From Eledone cirrhosa (lineage: Eukaryota), in the NCBI GenBank assembly GCA_964016885.1, contig OZ024755.1, positions 35,216,001 to 35,280,000 on the forward strand: a stretch of DNA of 64,000 nucleotides, given 5' to 3'. Each line of letters begins with the position of its first letter. Positions within the stretch are counted from its first letter, which is position 1. Positions 1-64,000 of this stretch are shown piece after piece. The notes under the pieces are model-generated. The model had not been told where the DNA came from, made no database searches, and was given only the letters and a program-made list of their open reading frames with translations. The position numbers and the translations under genes were made by a program.

Positions 1-748
1 TCATTACCACCACCATCATCACCACTATCACCATAATCCTTATAATCAAAATCATCACCATCACCATCATCATCGTCGTCATATAACATCTGTTTTCCCA
101 GCTAGCCAGTGCTGGACATGTCATCACAGACCCAATCAGTGTTCAAGGAGAGCCACTGACCTCTAGGCAGGCCAAGGGTGTGTGTCTCCCAATACTTTTT
201 CTTTTTTTTGGTAAATATCTTTCAACTTGATTCTAAAAGACTAACAATCAGTATTGGAAGAGAATATTACAACTAAAAACTGAACATACCGTTTTTCAAC
301 TTAACATTCATGCTAAATTTTCTGTTTCAAACAGAGAAATAAAATTGCAATATTTTTATTACATTAGCATTTATATATTATACATTTTGTGTGATTTTAT
401 TTCAGACTTTAATCTTAATATTTTTTTCAATTTTTCTCCATTGTTAACCTAAATAAAGTTGAAAAGATTATTTACAAAAAACAGAATTTTTTCTATGATT
501 TGATTTATAATTTAGTTCAAAATTATTTGAAAGTACACCAAACATTGTGATTGTGAAATTTAATATAGGAAAATTGTGATTATATTTAGTTGTAGTATGA
601 ACTGATCTTATGATAACTAGTGTCAGTATCATCTTAATTTTTATAGTCATTGAAAGTTTGAAATCCAATGCAGAATGGATGAATATTTAAGTGGTAAGAA
701 ACAAGGAGTGTTTTTTACCTTAATTTATTTATATGTCCTATAAATAGA

Positions 749-1471
<723 letters not shown>

Positions 1472-1687
1472 GGTAAAAATACACTCCTCTTTTCTTATGA
1501 CTTAATTATTTGTCTATTTGTCTGAAGGCTTTCAGACTTCAAATTCTTTAAACCATATACAATGCTTCAATTAAACTACAAGTTCCTCCTTTAGAATCAT
1601 TGTACCACATGACATTCTACAGTGGCCAGTCATATTCAATAATGTTCTCACAATTTCAAACCTCCTTCTTCTTCGCCCAATTATTCC

Positions 1688-4025
1688 TGAGAGGGTCTTG
1701 GGGGTCAGAGTCCTCAAACACTCCTTCCAGCAGATCCTGTCAGCAGCAACCGTCTCCCACATATTTATGAGAGGGTCTTGGAGTCAGGGTCCTCAAACAC
1801 TCCTTCCAGCAGATCCTGTCAGCAGCAACCGTCTCCCACATATTTGTGAGAGGGTCTTGGGGTCAGAGTCCTCAAACACTCCTAGCAGATCCTGTCAGAC
1901 GCAACCATCTCCCACATATTTATGAGAGGGTCTTGGGGTCAGAGTCCTCAAACACTCCTTCCAGCAGATCCTGTCAGCAGCAACCGTCTCCCACATATTT
2001 ATGAGAGGGTCTTGGGGTCAGAGTCCTCAAACACTCCTTCCAGCGGGTCCAATCAGCAGCAACCGTCTCCCACATATTTATGAGAGGGTCTTGGGGTCAG
2101 AGTCCTCAAACACTCCTTCCAGCGGGTCCTATCAGCAGCAACCGTCTCCCACATATTTATGAGAGGGTCTTGGGGTCAGGGTCCTCAAACACTCCTTCCA
2201 GCGGGTCCTATCAGCAGCAACCGTCTCCCACATATTTATGAGAGGGTCTTGGGGTCAGAGTCCTCAAACACTCCTTCCAGCGGGTCCTATCAGCAGCAAC
2301 CGTCTCCCACATATTTATGAGAGGGTCTTGGGGTCAGAGTCCTCAAACACTCCTTCCAGCGGGTCCTATCAGCAGCAACCGTCTCCCACATATTTATGAG
2401 AGGGTCTTGGGGTCAGAGTCCTCAAACACTCCTTCCAGCGGGTCCTATCAGCAGCAACCGTCTCCCACATATTTATGAGAGGGTCTTGGGGTCAGGGTCC
2501 TCAAACACTCCTTCCAGCGGGTCCTATCAGCAGCAACCGTCTCCCACATATTTATGAGAGGGTCTTGGGGTCAGAGTCCTCAAACACTCCTTCCAGCGGG
2601 TCCTATCAGCAGCAACCGTCTCCCACATATTTATGAGAGGGTCTTGGGGTCAGGGTCCTCAAACACTCCTTCCAGCGGGTCCTATCAGCAGCAACCGTCT
2701 CCCACATATTTATGAGAGGGTCTTGGGGTCAGGGTCCTCAAACACTCCTTCCAGCGGGTCCTATCAGCAGCAACCGTCTCCCACATATTTATGAGAGGGT
2801 CTTGGGGTCAGGGTCCTCAAACACTCCTTCCAGCGGGTCCTATCAGCAGCAACCGTCTCCCACATATTTATGAGAGGGTCTTGGGGTCAGAGTCCTCAAA
2901 CACTCCTTCCAGCGGGTCCTATCAGCAGCAACCGTCTCCCACATATTTATGAGAGGGTCTTGGGGTCAGAGTCCTCAAACACTCCTTCCAGCGGGTCCTG
3001 TCAGCAGCAACCATCTCCCACATATTTGTGAGAGGGTCTTGGGGTCAGAGTCCTCAAACACTCCTTCCAGCGGGTCCTATCAGCAGCAACCGTCTCCCAC
3101 ATATTTATGAGAGGGTCTTGGGGTCAGAGTCCTCAAACACTCCTTCCAGCGGGTCCTATCAGCAGCAACCGTCTCCCACATATTTATGAGAGGGTCTTGG
3201 GGTCAGGGTCCTCAAACACTCCTTCCAGCGGGTCCTATCAGCAGCAACCGTCTCCCACATATTTGTGAGAGGGTCTTGGGGTCAGAGTCCTCAAACACTC
3301 CTTCCAGCAGATCCTGTCAGCAGCAACCGTCTGCCACTTATTCCTGAGAGGGTCTTGGGGTCAGGGTCCTCAAACACTCCTTCCAGCAGATCCTGTCAGC
3401 AGCAACCGTCTCCCACATATTCCTGAGAGGGTCTTGGGGTCAGAGTCCTCAAACACTCCTTCCAGCAGATCCTGTCAGCAGCAACCGTCTCCCACATATT
3501 TGTGAGAGGGTCTTGGGGTCAGAGTCCTCAAACATTCCTTCCAGCAGGTCCTGTCAGAAGTTACCAGAAGGTTGTGGGGTCAGAGTCCTCAAACACTCCT
3601 AGCAGATCCTGTCAGCAGCAACCGTCTCCCACATATTTATGAGAGGGTCTTGGGGTCAGAGTCCTCAAACACTCCTTCCAGCAGTTCCTGTCAGCAGCAA
3701 CCGTCTCCCACATATTTATGAGAGGGTCTTGGGGTCAGAGTCCTCAAACACTCCTTCCAGCAGATCCTGTCAGCAGCAACCATCTCCCACATATTTATGA
3801 GAGGGTCTTGGGGTCAGAGTCCTCAAACACTCCTTCCAGCAGATCCTGTCAGCAGCAACCGTCTGCCACTTATTCCTGAGAGGGTCTTGGGGTCAGAGTC
3901 CTCAAACACTCCTTCCAGCAGATCCTGTCAGCAGCAACCATCTCCCACATATTTATGAGAGGGTCTTGGGGTCAGAGTCCTCAAACACTCCTTCCAGCGG
4001 GTCCTATCAGTAGCAACCGTCTCCA
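1688..4025. repeat. 79-bp tandem array (~29-30 copies) made from the 3' end of an RTE-type LINE
   Basis: Unit gagagggtcttggggtcagagtcctcaaacactccttccagcgggtcctatcagcagcaaccgtctcccacatatttat (starts at 2161, 2240, ...); minus strand reads ETVAADRTRWKECLRTLTPRP, homologous to the LINE end at 47870-47960. Confidence 0.92.
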
Positions 4026-4939
4026 ACTGATCCAGCTGGATCCCCAAACATGACCTGCAAGATATGTAGCTCATTCTCAAAGTGTTATCTATGTGAGTTT
4101 TATATCCTAGCATTAGTTGATTAGTTACTTGTTTGTTCTGTTTCAACTAAAATGTATACAGATACACTGCCCGAGGAATTGATAGACTAGCATACTTAAC
4201 ACTTAACCAGCATTTATATTGGCTATATTATTGTCCTGTGGGACAGCTTTGTCATTGAAATTAGGAGCTTTAAAACTAACTAGTTTATAATAATGATAAT
4301 TACACAGCTCAGAAATTCAAGTAAAATTGAATTGTTCCTGTAATTTCTTGACATATGCTTTCAAACAGATGACAGATATTACGTGCATGCTAGCATATGT
4401 TAAGAATTTACACGGAACTATGATACTGTGTTCTTTAAAATAGCAATGACCATATAATTGCTGTCTTAAAATGTGTCTATTTAAAGTTATGAAATAAAAA
4501 TTGATCAATGAAATTGTGAGAAAATCTATTTAGGAAAATATAACATAAATAATTATGATAACACAAGTGAGAGAAACAATGTTGATAATATTTTATGTAT
4601 ATTTGATTCTGTTTTCTATCTATATACTCAGTGAATCGAATGTGTATGTGTATGTGACTGTAGATTGCTTCAGCAGTAAATTGTAGGCATTGATTACATT
4701 GGTTAGAAAGAAAGACTGAGATCAACCCTGTTCTGTTGATGTTAGACTCAGATAAACCCCCACTATTTTGTAGATGTCACTCTGGACTCTATCTTGATGC
4801 TTTGCATGCACTGTAGAATAACCAGATGGAAGATCAGAAGGAATATGAACACTCATATGTGTGTGTATTTATATTCCTTCTAGTCTTTGGTCCAATCTCA
4901 CACACAGACACACACACATAAATATATATATATATATAT

Positions 4940-5254
4940 TAAAAATCTTTAAGTCATTTGGAAGCCTCGACAATGCAAATGGGTAAATCTCCGGGTAACA
5001 AGATCCGGTGGTGGAGAGACAGATGTAAGTGGGTGTACGTTGAGATGCGTGGTGTGTAAAGATGTGTAAATGTGTAGAAGAAAGAAGGGAAGAGTATAAA
5101 GGATAAAAATAAAAATAACAACACAAGAGAGAGTTACCTTGGGAGAGATTTAATAGTCCCTATATATTTCGGATTCACATCCATCAACTGGGGTTTTTTT
5201 CCGGAGATTTACCCATTTGCATTGTCGAGGCTTCCAAACGACTTAAAGATTTTT
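4940..5254 (-). mobile_element. Fold-back element (~55-bp inverted repeats) with degenerate hammerhead motif; probable Penelope-like terminal-repeat remnant
   Basis: aaaaatctttaagtcatttggaagcctcgacaatgcaaatgggtaaatctccgg is inverted at ~5201-5254; minus strand 5158-5192 reads ccc-cagttga-t-ggat/atcc-GAAA-tata-TA-ggg. Confidence 0.55.
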
Positions 5255-5317
5255 ATTATTATTCCACAATGCTTCAAGCAAACTTCAATACTCTCTTATA
5301 TATATATATATATATAT

Positions 5318-5797
5318 CTTACACCTCTCTAAGACAATGTCACTGGACCGAGATCTTTGGCGGTACGCAGTAATACAGAAAACCCGCCTTGCCTAAGTAC
5401 AAAGTGAAACCTACAGTCAGTAGGCACCTCTTAATCAAATATACAACCTCTTCCTACTACCCCAACTACCCCATCCCTACCTTCATCAACACCACCCCTT
5501 TCCCTGTAAAGTTATGTTGGTACCACAACATCCAGTCCTAAATAAATGAGGTCATGTAAGGTGTCAGGACAAAACAACACAGTCCACGCTGTAATGTGGC
5601 CGTGTAGGTAACACGGTAAGAACCTTCCAGTCCACACTGTAAACGTAGTTGGTGTTAGGAAGGGCATCCAGCCATAGAAAACCTGCCAGAGACACTTTCG
5701 CATGAGTGAGACATGGTCTCCCGACCATTCCCGCATCATATGGAACAAAATCATCTAACCCATGCTATCGTGGAAGATGGACATTAAATGGTGATGA

Positions 5798-5802
<5 letters not shown>
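5318..5802 (+). mobile_element. 5'-truncated RTE LINE: ORF end, 3' UTR and (GAT)n tail
   Basis: cacctctctaagacaatgtcactggaccgagatctttgg matches 22921-22990; ends ggacattaaatggtgatgatga. Confidence 0.8.
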
Positions 5803-5840
<38 letters not shown>

Positions 5841-5926
5841 TAGGAAGTATCTTTTATTTACAGTTGTATAAAAATAAAGCAGAGACCTGAAATGAATACT
5901 GCAAACCATTCTATCCAATGTTCTAA

Positions 5927-5927
5927 C

Positions 5928-5960
<33 letters not shown>

Positions 5961-6036
5961 AACATATATATATATATTTATATATATAAACATATATATA
6001 TATTTATATATATATATATATACTTATATATATATA

Positions 6037-6071
<35 letters not shown>

Positions 6072-6126
6072 TTATATATATATATATATATATATATATA
6101 CTTATATATATATATATATATATACT

Positions 6127-6158
<32 letters not shown>

Positions 6159-6192
6159 TATACTTATATATATATATATATATATATATATA

Positions 6193-6235
<43 letters not shown>

Positions 6236-6260
6236 TTATATATATATATATATATATATA

Positions 6261-6297
<37 letters not shown>

Positions 6298-6339
6298 TTA
6301 TATATATATATATATACTTATATATATATATATATATAT

Positions 6340-6392
<53 letters not shown>

Positions 6393-6397
6393 TTATA

Positions 6398-6459
<62 letters not shown>

Positions 6460-6542
6460 CATATATATATACTTATATATATATATATATACATATATAA
6501 ACATATATATATATTTATATATATATACATATATATACATAC

Positions 6543-6573
<31 letters not shown>
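5927..6573. repeat. (TA)n-based microsatellite
   Basis: Directly visible. Confidence 0.98.
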
Positions 6574-6578
<5 letters not shown>

Positions 6579-6912
6579 ATACTTTGGGAGGGTCATGTTG
6601 CCAATAAGAAACACACGTAGCAGTTGCTTTCACTTCAATTTATTATATATTTATAAATTTACAAATTTACAAACTTATAAATTTCTGGTTGGTTGGTTGG
6701 TTCCACAACCAGGTAGTTGTTTATATATAGTCATAGTCCTTTCGTCACACAATAAATAAATAAATAAATAAACAAATAGATAAATGAACACAAACACACA
6801 CAGACACCCAGATGTGGCGCATGCGCAAACTGAGCACACAACACACACACAGAAACAAAATGGCGTAGGATAGAGGAAAGGAAAGGCACAGAAACAAAGA
6901 AAGGAATCCCCA

Positions 6913-6955
6913 GTCACTGAAGAGGTCACAGAGTGTATGACGAAAGGACTAAGAC
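6913..6955 (+). ncRNA. Minimal type I hammerhead ribozyme motif
   Basis: gtca-CTGAAGA-g-gtcaca..tatgac-GAAA-ggac-TA-agac; the inverted copy preserves tgtgac-GAAA-ggac-TA-tgac. Confidence 0.65.
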
Positions 6956-7460
6956 TATATATAAACAACTATCTGGTTGTGGAACCAACCAACCAACCAG
7001 AAATTTATAAGTTTGTAAATTTATAAATATATAATAAATTGAAGTGAAAGCAACTGGTGCGTGTGTTTCTTATTGGAAACATGACCCTCCCAAAGTATAA
7101 CAATATCGGTTTCAACACACGATTTCAGATAAAGAATCTTGCTAAACAAATTCAGAAACGAAATATATATATATACATATATATGTATACATATATAAAC
7201 ATATATATATATATATATATAAACATATATATATATATATATATAAACATATATATATATATATATATATATTTATTTATATATATATATATATATATAC
7301 ATACATATCGTTTCTGAATTTGTTTAGCAAGATTCTTTATCTGAAAACGTGTGTTGAAACCGATATTGTTATACATTGGGAGGGTCATGTTGCCACAAAA
7401 ACAAGATGGCATAGGACAGAACAAAGGAGAGGCACAAAAAAACAAAGAAAAGAATTCCCA

Positions 7461-7503
7461 GTCACTGAAGAGGTCACAGAATGTGTGACGAAAGAACTTT
7501 GAC
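7461..7503 (+). ncRNA. Minimal type I hammerhead ribozyme motif
   Basis: gtca-CTGAAGA-g-gtcaca-gaatg-tgtgac-GAAA-gaac-TT-tgac: stems I and II pair, with one extra G before stem II. Confidence 0.7.
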
Positions 7504-7648
7504 AATATATAAACAACCATCTGGTTGTGGAACCAACCAACCTACCGGAAATTTATAAATTCCTAAATTTATTATAATAAATTGAAGTGAAAGCAACTGG
7601 TGCGTGTGTTTCTTATTGGCAACATGACCCTCCCAAAGTATAACAATA

Positions 7649-7730
7649 TACATATATATATATATACATATGTATATACATACATACATACATACATACA
7701 TACACACATACATACACACATACACACACA

Positions 7731-7775
<45 letters not shown>

Positions 7776-7784
7776 CATACATAC

Positions 7785-7859
<75 letters not shown>

Positions 7860-7860
7860 T

Positions 7861-7901
<41 letters not shown>

Positions 7902-7932
7902 CATACATACATATATATATATATATACATAC

Positions 7933-7963
<31 letters not shown>

Positions 7964-8133
7964 CATACATACATATATACATATATATATACATACATAT
8001 ATATATATATACATACATACATATATACATATATATATATATACATACATACATATATACATATATATATATATACATACATACATATATACATATATAT
8101 ATATATACATACATACATACATACATACATACA

Positions 8134-8169
<36 letters not shown>

Positions 8170-8322
8170 TACATACATACATACATATATATACATACAT
8201 ACATATATATATATACATACATACATACATATATATACATACATACATATATACATACATACATACATATATACATACATACATACATATATATACATAC
8301 ATACATACATATATATATATAT

Positions 8323-8353
<31 letters not shown>

Positions 8354-8374
8354 CATACATATATATATATATAT

Positions 8375-8404
<30 letters not shown>
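7649..8404. repeat. (CATA)n/(TA)n compound microsatellite
   Basis: Directly visible. Confidence 0.98.
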
Positions 8405-8405
<1 letters not shown>

Positions 8406-8576
8406 ATATTAAGGATACTATTTATAGTTATGTATATTTTAAACTATAAACAGGGAAGGTCAGTAATTTATTACTACCTTATTACTAAAAAATGCTCCGG
8501 ATACTCCAAGCCTCGGTTTGGATGAAACAATTGTAAGTGAATAAATGTTTTGAACATAGCTTTGATTCTTGTGAAT

Positions 8577-8615
<39 letters not shown>

Positions 8616-8668
8616 TTTTTTTATATACAATATGAATGACAATCAAAGAGTGTTTAAAACATTTAATC

Positions 8669-8713
8669 ACTTACAATTGTTTCTTCCTAGCACAAGGTTG
8701 GAATCATCAGAGT
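8669..8713 (-). ncRNA. Minimal type I hammerhead ribozyme with palindromic stem III
   Basis: Minus strand act-CTGATGA-ttcc-aaccttgtgcta-ggaa-GAAA-caattg-TA-agt; degenerate inverted copy at 8493-8539. Confidence 0.8.
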
Positions 8714-9695
8714 AGATAACAACGGTCAAACACAAATATAATATCAAACGATAGTCACAAGAACATTAGGAGGATACATAATATGAGAGACTAGATAAGT
8801 ATAAGTATCAACATTTATATAAGATAACAGAGAAACATATAAACGCAATAAAAATTAGGAGCAGATAAAAGCATTAAAGATTAAAAAACAAAAATCGAAC
8901 TTGGACCTCATAACAACAATACAGCACAATTATTTCACCTCAATTGGCTCCACTCTCTTTAAGATTACACCAAAACAAACAGATTAAAACAGAAACAGGC
9001 CCCATAAAGTTCAAGAAATCACAAATAAACCTCCTACAGCTGGATATGTCTCTGTAAACAATAACTCTCTTCATGAGTTGTCCATGGTGACCAAATCCTG
9101 ATTTGAAGGACTTCACCAGGTGCTGTTATTAAATTAGACATGGCCTGGGCCAATACTGGCCAAAAGTTATCAAAGTAATAATTCTATCAACTAGCTTTTC
9201 CTATGTTGTGACTCTCCTTGAGCAAGTCTTGCTGGAGTTAAACAACAATAGCAAACATAACAACACTACCGTTTTTATTTTTTGTCATTTGAACAAAGTG
9301 GTTATTGAATTCTCTACATTCAAAGTTATTTTCTTCTCCACATTCAAAGTTATTTTATTTCAAGTTGTCTTGAAAACAGTAGTATATATATATATACATA
9401 CATAGCTGCTAAAAATATCTGTGTGCTGGTATTTCTAGCAAAACATTTCAAACAGAAGACAAAAAACGTCTGTTAAATAAATTTGAAAGTGGACAGAAAA
9501 TTAAAAGCAAATGTTACAATATATGAGATTATTTGATTAGGGACAGAAATAAGAAAACCAACTTATGAATAACTTCGACTAAATTGATCAATATTTGGAA
9601 TTTTATGAAAAATAGTCTTGTAATATTGGTAGATATATGTGTGTATATATATATATATATATGTGTGTGTTTAGATATATATATATGTATGTATG

Positions 9696-9730
<35 letters not shown>

Positions 9731-9843
9731 CTTTACATATATATGTATGTGTATATATATATATATATAAATATGTGTGGTTACATATATATATATGTAT
9801 ATATAAATGTGTGTGTGTCTATATATATATATATGTGTGTGTC

Positions 9844-9874
<31 letters not shown>

Positions 9875-9878
9875 TTAC

Positions 9879-9916
<38 letters not shown>

Positions 9917-9954
9917 GTGTGTGTGTCTTTACATATATATGTATGTGTATATAT

Positions 9955-11223
9955 CATCATCATCATCATCATCAACGTTTAACGTCCGTGTTCCACGCTT
10001 GCATGGGTTTGGACGGGGGTAGTCCCACTTGAGGCAAGAGTGATTGTCTTGCTCGCATAGGACTGTCTGGCAGGTTTTCTACAGTTGGATGCCCTTCCTA
10101 ACACCAACCACATTTACAGTGTGGGTCTGGGAGGTTTTTACCGTGTTGCCTACACGGCCACATTACAGCGTGGACTGTGTGTTTTTTTGTCGTGACACCT
10201 ACACGATCTCATTTGTTTCGGCCTCGAAAGGCGCGGCACCAACATAACTTTACATAGAACAGGGTGGTGTGGATCGGGTGGGGGTGGGGGTGGTGGGACG
10301 GGGTGTATTTTGTTAGAGATGCCTACTGGCTGGAGTAGGTTTTACTATATATTTAGGTAAGGCGGGTCTTCTCTGTTACTGAGTACCGCCAAAGGTCTCG
10401 GTCCAGTGACATTGTCTTGGAGAGGTGTAAGTGTGTGATGTCGGAGTTTATCAGCTCGTCCCAGGTTTTTCTAGGTCTGCCTATTCCGTGACTACCGTCT
10501 ATCTTTATTGCCCTGCACTTTGTTATACAGCTATCGACTTTCATGCGCATCACGTGTCCATACCAACGTAGCCTTCTCTCGAGTAAACAACATCTGATCC
10601 CTCTTATCTCTAATTTTTTCCTTAGTTCGTTTATGCTTTGCCGTTCACGTATATTACTGTTACACATCCAGCGGAGCATGCAAGCTTCGTTCCTCTCTAG
10701 TCTGCGTATATCCTCTGCACACAATGCCCAGGTCTCACTGCCATGCAGCATTGCTGTTCGTATGCAGGCATCGTACAACCTGCCTTTCATTTTTAGTGAG
10801 AACCCTTTAGCAGCTAATAGTGGTATAAGCTCTCTGAACTTTTTCCAACCAGTTCTGACTCTAGCTACAGTACTTTCAGAGCACCCTCCCCCACTGCTGA
10901 TTTTATCGCCCAGGTAACGGAAGCTGTCCACTATTTCTATAGAACCCTCTGCGCAATTGAAAGAGCTAGTAGTTTGTGGGCACTTGCTGCTACTTATTGC
11001 ACCAGAGCACCGGCCACATGTAAAATCTATGTTCTTAGTTAGCTTACCTGTGATCCCACTACATCTTTTATGCACCCATACTTTGCATTTAGGACATAAA
11101 ATGGAGTTTCTACCTACGCCTTTCCTACACACCGAGCACGACCATTTCCCAGAAGGGACCGCCGCCTTGTTTTCTTTCCTACAAACTAGCACTTTGGTCT
11201 TAGCCAGGTTAATTTTAAGTCCA
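9955..11223 (-). mobile_element. 5'-truncated RTE LINE (RT C-terminus with PHD-like finger, 3' UTR, (GAT)n tail)
   Basis: ORF 10353-11342: GLKINLAKTK, FRYLG, AMLHGSETW, RRLRWYGHVMRM, GRPRKTW; same family as 19950-22990. Confidence 0.93.
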
Positions 11224-11477
11224 TGTGTGGTTACATATATATATATGTATATATAAATGTGTGTGTGTCTATATATATATATATATGAGATATTAAATTG
11301 TGCACTAAGCAATAAGTATATATCCATACAGTAACAATACAAAATTTAACAAAAACTACGTAAATGTAAATGTGTAAATAAATACATTGGCATATGTAAA
11401 CAACTTTTTTTTCACATATTTCTTGTACACTGTAAAAGATAGATCAAATTTTCTTTCTCTCTCTATATATATATATA

Positions 11478-13220
11478 ATCATCATCATTTTGCGCCCGCT
11501 TTTCCCTGCTTGCAAGGGTGGGCGCGTCCTATTCAGCACAGCATCTTGCCACTTGTCATGGTCCTTTGTCATCTCCTCCGTGAGCTTCACCAATCTGAGG
11601 TCTGCTCTCACCACCTCCGCCCATGTTTTTTGTGGTCTTCCTTCCACCAGGATTTCTTGGCACTTCTTTACCCAGTGGTCATCCTTCATGCGCATCACAT
11701 GTCCATACCATCTCAGCTTTCTCTCCTGCACACTACAATTTATTCCTTTTATACACAGTTTCTCTCTCAACTCATTTATGCTTGGTCGTTCACGCACATT
11801 GACATTGCACATCCAATGGAGCATGCTTGCTTCATTTATCTCCAGCCGTCGCATACCTTCTGTTGTTGCTGCCCATGTTTCACTACCATGCAGCAACACG
11901 CATCTCACACAGGCAACATATAACCGCCTTTTCGTATGCAGGGAGAAACCCTTCTTTTCAATACAGGAAGCAACTCCTTAAACTTCTTCCAACCCATCCT
12001 TATTCTAGATACTATGGCCTCGGAACCCCCCCCCCCTCCCATGCTAATCTGATCTCCTAGGTACCGGAAGCTATCCACCACTTCTATAGCACCTGCCTGC
12101 ATTTGAAAGATGTATCTATCACTGCGACTTCTACTCTCAAATTTACCTGTGCATCTACTGCATACATAGTTTTCCTTACATGTTAGTTTGCCTGCTATTC
12201 CACTACATCCCTTGTGTACCCAAGATCTGCATTGTGTACATTCTATAGAATTTATGCCAGCTCCTTTTCTACATATCGAACATGACCATTTCCCTGATGG
12301 AATCAGAGTTTTGTCCTCTTTTCTACTTATCAGCACTTTTGTCTTAGCTAGGTTCACTCTCAGTCCTCTTCATTCCAACTGCTGTTTCCATAGCCAGAAT
12401 TTATTCTCTATCTCCTCTACTGATTCTGCTATAAGGACCAGATCATCAGCATAGATAAGTTCCCAGTCTTAAACTCCTCTTTTATGGCTTGGTGGATTAT
12501 AATGAATAAGAGCGGGCTGAGGACCGAATCCTGACGTACTCCTACTTGTATCTGGAATTCCTCACTAAACTTCATTCCTACCCTCACTTTACTGACAGCA
12601 CCCCTGTACATAGCTTGCACTGTCCTCACAAGCCATTCCTCTACACCTAGTTTCCTTAGGGACCACCAGATGACTGATCGGGTACCCTATCAAAGGCCTT
12701 CTCTAGGTCAACAAAAGCTAAGTATAGTGGCTTATTCTTCTCTAAGAACCTCTCTTGTAGTTGTCGCACTAAATAGAGGGCATCTGTTGTACTTTTTCCA
12801 GGCACAAAACCAAACTGCATCTCCTCTAATTTGACCCTTTCTTTAATTAGTTGTGCTGCATTCTTAATGTCACTTTCATAACCTGATCCATCAGTTTTAT
12901 GCCCTTATAATTGCTCCTCTCCAGAGCATCCCCTTTACTTTTGTAGCAATTTATGAGAATACTGCTGCACTAGTCTTTGGGTATGACTTCACCATATATA
13001 GCCTGATTGTCGATGCCTGCAACCATTTTTGTACCCAAGTCTCCTGATGCCTTCAGCATCTCAGCAACTATCCCCAACGGTCCTGTGACCTTATTCTTTT
13101 TCATTTCCTTAATTGCCTCTTGGACCCTATATTCGTCAATCTCAATAGCTGGACTCTCTGTCGGGTCTAGTGGGGGTAGTTTCTCTCTCTCCATTTTGTT
13201 CTCCACATTCATCAGTCTCT
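11478..13220 (-). mobile_element. Degenerate 5'-truncated RTE LINE (second family), frameshifted RT
   Basis: ORF pieces GVRQDSVLSPLLF, FRYLGD, LLHGSETW, LRWYGHVMRM; (GAT)n tail at ~11478-11490. Confidence 0.92.
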
Positions 13221-13597
13221 CATATATATGTATAAAATAAGCAAAAACGACAAACCCGTCTAAACCAATGTTAGCGTGGAATATAAACGTTAATTGATGA
13301 TGATTACAAGCACCACATTAAGAGATCGTTTCATATTACCATGTAGCATTGCTCTTCATTACACAAGCACCATATTAAGTCCCAATGTTTCACTACCATG
13401 CAGCATTGCTCTACAAGGAAAGTTTTCTCATTTAACCCTTTAGCATTTAAACCAGCCATATCCGGCCAGAATTCTCTCACCTCTTTCTGTTCAAACTGGC
13501 TGTAACCTGCTGCTCATACTGATGTTAAGGTATTGTTCTCAAATTAAATAACATTAAAATCTTATAGTAAATATAGAGGAATGGAAATGCTAAGTGC

Positions 13598-14350
13598 CCC
13601 ATGTTTCACTGCCATGTAGCATTGCTCTATGTTACACAACCACCACATTAACAGCCCATGTTTCACTACCATGTAGCAATGCTCTACATTACACAACCAC
13701 CACATTAACAGCCCATGTTTCACTACCATGTAGCAATGCTCTACATTACACAACCACCACATTAACAGCCCATGTTTCACTACCATGTAGCAATGCTCTA
13801 CATTACACAGCCACCTCATTAACAGCCCATGTTTCACTACCATGTAGCATTGCTCTACATTACGCAGCCACATCATTAACAGCCCATGTTTCACTACCAT
13901 ATAGCAATGCTCTACATTACACAACCACCACATTAACAGCCCATATTTCACTACCATATAGCAATGCTCTACATTACACAACCACCACATCAAGTCCCCA
14001 TGTTTCACTACCATGTAGCATTGCTCTACATTACACAACCACCACATCAAGTCCCCCATGTTTCACTACCATGTAGCATTGCTTTACACTACACAACCAC
14101 CACATTAACAGCCCATGTTTCACTACCATGTAGCAATGCCCTACATTGCACAACCACCACATCAAGTCCCTATGTTTCACTACCATGTAGCATTGCTTTA
14201 CACTACACAACCACCACATTAACAGCCCATGTTTCACTACCATGTAGCAATGCTCTACATTGCACAACTACCACATTAACAACCCATGTTTCACTACCAT
14301 GTAGCATTGCTTTACACTACACAACCACCACATTAACAGCCCATGTTTCA
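13598..14350. repeat. 57-bp minisatellite (~13 copies) derived from RTE coding sequence
   Basis: Unit cccatgtttcactaccatgtagcaatgctctacattacacaaccaccacattaacag; the reverse strand encodes ALLHGSETWA, as at 11870-11895. Confidence 0.88.
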
Positions 14351-15224
14351 TATTACTATGCAGTATTGCCCTACATATGCAAGTATTATATAATTTACTC
14401 TTCACTCACACAGAGAATCCATTTGATGCCAACAGAGGAAATAAAATTGAACCTGGCACCATGTGGTAACAAAATAAACTACTTCACCACACAAATACTT
14501 TTGGATCATGTTTCAGCTCTTTTTTTCTGTGTGCTTTACATTCTTATGGCTGGAGACATGTTTAACCAATTTATACAGCCATGTTGAAAGACCCATTTGA
14601 TTCACTTGGTCATATGACTGTAAATGCAGTTTCTAATTTCACCAGAAATGGTTGGCTGTCAACAACAATTTCTATAAATGGGATCATTCTGCAGACAGTT
14701 AATCCTTCAAGCATCATGGATCTAACAAAGACACCCTATTTAAAGGACTTACAACATATCCAAATTGCTCTGGAATAATGTTCATTATTTGATGGCATAC
14801 AACAATATAAGCAATACAGATGATTGACAAATGTTTATTTTGGTGTGTAACTATTATAATGATGTGACATACCTGTTTAGTATATTCTGTACGAAACAAG
14901 GGTAAAACCAAAGTATTTCATCATCATGATCATCATCACTGTTTTACCTCCAGCATGGGTTAGACGGGCTGTCCTGTTGTGGGCAATGCCAGGTCAGGTG
15001 ACCATATCTTGCTCATACAGAACTGATTCTGGCTTGGTTTCTACAGCTGGATGCCCTTCCTTACCCCCAGTTTAAATGCTAAAGGGTTAAATCGGCCCCA
15101 GTGTATGACAGCTACTTTATTTCATCGACACAGAGCTGGAAAAAATATTGTAAAGTATTTCGACCGACGCTCCACTGATTCTGACAATTCCCCACTAACA
15201 ACAACAACAATAATAATAATTGTT

Positions 15225-15405
15225 TCTACTTTTGGCACAAGGCCAGCACTTACCCCAGTGCATTACTGGTACTTTATTTTATCGACCCCATGTGGATGAA
15301 AGGCAAAGTTAACCTCAGCGGGATTTGAACTCAGAATGGCAAGGGCCGTAACTCTATGCGTCAAAGCATGGCGTCCGACCCTCCACCGATACTGCCAATC
15401 CACCA
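15225..15405 (-). mobile_element. tRNA-derived SINE family A
   Basis: A-box tggcagtatcggta, B-box gagttcaaatccc, conserved body gcctttcatcc..ggtcgataaaataaagtacc; ~20 copies or fragments in the window. Confidence 0.85.
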
Positions 15406-15447
15406 CAATAATAATATTGTTTTCTAATGTAAGCATAAAGTGTAATT

Positions 15448-15791
15448 CATCATTTCATCATCATTTCATTTTACGTCCACTTTTCCCTACTTGCAAGGGT
15501 GGGATGGGAACAGATTCTGGCTTGATTTCTACAGCTAGATGCCCTTCCTAACACCAACCTCATTTACAGTGAGTGCTGGGTGCTTTTTTGCCGTGGCACC
15601 TCCATGACCACTTTGCAGTGGAATGATAGAGACCCCAGTCCCTATCATTTCATTTCTACAGCTGAGTAAACTGGAGCAATGTGAAATAAAGTGTCTTGCT
15701 CAAGGAAACAACACACTACCCGGTCTGAGAATTGAACTCACAACCTTTCGATTGCAAGGCCAATGCTCTAACCACTAAGCCATGTGCCTCC
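15448..15791 (-). mobile_element. tRNA-derived SINE family B with RTE-derived tail
   Basis: Head ggaggcacatggcttagtggttagagc..gagttcaattctc; tail cccacccttgcaag..ggacgtaaaatga. Confidence 0.88.
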
Positions 15792-15879
15792 AGATGTAAT
15801 TTTGAACTACCAACAAAAGACTACAATGAGAGACAACGTATACACAATCTACCTGACAGTTCACTTCAGTTATTATCCA

Positions 15880-16075
15880 GGGCGGTGGTTTGGCAGTATC
15901 GGTAGACGGTCAGACGCCATGCTTTGCAGCATAGAGTTACGGCCCTTTACGGTCTGAGTTCAAATCCCGCCGAGGTTAACTTTGCCTTTCATCCTTACGG
16001 GGGTCGATAAAATAAAATAAAGTACCAGTAATACACTGATTTAATTGCTGGCCTTGTGCCAAAAATAAACAATTA
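15880..16075 (+). mobile_element. SINE family A, full length
   Basis: gggcggtggtttggcagtatcggtag...ggccttgtgccaaaa; interrupts one copy of a direct repeat. Confidence 0.88.
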
Positions 16076-16549
16076 TTTATAGACATTTCGCCTAGTCCAC
16101 TTAATTACACAGGGATGTTCAGGGTTTTTTCCTTACAACATCTCCCCTTTTGAGATTCCTCCTCCTTGGGAGTCTGGGTATATTTTTTTCAGTTTTCACC
16201 CTTTTTGAGAACTAAACACTGGGAGACTACAAGAGACTACATACACACAGTCTACCTGACAGTTCACTTCAGTTATTATCTATAGACATTTCACCTAGTT
16301 CACTTTTAGTTACGCGGGGGTGTTCAAGGTTTTTTCCCAACAACAGTAACAAGATGCATAGTTGTTTCCAAAGTCAATTCTATTTCTGATATTTAATGAT
16401 GCAGACATTTTTGTTTCTAAATATAATCCAGTGACAAACATATTTTACTTCAATCCATAATCCAGTGACATAGATTTTCTTTGACATGAACTCCAATAAT
16501 ATAGACATATTTTCTTTCTACATAGAATCCAGTTACATTATAAACATAT

Positions 16550-16860
16550 GATGATGGCTGCCTTCTTGTTATCGAGTATGGCCGTTGCACGATATAATAT
16601 TATTAATAATTATCAATTAATGCCATCGTGCTACGCCAGTGCGTGAAGATTTTTTTTAAAGTGAGGAAAGACTGTGCACTGAGCCAATCCCACTCTCTGA
16701 GCGACAGTAGCTGTAACCCAAAAAGAAGAAAAGATCAACATCATTGGTAACTACTGAGTCGCAGGTTTTATGTCGGAGTTATCCAAGTTTACTGAGTTGC
16801 CTTCTCCTAGAAGAATGCCCTGACACAGGCTAGGGGTCCTTCACTCCCAGTGGTTTAACT
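16550..16860 (-). mobile_element. Non-autonomous RTE derivative (5' UTR-like segment joined to short 3' tail)
   Basis: Similar to 35746-36325; minus strand has ctaggagaaggcaactc, which resembles RTE 5' UTRs. Confidence 0.5.
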
Positions 16861-17014
16861 GCGCAATCGGGTAACAAACATATATATATGTAAATATAGT
16901 AACACAAACATATACGTTTATAGCAACATAAACATATATATGTAAATATAATAACAAACATATATATGTTTATAGTAACAAAAATATATGTTTATAGTAA
17001 CAAACATGTTTATA

Positions 17015-17628
17015 CCACCTTTCTCTGTAAAGTTATGTTGGTACCACAACACCCCGTCCAAACTAAAGAGGTTGTGTAGGTGTCATGACAATAAAAAACA
17101 CCAAGTGCAGGCTGTAAAGTAGTCATGTAGGAGACAGGGTAAAAAGGCTCCCAATCCACACTGTAAAGTGGTTATGTAGGAGACATGGTAAAAAGGCTCC
17201 CAGTCCACACTGTAAAGTGGTTATGTAGGAGACATGGTAAAAAGGCTCCCAGTCCACACTGTAAAGTGGTCATGTAGGAGACATGGTAAAAAGGCTCCTA
17301 GTCTACACTGTAAAGTAGTCATGTAGGAGACATGGTAAAAAGGCTCCCAGTCCACACTGTAAAGTAATCATGTAGAAGACATGGTAAAAAGGCTCCTAGT
17401 CTACACTGTAAAGTGGTCGTGTAGGAGACATGGTAAAAAGGCTCCCAGTCCACACTGTAAATGTGGTTGGTGTTAGGAAGGGCATCCATCCGTAGAAACC
17501 TCGCCAGATAGCCCTATATGAGCGAGACACAGTGACCTGATCAATCTTACCTCAAGTGGGACAATTCCCATCTAACCCATGCTAGCGTGGAAAACAGACG
17601 TTAAACGATGATGATAATGATAATGATA
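17015..17628 (+). mobile_element. RTE 3' UTR fragment with internal 49-bp tandem expansion (~7 copies, 17110-17460)
   Basis: Matches 5495-5800; unit ctgtaaagtggttatgtaggagacatggtaaaaaggctcccagtccaca at 17161, 17210, ... Confidence 0.82.
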
Positions 17629-18429
17629 GTAACAAACATATATATATATGTTTATATAGTAACACACATATGTTTACAGTAACATAAACATATATGTAAA
17701 TCTAGTAACATAAACACTTAACTGAATTTGTTTTTATTAAATCAAAACCAGCAAATATAGTTTATTATACATTGCAGTAAGTTTAAAATGAAACCTCTTC
17801 CTTGTACTATCCATTTCATACAATATTCTGAATTACAATATAAAGTTCAGCTACAATAAATTCCTTTGTCTTTTCAATTATTTTGTTAGTTAATTTTTTT
17901 TTTAATTATTACATATTTTGTTTTTGCCCCTGGTTTGTCAGTGGCAACATTCTATCCGGTATCAAGTGAAATTGATGAGGTGTTTGTATGTCCCAGTGGA
18001 GTTTCACTGTGTAGCTTTCCTGATGGATCTATGGCAACAGGAAATTTTATCATCTTCAACTGAAGACATTCTATTTCTTTAAAATGTTTAATGAATCACA
18101 TCATGTCATTTAAACGAGGATGATTATTGACAGTCACAGTTCTAAAAATCAACCATAGCTGTTGTGATACTCTCACCATATTAGGACAATTGAACAATAG
18201 CAAGAAAAAAAAAAAAAATGAGCGAACTATGAAGTTGTTATACACGTTCCCCAGTTTGCTAGAAATAGTAGTCAAATCTTCCTCAAATCACACCTTAGCG
18301 TCTTTAACAAAAGGACACATTCGATAAAAAATAAACAATCTGAAAAAGATAAGGGAATGTCCCCCACTGAATAAATTTCACCATATTTTCTGCTTAAGGG
18401 TTTACATGATGTTAAACTATAGCTACTGC

Positions 18430-18612
18430 TGCTGTTGCTAATGCTGCTGCTACAACACCACCACCAACAACAACAACACTACCACCACCACCAACAACAC
18501 TACCACCACCAACAACACTACCACCACCACCAACAACACTACCACCAACAACACTACCACCACCAACAACACTACCACCAACACCACTACCAACAACACC
18601 ACTACCACCACC
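18430..18612. repeat. (CAC/CAA/TAC)n trinucleotide repeat
   Basis: Directly visible. Confidence 0.95.
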
Positions 18613-19387
18613 AGACTCTCTAACAATACTGCCAAAATGGTCTCTGATTTAAGCACAAGACCAACAATTTTGGGGGGAGGGGAATCTTAATTAAATCGAT
18701 CCCAGTGCATTACTGGTACTTTATTTTATCGACCCTGGAAGGATGAAAGGCAAAGCTAACCTCAGCGGAATGTGAAATCAGAACATGAAGGGCCGGAACT
18801 CTGTGACACAATAAAAACTTGTATGTACACAGCATTTTGAGACATTCCTACATAAACATGTAAATTCTGATACATTCATACATAAATGTGTAAGTTCTGA
18901 CTGTTGTGGAATGGATCTCCATCAGATTCAATGAGGAGTGTTCCAGTTGGTCAGTCAATAGAACAGCCTACTTATGAAAATAATGAATAAGTGACTGAAC
19001 ATTCCATTAAACACATGTCTTATCATCCATTAAAACAGATCATACACATGTATTATCTTTAAAGGAGTCATACACACATCTTATCTTCCATTAAAACAGA
19101 TCATACACATGTATTATCATCCATTAAGACAGATCATACATACGGCTTATCTTCCATTAAAGCAGATTATACACATCTCTTATCTTAGATATGTTGCCAA
19201 CCTGTCAGTTGTAAATTTATTATAAGCCAATAAAGTGCTCACTGTGTTATTGCTGCTTACAATGGTGAATTATTCCACTTTTGAGTCTGATAAACTCGGC
19301 CATTGAAATATAAAGGTATAAACTATTAAATTGATACTGAACTGATACAAAGATACAACTTACTGAAAGTGTCTAAAAAAAAAAAAA

Positions 19388-19666
19388 GTCTAAAGTCTGT
19401 CTTAAGCCAAAAGGCTCATTTGGCCGGTGCTTATCCCGGTTTCATGGCGTGAAGCGACTGAGAGTACAAGACTCCCCCCTGGACAGGACGCCAGTCCATC
19501 ACAGCGTTAAACCTCCAGCTATTGCTGGTACTCATTTTCAGCTGAGTATACTGGAGCAACGTGAAATGAAGTGTTTTGATCAAGAACACAACACGCAACC
19601 CAGGAATCGAGCCCACGGCATTATGATCGTAAATCCGACACTCTTACCACTAGGCCACATGCCTCC
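19388..19666 (-). mobile_element. tRNA-derived SINE related to family B head with a different tail
   Basis: Minus strand ggaggcatgtggcctagtggtaagagtg..ggctcgattcc; shares cacttcatttcacgttgctccagt..ctcagctg with family B. Confidence 0.75.
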
Positions 19667-19949
19667 ACTACTGATAGTGATTTTGAGATTCTGATCAACC
19701 AATAATATACCAGTAATAGATTAAAATAGAATAAAAACAACAAATTATATTGATTCCTCTTTAAAACCAGTTTCATATAACAAAAGGGAAGATTCTAGAG
19801 CTTCTACTTTTCTCATTACATACTTTCAAATTCAAAACCATCTATGTATAATATGCACCTCTTTATGTGATAAATTCATGTCTATACAAGATTTAACTAC
19901 AGCTGTGTAAGTAAATACACTTGATTATAAATATATATATATACACGAA

Positions 19950-22900
19950 AATGCAAGGATTCCTCTTTATTTCAGATGCGGATGGCAAACACAACCCCGT
20001 CTCCCTCACTCCGCCCTATACCTCCAACCCATCCCTTCCATCCATCAAATGAAATCCAAAACTTCAGAGTTGGTACCATGAATGTAGGCACTTTAAAATG
20101 TCGCTCTAGCGAGGTTGTAGCGATGCTTGAACGTAAGGAAGTTGATGCTTGTTGCGTCCAAGAGACTAGGTGGAGGGGTGGGTCTGCTAGATTCATTGTG
20201 GGTAAAAGAACGATGCTATAAACTTTTCTGGGTGGGAAATGAAAATGGGCTGGGTGGAGTAGGAATTATGTTAGCAGAAAAATGGGTAGATAAGGTAATT
20301 GACGTAAATAGAGTGAACGAAAGAATAATCAAAATAAGACTTGTCCTAAATAGAACTACTGTGACAATAATATCCGCTTACGCACCCCAATCTGGACTGC
20401 CTGGCGTTATAAAAGACAGATTCTATGAACCGACAGTGACTACATAATTATTGCTGGCAACGTAAATGGTCATGTTGGATAACATTGTGACGGCTATGAC
20501 GGAATCCATGGGGGTTTGGTTCCAGAAATGAGGAAGAATTCTGGAAATATAATTATCTGCAACGTAAACTTCAAAAAAACGAGACAATCACTTGATCACC
20601 TATAGATAAATTATATCCTTACCGGAAGACGTGACAAAGTGTCGGTTGTAAACACTAAATCCTTCCCCCGCGAAGAATGCACCTCCCAACATAGTCTCAT
20701 AGTTAGTGACCTCATAGTCAGGACAAGACATAGTTAACAACAGAGGAGGACTACCCTGAGAAGAAGAATATGGAAGTTAAAGGACCCCACAACCAGTAAC
20801 AAATTTAAAAGCATACTACTTGATGCTTTTGACAGTAAGGAAGAGCAATTAGAGACGTACAGTATAGAGGAACAGTGGGAATTCCTAAAAGTTAACCTGC
20901 TGAAGGTGTCAGATGAAATCTGTGGCTGGAGCAGACCTATAGGCAGGAGAGTAACATGGTGGTGGAACAGTAAGGTGGAGGAGTCAATCAAGGCCAAAAA
21001 GCAAGCTTGGAAAGTATGGCGGGATGGGGGAAGTAGAGAACACTATCAAGTGGCCAGGAGGGAAGCTAGGAGACAAGTGTACCTTGCAAGAAGGGAAGCA
21101 GAGGAAAGAAAGTTCAAGCATGTTCTACAATGCGAGGACCAAAAACGTGAGGTGTTCAGGATTGCTAGACAATGTGTCAAGGAAAACCATGATATTGTCG
21201 GTGAGAAGTGTGTCCGTAATGATGATGGTATACTTGCCATCACTGATACTGATAAGAAGGTAGCTTGGAAGTGTCACTACGAGAGGCTACTAAATGAGGA
21301 GAATAAGTGGGAAAAAGATAGTCTGCCCCAAATCGATCCAATAGTGCAAGTTGAAGGTAGTATAATAAGTAAGGCAATCAAAGATATGAAGACAGGCAAA
21401 GCAGCTGGGCCTTCAGATATAGTTGCTGAAATGCTGAAAGCATCTGGATCGGTGGGACACACTATGGTTTCCTGGATACTAAACCATGTCATACAGAATG
21501 GGGTCATACCAAATGACTGGCGTAGCAGCATCATCATTAACTGCTACAAGGGTAAAGGACATGCCCTAGATAGGGGAAACTATAGAGGCATTAAATTAAT
21601 TGACCAGGTCATGAAGGTCATAGAAAAGGTTATAGCGCAACTAATCAGAGAGCGAATTGATCTAGATGAAATGCAATTTGGGTTTGTGTCAGCTAAAAGT
21701 ACCACAGACACTCTTTTCCTTGTACGACAACTACAGGAGAAGTACCTAGCTAAAAGTAAACCCCCTATACTTAGCTTTTGTTGACTTGGAGAAAGCCTTT
21801 GACAGAGTCCCCAGCTCCATTATCTGGTGGGCTCCTAGAAAACTAGGTGTTGATGAATGGCTCGTGAGAGCTATACAAGCCATGTATAAAGAAACAGTCA
21901 GCAAAGTTAGAATTAACAATGAATATAGTGAAGAATTTAGCGTAAAAGTCGGTGTTCATCAGGGCTCTGTCCTTAGCCCCCTCCTATTTATTATTGCCCT
22001 TCAGGCTATAACAGAGGAGTTCAAGACCGGCTGCCCATGGGAACTTCTATACGCAGATGATCTAACGCTCATAGCTGAATCAATGGCTGAACTAGAGAAG
22101 AAATTCCAAACTTGGAAGCATGGCCTAAAATCAAAAGGCCTTAAAATTAACTTGTCTAAGACTAAAGTTCTATGTAGGAAGGAAAATAGGGCACTGGTCC
22201 CCTCTGGGAAATGGTCATGCTCAGTGTGTAGGAAAGGAGTAGGCAGAAACTCCATCTTATGTCCCAAATGCAAAGTATGGGTGCATAAAAGATGTAGTGG
22301 GATCACAGGTAAAGAACATAGATTTTATATGTGGCTGGTGCTCAGGTGCAATAAGTAGTAGCAAGTGCCCACAGGATACTAGCTCTTTCCATTGCCCAGA
22401 TGGTTCTATAGAAATAGTGGACACCTTCCGTTACCTGGGTGACAAAATCAGCAGTGGTGGCGGGTGCTCTGAAAGTACAGTAGCTAGAGTCAGAACGGGA
22501 TGGAAAAAGTTTAGAGAGCTTATACTGCTGTTGGCCGCTAAAGGTTTCTCCCTAGAAATGAAAGGCAGACTGTATGATGCCTGCATACGAACAGCTATGT
22601 TACATGGCAGTGAGACATGGGTATTGTGTGCAGAGGATCTGCGCAGACTGGAGAAGAACGAAGCTTGCATGCTCCATCGGATGTGTAATAGTAATATCCG
22701 TGAACGGCAAAGCATAAATGAACTAAGTGAGAAATTAGGAATAAGAGGGATCAGATGCTGTTTACTCGAGAGAAGACTACGCTGGTATGGTCACGTGATG
22801 CGCATGAAAGATGACAGCTGTATAAAAAAGTGCAGGGCGATCAAAATAGATGGAAGCTACGGAGTAGGCAGACCCAGAAAAATCTGGAACGATTTTATAA

Positions 22901-22990
22901 ATTCCGACCTTATACACTTACACCTCTCCAAGACAATGTCACTGGACTGAGATCTTTGGCGCTACGCAGTAATACAGAAGACCCGCCTTG
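19950..22990 (+). mobile_element. Near full-length degenerate RTE-clade LINE (APE endonuclease + RT + embedded PHD-like finger)
   Basis: GTMNVGTL..CVQETRW and ISAYAPQ (APE); NYRGIKL, QFGF, EKAFDRVP, GVHQGSVLSPLLF, YADD, FRYLG, LRWYGHVMR (RT); several frameshifts, stops and deletions. Confidence 0.96.
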
Positions 22991-23249
22991 CTTTTATATG
23001 TTTTCATATCTATTCATTTCTATTGACACATCAGAAAACCAAAAAAAAAAAAAAAATGAATGAAATTGTCCAATGGAATGGAGAATGAAAGAGTACGATT
23101 CATATCTGCAGGGGAAACAACCATATTTTTACCAAAACATGCGTCTTTTTTTACACATTATCTGACATGAGTTTTGACACAAGTTGGATACACTCTCAGA
23201 GACAGTTTCCACCTTTATCAGTTCAAAGAGAATTACCCAACTAATGGCT

Positions 23250-23885
23250 TTAATAAGACCATCAAATACGACAGTATCAGTGAATTAGAAATTTCAATTT
23301 GCGTAATATTACTGCTGATTCGTTTTGATGTTAGTACATCCTTGTTCTTGTTGAAAGCTGCCCAACCTAGAGCAATTCGATATTGCGCAGCAAGTACTAA
23401 CATCAAAATGAGTTTCCTATCATTTAAAGGCTAAGATCTTTGATACTTACATCCTACCAGTTGTGTTATATGGTCTTGACGGTGTTAATTGGAGGACAAG
23501 GTCACTTCAAGAGCTCTCTACATTCCAGAACCACATCATGAGACTTATGACTGGCAAGCGGCTCAGCGACCATATCTGTATCAGTGAGCTGCTCAATATT
23601 ACCAAACATAGGCCAATTACATCAATTGTCATGTCAAGAGTACTCAAACTATACGGCCATATAAAAAGATCAACTCGTGGTGTGAGTAAGTTATACCTGA
23701 AAGGAAGGTTGACTGGTAAGAGAATTAGAGGTCAGCAGCCAAAACGATGTCTTGATAATGTCAACTTATGGACTGGACTTGATATTTGCTCTTTAAACTC
23801 TGCTGTTGGTGATCAAACTTTGTGGAGAGAGATATCACATGTTAATACGCAGTCTGCAACTGGTGGAGTTTAGCATCACAAGAAG
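23250..23885 (+). mobile_element. Old RTE-like LINE C-terminal fragment
   Basis: ILPVVLYG...LKLYGHIKR...GKRIRGQQPKRCLDNV...DQTLWRE. Confidence 0.75.
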
Positions 23886-24359
23886 ACTGCTTATTCTATT
23901 TAATAACTAATCTCTTTAAAGGAACAACATTGATGATATTTTTGGTATGACTAATTTCCATTACATTTATGATTAGTTTGATCAAGGCTAATTTGGATTT
24001 TGTGATTAAAAATAAAATATTTATAAATCTTGTTTTTATAACTTGTCCACTTTATATATAATGCAATATATCTTTGAGTTAAAGTGCTTTTTTTTTTTAA
24101 CTATTGGGGGTCATCATTTTTACAAAAGCAGGATTTCATGGCTTTGTCCATTTATCTATCATACCGCCATCTGACTGATCAACTACTGGTTTTATAATCA
24201 TTCCCTAGCCCTTACCCTTTCAATACAGAAAGGTTGCTTATTAATTTTTATGTTTCCACTTTCCTTTCTTGTTTAGTTTTGAATATTTGCCAATTTCAAC
24301 ATCAGGCAGTTTCATTCATGTTTTGCTTGTCTGGTTTGTTATGATATTAACTTGCTTTT

Positions 24360-24895
24360 TGTCAATGGTGTTGTTGTGGGTTTAGATGTGTTTGTTATTG
24401 TTGTTGTGGTTGTGGTTGCTATCTATGTAGATGTGGCTGCTATGGCTGTAGATGTGGTTGTTACGGATGTAGAGGTGGTTGTTACGGATGTAGATGTGGT
24501 TGTTACGGATGTAGATGTGGTTGTTACGGATGTAGATGTGGTTGTTACGGATGTAGATGTGGTTGTTATGGCTGTAGAGGTGGTTGTTACGGATGTAGAG
24601 GTGGTTGTTACGGATGTAGATGTGGTTGTTATGACTGTAGATGTGGTTGCTATCTATGTAGATGTGGTTGGTGTGGCTGCAGATGTAGTTGTTAGGGATG
24701 TAGATCTGGTTGTTACAGATGTAGATGTAGTTGTGAATGTAGTTGTGGTTGCTATGGATGCTGTTGTGGTTGTTATGAATGTAGTTGTGGTTGCTATGAA
24801 TGGAGTTGTGGTTGCTATGAATGTAGTTGTGGTTGCTATGAATGTAGTTGTGGTTGCTATGAATGTAGTTGTGGTTGCTATGAATGTAGTTGTGC
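24360..24895. repeat. 21-bp minisatellite (gatgtagatgtggttgttacg grading into aatgtagttgtggttgctatg)
   Basis: Directly visible. Confidence 0.93.
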
Positions 24896-25202
24896 AGCCT
24901 GGAGACAGAATGTGTAGCAACAAGGGTGGTGCCCCAGCATGGCCTCAGCTGGGTGACTGGAACAGGTAAAAGAATAAAAGAGTAGGATGTAACTCTATGC
25001 CACAAAGCACGTTGTCAAGCAGTCTACTCATACTGCCAATCCACTAGCCTCCTTTATATCAAATAATGATAAGGATATTTTATTGGCTAGTGGGGCCTAC
25101 AACATAAAGAAAACTGCCTGCCCTGCCCAGTACGTGACAAGTACTTTAGGCCCAGAAGTATGAAAGGCAAAGTTAACTTCAGCAGATACACAGTAGTAAT
25201 AA

Positions 25203-25393
25203 TTGTTTCTACTTTTGGCACAAGACCAGCAATTATCCCAGTGTATTACTGGTACTTTATTTTATCAACCCCGTAAGGATGAAAGGCAAAGTTAACCTTG
25301 GCAGGATTAATTAACTCAGACCATAAAGGGCTGTAACTCTGTGCTGCAAAGCATGGCGTCCGACCCTCTACTGATACTGCCAATCCACTGCCC
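25203..25393 (-). mobile_element. SINE family A
   Basis: Matches the other copies. Confidence 0.85.
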
Positions 25394-26231
25394 ACAGTAG
25401 TAATAATAGCATCCAGAAGAGAAGGATGACAAAATATAAAGTTTAGCTTGACAGAATACATTTAGGCTACCAAACTTTAGGCTACCAAAATCTGAATCAT
25501 TTTTCTAGGATTTTACCAAATTAGTATAAATGATGTTAACATCAACCTACTACACCCCCACTCCAGCCTCATCCCTCCACACACACACACCCAATAGGAA
25601 TATTTGCCAAAGTGCGCTTAATAATTTGTCAATGCTATGTGTCCCAGTTAAAACATTGCTGTCATTTCAAAGATTCCTTATTGTCATTTTCATTAGCACA
25701 ACAAATGATTTTGAAATTGCTGAGGCTGTTATAAAAAAAAAAAATGTTATAAAAAACTGTTAAAAACTGCTTTAAAATGTAAAAAAATAACGTTATAAAA
25801 TTGTTATAAAAAATAAATATTTTTTCTCCCTTAGATTTGCAGTTGGCTTATAACTTCTCAGTATCTCCACTGGGATATTGTTGTATGTTCTGATGGAAAC
25901 AAAATGTTTCATGACCATACTATAGCTGCCAGTGATGGTTTGCAGATTCAACCATAAATCTTCATGAAGATTAAGACATTTTGATTAAAACTACAATATC
26001 ATAAATATGTTGATTTATGAGTTAATCCAGTAGTCAAGAGAATAACAATTGGTTTGCTAGTTTAAAGAAGCCATGTTGGCTATGACAAGTAAATGAGAGT
26101 TATTAAAAGCCAACCAAGAGATAGATGGTTACATAACAAAATTGTTTATTAGAAACATTGTTATTAATAGTACAGTAAAAAATGATTTTTTTTTTCCCCA
26201 GTACATGTAAATGTACAACTAGACAAAATTA

Positions 26232-26445
26232 CAGGATGGGCCAGAATTCATGACTCGCTTGTTAGTTATATTTCTTAACATGATTATTTTATTGTTATTC
26301 TATTGTTTTAATTTATCGTTTCATTTCTTAATATACTTAGCAGCTTTCTTAATTTATATTTTTATTTCTTAATATGCCTCACAGGTCTTTTATTTATTTT
26401 TTCTAAATAAATAATCAAGTGAATCATGAATTCTGGCCCACCCTG
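26232..26445. mobile_element. Tc1/mariner-type MITE
   Basis: TA-caggatgggccagaattcatgactcgcttg ... caagtgaatcatgaattctggcccaccctg-TA: ~30-bp TIRs with TA duplication. Confidence 0.88.
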
Positions 26446-26473
26446 TAGATATTTTATTCATAGAACATATTAA

Positions 26474-26674
26474 TTAACCCTTCAGAATTTACATTACTCT
26501 ACATATACTATTGTATTTTCACAACAAAAGCTTTATCTCACATCATATCGAATCTATGAAATTTTGAGAACAATACCTTAACATTGGTATGAGTGGCTGG
26601 TTATGGCCGGTTTGAACAGAAAAAAGTGAGAAAATTCTGGCAGGATATGGCCGGGTTAAATGCTAAAGGGTTAA
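26474..26674 (-). mobile_element. piggyBac-like MITE
   Basis: ttaaccctt...aatgctaaagggttaa, reverse copy of the family. Confidence 0.8.
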
Positions 26675-27397
26675 AGGTATTAATCTCTTAATCCATTAAG
26701 GTTCTAATTTAGTGGATTAATAGATTTGAACATTCACACTTATTTAGAAAAGCAGTTTCTTGGTTCAGATCTAACTCCACACCATATATGTATTCAGAAA
26801 AAGGACATTGATGACAATTGAAAGCTATTCTCCTAACACCAGCTGAATAATGAAAAGGTTAGTTTATATTACTAGATCTCTGCAAATTCTTGATTATTTT
26901 CAAAACCATAATATCTTTCATTAGAAATATGGTAACGAAAGGGTTAAAGTGTTTATATAGAGTTGGTGTAGTTAAAAGAATTTTTTTTAATGGAAGCAAA
27001 GGTGGAGAGTAGGATAGAGGTTTTTGACTGGTCTCTAATCAAGATTGACTGTCTTAGATCTTCTCTTGACACCATTAAATGCTCCGCTTCCATTTTCATT
27101 CAGATTTTTATTTTATTGTTGCTTTCCCCATCCACATCTCTCTATACCATCTGTATCCCACCTGTCAATCAAACTATAACCCCACCCCCACTTGAGATGG
27201 ACTTTGGCAGAAATAAATGCAAACCATTTGGTTTAATTTCTCATTTTTGGCATCACAATATTATAAGCTTGCCTGTAGGTCACATCTATCATATATCTAC
27301 ACTCTACTTTCCTTAAGTATGGAATACTAAATTAAATAATGGTCTTATAGGTCTCAATTAATAAAATTTTATCCTTGTAAATATATATATATATATA

Positions 27398-27431
<34 letters not shown>

Positions 27432-27455
27432 TATATATATATATATATATATATA

Positions 27456-27515
<60 letters not shown>

Positions 27516-27561
27516 TTCTTCATACGGATTGGACACTACTGTATATTTTGGTAGATTTATC

Positions 27562-27592
<31 letters not shown>

Positions 27593-27624
27593 GCATAAAT
27601 GTATATGTATATACATATATATAT

Positions 27625-27965
27625 GGAGGCACATGGCTTAGTGGTTAGAGCATTGGCCTTGCAATCGAAAGGTTCTGAGTTCAATTCTCAGACCGGGTGA
27701 TGTGTTGCTTCCTTGAGCAAGACACTTTATTTCACATTGCTCCAGTTTACTCAGCTGTAGAAATGAGATGATAGGGACTCGGGTCCCTATCATTCCACTG
27801 CAAAGTGGACGTGGAGGTGCCATGGCAAAAAAGCACCCAGCACTCACTGTAAATGAGGTTGGTGTTAGGAAGGGCATCCAGCTGTAGAAATCAAGCCAGA
27901 ATCAGTTCCCGTCCCACCCATGCAAGCAAGCAGGGAAAAGCGGACGTAAAATGATGATGATGATG

Positions 27966-27966
<1 letters not shown>
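27625..27966 (+). mobile_element. SINE family B, full length
   Basis: tRNA head, ccttgagcaagacactt central segment, RTE tail and (GAT)n. Confidence 0.9.
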
Positions 27967-27998
<32 letters not shown>

Positions 27999-28628
27999 TG
28001 CATAAATATACATATATATATATATATATATGCATAAATATACATATATATATATATAAAATTAGGTAGTACATGTGGTTATGCCATATTTGAGTAAATA
28101 GAATCAGTCTGTCAGTTGGGATTTTAAAAACCTTCTGAACGGAAAAAAAGGATGAGTACTGACGTACATGGGTTTGCCGGACCAATGTGTTACCATTACA
28201 CCAACACCCGACCTATGCTTCCTTCCATTCAATTAGAAGCTTTGTAACCATACCAGGTATATATATATATATATATATCATATAAATAGAGAGACACAGA
28301 TCAGGCTTTGTTTAGAAACAGCTAGCTAATTTGGAAATTAGGTAGGATTTTAAATTTCAAAAATGTTAAGTCCAACTGTAATTTTCTCCCACTTACGTAA
28401 CATCTCCTGTGTTAGGGGTTTTTTCTAATCATATGCTTGGTTGTCACCGATCTGTCCAGCTCAGTTGACCGCCAGTATATCAAAAGAAACCTGCATCTCC
28501 TATGCATTTTATCTGCCTAGAACATGTTTTAGAATATGTTATACATAAGCCTTGCATCTTCGAAATCATCATCATCCTCATCATCATCGTTTAATGTCTA
28601 TCTTTCACGCTAGCATGGGTTTATATAT

Positions 28629-28851
28629 ATCATCATCATCATCATCATTTTACGTCCGCTTTTCCCTGCTTGCAAGGGTGGGACGGGAACTGATTCTGGC
28701 TTGATTTCTACAGCTGGATGCCCTTCCTAACACCAACCTCATTTACAGTGAGTGCTGGGTGCTTTTTTGCTGTGGCACCTCCACGACCACTTTGCAGTGG
28801 AATGATAGGGACCCCAGTCCCTATCATCTCATTTCTACAGCTGAGTGAACT
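28629..28851 (-). mobile_element. SINE family B, 5'-truncated
   Basis: Matches 27750-27966 in reverse. Confidence 0.88.
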
Positions 28852-29046
28852 GAAAATAGATAGAGATGATCTAAAGTAACTATATTTTGTTTATTATTAT
28901 TATTATACTCTGGATAAATATATACCGTTGAGTGCTTGATATCTGTTATATAAAAGTTAGCTGATTATAAATCAACTCTTTTTCATTGAACAATAATAAT
29001 GTGTGTGTGTGTGTGTGTGTGTGAGTGTGTGTATACATATATATAT

Positions 29047-29087
<41 letters not shown>

Positions 29088-29123
29088 CATATATATATAT
29101 ATGACATATACATATATATATAT

Positions 29124-29318
29124 ATGACATTGCACTCAGTGCTCCTGTGGGAGCCCCTACATGGACACACTAGAAGAGGAAGACCAAGGTTAACGTATGT
29201 TGATGCCCTAAGGACAGACACTGGTCTGTTGGAGATGCAGGACATGGCAGCGATAATGAGGGACAGAGACCGCTGGAGAGAACTCGTCCATGGATCTCGG
29301 GAATTTTACCCGCCTTAG
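29124..29318 (+). mobile_element. RTE-like LINE 3' fragment
   Basis: VLLWEPLHGHTRRGRPRLTYVD...MRDRDRWRELV. Confidence 0.8.
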
Positions 29319-29519
29319 AGATAGAGATATATATATATATAACAAAGAAAGTGTGGTAAGAAACCAGGTGGAGCATAACGCACCAGAGTACTCAATAGTT
29401 ATGGTAGTAGAGTGGGTAATAGGAAAAATGTCAGGACCCCGACGGCTGATAGATCCGAACTGAGTTCGGATCTAGCTGTCGAAATGGCTGGAGCTCAGCC
29501 GTCGGGGTTCTGACTTTTT

Positions 29520-29585
<66 letters not shown>

Positions 29586-29744
29586 CACATAATCACATAC
29601 ATATACACACACACACATAAGTATTTGAGAGAATGCTCAATACTAAATATAGAGCCATATATTATATTTTATTGTAAGCTGAATCTTGTGTTCTACAGAA
29701 ATTCCCAGACTTGGACAAATACTAATCAACAACTGATATTATAA

Positions 29745-30635
29745 TTGTTTATATTTTTGGCACAAGGCCAGCAATTATCCCAGTGTATTACTGGTACTTT
29801 ATTTTATCGACCCCGTAGGGATGAAAGGCAAAGTTAACCTCGGCGGGATTTGAACTCAGACCGTAAAGGGACGTAACTCTGCTGTAAAGCATGGCGTCCG
29901 ACTCTCTACCTATACTGCTATTATAATTGTTTATATTTTTTGGCACAAGGCCAGTAATTATATCAGTGCATTACTGGTACTTTATTTTATCAACCCCCGT
30001 AAGGATGAAAGGCAAAATTAACCTCGGCAGGATTTGAACTCAGAATGGCAAGGGCCGTAACTCTATGCGTCAGGTACACAAACCACATATGAACTGTATT
30101 ATATGAATAAAATAAATATTATGGAATAGATTAAAGTATCAAAAACCTCATTAAACAGAAAATAGAATACATTATGTTAAACCATAATCTATAACTAACA
30201 ATATATTATTTATGTTTTAAAGACAATTTATTCTCTATTATAACTATATAGGGCGGTGGATTGGCAGTAACGGTAGAGGGTTGGACGCCATTCTTTCTAG
30301 CATAGTTACGTCCCTTTACAGTCTGAGTTCAAATCCCGCTGAGGTTAACTTTGCCTTTCATCCTTACGGGGTCGATAAAATAAAGTACCAGTAATGTACT
30401 GGGCAATTTCTGGCCTTGTGCCAAAAGTAAAAACAATTATTATTACTGCGGTGGATTGGCAGTATCGGTAGAGGGTCGGATGCCATGCTTTGACGCATAG
30501 AGTTACGGCCCTTGACATTCTGAGTTCAAATCCCGCCGAGGTTAACTTTGCCTTTCATCCTTACGGGGTCGATAAAATAAAGTACCAGTAATGTACTGGG
30601 CAATTTCTGGCCTTGTGCCAATAGTAGAAACAATT
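29745..30635. mobile_element. Cluster of four SINE A copies (two minus, two plus)
   Basis: 29745-29920 (-), 29925-30072 (-), 30250-30440 (+), 30448-30635 (+). Confidence 0.88.
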
Positions 30636-30669
30636 ATAACTATAGAATTATTTTCATTATCGTTCATTA

Positions 30670-31617
30670 GGGTGGTGGATTGGCAGAGTCAGTAGAGTGT
30701 CAGACAATATGCTTTGTGGTATAGAGTGGCGCCCCTTACTTCATATCATGTAGCAGAATTCACATGTTTATGTGTGAATGTAGCGGAATTTACACGTTTA
30801 TGTGTGAATGTAGCAGAATTTGCATGTTTATGTGTGAATGTAGCAGACTTTACACGTTTATGTGTGAATGTAGCAGAATTTACACGTTTATGTGTGAATG
30901 TAGCAGAATTTGCATGTTTATGTGTGAATGTAGCGGAATTTACATGTTTATGTGTGAATGTAGCGGAATTTACATGTTTATGTGTGAATGTAGCGGAATT
31001 TACACGTTTATGTGTGAATGTAGCAGAATTTACACGTTTATGTTTGAATGTAGCGGAATTTACACGTTTATGTGTGAATGTACCAGAATTTACACGTTTA
31101 TGTGTGAATGTAGCAGACTTTACACGTTTATGTGTGAATGTAGCAGAATTTACACGTTTATGTGTGAATGTACCAGAATTTACACGTTTATGTGTGAATG
31201 TAGCAGAATTTACATGTTTATGTGTGAATGTAGCAGAATTTACACGTTTATGTTTGAATGTAGCAGACTTTACACGTTTATGTGTGAATGTAGCAGAATT
31301 TACATGTTTATGTGTGAATGTACCAGAATTTACACGTTTATGTTTGAATGTAGCAGACTTTACACGTTTATGTGTGAATGTAGCAGAATTTACATGTTTA
31401 TGTGTGAATGTATCAACATTCTGTGTACATACTAGTTTTTATTGTGGCATAGAGTTACAGTCCTTCATGTTCTGATTTCAAATCCTGCTGAAGTTAGCTT
31501 TGCCTTTCATCTCACAGGGTCGATAAAATAAAGTACCAGTAACGTACTGGGGTCGATTTAATCAACTTTCCCCTCCCCTTCAAATTACTGGCCTTGTGCC
31601 TAAAGTAGAAACAGTTA
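30670..31617 (+). mobile_element. SINE A variant carrying a 30-bp VNTR (~22 copies, 30749-31412)
   Basis: Unit gtagcagaatttacacgtttatgtgtgaat between SINE head and body; a ~2-unit version is at 18645-18900 (-). Confidence 0.85.
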
Positions 31618-32302
31618 TTATGGCTCATTTCTGAATAGTTTTTGTTGACCTCCTATAAAGTTGAATCTCATAGGATGTTTCTTACATATTTTACTGACAA
31701 GAGCCTATTTTTCCAGTGATTGGTCGGGGGATTTTGATCTGAGAGAGCACAGAGCTAGAACTGATAATGAAAGATACCAAGTTCAATGTTGTAACAATTT
31801 CACTGATGCACTGCACAAGTTTATGACACTAACTGTTATATTGGCTATAAAAGCATGGCACTATCCTACCGGCTATACATTGACACAGTGATAATGTAAT
31901 GCATTACACCATACAACACAAAATGTAACTAGACAGGAAAACATTAGCAAACAATACATCTATACGTTATAAAATTCAACACAAAATGAATGATTAATGA
32001 TGGAAACAATACATATAACATGACATGATGTAAAATAAACACAGACACAACCTTAGTCCTGAACAGAAATCAATTCCCTACTGTTGGCATAAATCCCATG
32101 TTTAAAATTCAAATTGTGGTACTAATGTATTATATTGACACAGTATAGTATAAAGGGGCAACAACACATGGCAAATGACTTCATCGAGAAGGTGAGAAGA
32201 GGAGGGATAAGAAATGTTGAAGATGGATTTAGAAACATTACAGCTCTAAACAAAATGCAAGGAAATGATATGGAGATATAAATCTAGAGAATGTAGACAT
32301 AT

Positions 32303-32415
32303 CAGTATTCTGACGATTTGGTCGGGCATCGACTGTAATTGAGGTCGAGTGGCGTAACTTCTAACGAACAGTGACGTTTAGACACACCAGACTAATGAAA
32401 CAATTGTTAATACTG
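32303..32415 (+). ncRNA. Type I hammerhead ribozyme motif with long stem II insert
   Basis: cagtatt-CTGACGA-t-ttggtc...gactaa-t-GAAA-caattg-TT-aatactg; perfect 7-bp stem I, palindromic stem III, followed by aataaa. Confidence 0.75.
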
Positions 32416-32674
32416 TAAATAAACCCTATTCTACAGCCAACCATGTTATTCTTCATTCTTTTACTATATAGAATTTAATATAGAAATGGCTTCTACAGGA
32501 CTAGAACTGTTATCATTCGAAGGAAATCATCAGGAAAGCTTTCCTGTAGAAGCCATTTCTATATTAAATTCTATATATACTCTACTAATGTATTGAGTAC
32601 CTTACTGTGGTTACCTCCGATTGAACCCGGGACTCACACACCACACACACACATATATATATGTATACATATAT

Positions 32675-33008
32675 GGAGGCACATGGCTTAGTGGTTAGTG
32701 CATTGGCCTTGCAATCAAAAGGTTGTGAGTTCAATTCTCAGACCGGGTGATGTGTTGCTTCCTTGAGCAAGAGACTTTATTTCACATTGCTCCAGTTTAT
32801 CAGCTGTAGAAATGAGATGATAGGGACTGGGGTCCCTATCATTCCACTGCAAAGTGGTCGTGTAGGTGCCATGGCAAAAAAGCACCCAGCACTCACTGTA
32901 AATGAGGTTGGTGTTAGGAAGGGCACCCAGCTGTAGAAATCAAGCCAGCATCAGTTCCCGTCCCACCCTTGCAAGCAGGGAAAAGGGGACGTAAAATGAT
33001 GATGATGA
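32675..33008 (+). mobile_element. SINE family B, full length
   Basis: Matches 27625-27966. Confidence 0.9.
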
Positions 33009-33149
33009 TTATATATATATACATATGTATTGTATTGAAAATATTCCATATGCACGACAAACATAAATGTATACAAATACTTACATACGCACGCATGTAT
33101 GCTTCTGTATATTGATATGTGTGTAGCGTATCGGTGTAGTGAGTAGTGT

Positions 33150-33442
33150 GGTGTATGTGGTGTATGTGTTGTAATGTGTGTATGTGTGGTGTATGTTTTG
33201 TGATGTGTGTATGTCTGTGTGTGTATGTTTTGTGATGTGTGTATGTCTGTGTGTGTATGTTTTATGATGTGTGTGTGTGTCTGTGTGTGTATGTGTATGT
33301 TTTGTGATGTGTGTATGTGTCTGTGTGTGTGTATGTTTTGTGATGTGTGTATGTTTTGTGATGTGTGTATGTTTTGTGATGTGTGTATGTTTTGTGATGT
33401 GTGTATATGTGTGTGTGTGTGTATGTTTTGTGATGTGTGTAT

Positions 33443-33479
<37 letters not shown>

Positions 33480-34405
33480 TGTGTGTGTGTGTGTGTGTAT
33501 GTGTATGTTTTGTGATGTGTGTATGTTTTGTGATGTGTGTATGTTTTGTGATGTGTGTATATGTGTGTGTGTGTGTGTGTATGTTTTGTGATGTGTGTAT
33601 GTGTCTGTGTGTATGTTTTGTGATGTGTGTATGTGTCTGTGTGTGTATGTGTCTGTGTGTATGTGTCTGTGTGTGTATGTGTCTGTGTGTATGTGTGTAT
33701 GTGTATGTTTTGTGATGTGTGTATGTGTCTGTGTGTGTGTATGTGTATGTATGTGTCTGTGTGTGTATGTGTATGTTTTGTGATGTGTGTATGTTTTGTG
33801 ATGTGTGCGCGTGCGTGTGCGTGTGTGTGTGTTTTGTGATATGTGTATGGGTCTGTGTGTGTGTATGTGTATGTTTTGTGATGTGTGTATGGGTCTGTGA
33901 TGTGTGTATGTTTTGTGATGTGTGCGTGCGTGCGTGCGCGTGCGTGCGCGTGTGCGTGTGCGTGTGCGTGTGCGTGTTTTGTGATATGTGTATGGGTCTG
34001 TGTGTGTGTATGTGTATGTTTTGTGATGTGTGTATGGGTCTGTCTGTGTGTGTGTTTTGTGATATGTGTATGGGTCTGTGTGTGTGTATGTGTATGTTTT
34101 GTGATGTGTGTATGGGTCTGTGATGTGTGTATGGGTCTGTGTATGTTTTGTGATGTGTGTATGTTTTGTGATATGTGTATGGGTCTGTGTGTGTGTGTGT
34201 GTGTGTGTATGTTTTGTGATGTGTGTATGTTTTGTGATATGTGTATGGGTCTGTGTGTGTGTGTGTGTATGTTTTGTGATGTGTGTATGGGTCTGTGATA
34301 TGTGTATGTGTATGGGTCTGTGTATGTGTATGGGTCTGTGTGTGTGTATGGGTCTGTGTGTGTGTATGGGTCTGTGTATGTGTATGGGTCTGTGTGTGTG
34401 TATGA
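33150..34405. repeat. Compound (GT)n satellite with atgttttgtg and atgggtct motifs
   Basis: Directly visible. Confidence 0.95.
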
Positions 34406-34679
34406 GAGTGTCTGCGTAGATATATAGTAATCTAGAAATTTCAAATTACCCTTTCCAAAATTTACAATATCAGAAAGAGTATATACATCTCATCACCCTT
34501 ACCACACTCATCCTCTTCATCATCATTTGTCATCCCACCACCCCTCTACCCCACCACCCCTCTACCCCTCTACCCCACCACCACCATTGTCACTGCAACC
34601 ACAAATCATGAGGTATATCTGATCAATTTATAACATATTACACTAAATCGACATGACCTCCTCAAATAGAATAGCTCCT

Positions 34680-34703
34680 ATATATATATATGTATATATG
34701 TAT

Positions 34704-34734
<31 letters not shown>

Positions 34735-34870
34735 TATATATTATATATATACATATATATATATACATACATATATACACATATACATATATATATATAT
34801 ACATATATATATATACATACATATATACATATACATATATATATACACATATATATATATATATACATAC

Positions 34871-34901
<31 letters not shown>

Positions 34902-35745
34902 TACATACATACATATATATATATATATACATACATACATACATATATACACATATATATATAAATATATATATACATACATATATACATATATATATAC
35001 ATACATATATACATATATATATACATACATATATATATATATACAAACATACATACATACATATATATACATACATACATACATATATACATATATATAT
35101 ACATATATACATATATATATATATATTCACTGTTGTCTTGTATTCTTCATATATATATTTACAAAGATGGTATGTTCAGTCTAGTTTCTCTAACACCAAT
35201 ATGACTTACCGGCAGTGAGTCATTTGCTCAATGTTCATGTCAGCCATTATGCCATCCAAATAGGAAATATACACACATACACACATACATACATACATAC
35301 ATGCATACATACATGCATACACACGTACATATATACATACATGCATACACACATACATATATACATACACACATACATATATACATGCACACACATACAT
35401 ATATACATGCACACATACATATATACATGCACACACATGCATACATACATATATACATGCATACATACATGCATACAAACATACATATATACATACACAC
35501 ATACATGCATACAAACACATATATACATACACACATACATATATACATACATACATATATACATACACATATACATATATACATACACACATACATATAT
35601 ACATAGACACATACATGCATACAAACATACATACATATATATATACATACAAACATACACACATACATATATACATACACACATACATGCATACATATAC
35701 ATACACACATACATGCATACATACATGCATATATACATACACACA
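34680..35745. repeat. (TA)/(CATA)/(CA) compound microsatellites
   Basis: Directly visible, with a short unique interruption at 35125-35268. Confidence 0.95.
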
Positions 35746-36327
35746 TGGTGACTGCCAACTCGTTTTCGAGTACGGCCACTACTTTATATCCATGTAGGAG
35801 AACCCCTACCGATGCGCTGAACGAGTGTGACTTTTTAGTCCAGCCAGCGACTTGAAAACTCTGGTACAAACACTACACTTGTGATAATTATTGACACAGT
35901 GCTGGGCCCATGGTACCATGTGACGACAAGTGCAGAGAGATCTCCAGATATAAAGCAATGCCTGTGCTGTGAAGCTTTTATAGTGAGCAAAGGCACTGCA
36001 CAAAGCCAGTCCCACTCTCTTAACCAAGATGATATTTACCAAAAAGAAGAACAAGTCAACATCATTGGATACCATCAGGGTTGCAGGTGTTATATCAGAG
36101 TTTTCCTTCTAGAATTCTGCCTTGACAAAGGCTAAGGGGTCATCTCTCCCGGTGATTTTGGATGGCCATTGACTCTTAAGAGCTCCTTTGCCCTTTGACA
36201 GGTTGTCCAAAGTCACCGTCCTCACCAAGAAACCTTGGTGGGGTTGCCAGTTTAGTCACCAACAACCCGACCATGAGACAGGTTGTACTGGGCTACATGC
36301 TACCAGTAGCACCAACTGGTGACTTGA
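35746..36327 (-). mobile_element. Bipartite non-autonomous RTE derivative: 5' UTR-like part plus 3' end encoding a C2H2 finger
   Basis: Minus strand [25 protein letters not shown]; 3' part repeated at 49392-49556 and 57640-57805; 5' part repeated at 43300-43505 and 55520-55660. Confidence 0.65.
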
Positions 36328-36537
36328 CATACACACATACATGCATACAAACATACTTATATACATACAAACGTACATACAAACACATATATACATACAT
36401 ATATATGCATGTACATACTCATACATGTGTACATATATATGAACACATATACAAACAAACATACATTCATACATATGTACATACATAGATAGACAGATAG
36501 ATAGATAGATATATATATACATATGTACACACATGCA

Positions 36538-36584
<47 letters not shown>

Positions 36585-36599
36585 GTATATATATGCACA

Positions 36600-37091
36600 C
36601 CAATCTATCTGAGCTAGGTAGTAAAGCCCTAGATTGACCAGGTAGCTGCAGGTAGGCCGTACGTGTGGCAGTAAGATGCAGCGCCCTGCCATACCAGCCG
36701 AAAGACCCAAGCCTGGCTGTCAGAGAACTTCGTCGACCACACTTCACCTGACATCTGGTCTCCCAGCTCGCCTGACTGCAACCCCCTCGACTTCTTTATG
36801 TGGGGCGCAGTGGAACATGACACCAACAGATTTAGCTGCAATACGAAAGACGATCTGAAGGCCAGGATCACAAGTGCCTTTAGGGGACTCAGTCGGGGGA
36901 CAGTGACGAAGGCCTGTAGCCGTCATCTGAGGCCGTCATCAAAGCCAATGGCGGGTTTATCGGGTGAGATCGCAAGAACAAGTCATGAAGACAAACTGAC
37001 CCAAGTTTGATAACTATATCTTAAAAAATAAAACTACTGTGTTATTTTTTCCTAAACAGTAATCTTGCGGACAAATATCGTCCGCACCCTA
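36600..37091 (+). mobile_element. Tc1/mariner superfamily DD37D (maT-type) transposase 3' fragment with probable right end
   Basis: YVWQ*DAAPCHTSRKTQAWLSENFVDHTSPDIWSPSSPDCNPLDFFMW: 37 residues between the 2nd and 3rd catalytic D; ends gcaccctata. Confidence 0.88.
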
Positions 37092-37170
37092 TAGTTACAT
37101 ATATACATACATAGTTACATACATACATAGTTACATACATACATAGTTACATCCATACATACATACATAC

Positions 37171-37522
37171 CAGGGGCGAAGGGTCCGTGCATGCTTTATA
37201 GAATCTTGAGTTGATCAATTGTGTCAGTTGAAGCAAGCAGAATTTTGACTGCTTACTAAAACGTATAGACACAAAAAAAGATAACACACACAAACACATT
37301 CACACAAACACATGACAGCTTTGGGGCAAGCAGAATTTTGACTGCTTACTAAATCGTAGACACATAAAAAGATAACACACACACACAAGATAACCGTACA
37401 TGCGGCATTGATCGGGAGGGTCTTTTAGAGGGAATTCGGGTGGGGGGTAAGGCTGCACAGCCCCACTTTCCGCATGGCGATTGGACTTATTGCCCTGCTT
37501 TCCAGGTTACCCTACGCCACTG
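37171..37522. mobile_element. hAT-type MITE
   Basis: caggggcgaaggg ... ccctacgccactg imperfect TIR; 8-bp flanks atacatac/atatatac; internal ~55-bp duplication. Confidence 0.65.
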
Positions 37523-37869
37523 ATATATACATGCAAACATACATAATTATATACATATATACATACATATAATTACATACATACATAGTTAAATAGATGC
37601 AAACATACATACATAGTTAAATAGATGCAAACATACATAGTTATATACATATATATATACATACATACATAGTTATATACATATATATACATACATAAAT
37701 AGTTACATACATACATAGTTAAATACATGCAAACATACATAGTTATATACATATATATACATACATAAATATTTACATACATACATAGTTAAATACATGC
37801 AAACATACATAGTTATATACTATTTATGTATGTATATACATATATATACATACATAAATAGTTACATAC

Positions 37870-38214
37870 ATCATTTCATTTCATCATTTCATTTTACGTC
37901 CGCTTTTCCCTGCTTGCAAGGGTGGGACGGGAACTGATTCTGGCTTGATTTCTACAGTTGGATGCCCCTCCTAACACCAACCTCATTTACAGTGAGTGCT
38001 GGGTGCTTTTTTGCCGTGGCACCTCCACGACCACTTTGCAGTGGAATGATAGGGACCCCAGTCTCTATCATCTCATTTCTACAGCTGAGTAAACTGGAGC
38101 AATGTGAAATAAAGTCTCTTGCTCAAGGAAACAACACATCACCCGGTCCGAGAATTGAACTCACAACCTTTCGATTACAAGGCCAATGCTCTAACCACTA
38201 AGCCATGTGCCTCC
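37870..38214 (-). mobile_element. SINE family B, full length
   Basis: Matches the family. Confidence 0.9.
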
Positions 38215-38836
38215 GATACATACATACATAATTAAATACATGCAAACATACATAGTTATATACATATATATATATATATATATACATACATAAATATTTA
38301 CATACATACATACATACATAGTTAAATACATGCAAACATACATAGTTATATACACATATATACATACATAAACAGTTACATACATACATACATACATACA
38401 AACTTAGAAAGCTGAATCTTCACTAAACCAAACAAATAAACAGTCTCTTCTCACCCTTCCCCCCTCCTTCCCTCCACCTTCTTTGATCCAACTGTTGCAT
38501 TAATTTGATGTATTACTGTTGTTATATTATTTATTACACTATTTTGTATATGTTGATCCGACTTGACCCTCCACTGTTTATCTTACCAGCTAAGCTGACT
38601 CACCCTCAACACTTTCACGAATTACAGCCATGCACTGAAAAATACACTTTGTTCCAGAAACATTATTATTATTATTATTTTTATTATTATTATTATTATT
38701 TTTTTTTTTTTTTTTTTTTTTCATTAGATTATATATATGATAATATATATATATCACGTATAATACATGTATATATATTAAATAAATATTTATTAGATGA
38801 TTCATATATATATGTGTGTGTATGTGTGTGTGTGTG

Positions 38837-38878
<42 letters not shown>

Positions 38879-38924
38879 AACACTTGCTAACAGGGAAAGC
38901 CAACGGTAAAATGACAGTGTTGAT

Positions 38925-39072
38925 ATATGTATGTATGTATATATAAATATGTATGTATGTATATATATATATATATATATAAATATATATATAAGTATGT
39001 ATATATATATATATATATATAAATATATATATATATAAGTATATATATATATATATATAAATATATATAAGT

Positions 39073-39103
<31 letters not shown>

Positions 39104-39732
39104 AGTATGTATATATATATAAATATATATATAAGTATGTATATATATATATAAATATATATATATATAAATATATATAATAATAATGAAATTATTGTGT
39201 ACAGTGCTCAGGTGCACTACAATATATATATAAGTATGTATATATATATAAATATATATATATATAAGTATATATATATATATAAATATATATATATATA
39301 AGTATGTATATATATATATATAAATATATATATATATAAGTATGTATATATATATAAATATATATATATAAGTATGTATATATATAAATATATATATATA
39401 TAAATATATATATTTATATATGTATATATATGCATTAATATATATGTATAAATATATATATATATATATGTATATATATAAATATATATATATATATAAG
39501 TATGTATATATATATAAATATATATATAAATATATATATAAATATAAAAATCTATGTATATATATATAAATATATATATATAAATATGTAAATATGTATG
39601 TATATGTATGTATACATACATATATATATATATATATATAAATATATATATAAATATATAAATATATATATATAAATATGTATGTATATATAAATATATG
39701 TATATGTATATATATATATACATATATATATA
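38925..39732. repeat. (TA)n-based microsatellites
   Basis: Directly visible. Confidence 0.97.
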
Positions 39733-39861
39733 TTAATCTTTATATTTTGCTCTATTTTCATATAAGATTTATGCAAATATTCTGATCACTGTGAATATAA
39801 TTATCATATATTTGAATATCCAACTTTTTGTACCAATATATCAGGGCGTTATCTTTTATTA

Positions 39862-40042
39862 TTGGCAGTATCGGTAGAGGGTCGGACGCCATGCTTTACA
39901 GCATAGAGTTACGTCCCTTGCCATTCTGAGTTCAAATCCTGCCGAGGTTAACTTTGCCTTTCATCCTTACGGGGTCGATAAAATAAAGTACCAGTAATGC
40001 ACTGGGTAATTGCTGGCCTTGTGCCAAAAGTAGAAACAATTA
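39862..40042 (+). mobile_element. SINE family A
   Basis: Matches the family. Confidence 0.88.
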
Positions 40043-40077
40043 TTTGAAGAAGTTTCATTTATCAATAATATAAAACT

Positions 40078-40720
40078 GTAGTAGTAGTAGTAGCTGTGGT
40101 AGGAGTAGTTGCAGTTGTAGTAGTAGTAGTTGCTGTGGTAGGAGTAGTAGCAGTTGTGGTAGTAGTAGTAGTAGTTGCTGTGGTGGTGGTGGTAGTAGTA
40201 TTAGTAGTTGCTGTGGTGGTGGTGGTAGTAGTATTAGTAGTTGCTGTGGTGGTGGTGGTAGTAGTAGTAGTAGTTGCAGTGGTGGTGGTTATAGTAGTAG
40301 TTGCTGTGGTGGTGGTGGTGGTAGTAGTTGCTGTGGTGGTGGTGGTAGTGTTAGTAGTAGTAGTAGTAGTTGCGGTGGTGGTGGTTATAGTAGTAGTAGT
40401 TGCTGTGGTGGTAGTGGTAGTAGTAGTAGTTGCTGTGGTAGTGGTGGTGGCGGTGGTAGTAGTTGCTGTGGTAGTGGTGGTGGCGGTGGTAGTAGTTGCT
40501 GTGGTAGTGGTGGTAGTAGTAGTAGTAGTATTTACATTCATTGTTGCAGGCATTGTTTATCAAGAACTCTTTTATGAACATGATGGTGGTGGTGGTGATG
40601 ATGGTGGTGGTGGTGATGATGATGATGATGGTGATGATGGTGATGATGGTGGTGATCATGATGATGATGGTGGTGATCATGATGATGATGGTGGTGATCA
40701 TGATGAAGATGTTGATGAGC
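40078..40720. repeat. (GTA/GTG/GCT)n and (GAT/GGT)n trinucleotide repeats
   Basis: Directly visible. Confidence 0.95.
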
Positions 40721-40796
40721 CATACAGGCAGAATTAATATGGTGTCGTTCAACCAAAGATTTTAGAATCTTTTTATTTCACTTTTTTCTTTCTTAC

Positions 40797-40898
40797 TTTC
40801 AGTGGTGTCATCAAAATTTGACGGAGTTTTATCCTTAGCTTCAAGTGATTTACTAGTTAATAATTCTCCACTGCATGAAACCCCAGCAAGACATTTAT
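40797..40898 (-). CDS. Candidate 102-bp internal exon of an unidentified host gene
   Basis: Minus strand tgttttgtacttcag|AT...GAAA|gtaaga; phase 1-1, open frame (D)KCLAGVSCSGELLTSKSLEAKDKTPSNFDDTTE; no recognised homology. Confidence 0.3.
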
Positions 40899-41056
40899 CT
40901 GAAGTACAAAACATCACATTGACATTTATGAAAATCTTTACTCTTATACTTCAAATATTTACAATGGTTTATCCAGCAGTGAAGATATGATAAACATTTG
41001 AATTAACAAACTTGTTTTGAAATATTTTCTGCTACATCATTGGAGAATGTTGAGAG

Positions 41057-41398
41057 TTAACACTTTAGCATTTAAACTGGCCATATCATCACCATCATTG
41101 TTTAACGTCCATCTTCCACGCCAGCATGGGTTAGACGGGAATTGTCCCACTTGAGGCAAGATTGATCGGGTGACCGTGACTCGCTCGTATGGGACTATAT
41201 CCAGCAAGAATTCTCTCACCTCTTTCTGTTGAAACAAGCCGTAACCGGCTGCTCATACTGGTGTTAAGGTATTGTTCTCTAAATAAATAATATCAAAATC
41301 TCATAGATTCAATATTATGTGAGGTAATTCTGTGAAATAAAGTGTTTACCGTGAAAATACAATATTAATATAGAGTAATGTAAATGGTGATGGGTTAA
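41057..41398 (+). mobile_element. piggyBac-like MITE with an inserted RTE 3' tail fragment (~41086-41197, minus)
   Basis: MITE sequence split at ggccatatc / tatatccagcaagaattctc. Confidence 0.7.
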
Positions 41399-41777
41399 GT
41401 CACAAGGAACATTATATAAATATTAGAATTTATTTCAATACACTGCTGTGTATGTATATATATATATGTGCATATGCATACATTTATATCTATGAGAATA
41501 TAAATGCACAAACAACGACACACTTACAAAAATACACATTCACACAAACACACACACATACATCCACACAAATACACACACATACATCCACACAAACACA
41601 CAACACATACATTCACACAAACACACAACACATACATTCACACAAACACACACACATACATCCACACACACACACACACACATACATCCACACAAACACA
41701 CATACATTCACACAAACACACATACATTCACACAAATACACACATTCATTCACACAAACACACACATTCATTTACAC

Positions 41778-42411
41778 CAGCGTTTCTCAATCTTCTTTCA
41801 GCCAGCGAACCTTCAAATAAGATACATCTTACATCAAATGGGTACAAAACCTAACACAAGTGTGTGTGGTTGGGCCTTTAATTGCCAGGGGTCAATTTAA
41901 GTTCAATCGCAGAAAGGTGTTCAAAATGGCAACACACTCACATACACACAATCATATACATACAAACATACACACAATCATATACATACAAAAATACACA
42001 CAATCATATACATACAAACATAGACAAACACATACATATCAGCCACTCCCAAAAGCCAGTTTTATCCAAAATTCTGACCACTATTCTTTATATATTTCCA
42101 CACAAATACACACATTCAACTTTTCGCTTTTATTCATTGTTTTTTTTCTTCTTTTAGTCGTCTGTCACCATTCATCTGTTTTTTGGTTTTGTTTTTTGGG
42201 TTTCACTTTAGCGACACCAGTTACACACGGTGCCAGAAATTCACTTGGTGTCGCCAAAGTGGAAAAAATGTTTTTTAATTTTTGAAAATTTGAAAGAAAA
42301 AAGATGGATAAATGCCCACCACCCACCTGAGTATATTCACTGCCCCCCTAATAAAATAAAAACTCCCAGCACCCCATTTCAACACAACAGCGCCCACGTT
42401 GGCAAACACTG
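41778..42411. mobile_element. hAT-type non-autonomous element
   Basis: TIRs cagcgtttctcaa / ttggcaaacactg; perfect 8-bp TSD atttacac. Confidence 0.85.
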
Positions 42412-42654
42412 ATTTACACAAACACACACATACAAATTCACTCACACACAGCATAACAAATGGAACACCAACTGCTGTTTTGCTCTAGTTTTTTCACCAT
42501 CCCCTTCCTTCTATATTGGGTGACAGACAGAAGTTGCTTAAATTTATATACAGATTTTCTATGAAATCATTACAGGATGTTGAGGGTTAAGTAACAAGTA
42601 GCATTATGAAAATATATGGTCAGGTCATGGCCAGTTCCAGTATGTATTTTATTA

Positions 42655-42869
42655 TTAACCCTTTAGCATTTGAACTGGCCATATCCAGCCAGAAATTCTC
42701 ACCTCTTTCTGTTCAAACCAGCCATACCTGACTGCTCATACTGACATTAAAGTATTGTTCTCAAAATAAATAACAGCAAAATTCCATAGATTTGATATTA
42801 CGTGAGATAAAACCTTTACCATGAAAATATAATAGTAAATATAGAGTAATGTAAATGCTAAAGGGTTAA
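42655..42869 (+). mobile_element. piggyBac-like MITE, intact
   Basis: ttaaccctttagcattt ... aaatgctaaagggttaa. Confidence 0.88.
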
Positions 42870-43519
42870 ATCAAAGCAAACACAAGAAATTAATTACATT
42901 CCAGTACAAGGACTGATGAGTTAACATGATGTTTATGTGATATTGTCTCGTTCATTTTCATTTTTCCATTTTCTCCCTTTGCTCCTCTCCATCTACTGCT
43001 TCTCCGGACCAACACACTTATAATCTAATCTAATCTGGCCGAGTTTACACTCACAAATAAGAAGAACCAGGGCCGCCCCTAGGAGCATTGGATTTGGTGT
43101 ACTTCATATTTGTTTCAGTTGCTGAATACAATCAGGGGTCACTGCTTCTCCTGAAGGTCAATAGTTCTCTTCTAACTCGAACGGGAGCGCCTTTCCATTG
43201 TCAATTTGTATTGATCATCTGTAAAGCCACATTGTTCTCAGAACCACTACACCAGTCTTTTGATGTGTGTAGCTGGAACTACTGCCACCCACTGATTTGG
43301 CAGGATTTTTTTTTTTTAGATAGCCATTGACTCTTATGAGTTCTTCCGCCCTTTGTCAGGTTTTGTTTTTTTCCTGCAGTGTGTCCAAAATCACCCACCT
43401 CACCAAGTAAACTCGGTGGGGTTGCCAGTTTAGTCACCAACGACCCGACCATGCAACAGGTTGTACTGGGTTACATGTTACCAGAAGCATTCAAGTGTGA
43501 CCTTCAACACACTTCTAGC

Positions 43520-44525
43520 TGTTTATTCCTGTCCTTTTCAGTAAGATTTTACCCATTGATGACATATTACTCTCCTGTGATAGCTGTCCTTGCATTGAGT
43601 TTCTCATTAAGAGTTAATATTTTATTCAGTACCTGGTTCATCACCTCTTGTACTGACAGTTTGATCATCAACCATATTTTATAAGAATTCTAGCACCATA
43701 ATATTAAAATATTCCTCAACTAGCTTCACAAACTCTGTTTTAGATCTTTGCTAATTTTCATCTTCAAATATTACAACTATTGATGCAGTGTCTTTCAGAT
43801 TTTTACCAACAGACTACAGAGCAGGAAAACATGACTTAAACGCTTGAATTGCACTGAAAGAATGATTACCATCAATACTGTTCAGCAGTACACACTCCAA
43901 CCAAATTGAAAGAATGATTATAGCAGTTTACAAAAATAGCTTTGTAGTCTTTTCATTAATCCTCTGTTGAACACCATTTTTATAATCAGCCATAATTGCA
44001 GTCATGAGATTGAAATTTATATAATGGCATTTCATTTTTTACAAGTTGATCCAAAATTCTTTCCACCATGTTTTCAGCATGCTTTCGTTTTGATTAGATA
44101 AATCCAAGAAAAAGACCATTTAATAAAAATTGTTTTCTCCTTAAAATCAATATCCATATAACAAACTGCTTCTTCAATTTTCCTTTGGTGTGCTGGGACT
44201 TTAGTAGAATCAAATACGAGTCAAAAATATTTGGCCCTATGAATCGATATTATATAGCAATTTATGATGAACAATAGAAACCATCAGCTGAACCTATTAT
44301 TTTGGTACCAACAAAGAGAAATGTAATATTCTTCCAGGTTTGTTTTCCCCTCTTACTTCAGTAATATGGAAAATATCCCTATTTTAGTTACTCAACAAAA
44401 TTTTTTAAATTATTTTCCTCCTCTTGGCTATACAATTCCATGTTACTTACAATGGAAGAATTCATGTTGCTAGACTTTTATGCAGTGGAGAATTCTGTTG
44501 AAATATCCTATCTTTTGTTCCACTA
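43520..44525 (-). pseudogene. Highly decayed hAT (Tip100/ZMYM1-like) transposase relic
   Basis: Manual minus-strand translation across frameshifts: AKYF*LVFDST, ERILDQLVKNEMPL, AIMADYKNGVQQRINEK, AIFVNCYNHSFNLVG (C..H.LNL motif). Confidence 0.75.
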
Positions 44526-44859
44526 TAAAATAACTAATGTAATTTATAACAGGTGGAATTAGGACAATTTCCAAACTTATTACTTAATGGTTCTATTCAA
44601 TTTTTATTTTTTGTGCATGCTATAATATTATAATATTCAAATTGTATAAATCTTAATTGACGGTATTGGAATTTGAGCACAACTGTACAACACAAATCCC
44701 ATGAATTCTGTTTCCTTTAATTACTGAAAAATGGAGACACACATGTTAACAAAAGTAATCTTCACTAAAAGTAAAAGCCAAAATAAGCTGACAAAGAAAT
44801 CTCTTTCTGATCACTTAACCCTTTAATATTTACATTACGCTATATTTACAGCACACAAC

Positions 44860-45072
44860 ACACAAAAACAAGAGAGCCAAAAAAAAAGAAATCAGTTACT
44901 GAGGAGGTCACAGAATGTGTGACAAAAGAGCTTTGACAATATATAAACAACCATCCAGATACTGAACCAACCAACTGGAAATTTATAATAAATTGAAGTG
45001 AAAACCAACAGGTGCATGTATTTTTATTGGCAGCATGACCCTCCCAGAATATAACAATATCTGTTTCAACAA
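44860..45072 (+). mobile_element. Third copy of the hammerhead-bearing repeat of 6573-7648 (core mutated GAAA to AAAA)
   Basis: gtta-CTGAGGA-ggtcacagaatgtgtgac-AAAA-gagc-TT-tgac, then the shared tail catgaccctccca..tataacaatatc. Confidence 0.7.
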
Positions 45073-45112
45073 GACCCCTTCTCTGATAGGTTCCTGTCTT
45101 CTTACCTATTTA

Positions 45113-45342
45113 TTATCCCTTTAGCATTTAAACTGGCCATATCCAGCCAGAATTCTTTATCCTCTTTCTGTTAAAACCAGTCATAGTCAGCAGCTCATAT
45201 CGATGTTTTAGGTATTGTTCTCAAAATAAATAATATAAAAATCTCATAGATTCGATATTATGTGAGGTAATTATGTAAGGTAAAACCTTTTCTGTGAAAA
45301 TAAAATAGTATATGTAAAATAATGTAAATGCTAAAGAGTTAA
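45113..45342 (+). mobile_element. piggyBac-like MITE
   Basis: Matches the family. Confidence 0.8.
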
Positions 45343-45635
45343 GACTAAATCAAGAATCAAAAAGCCTAAGAGTAAACGTTAGTGAAGAAAAAAGTCTTAA
45401 CTACGTTTACTCTTAGGCTTTTTGATTCTTGATTTTCTTCCGTATCTGAAATTTTTCTTCAAGCTCTTCCTCAAATTTAGATGTAAGGTCTAAACCAGGT
45501 GCTTGCAACAGGCGGCCACATGGGCCACAATCCGGCCCACCAGACCAGTCAGAGTGGTCCGCGATGACCGTTTATAATTTTTACCTTGTAGGCTTAGTTA
45601 AAAATTTTTTCATAACCATAATACAATTTCTTGTT

Positions 45636-45915
45636 AGTTGACCTATACTAAAGGACTTTACTGATAGGGTTATGTGTGTTATAATTTCCCCAGTTGACCT
45701 ATACTAAAGGGCTTCACTGATAGGGTTATGTGTTATAATTTCCCCAGTTGACCTATACTAAAGGACTTTACTGATAGGGTTATGTGTGTTATAATTTCCC
45801 CAGTTGATCTATACTAAAGGGCTTCACTGATAGGGTTATGTGTGTTATAATTTCCCAGTTGACCTATACTAAAGGACTTTACTGATAGGGTTATGTGTGT
45901 TATAATTTCCCAGTT
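45636..45915. repeat. ~55-bp tandem repeat, 5 copies
   Basis: Unit agttgacctatactaaaggactttactgatagggttatgtgtgttataatttcccc. Confidence 0.9.
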
Positions 45916-46024
45916 CCATGTTATGGAAAGAAGTTGTGAATCTTTGGAATAGTGCTTAATAAATATTAATGGCCCTAATAGTTGTTCCAATGTGATCATC
46001 CACAGAAGTATGGCTGATTTCAGG

Positions 46025-46252
46025 TTAACTCTTTAGCATATAAATCGGCTGTATCTGGCCAGAATTCTCTCACCTGTTTCTATTCAAACCAGTCATTACA
46101 GGCTGCTCATACTCACGTTAAGGTATTGTTCTCAAAGTAATTCTATCAAAATGTCATAGATTCAATATTATGTGAGATAATTATGTAAGATAAAGTATTT
46201 ACCGTGAAAATACAATAGAAAATATAGAATAATGTAAATGCTAAAGGGTTAA
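46025..46252 (+). mobile_element. piggyBac-like MITE
   Basis: ttaactctttagcat...aatgctaaagggttaa. Confidence 0.85.
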
Positions 46253-46546
46253 ATAGCAACAACAATGCTAAGCATATTTTTATGTTTTCTGTGAAATGCT
46301 TTTCATATGAGAAAACTACTAAACCATTTTACCTATGCAGCAGTAGCACCAAATATCAGAGATTGATTCGGTTGATAAACTAATAATTCTTATAAATAAA
46401 ACAAATTTCTGAAGCAAAAAAAAAATCTATCTTTACTTTTAATTTCCAGTTCAGTAAATTACTTCCTAAAAATGGGACATATTTCAAAAGAAAATATCAG
46501 AGGTGAAGATATAAACTATATCTACATGATATTATTTATAACAATC

Positions 46547-46920
46547 AGGGGTTGGACGCCATGCTTTGATGCATAGAGTTATGGCCCTTGCCATTCTGAG
46601 TTCAATTCCCTCCGAGGTTAACTTTGCCTTTCATCCTTACGGGGTCGATAAAATAAAGTACCAGTAATACACTGGATAATTGCTGGCCTTGTGCCAAAAG
46701 TAGAAACAATTATTTATAACAATCAGGGCGGTGGATTGGCAGTATCGGTAGAGAGTCGGACACCATTCTTTGACGCAAAGAGTTACGGACCTTTCCATTC
46801 TGAGTTCAAATCCCGCCGAGGTTAACTTTGCCTTTCATCCTTACGGCGTCGATAAAATAAAGTACCAGTAATACACTGGGATAATTGCTGGCCTTGTGCC
46901 AAAGAGTAGAAACAATTATT
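46547..46920 (+). mobile_element. Two tandem SINE A copies
   Basis: Separated and flanked by attatttataacaatc (three occurrences). Confidence 0.88.
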
Positions 46921-46964
46921 TATAACAATCATTATATTTTGTAATTTAACCCTTCTATTACTGA

Positions 46965-47972
46965 GAGATCAGAGTGTCACTCCAGGTAGAGCCTCTACTT
47001 CTCTGATCAGAGATCACAGCTCTGATACTATGGACAGATGGTTAGAATGTCTCAGGAAAGAATCACTGGAGAGTCACTCCAGGTAGAGCTGCTACTTCTC
47101 TGAATTGAGAAATCAAAGCTCTGATACTATGGTCATGTGGTAAGAATGTCTCAGGAAAGAATCACAGGAGAGTCACTCCAGGTGGAGCTGCTACTTCTCT
47201 GAATTGAGAGATCACAGCTCTGATACTATGGTCATGTGGTAAGAATGTCTCAGGAAAGAATCACTGGAGAGTCACACCAGGTAGAGCTGCTACTTCTCTG
47301 AATTGAGAGATCACAGCTCTGATACTATGGTCATGTGGTAAGAATGTCTCAGGAAAGAATCACTGGAGAGTCACTCCAGGTAGAGCCACTACTTCTCCGA
47401 ATTGAGAAATCAAAGCTCTGATACTATGGGCAGGTGGTTAGAATGTCTCAGGAAAGAATCACTGGAGAGTCACTCCAGGTAGAGCTGCTACTTCTCTGAA
47501 TTGAGAAATCAAAGCTCTGATACTATGGTCATGTGGTAAGAATGTCTCTGGAAAGAATCACAGGAGAGTCACTCCAGGTGGAGCTGCTACTTCTCTGAAT
47601 TGAGAGATCACAGCTCTGATACTATGGTTATGTGGTAAGAATGTCTCAGGAAAGAATCACTGGAGAGTCACACCAGGTAGAGCCACTACTTCTCCGAATT
47701 GAGAAATCAAAGCTCTGATACTATGGGCAGGTGGTTAGAATGTCTCAGGAAAGAATCACTGGACAGATTTTATGGGTGAAACCAACAGGTAGGAGACCGA
47801 GGGGTAGACCCCGAGAAAGATGGCTGGATAACATCAATGAGCTTGGCTGGTCACGCTTGGGGACCCAGCCGGATCAGTCGGACGCGGTTGCTTCTGACAG
47901 GACCTGCTGGAGGGAGTTCTTTGAGGACACTGCCCCCACGACCCTCTCAGGAATAAGTAGGAGGAGGAGGAG
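46965..47972 (+). mobile_element. RTE 3' fragment with 99-bp internal tandem array (~8 copies, 46970-47762)
   Basis: Unit (47071, 47170, 47269, ...) encodes ESLQVELLLL*IERSQL*YYGHVVRMSQERITG, continuing into GRRPRGRPRERWLDNI. Confidence 0.9.
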
Positions 47973-48587
47973 AAAAAGAAAAAGAAAAAGAAAGAAAAAG
48001 AAAAAGAAGAAGAAGTCAAAGAACCCTTCCATTACCATATTTCTAATGAAAGACATTGCTGGTGATTTTCAATTAACCATGAAGAAAATATAGAATTTGA
48101 AGATTTGAATTTCAAATTGTAGCCAGTTGACCTTCTACTTGTGTCTCTAGTGTCTCAAAATAAACATTAATGTCACACATCTCTAGTCCTAGTTCTATTT
48201 AAATCTCAGTGTACCTCACTATGTATCAAATCAATGATAGTCATATTAGTTTTTTTAGTTCCGTTAGTTATTTTTCTATTTAATTTTTTTTCCATATGTT
48301 GATTATTTTCATTGACATTTTATAACTTCCCTTTGTTCCATCTTCATCTTCGTAAGATTATTATCAGTGCCTCATCAGACAAAATGCCTGGTAGTATTCA
48401 TTAATGACAATTAATGAGCTTTTGCGTTCTGAGTTAACCCTTTCATTACTGTATTTCTAATGAAAGACACTGCATGTGTATTTTGAAAATAATGAAGAAG
48501 AGTAATTTAGTAATATAACTAAGTTTCTCATAATTCGGCTGGTGTTTGAAACATAACTTAAAGATTCTTACATAAAATTATTATAAA

Positions 48588-49178
48588 TATTTGAAAAACT
48601 CAGATTACATTTATTGTATTCAGCCATGTAGAGTGAAAAAAAGTTTTCTTTTTTATTTGAATTTGGCAAAGCCAGCCATTTATCGCTCATATACAGTAAA
48701 CTGAGTGGCCAGTCTGCTGATATGCAAATCTAGCTGATCAGTAGATCTGCTAATATGCAGATCTGACTGATCAGCCAGTCAGCTAATATGCAAATCAGGC
48801 CGATCAGTAACTGTGTATTTTTGAAAATAGCATATATTTTCACTAGCTCTGACAGTTTGGCAGGTGAACAGTGAGCTGTACTGATGAAGGGTGATACCCA
48901 GAAACATTAGTGTCTGCAGTTCTGTTCACATGCCAACACAAGAGCAAGAATGAAGGGTTCATTCTACTGACGTGGCTATAAAATTGAGGCTTGTTTGCAT
49001 AATTGCAACCGAATCGAATGGTATTATTAATATTCAAAAAACTGATTACATTTATTGTATTCAGACATATAGAGCGAAAAAAGTTTTCTTTTTCATTTGA
49101 ATTTGGCAAAACCTGCCATTTATCCCTCGTATACAGGAAACTGACTGGCCAGTCTGCTGATATGCAAATATGGCTGAT
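48588..49178 (+). mobile_element. ~441-bp unit with ~150-bp terminal direct repeats enclosing the hammerhead (retrozyme or pLTR-like)
   Basis: 48588-48738 is repeated at 49029-49178 (gattacatttattgtattcag at 48603 and 49044). Confidence 0.6.
48857..48936 (+). ncRNA. Type I hammerhead ribozyme with extended stem I
   Basis: ttggca-g-gtgaacag-tg-agctgta CTGATGA a-gggt-gat-accc-a GAAA cattagtg TC tgcagtt-ctgttcac-a-tgccaa. Confidence 0.85.
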
Positions 49179-49391
49179 GTGTGTGTGTGTATGTGTGTAT
49201 GTATTTGTGTGTATGTATTTGTGTGTGTGTGTATTTGTGTGTATGTATTTGTGTGTGTGTGTATTTGTGTATGTGTGTGTGTATTTGTGTGTCTGTGTGT
49301 GTAAGCATGCAAGATTTAGTAGGGTGGTTACATCCAAACCGCTTTGCCTTCTCCATATTCACATACACACACACACATGTATGTATGTATG

Positions 49392-49558
49392 GGGCCAGCA
49401 TTATGTGTCAATAATTGTCACAAGTGTAGTGTTTGTACCAGAATTTTCAAGTCGCTGGCTGGACTAAAAAGTCACACTCATTCAGCGCATCGGTAGGGGT
49501 TCTCCTACATGGATATAAAGTAGTGGCCATACTCGAAAACGAGTTGACAGCCACCACC
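49392..49558 (+). mobile_element. RTE-type 3' end fragment with C2H2 finger
   Basis: Reverse complement of 35746-35910. Confidence 0.8.
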
Positions 49559-49711
49559 ATGTATGTATGTAAGTATGTATGCATGCATGCATGTATGCAT
49601 GCATGAATATATGTATATATATATATATGCTAGTATGGAAAAATAGACATAAAATGATGATGATGATTCACACACATAAATACATCAACATGAATATATA
49701 CACACACACAC

Positions 49712-49750
<39 letters not shown>

Positions 49751-49821
49751 AGGTTCTATACAAAACAATGGTTATAGAGAAAAGGTGAAGTTGGAAATAG
49801 CACGGAAAATATATTTTAGGG

Positions 49822-49857
<36 letters not shown>

Positions 49858-49860
<3 letters not shown>

Positions 49861-50217
49861 GTGTAAATGTGCCTGAACGACCCAGCATAAATGTGTTGAG
49901 AGAGAAACTGTCTGAGAGGGATAGAATGTAGTGTACGGGAGAGGAGACTGAGGTGGTATGGACATGTGATGCGCATGGAGGATGACCGATGGGTGAAGAA
50001 GTGCCAGGAAATGCCAGTTGAAGGAAGACGTGGTAGAGGTAGACCACGAAAAACATGGGCGGAGGTGGTGAGAACAGACCTCAGATCATTGAAGCTCACG
50101 GTGGAGATGACAAGGGACCGTGACGAGTGGAGAGATGCTGCGCTGAATAAGACCCGTCCCACCCTTGCAAGCAGGGAAAAGCGGACGTAAAATGATGATG
50201 ATGATGATGATGATGAT
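49858..50217 (+). mobile_element. RTE LINE 3' fragment with (GAT)n tail
   Basis: MRMEDDRWVKKC..GRGRPRKTWAEVV..RDRDEWR; same family as 11478-13220. Confidence 0.9.
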
Positions 50218-50548
50218 ATAGATATATATATAGAGAGAGAGAGAGAGACCCTAAAATATATTTTCCGTGCTATTTCCAACTTCACCTTTTCTCTATAATC
50301 ACTGTTTTGTATAGAACCTTACTTCCCTTTTCTAATATATATATATATATGTATGTGTTAGTCTATATATATGTATGTATACACACACACAGACATATAT
50401 GTGTGTGTACAAAATGGTTGACTCACAGCCGCCTCTGTCCACATTTTCAATTTACAGAGGTGCCTTCCTCAATTTTTTCAATTCTTATTTCTAATGATCG
50501 ACTATTGTTGTGGTCATATGTGTTGGGACACACACTTTTCAACTGACA

Positions 50549-50608
<60 letters not shown>

Positions 50609-51434
50609 CACACCTGTATATACATATATATATATGTTTGTGTGTGTATATATATATATATTTGTGTGTGTGTGTGTGCATATATATATATATGTGTGTG
50701 TGTATATACACACATATATATACATATATATGTGTATATATATGTATATGTGTATATATATATATATGTATATATATATATGTATATGTATATATATATA
50801 TGTATATATATATATGTATATGTATATATATATATGTATATATATATGTTATGTATATATATATATATGTGTATATATGTATATACATATATACATATAT
50901 ATACATACATATGCACATTTATATACATATATATATATATACATATATATGTATGTATGTATAAAGCAGCCTGAACAATATATTCTTTTATGTTGCATTT
51001 ACCAATATTCCTCAGCAGTTTATGTCTGGAGTCAACAATTCAAGACAATTTCCTCAAGACACGCAAACAACGAGTGCAAAACTTTATTGAGGTGATTGGT
51101 TGTTTTACTTCTTGTTTTATCGTTCGCATGTCTTCATTCATTAAATAATGACAGAGGTAGACAGAAAATATAGCTGATAATAAAAAAAAAACAGAAAATA
51201 TTTTAAACAAAAATATAAAATAAAAACAACTATAAGAATATCTTTAAAATGTTAACTAATACAAAGTAAAATAAAATATATTTGAATATAAAAATAATGA
51301 AGTAATATAAAATATATCTCAATAGAAATGAAATATAATACCTAGAAATATACACAAAACACTTAAATTTATAAAAATATAAATTTTATAAAAAATATAA
51401 TAGAATGAAATATATATAGAATTCAAAATAAAAT

Positions 51435-52253
51435 CATCATTATCATCATCATCATCATCATCATCATTTAACGCCCATCTTTGTGTTAGGCGGTTTTGTT
51501 CCATTTGATGCGTGTCTCGCTCATATGGAAGTGTCTCTGGCAGGATTTTTTTACAGCTAGATACCCTTCCTAACACCCACCACATTTATAGTATAGACTG
51601 GGAGCCTTTTTACTGTGTCTCCTACATGACCACTTTACAGTGTGTACTGGGTGCTTTTTGTTGTGTCACCGACACAGTGGATGGGGTAGGATATGTGGGG
51701 TGGGGTGTATATTTGGTTAAGAGGTGCCTACTGACTGTAGGTTTGTATGCAAGGGAAGGTGGGTCTTGTGCATGGCGCTAAAGATCTCGATCCAGTGACA
51801 TTGTCTTAGCGAGGTGTAAGTGAGCAAGGGCAGTTTTTATCACCTCGTCCCAGCTTTTTCTTGGTCTACCGACTCCATAGCTTCCATCAATTTTCATTGC
51901 CCTGCACTATTTTATATTGCTGTCGACCTTCATACGCATCACATGTTCATACCAACGCAACCTCCTCTCCTGCACACAGCATTTGATTCCTCTTAAAATA
52001 GTCTCTCTCTCAATTCGTTTATGCTTTGCCATTCGCGTATATTACTATTTCACATCCATCAGAGCATGCAAGCTTCATTTCTTTCTAATCTACACAAGTC
52101 CTCTACACACACTACTATGTAACATTGCTGTTCATATGCTCGCATCATACAGTCTACCTTTCATTTTGAGGGAAAAGCCTTTTGTAACCTGCAGTGGTAG
52201 TAGTTCCCTGAACTTTTTCCATCCCGTTCTTACCCTCGTTACTCTACTTTCAG
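51435..52253 (-). mobile_element. Degenerate RTE LINE 3' portion with 3' UTR
   Basis: Homologous to 9955-10880. Confidence 0.85.
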
Positions 52254-52600
52254 AATATAAAATAGAATATAAAATATAAAATAAAATAGAATATAAAATA
52301 GAATATAAAATAAAATATAAAATAAAAAATAAAATATAATATAAAATGGAATATAAAATATAAAATAAAATATAATATAAAATGGAATATAAAATATAAA
52401 ATAAAATATTATATAAAATATAAAATAAAATATAAAATAAAATAGAATATAAAATATAAAATAAAATAGAATATAAAATATAAAATAAAATAAAATAAAA
52501 TATAAAATAGATATAAAATAAATATAAAATAAATATAAAATGAAATATAAAAAAGATATAAAATAAATATAAAATGAAATATAAAATAAAATATAAATGA
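52254..52600. repeat. (ATAAA/ATATAAA)n low-complexity repeat
   Basis: Directly visible. Confidence 0.93.
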
Positions 52601-52877
52601 AATGAAATCTTTAAAAAAAAAGAAATATATTGAAAAATATATGAAGTTAGAAAATAAAAATAAAAAATATATAAAGTATAAAAATATATAACAAAGTAGA
52701 TAAAATGTATAAATACGATATTAATAACAACACAAATAATAAAACTATAATAATAAAAATAATAGTAAATTGGTGAAGTGCATAAAAAAATAGAATGAAT
52801 GGAAAACTCAAAAGTAAAGGAATATAACTAATAAAATATACCATAAAACATTTTAAAGAAACAACAACAATAAAAAT

Positions 52878-53307
52878 AATTGTTTCTACTTTTGGCACAA
52901 GGCCAGCAATTAACAGTGTATTACTGGTACTTTATTTTATCGACCCTGTAAGGATGAAAGGCAAAGTCAACCTCGGCGGGATTTGAACTCAGATCGTAAA
53001 GGGACGTAACTATGCTGGAAAGCATGGCGTCCGACCCTCTACCAATACTGCCAATCCACCAATGATCTCTAGTATAGGCACAAGGCCAGTAATTTAGGGG
53101 GAGGAGAAAGTCAATTAAATCAACCGCAGTACGTTACTGGTACTTTATTTTATCGACCCCGTAAGGATGAAAGTCAAAGTTAACCTCGGCGGAATTTGAA
53201 CTAATAAAATTAATAATTGTTTCTACTTTTGGCACAAGGCCAGCAATTATCCCAGTGTATTACTGGTACTTTATATTGGTGTTCGACTCTCTACTGATAC
53301 TGCCAAT
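52878..53307 (-). mobile_element. Three SINE A copies or fragments
   Basis: Match the family. Confidence 0.82.
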
Positions 53308-53318
53308 GATAAGAATGA

Positions 53319-53720
53319 TAATAGGCCTGACCTAGTGGTTTTTGACAAGGGAAAAAGATCGTGCCTGATTGTAGATGTAGGCTGCCTCTTTGACACAAGA
53401 GTGCAAGAAAAGGAGAAAAGGAAAATTAACTGATACCAGGAGTTAAAAAGTATTTGGGACTATCATGAGATCAAGGTTGTACCGATTGTCATAGAAACAC
53501 TAGGTACTAGCTCGAAGAGCTTCCAAAGATAGTTAAAGAACATTAGTCCAGCCCCGTTTTTTGGATCACTTCAAAAGGCATGCTTGCTGGGAACAGCAAG
53601 GACCCTCCAATACGCCCTGAATATCTGAGGCTACAGGTAGCGACTTAATGTTCATTTGAACAAACTTTCCAATTAAATGAGATCAATGACTGTGATTCCA
53701 AGAAAAATAATAATAATAAT
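53319..53720 (+). mobile_element. R4/Dong-type non-LTR element 3' fragment (restriction-like endonuclease)
   Basis: NRPDLVVFDKGKRSCLIVDVGCLFDTRVQEKEKRKIN*YQEL..KVVPIVIETLG..LQKACLLGTARTLQYALNI*; ends at (TAA)n. Confidence 0.8.
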
Positions 53721-53721
53721 G

Positions 53722-54990
53722 ATTTATTTATTGGCCACAAGGGCCAACATGTAGAGGACAATACAAAGACAGGGACAGTGGGGGGGGGGGTTACAATAAG
53801 GTCGAGTAAGGTCTTGCACAATGGCAAGACTAATTTAACAATGAAGATATAAAAATATAAAATAAACTATGCATAAATATAACAAAATAAATTCCCCTGT
53901 AGGGGGGGTGGACGACCCAGGGGTGACTCAGGTACCCCACCAATCCTGAACCACCCTGCGCTTCTAGGGCACCCAGGGAGAGCACCCCTCTCCTCAAATT
54001 AGCTAGCCTATAGGCGCATGGTCAGAGTAGGCCCATTCAGACGGGCCATTCTCGCCACATTCATCCACCTTTTAGCAAATGTACAGCACTTCTCTCTCCA
54101 CCCTTACCCTCCTTTCCAGGTGAAACTTTAAGAAGTTGATGAAGGATTGGCTGAAGAGAAAGCATCTGTCTTCAGTCCTTTCAATCTGGTCCACCATATA
54201 ACCTCTTTCGTAACTACCACCAGACACAGGAAAATTGCCTGCTGTCCCTGACCAAAGGAAGGCAGTGGGTTGATCTTCACTATGGACTCGGCCGATAGCA
54301 AGATCCGTTCTACATGTCACAACAGCTATTCGACATAACTCCACAAGTCAGTAATGCACGAACATTGGCCAAGTGTGTGCAGAACGGTTTCGTCGCTCTG
54401 TGCACATCTTGGGCAGGTCCGACTGACAAAACTTCCGTGCCTGTAGAGTTTATCTCAAACTGGCAGTGCCTCCCGGTACCACTGCCAAGCAAGGGATTTC
54501 TGGAAATTATCCATCGTCCCCAGCTCGAAAGTCCTCCGGAACAGACTGGTCAGATCGACTTCGTCGAGGCCCAAAGCTTCTCCGATTGCGTCATCGCACT
54601 TGCCCACCACTAATCCTCTATAGAACTCAAGAGTGGAAGTTCCACTGATCGCATTGCCCGCTTGGTAGAGGGCAGTGAGTTGCTGGCAACATTCCAGGTG
54701 CCAGTCACCCAGTCTTGGTCTCTTCTTGACCCAGGACTGCAGCTCAGTCAAAGAAATGAGCTGCGGAAAGGCCCATCTGATAAACGGCGACCACACCTGT
54801 TCACCGTTTAGGCAGACTATGTGGAGACGTCGCAGCCTCAGCGCATGTCTGCGCATCATTAGCCACGGCATGCCCAGCCCTCCACGTAGAGGATGCTGGC
54901 AGCAGATGGACCGCCTCACGAACGGAACTTGTCTTCTCCACAAGAATCTGAAGAGGAGCTGTTCCAAAAATGGTGATGGCAGGATTTAGA
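53722..54990 (-). mobile_element. L1/Tx1-clade LINE 3' fragment
   Basis: LFRFLW...RGGLGMP, FQKSLAWQWYREALPV, zinc knuckle CPRCAQSDETVLHTLGQC; aataaa near the 3' end. Confidence 0.85.
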
Positions 54991-55249
54991 AAGATACAGA
55001 ACTGGTTTAAAACCCAAATCAAATGAAATCAAATACAAATAAGGAGCAATAAAATATATCTCAATAAAGGAACAAACAGCCAGAGAACACGGAATATCCT
55101 GGATTATACAAAGGCCAATTGACTTTTCTCATTTATGTTATCTGGCTCTTCACCACTTAACTTTTCAGTAAATTTAATTCTCTACAATCATCATCATCAT
55201 TATTATCATTACCAACATCATCATCATCACCCTCTCCATCACCAGCTCC

Positions 55250-55493
55250 AAAAAGCACCCAGCACACAATATAAAGTGGGCATGTAGGAGACACAGCAAA
55301 AAGCATCATACAATAAATGTAAATGTGGTTGGCGTTAGGAAGGGCATCCATCCATAGAAAACCAGCCAGAAACAGTCCTATATGAGCGAGACACGGTCTC
55401 CCGACGCCACTTCCATCTAAATGGAACAAACCCGTCTAACACATGCTAGCCTGGAAGATAGATGTTAATTGATGATGATGATAATGATGATGA
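55250..55493 (+). mobile_element. RTE 3' UTR or SINE tail fragment
   Basis: ggttggcgttaggaagggcatcc...gatgttaattgatgatg. Confidence 0.75.
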
Positions 55494-55892
55494 TATATAC
55501 ACACATATATATATTCTCACAAGTGGATGCCCATTGGGATTCTTGAGTTTCCTTTTGTTTCTCAATTGTAGAATTGATGTGGTTGATAGTTTAGTTGTTG
55601 GCAACCTGATCATGTAACATGTGGTATTGGGCTACATGTTACATCTAGCTACCAAAATTGTGATAACATGCATACATATATACTTATATATAGCTACATA
55701 CATAAAATTGAATAGTTGAATTCAACTATTTAATAGATGAAGTGTAATTAATAATTAAGTATTGCATATGAACAATATATATTGTAATCAACATTTGTAG
55801 ACAATTTATAATAGACACAGAAACATATGTCTAAGCAAATAAATTCATAAACTCTTCACGGCAACGTTTTATTTTTCTTGGTGCAATACTTG

Positions 55893-55990
<98 letters not shown>

Positions 55991-56649
55991 TGAAAAATGG
56001 CGAGCTATGTTGTTGCAAATATAATATATATAATAAAGAATTAGAAATAGAAGCCAGGACTATCCATCATCAGTGGTGTACTGGCCATCATAGGTATTTC
56101 TTCGCATTACAGACCATATACCTCCAGGTAGGGCAATACAATAACTAAATTAAGTTATTGGGATAAAAAGAGTTGGGTGGAGAAAGAGAGACAGGTAAAC
56201 AGACAGGAATGGTGAGGCAACGTAAAGAGAGGAAAAAATGAGAAAATCAAGTCAATAATTCATTTTGAACATAAGAACTTGCGAATATTGACGAGAAGGC
56301 AAAGACACATCTTGGCCGAGCGGATGTGAGCGAGGAAAGAATCTCGTACGGTGTGGGACGATGGAGGAAGTGAGAGAGAGGGTGAGTAGCAGAGAGTGAG
56401 GGAGTGAAAGTGTGAGGAAGAGGCTAGCCGAGAGAGGGTGACTAGCAGAGGGGGTGAGTGAAAGTAAGAGGGAGAAGGAGAGAGAAAGAGGATAGCAGTA
56501 AGGGAAGAGAAAAAGACAGGTCACAGCGAAGGGGAAAGCATATAGGAATGAAAAATGGCAAGCTGTGTTGTTGCAAATATGATATATATAATAAAGAATT
56601 AGAAATAGAAGCCAGGACTATCATATATATATATATATATATATACACG

Positions 56650-57220
56650 TAATAAAATAAAACAAGTGCGAGTGGTTACTCCTTCATTATGTTTATTGGT
56701 TGGTGACGCTCGTTTTGCCACCGATCAGCTTGAGGTTCGATCTGTATCGATCCAGCCCGACTCTGTAATCCACAGCTCGTCAGACCTTTTTAGTGGTTAT
56801 GAAAAAAGGGTCTGACGAACTAGATTACAGAGTTGATACAGATTGAACCTTGAGCTGATCGGTGGTGAAACGTGCTTCACCAACCAAGAAACGTAATGAA
56901 GTAATAACCACTCGTCCTTGTTATGTTATTATACTACACTCTGTCTAGCTCTACACCTCGATACAGAAGTGAACCTAAACATCGAGTGCTCACCCGGGTG
57001 AACCTACAGTAACTCCACGTTACTCTCCCTGGATATATATATATATATATAGGGAGTGTAACGTGGAGTTACTGTAGGTTCATCTCTAAGCTCTATATGT
57101 TCATTCTGTCATTACTACAGCAGAGGTCCGACGAGCTTTTGATTCCAGAGCTTGAGCTGATCAATAGCGAAACACGTGTCATACTCAATAAACATAATGA
57201 AGACATAACAAATCGTCCTT
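56650..57220. mobile_element. Fold-back Penelope-like terminal-repeat cluster with three hammerhead motifs
   Basis: ~140-bp inverted repeat (56650-56790 / 56803-56932); motifs at 56702-56786 (-), 56809-56881 (+), 57125-57183 (+); second inverted repeat around (TA)n at 56999-57083. Confidence 0.7.
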
Positions 57221-57639
57221 TTATAGCAGGCATGTCAAATTGAAGGTCCCCCGAAGGCCACATGGGGCAAATATGTGTTGTCTGAGGGCCACACATGACA
57301 GCTAATTGCGCACATTACAATAATATTTTTTTTTTATATTACGCTCACGCTGTAAAAACCTTTGTACGGGGTGCAGGTGTGCTTGTAAAGGACCGCATGT
57401 TCTGAGTTCAAATCCACCGAGGTTACCATACGGGGTCGATAACAAAGTACCAGTAATACATTTGGGTAATTGCTGGCCTTTATTTATTTATTTATGTGTG
57501 TATATAGACATGTATATACATATGTATATATATATATATATATACACATATATACATACATATATATATATATATTTATTTATTTATGTGTGTATATAGA
57601 CATGTATATACATATGTATATATATATATATATATATAT

Positions 57640-57805
57640 GGTGGCTGCCAACTCGTTTTCGAGTACGGCCACTACTTTATATCCATGTAGGAGAACCCCT
57701 ACCGATGCGCTGAACGAGTGTGACTTTTTAGTCCAGCCAGCCACTTGAAAACTCTGGTACAAACACTACACTTGTGACAATTATTGACACATAGTGCTGG
57801 GCCCT
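57640..57805 (-). mobile_element. RTE-type 3' end fragment with C2H2 finger
   Basis: Near-identical to 35746-35910. Confidence 0.8.
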
Positions 57806-57822
57806 TGTATATATACACACAC

Positions 57823-57853
<31 letters not shown>

Positions 57854-58119
57854 TATGTATATATATATATGTGTATATATATGTATGTATATATATATAT
57901 GTGTATACATATGTATGTATATATATATATGTGTATACATATGTGTATATATATATATGTGTATATATATATATGTGTATATATATATGTGTGTATATAT
58001 ATATGTGTGTATATATATATGTGTATATATATATATGCGTATATATATATATGTATATATGTATATATATATGTGTATATATATGTGTATATATATATGT
58101 ATATATATATATGTATATA

Positions 58120-58154
<35 letters not shown>

Positions 58155-58156
<2 letters not shown>

Positions 58157-58483
58157 CATTCATCATTCCATTTTACGTCCGCTTTTTCCCTGCTTGCAAG
58201 GGTGGGACGGGAACTGATTCTGGCTTGATTTCTACAGCTGGATGCCCTTCCTAACACCAACCTCATTTACAGTGAGTTCTGGGTGCTTTTTTGCCGTGGC
58301 ACCTACACGACCACTTTGCAGTGGAATGATAGGGACCCCAGTCCTATCATCTCATTTCTACAGCTGAGTAAACTGGAGCAATGTGAAATGAAGTGTCTTG
58401 CTCAAGGAAACAACACATCACCCGGACTGAGAATTGAACTCACAACCTTTCGATTGCAAGCCCAATGCTCTAACCACTAAGCC
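58155..58483 (-). mobile_element. SINE family B
   Basis: Matches the family. Confidence 0.9.
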
Positions 58484-59675
<1,192 letters not shown>

Positions 59676-60211
59676 TCTGTTTTGCTTACTAATGTACTAA
59701 CATTAATAGGTTGTAAATTTATGAGTACTTAACATTTACTTTTAGACATAAACAGAATAAGTCTTTTGATTGAAAAACAAAGTGAATTTTGAATGAAATC
59801 CAATTTGTAACTGGCAAATGTTGTTTTCGTCCCATGGGTTATTCGTGAATATTCACTATACTCACAAGAAACACTGCTTCATATAGTCACCGTGTGATAT
59901 CACATCACTTACTATATTGCTATTTAATATTGCTTTCTCTTATGTAATGTAAAGAAGTAACGAAAAAATATATATATATAACATGTAAGAATGGCCAGAT
60001 CTGAAATGAAGAGAGGGAAAAAAAAATAACTAAACTAAAGTTTGCCTGCACCTTACAAACAAAATACATTTACTCATATATGTATATATATATATATATA
60101 CATGGATAAGCATGTATATGCATACACACACATACATATACTGTGTCCCATGAGTAAGGTGGCTTTTAACATAATGTTGAAATGCTGCATTATTTATTGG
60201 ACACGCTGTTG

Positions 60212-60972
<761 letters not shown>

Positions 60973-61274
60973 TTGATAAACACAACCACAATTTTTCTTT
61001 TTCTCCCCCACTCTCTTTCTATCCCCCTCTCTCTCTATATATATATATGTCATCATCATCATCGTTTAACATCTATCTTCCATGCTAGCATGGGTTATCA
61101 TCTTCTACATCTATTTATCCATTAGTGGTGCCATAACCAAGTACATCCTCCAGCTCACTCTCTCTCTAGCATTGCTATCTACATTTCCCCTGCTTCTAAC
61201 CCATTGTTATCTTCAAGAACATCTTTCTATATGGTGGTTGGTTTCTTGTCTGCCAGCAGGTTCCTTGCAATGTT

Positions 61275-61516
61275 TCACATCTCTGACCAATGCCAGCCTC
61301 ACATCTCTGACCAATGCCAGCCTCACATCTCTGGCCAATGCCAGCCTCACATCTCTGGCCAATGCCAGCCTCACATCTCTGGCCAATGCCAGCCTCACAT
61401 GTCTGGCCAATGCCAGCCTCACATGTCTGGCCAATGCCAGCCTCACATGTCTGGCCAATGCCAGCCTCACATCTCTGGCCAATGCCAGCCTTACATCTCT
61501 GACCAATGCCAGCCTC
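61275..61516. repeat. 24-bp minisatellite (~10 copies)
   Basis: Unit cacatctctggccaatgccagcct. Confidence 0.93.
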
Positions 61517-61729
61517 CTACAACTTATAGTGTCAGAAAGGCAAAGGTGAGAACCTAGAGTAATTGCCCTCCAGGATAGTTTCTGGACTTTTCTCAGCATT
61601 TGTGTGAATGTACCATTAACTATCTGTGAGTGCTTTGATCCGTTTTCATGATTCACGTCTATAGAAGAGAAATGGACTCAACCATTGCTTTGAATAGTCT
61701 TATTTTCATTGTTTTATTGATTGGTGTGG

Positions 61730-62190
61730 ACTGGGTACTTTTTGTCGTGACACCTACACAACCTCTTTACAGTGGGTACTGGGTGCTTTTTGTCGTGACA
61801 CCTACACAACCTCTTTACAGTGAGTACTGGGTGCTTTTTGTCGTGACACCTACACAACCTCTTTACAGTGAGTACTGGGTGCTTTTTGTCGTGACACCTA
61901 CACAACCTCTTTACAGTGAGTACTGGGTGCTTTTTGTCGTGACACCTACACAACCTCTTTACAGTGAGTACTGGGTGCTTTTTGTCGTGACACCTACACA
62001 ACCTCTTTACAGTGAGTACTGGGTGCTTTTTGTCGTGACACCTACATAACCTCTTTACAGTGAGTACTGGGTGCTTTTTGTTGTGACACCTACACAACCT
62101 CTTTACAGTGAGTACTGGGTGCTTTTTGTCATGACATCTACTGGACCACTTTACAGTGAGTACTGGGTGCTTTTTGTCGTGGCATTTACA
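61730..62190. repeat. 48-bp minisatellite (~9-10 copies) derived from the RTE 3' UTR / SINE B segment
   Basis: Unit actgggtgctttttgtcgtgacacctacacaacctctttacagtgagt; compare tttacagtgagtgctgggtgcttttttgccgtggcacct in SINE B. Confidence 0.88.
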
Positions 62191-62597
62191 CATATTTATG
62201 AATGCAGTACTTCAGAAGTATGCTGAGCTACACAATCAGGTTGACATAGTATTGACATGAGACTAGTTCTCCTGTGCAATTTTTCTTGAACACCCCCGCA
62301 GATAACGATAACAATAGCTTTTATACACACATACTCTCACATTCACATACAGATGTAAACACACACATAATAGCTGCTGGGACACTGCAACTTCAAAATG
62401 TCCATTCTTCCTGAAATTCGCCAACACTACACCTGATATTCCCCCTCCGTACACACGCATGCATGTATCTGTCTGTCTATCATGACTCATACACTGTTCA
62501 CTTTCCTGACATTTGTATATTAGTCTATGTACTATACATGCACCTTTGATGAGTTGTAGTGCACCTGAGCACTGTACATAATAATTTTCATTATTCG

Positions 62598-62825
62598 ATG
62601 TTAACTTTGCCTTTCATCCTTACAGGGTCGATAAAATAAAGTACCAGTAATACACTGAGATAATTGCTGGCCTTGTGCCAAAAGTAGAAACAATTATTAA
62701 TTTAATTAGATCAAATGCTGCCGAGGTAAACTTTGCCTTTCATCCTTACAGAGTCGATAAAATAAAGTACCAGTAATGTACTGGGTAATTTGCTGGCCTT
62801 GTGCCAAAAGTAGAAACAATTATTA
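62598..62825 (+). mobile_element. Two SINE A 3' fragments
   Basis: Match the family. Confidence 0.82.
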
Positions 62826-63095
62826 TTATTATTAAACACATACATGAGCCAATGAAGGAATCCATATCTTCTAGACCCCTGGCATGACACAAAATATTAT
62901 GGAATTTTAGGTACTCCTGAAAAACAGGATGGTCTTAGTTGGAATGTATTTAATCATAGTTTTTGATGAGTGTTGATTCGAGATGAAATAGCAACAAGAA
63001 GAACAACAAAAAGCTCACCCATATAGAAAGATGCTCCATTTTGATACCAAACCATTTGAAACTGGGCCTAGCTCTACAATACAAATCAATTTATT

Positions 63096-63445
63096 TTAAC
63101 CCTTCACCATTTACATTTCTCTATATATACTATTATATATTGAGGGTAAAGGCTTTACCACGCTTAATTATCTCATAACATTTACATTACTCTATATTTA
63201 CTATTATATATTGAGGATAAAGGCTTTACCTTGCTTAATTATCTCATAACATTTACATTACTCTATATTTACTATTATATATTGAGGATAAAGGCTTTAC
63301 CACACTTAATTATTCCACATAATATCAAATCTATGAGATTTTGATATTATTTATTTTTAGAACAATACCTTGACATCAGTATGAGCGACAAGTTATAGCC
63401 GGTTTGAACTGAAAGAGGTGAGAGAATTTTGGCCGGATATGGCCA
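63096..63445 (-). mobile_element. piggyBac-like MITE with internal ~70-bp triplication
   Basis: catttacattactctatatttactattatatattgagg occurs three times. Confidence 0.75.
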
Positions 63446-63489
63446 ATATTATATACATATTGTACATTAATTTACAGATTATGCATAAT

Positions 63490-64000
63490 AATTGTTTCTA
63501 CTTTTGGCACAAGGCCAGCAATTACTTCAGTGGATTACTGGTACTTTGGAACTTTATCATATCGACCCCTGTAAGGATGAAAGGCAAAGTTAACCTCAGC
63601 GGGATTTGAACTCAGACCGCAAAGGGCCGTAACTCTATGCTGCTAAGCATGGTGTCCGACCCTCTACTGATACTGCCAATACACTGATCATACATAATAA
63701 TACATATACATAATATTACATGTATCATAATATACATAGTATCACGTAATGTACAATATATTCCACATAGCGGAATGTATTCGATACATAGTAGACATAA
63801 TTGTGTCTACTTTTGGCACAAGGCCAGCAATTACCCAGTGCATTACTGGTACTTTATTTTATCGACCCCGTAAGGATGAAAGGCAAAGTTAACCTCGAAG
63901 TTTCTACTTTTGGCACAAGGCCAGCAATTACCCAGTGCATTACTGGTACTTTATTTTATCGACCTCGTAAGGATGAAAGGCAAAGTTAACCTCGAAGTTT
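63490..64000 (-). mobile_element. SINE A copy (63490-63680) and tandem ~97-bp SINE A tail units running off the window edge
   Basis: Units end gttaacctcgaag at ~63900 and ~63997. Confidence 0.82.

Follow-up and report, generated by a model that had tools for sequence, protein, structure and literature searches.

A dispersed, ORF-less hammerhead repeat with the insertion anatomy of Penelope-like elements

Introduction

Animal non-LTR retrozymes are short, head-to-tail, non-coding units with a GC content under 45% and a type I hammerhead; they number thousands per genome, form highly self-paired predicted circles and co-exist with Penelope-like elements (PLEs), as described by Cervera & de la Pena 2020 (PMC7229834). 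Mussel units measure 350-390 bp, and coral arrays reach 62 units (PMC7229834). Vertebrate retrozymes, in the available parts of Li, Clavereau & Pollet 2026 (bioRxiv 10.64898/2026.07.22.740005), occur as dispersed monomers and dimers in PLE-rich genomes, resemble pLTRs, and are proposed to use PLE machinery on the evidence of co-occurrence and pLTR similarity. Arguments about which enzyme spreads animal retrozymes have so far drawn on co-occurrence and on likeness of sequence.

PLEs with an endonuclease are the other relevant system. In the passages available of PMC4209133, PMC8557442 and PMC11167929, they form partial tandems with an inverted, 5’-truncated arm at AT-rich or microsatellite targets, and their pLTR hammerheads have a palindromic stem III, a stem I of 4-5 pairs and, in some, one base added between positions 9 and 10.1 (PMC4209133). 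Signatures of PLEs include inverted copies truncated at the 5’ end, a tail 30-40 bp long and a pair of internal reverse-transcription start sites (PMC8557442, PMC11167929); the anole PLE acts on AT-rich DNA by cutting both strands and extending them, and its two internal start sites bound the tail (PMC11167929).

Here we describe a copy of a dispersed, ORF-less hammerhead repeat of 432-444 nt, likely a non-LTR retrozyme inserted by a PLE enzyme. In genome sequence and predicted folding it shares the retrozyme features listed above. The unit is slightly longer than those in the available parts of that paper, and the copies are mostly dispersed and sub-dimeric, with inverted arms and no arrays seen; its hammerhead is predicted to be blocked, which PMC7229834 notes, in the passages at hand, for some mussel circles only. 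Dispersed monomers and dimers in a PLE-rich genome recall the vertebrate retrozymes, but our unit is unlike any sampled pLTR, and the case for PLE machinery is made from insertion anatomy and physical PLE joins. The insertions match those of endonuclease-bearing PLEs in partial tandems, inverted 5’-truncated arm, tail of 30-40 nt, two start sites and targets, and the hammerhead matches theirs in its palindromic stem III and the extra base at 9/10.1; it differs from the PLEs described in those passages in lacking an ORF, in a 21-pair stem I and in a further A just ahead of G12. Elements of this kind are already known; the family is new. Neither cephalopod retrozymes nor retrozyme-PLE joins are described in the titles and abstract openings of the literature searched, a body that mostly excludes subscription papers. 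If the cephalopod host label is right, the family would extend retrozymes to a further lineage.

Results

A partial tandem copy of a non-coding unit

The window, a stretch of 64,000 nt, holds one partial tandem copy of the unit (Table 1), numbered here from m1, the first base 3’ of the predicted cut. An earlier note on this DNA had described direct repeats of ~150 bp lying 441 bp apart and about 1.3 monomers. The spacing (440-443) and the length bear this out, but the copy begins 9 nt earlier than had been thought. The same note saw no recognisable coding sequence, and we agree: the two open frames scanned over the unit gave no Pfam match, the ATG within the hammerhead core meets a stop after 8 codons, and the 122 loci studied have no shared ORF.

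Table 1. Features of the window copy and its immediate surroundings
Feature	Position in window	Strand	Details
Whole retrozyme-like copy	48579..49178	+	432-444-nt non-coding repeat, ~1.36 units long; from m107 through m259 of the following unit
First terminal direct repeat (partial upstream unit)	48579..48738	+	88.75% identity to second over 160 columns
Second terminal direct repeat	49022..49178	+	
Three internal 33-bp repeats	48700..48809	+	Self-complementary words; predicted long hairpin
Type I hammerhead motif	48857..48936	+	Pattern and folding
Stem I arms	48857-48880 with 48915-48936	+	21 pairs, two small interruptions
Core CUGAUGA	48881-48887	+	
Extra A 5’ of stem II	48888	+	
Stem II	48889-48899	+	4 pairs, GAU loop
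Extra A 3’ of stem II	48900	+	
GAAA	48901-48904	+	
Stem III	48904-48913	+	Near-palindromic; 3 pairs
UC	48913-48914	+	Predicted cut 3’ of C48914
8-bp hairpin downstream of hammerhead	48947..48965	+	
tRNA-like SINE insertion hot spot	49024..49030	+	m109-110; vacant in this copy, used in 24/122 loci
Tail zone	49055..49092	+	Two main family end sites, m143-148 and m166-183
(TG)n microsatellite beside 3’ end	49178..49303	.	
Unrelated, very abundant repeat adjoining 5’ end	48434..48578	+	Outside the unit

The window copy differs from the family majority at 14/437 and 8/145 positions, with zero differences in the hammerhead stretch. The number of internal 33-bp repeats varies from copy to copy. Because the window copy carries a single hammerhead and ends at m259 against (TG)n, an uncommon type of 3’ end in the family, it is likely a dead product rather than a source element. 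The available part of the vertebrate study defines an active retrozyme as two consecutive units with complete motifs (bioRxiv 10.64898/2026.07.22.740005), a structure that the window copy does not have. The abundant repeat at its 5’ end starts with TTAACCC and recurs in the window at 48022-48086 and 26822-26947.

A large family with several subfamilies

The exact 34-nt core has 1,104 matches in the genome, or 2,184 when 13 stem II positions are left free, and reversed core patterns, used as a control, have 0. From the fraction of copies with identical stems (43-48/100), and allowing 4-6% change at 22 fixed positions, we estimate roughly 5,000-9,000 ribozyme copies. We assembled 122 loci (90/100 from the exact-core listing plus 38 variant loci, less 6 duplicates), all on contig C1 and all picked for a near-intact core, so that counts inside the core are biased.

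Divergence from the family majority averages 5.1% (range 1.4-11.9%, 177 pieces). The family contains at least three linked subfamilies, suggesting that several source versions were active. The core is identical across all three, and 9 diagnostic changes lie elsewhere. Subfamily alleles within a locus agree in 100/119 tandem and 216/256 inverted comparisons (84%), as against 53% between loci. Variants at m13/m14 had been considered as CpG decay, which we rejected since their linkage extends to distant subfamily markers. Contigs from four sequencing runs on the region carry the same variants and both head-to-tail and inverted joints; a shared foreign continuation was absent from the 6 loose ends shown of 337.

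Copies have the anatomy of PLE insertions

The loci comprise 72 head-to-head inversions, 49 single copies and 1 other arrangement. Of the 3’ ends of their 196 arms, 87 fall at m138-152 and 78 at m163-188, with 3 in the gap separating these zones and 28 outside them, so that 165/196 end in two zones ~35 nt apart, the tail pattern of PLEs. The peaks lie at m143, m148 and m180, give or take a few bases owing to AT microhomology, and we infer that m143-148 and m166-183 are reverse-transcription start sites. A simple repeat adjoins 125/168 zone ends compared with 259/2,440 control sites. The copies therefore display a two-site tail of 30-40 nt, 5’ truncation with an inverted partner arm, and AT-rich or microsatellite targets, as PLE insertions do.

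The 5’ ends are spread out, with about one stop per 200 nt and a mean arm of ~200 nt; no 5’ position has more than 3 ends among the 196 arms. We asked whether 5’ ends concentrate where the cut is predicted. The effect is weak at most: ends are about twofold commoner near it (13 events, p = 0.02 before correction for 5 bins), so cleaved ends leave no clear mark. Arms that wrap past their own start number 46/196, and 16/196 contain two cores. Strict tandem core pairs lie 432-444 nt apart in 7/8 cases and 353 in one. The family thus combines a type I core, a low-GC non-coding unit within the retrozyme size range of about 150-450 nt, and head-to-tail copies with two ribozymes, as non-LTR retrozymes do. 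Larger multimeric arrays, which are common though not required in retrozymes, were not found: none of the 122 loci of contig C1 has three full cores, and arms never exceed about two units.

An abundant tRNA-like SINE of ~190 bp sits in the same orientation at m109-110, sometimes twice (for example L010, L011, L061, L072 and L094); 18/21 mapped SINE-to-unit joins fall there despite other TTAT words in the unit. A composite master that includes the SINE seems unlikely, as its left junctions vary by locus and resemble separate insertions with duplications or deletions. Speculatively, a SINE at this site might provide a Pol III promoter ahead of the T-run.

No ORF of its own accompanies the unit

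We scanned the 74 longest of 282 frames (loci L001-L120) and found scattered reverse transcriptase (RT), helicase and protease fragments. When 13 resident PLE frames were used as a library, matches appeared in the flanks of 32/122 loci, from several families and at varying distance and orientation; a consistent ORF with RT and GIY-YIG domains accompanied the unit in none of the 122 loci. Nor did the unit resemble, at word size 7, the ends of 20 GIY-YIG loci or 24 helper-family loci (see below), a small sample drawn from 10,597 GIY-YIG candidates in the genome.

The window itself provides a positive control. A second hammerhead repeat (6575-7650; cores at 6917 and 7465) has an inverted structure and (TA)n flanks, and one of its core variants has 8,795 exact matches genome-wide. 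Of 10 loci fetched, 8 were distinct, and in 3 of these the repeat showed its own PLE ORF, which marks it as an ordinary pLTR family.

Physical joins point to a candidate helper

Three insertions join the unit to one PLE family (L135/L191). At the discovery locus (L040/L191), the 5’ end of an arm meets the 5’ end of a truncated PLE, which continues as far as its stop codon, and no microsatellite lies between. A second join has 14 extra nt (L230), and in the third (L212/L233) two inverted arms are followed by a 56-nt linker. After the discovery locus, joins were seen in 2/59 further copies (two among the other 39 family hits and 0 in 20 further new loci), where ~0.07 were expected (Poisson p ~0.002) on a generous background of one copy per 100 kb and with the 5’ end within view in some but not all loci. 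Two control families gave 0/30 (L150; the junction was visible in 17) and 0/29 further copies (family X), the latter being a different, older PLE family with one direct join, at L056. Two of the three helper-family joins fall at nearly identical PLE positions, so a hot spot may lie behind the joins. At L142, L145 and L304, retrozyme copies lie close to PLE ORFs but have microsatellites on both sides, and they were not counted as joins.

The joined family encodes both an RT and a GIY-YIG domain and has a CxxxxCxxC linker, the mark of Neptune and Nematis in PMC8557442. As for the host, which the earlier note labels a cephalopod, the closest named relatives of a resident PLE protein are bivalve proteins (60-64%). 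Copies of this family are 89-95% alike, an age similar to that of the unit. Alignment of the unit’s tail with the end of the family did not rise above shuffles (11, 33 and 31 of 200 were as good). We conclude that this PLE family, with its Neptune/Nematis-type Cys linker, is likely the helper or one of several.

The 56-nt linker (L212, 481-545) is 82% like a sequence beside another copy’s 5’ end (L119, 3229-3288) and also has one match at L134, which suggests that a third RNA may have been copied in the same insertion. Several young PLE families are present, with 92-98% protein identity within a family (L136, L137, L140 and L148; L138, L142 and L151; L143), and long open frames of 938 and 1,096 codons stand in L133 and L135. 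At least three further distinct hammerhead motifs occur in or near young PLE families.

A complete hammerhead predicted to be locked as a monomer

All core nucleotides and the three stems of a type I hammerhead are present in the window copy, and much of the structure first proposed proved sound: the catalytic core is complete, the long interrupted stem I pairs as described, and stem II has its 4 bp. The A-A mismatch said to close stem II has an equally good reading, in which G10.1 and C11.1 form a normal pair and a single additional A stands to either side of it. A base added between positions 9 and 10.1 has precedent in PLE hammerheads (PMC4209133, available passages); a second extra A, between C11.1 and G12, is undescribed in the titles, abstracts and passages of the literature searched.

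The motif had also been called well-folded. As a region this stands, since the 96-nt hammerhead region folds with z = -3.6 and 0/200 shuffles did equally well, but the term overstates the case for the ribozyme itself. In the minimum-energy fold the catalytic core pairs with the stem III segment; the monomeric hammerhead fold lies 6.6 kcal/mol higher with an ensemble probability of 2e-6 (ViennaRNA, whose energies leave out the non-standard contacts of the hammerhead core). Stem III, whose near-palindromic form had been noticed, is predicted to pair with that of a second copy in a 10-bp duplex at -8.8 kcal/mol, compared with -7.9 kcal/mol for pairing with its own copy’s core. The hammerhead-model search proposed in the earlier note came up empty: an Rfam scan at E<=1 returned 69 matches, nearly all microsatellite noise, with no hammerhead model among them. 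Folded as circles, six natural units gave z of -5.4 to -7.5 (25 shuffles each; GC 37-39%), an effect to which the internal 33-bp repeats contribute.

Covariation in the stems is thin. Among 190 aligned units, the hairpin downstream of the hammerhead is closed by A-U in 155 and by G-C in 21, a compensatory change that is probably one event. Within the hammerhead, three common stem I variants retain pairing via G-U or A-U, but these changes are one-sided and at subfamily level, where no compensatory change was seen inside the motif. Private mutations disrupt pairs freely, as expected of dead copies.

Discussion

Several claims of the earlier note are strengthened by these data. It had proposed a partial-tandem insertion of a non-LTR retrozyme, which fits a family of thousands of copies with natural dimers spaced 432-444 nt; a reading that depended on other genomic copies has found them in abundance. 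Its appeal to Penelope-like machinery accords with two-zone tails, frequent inversions and microsatellite targets, and the 122 loci show copies that are not tied to a Penelope ORF.

We consider it very probable that PLEs mobilise the unit, and somewhat more likely than not that cleavage and a circular intermediate take part. In the mechanism we propose, a dimeric locus would be transcribed, and its two hammerheads would pair through the palindromic stem III, allowing one unit to be cut out. The excised unit would be ligated into a circle, its core then locked by stem III pairing. A PLE protein with RT and GIY-YIG domains would nick both strands of an AT-rich microsatellite, reverse transcription would begin at either start site and halt after ~200 nt on average, and the two arms would be joined 5’ to 5’. 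A more ambitious, combined claim is possible but doubtful. Under it, the family would be a parasite in the form of circular RNA, with a sequence unrelated to that of its helper; its chimeric insertions, in which twin priming yielded one arm from retrozyme RNA and the other from PLE mRNA, would be direct fossil evidence of the copying enzyme; and its ribozyme would at the same time represent a new hammerhead variant, its stem II flanked by an additional A at either end, locked by stem III as a monomer and active in the dimer only.

The same PLE-driven spread could instead proceed from linear read-through transcripts of dimeric loci, with a weak or vestigial hammerhead, no circle, and tandems formed as in any PLE. 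The extra As and the locked core are in keeping with such a route, as are 5’ ends that do not stop at the cut site and arms of at most about two units. According to PMC11167929, the anole PLE worked in vitro chiefly on unprocessed RNA, and HHR cleavage was dispensable for its insertion; in the vertebrate preprint, only 1 of 9 Xenopus dimers cleaved (bioRxiv 10.64898/2026.07.22.740005). Wrap-around arms fit a circle or a linear dimer, so the genome cannot separate the two. However, the core stayed constant in three subfamilies while 9 diagnostic changes accumulated elsewhere, and stem I changes keep pairing; moreover, with arms averaging ~200 nt, a linear-only lineage would presumably have to rebuild its dimers repeatedly. 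We therefore regard linear transcripts as a somewhat unlikely but serious source of the copies.

It is improbable that the copies are 5’-truncated terminal-repeat stumps of an unsampled, ORF-bearing PLE, that is, an ordinary pLTR. Their architecture is that of PLE insertions, PLE-like coding sequence flanks about a quarter of the loci (32/122), and the PLEs compared are part of 10,597 candidates. Yet what lies upstream of the hammerhead is another unit, not an ORF, in the 46 wrapping arms; the flanking PLE matches belong to several families at variable distance and orientation; the real pLTR family of the same window revealed its ORF in 3/8 distinct loci; the ATG of the core soon runs into a stop; and the unit is unlike the ends of the sampled PLE families. 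More improbable still is a DNA-level repeat, either a satellite unit or a miniature DNA transposon, with a hammerhead-like motif by chance. The missing Rfam match and the expansion and contraction of the 33-bp repeats would suit it, whereas fixed 3’ ends with random 5’ truncation and one-sided polarity, dispersal over many contigs, the lack of a shared terminal inverted repeat, and the complete core with its three stems argue against it. A retrozyme inserted by a PLE enzyme remains our preferred reading.

Insertion anatomy and PLE joins make the question of the helper testable. With start sites mapped and a candidate helper that has long open frames, the published in vitro PLE assay (PMC11167929, available passages) could test the partnership and compare circular with linear RNA.

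Other features of the window

A scan of 59 frames from the window gave no host-gene domain. Fragments of LINEs that match RT and PHD-finger domains lie at 10356-12904 and 20738-22947, and a 106-nt inverted repeat (97%; 49749-49854 and 50216-50321) surrounds a LINE 3’ fragment. Minisatellites with periods of 79 bp (1688-4024), 57 bp (13598-14350) and 99 bp (46972-47763) are also present, the 99-bp array adjoining a LINE 3’ end.
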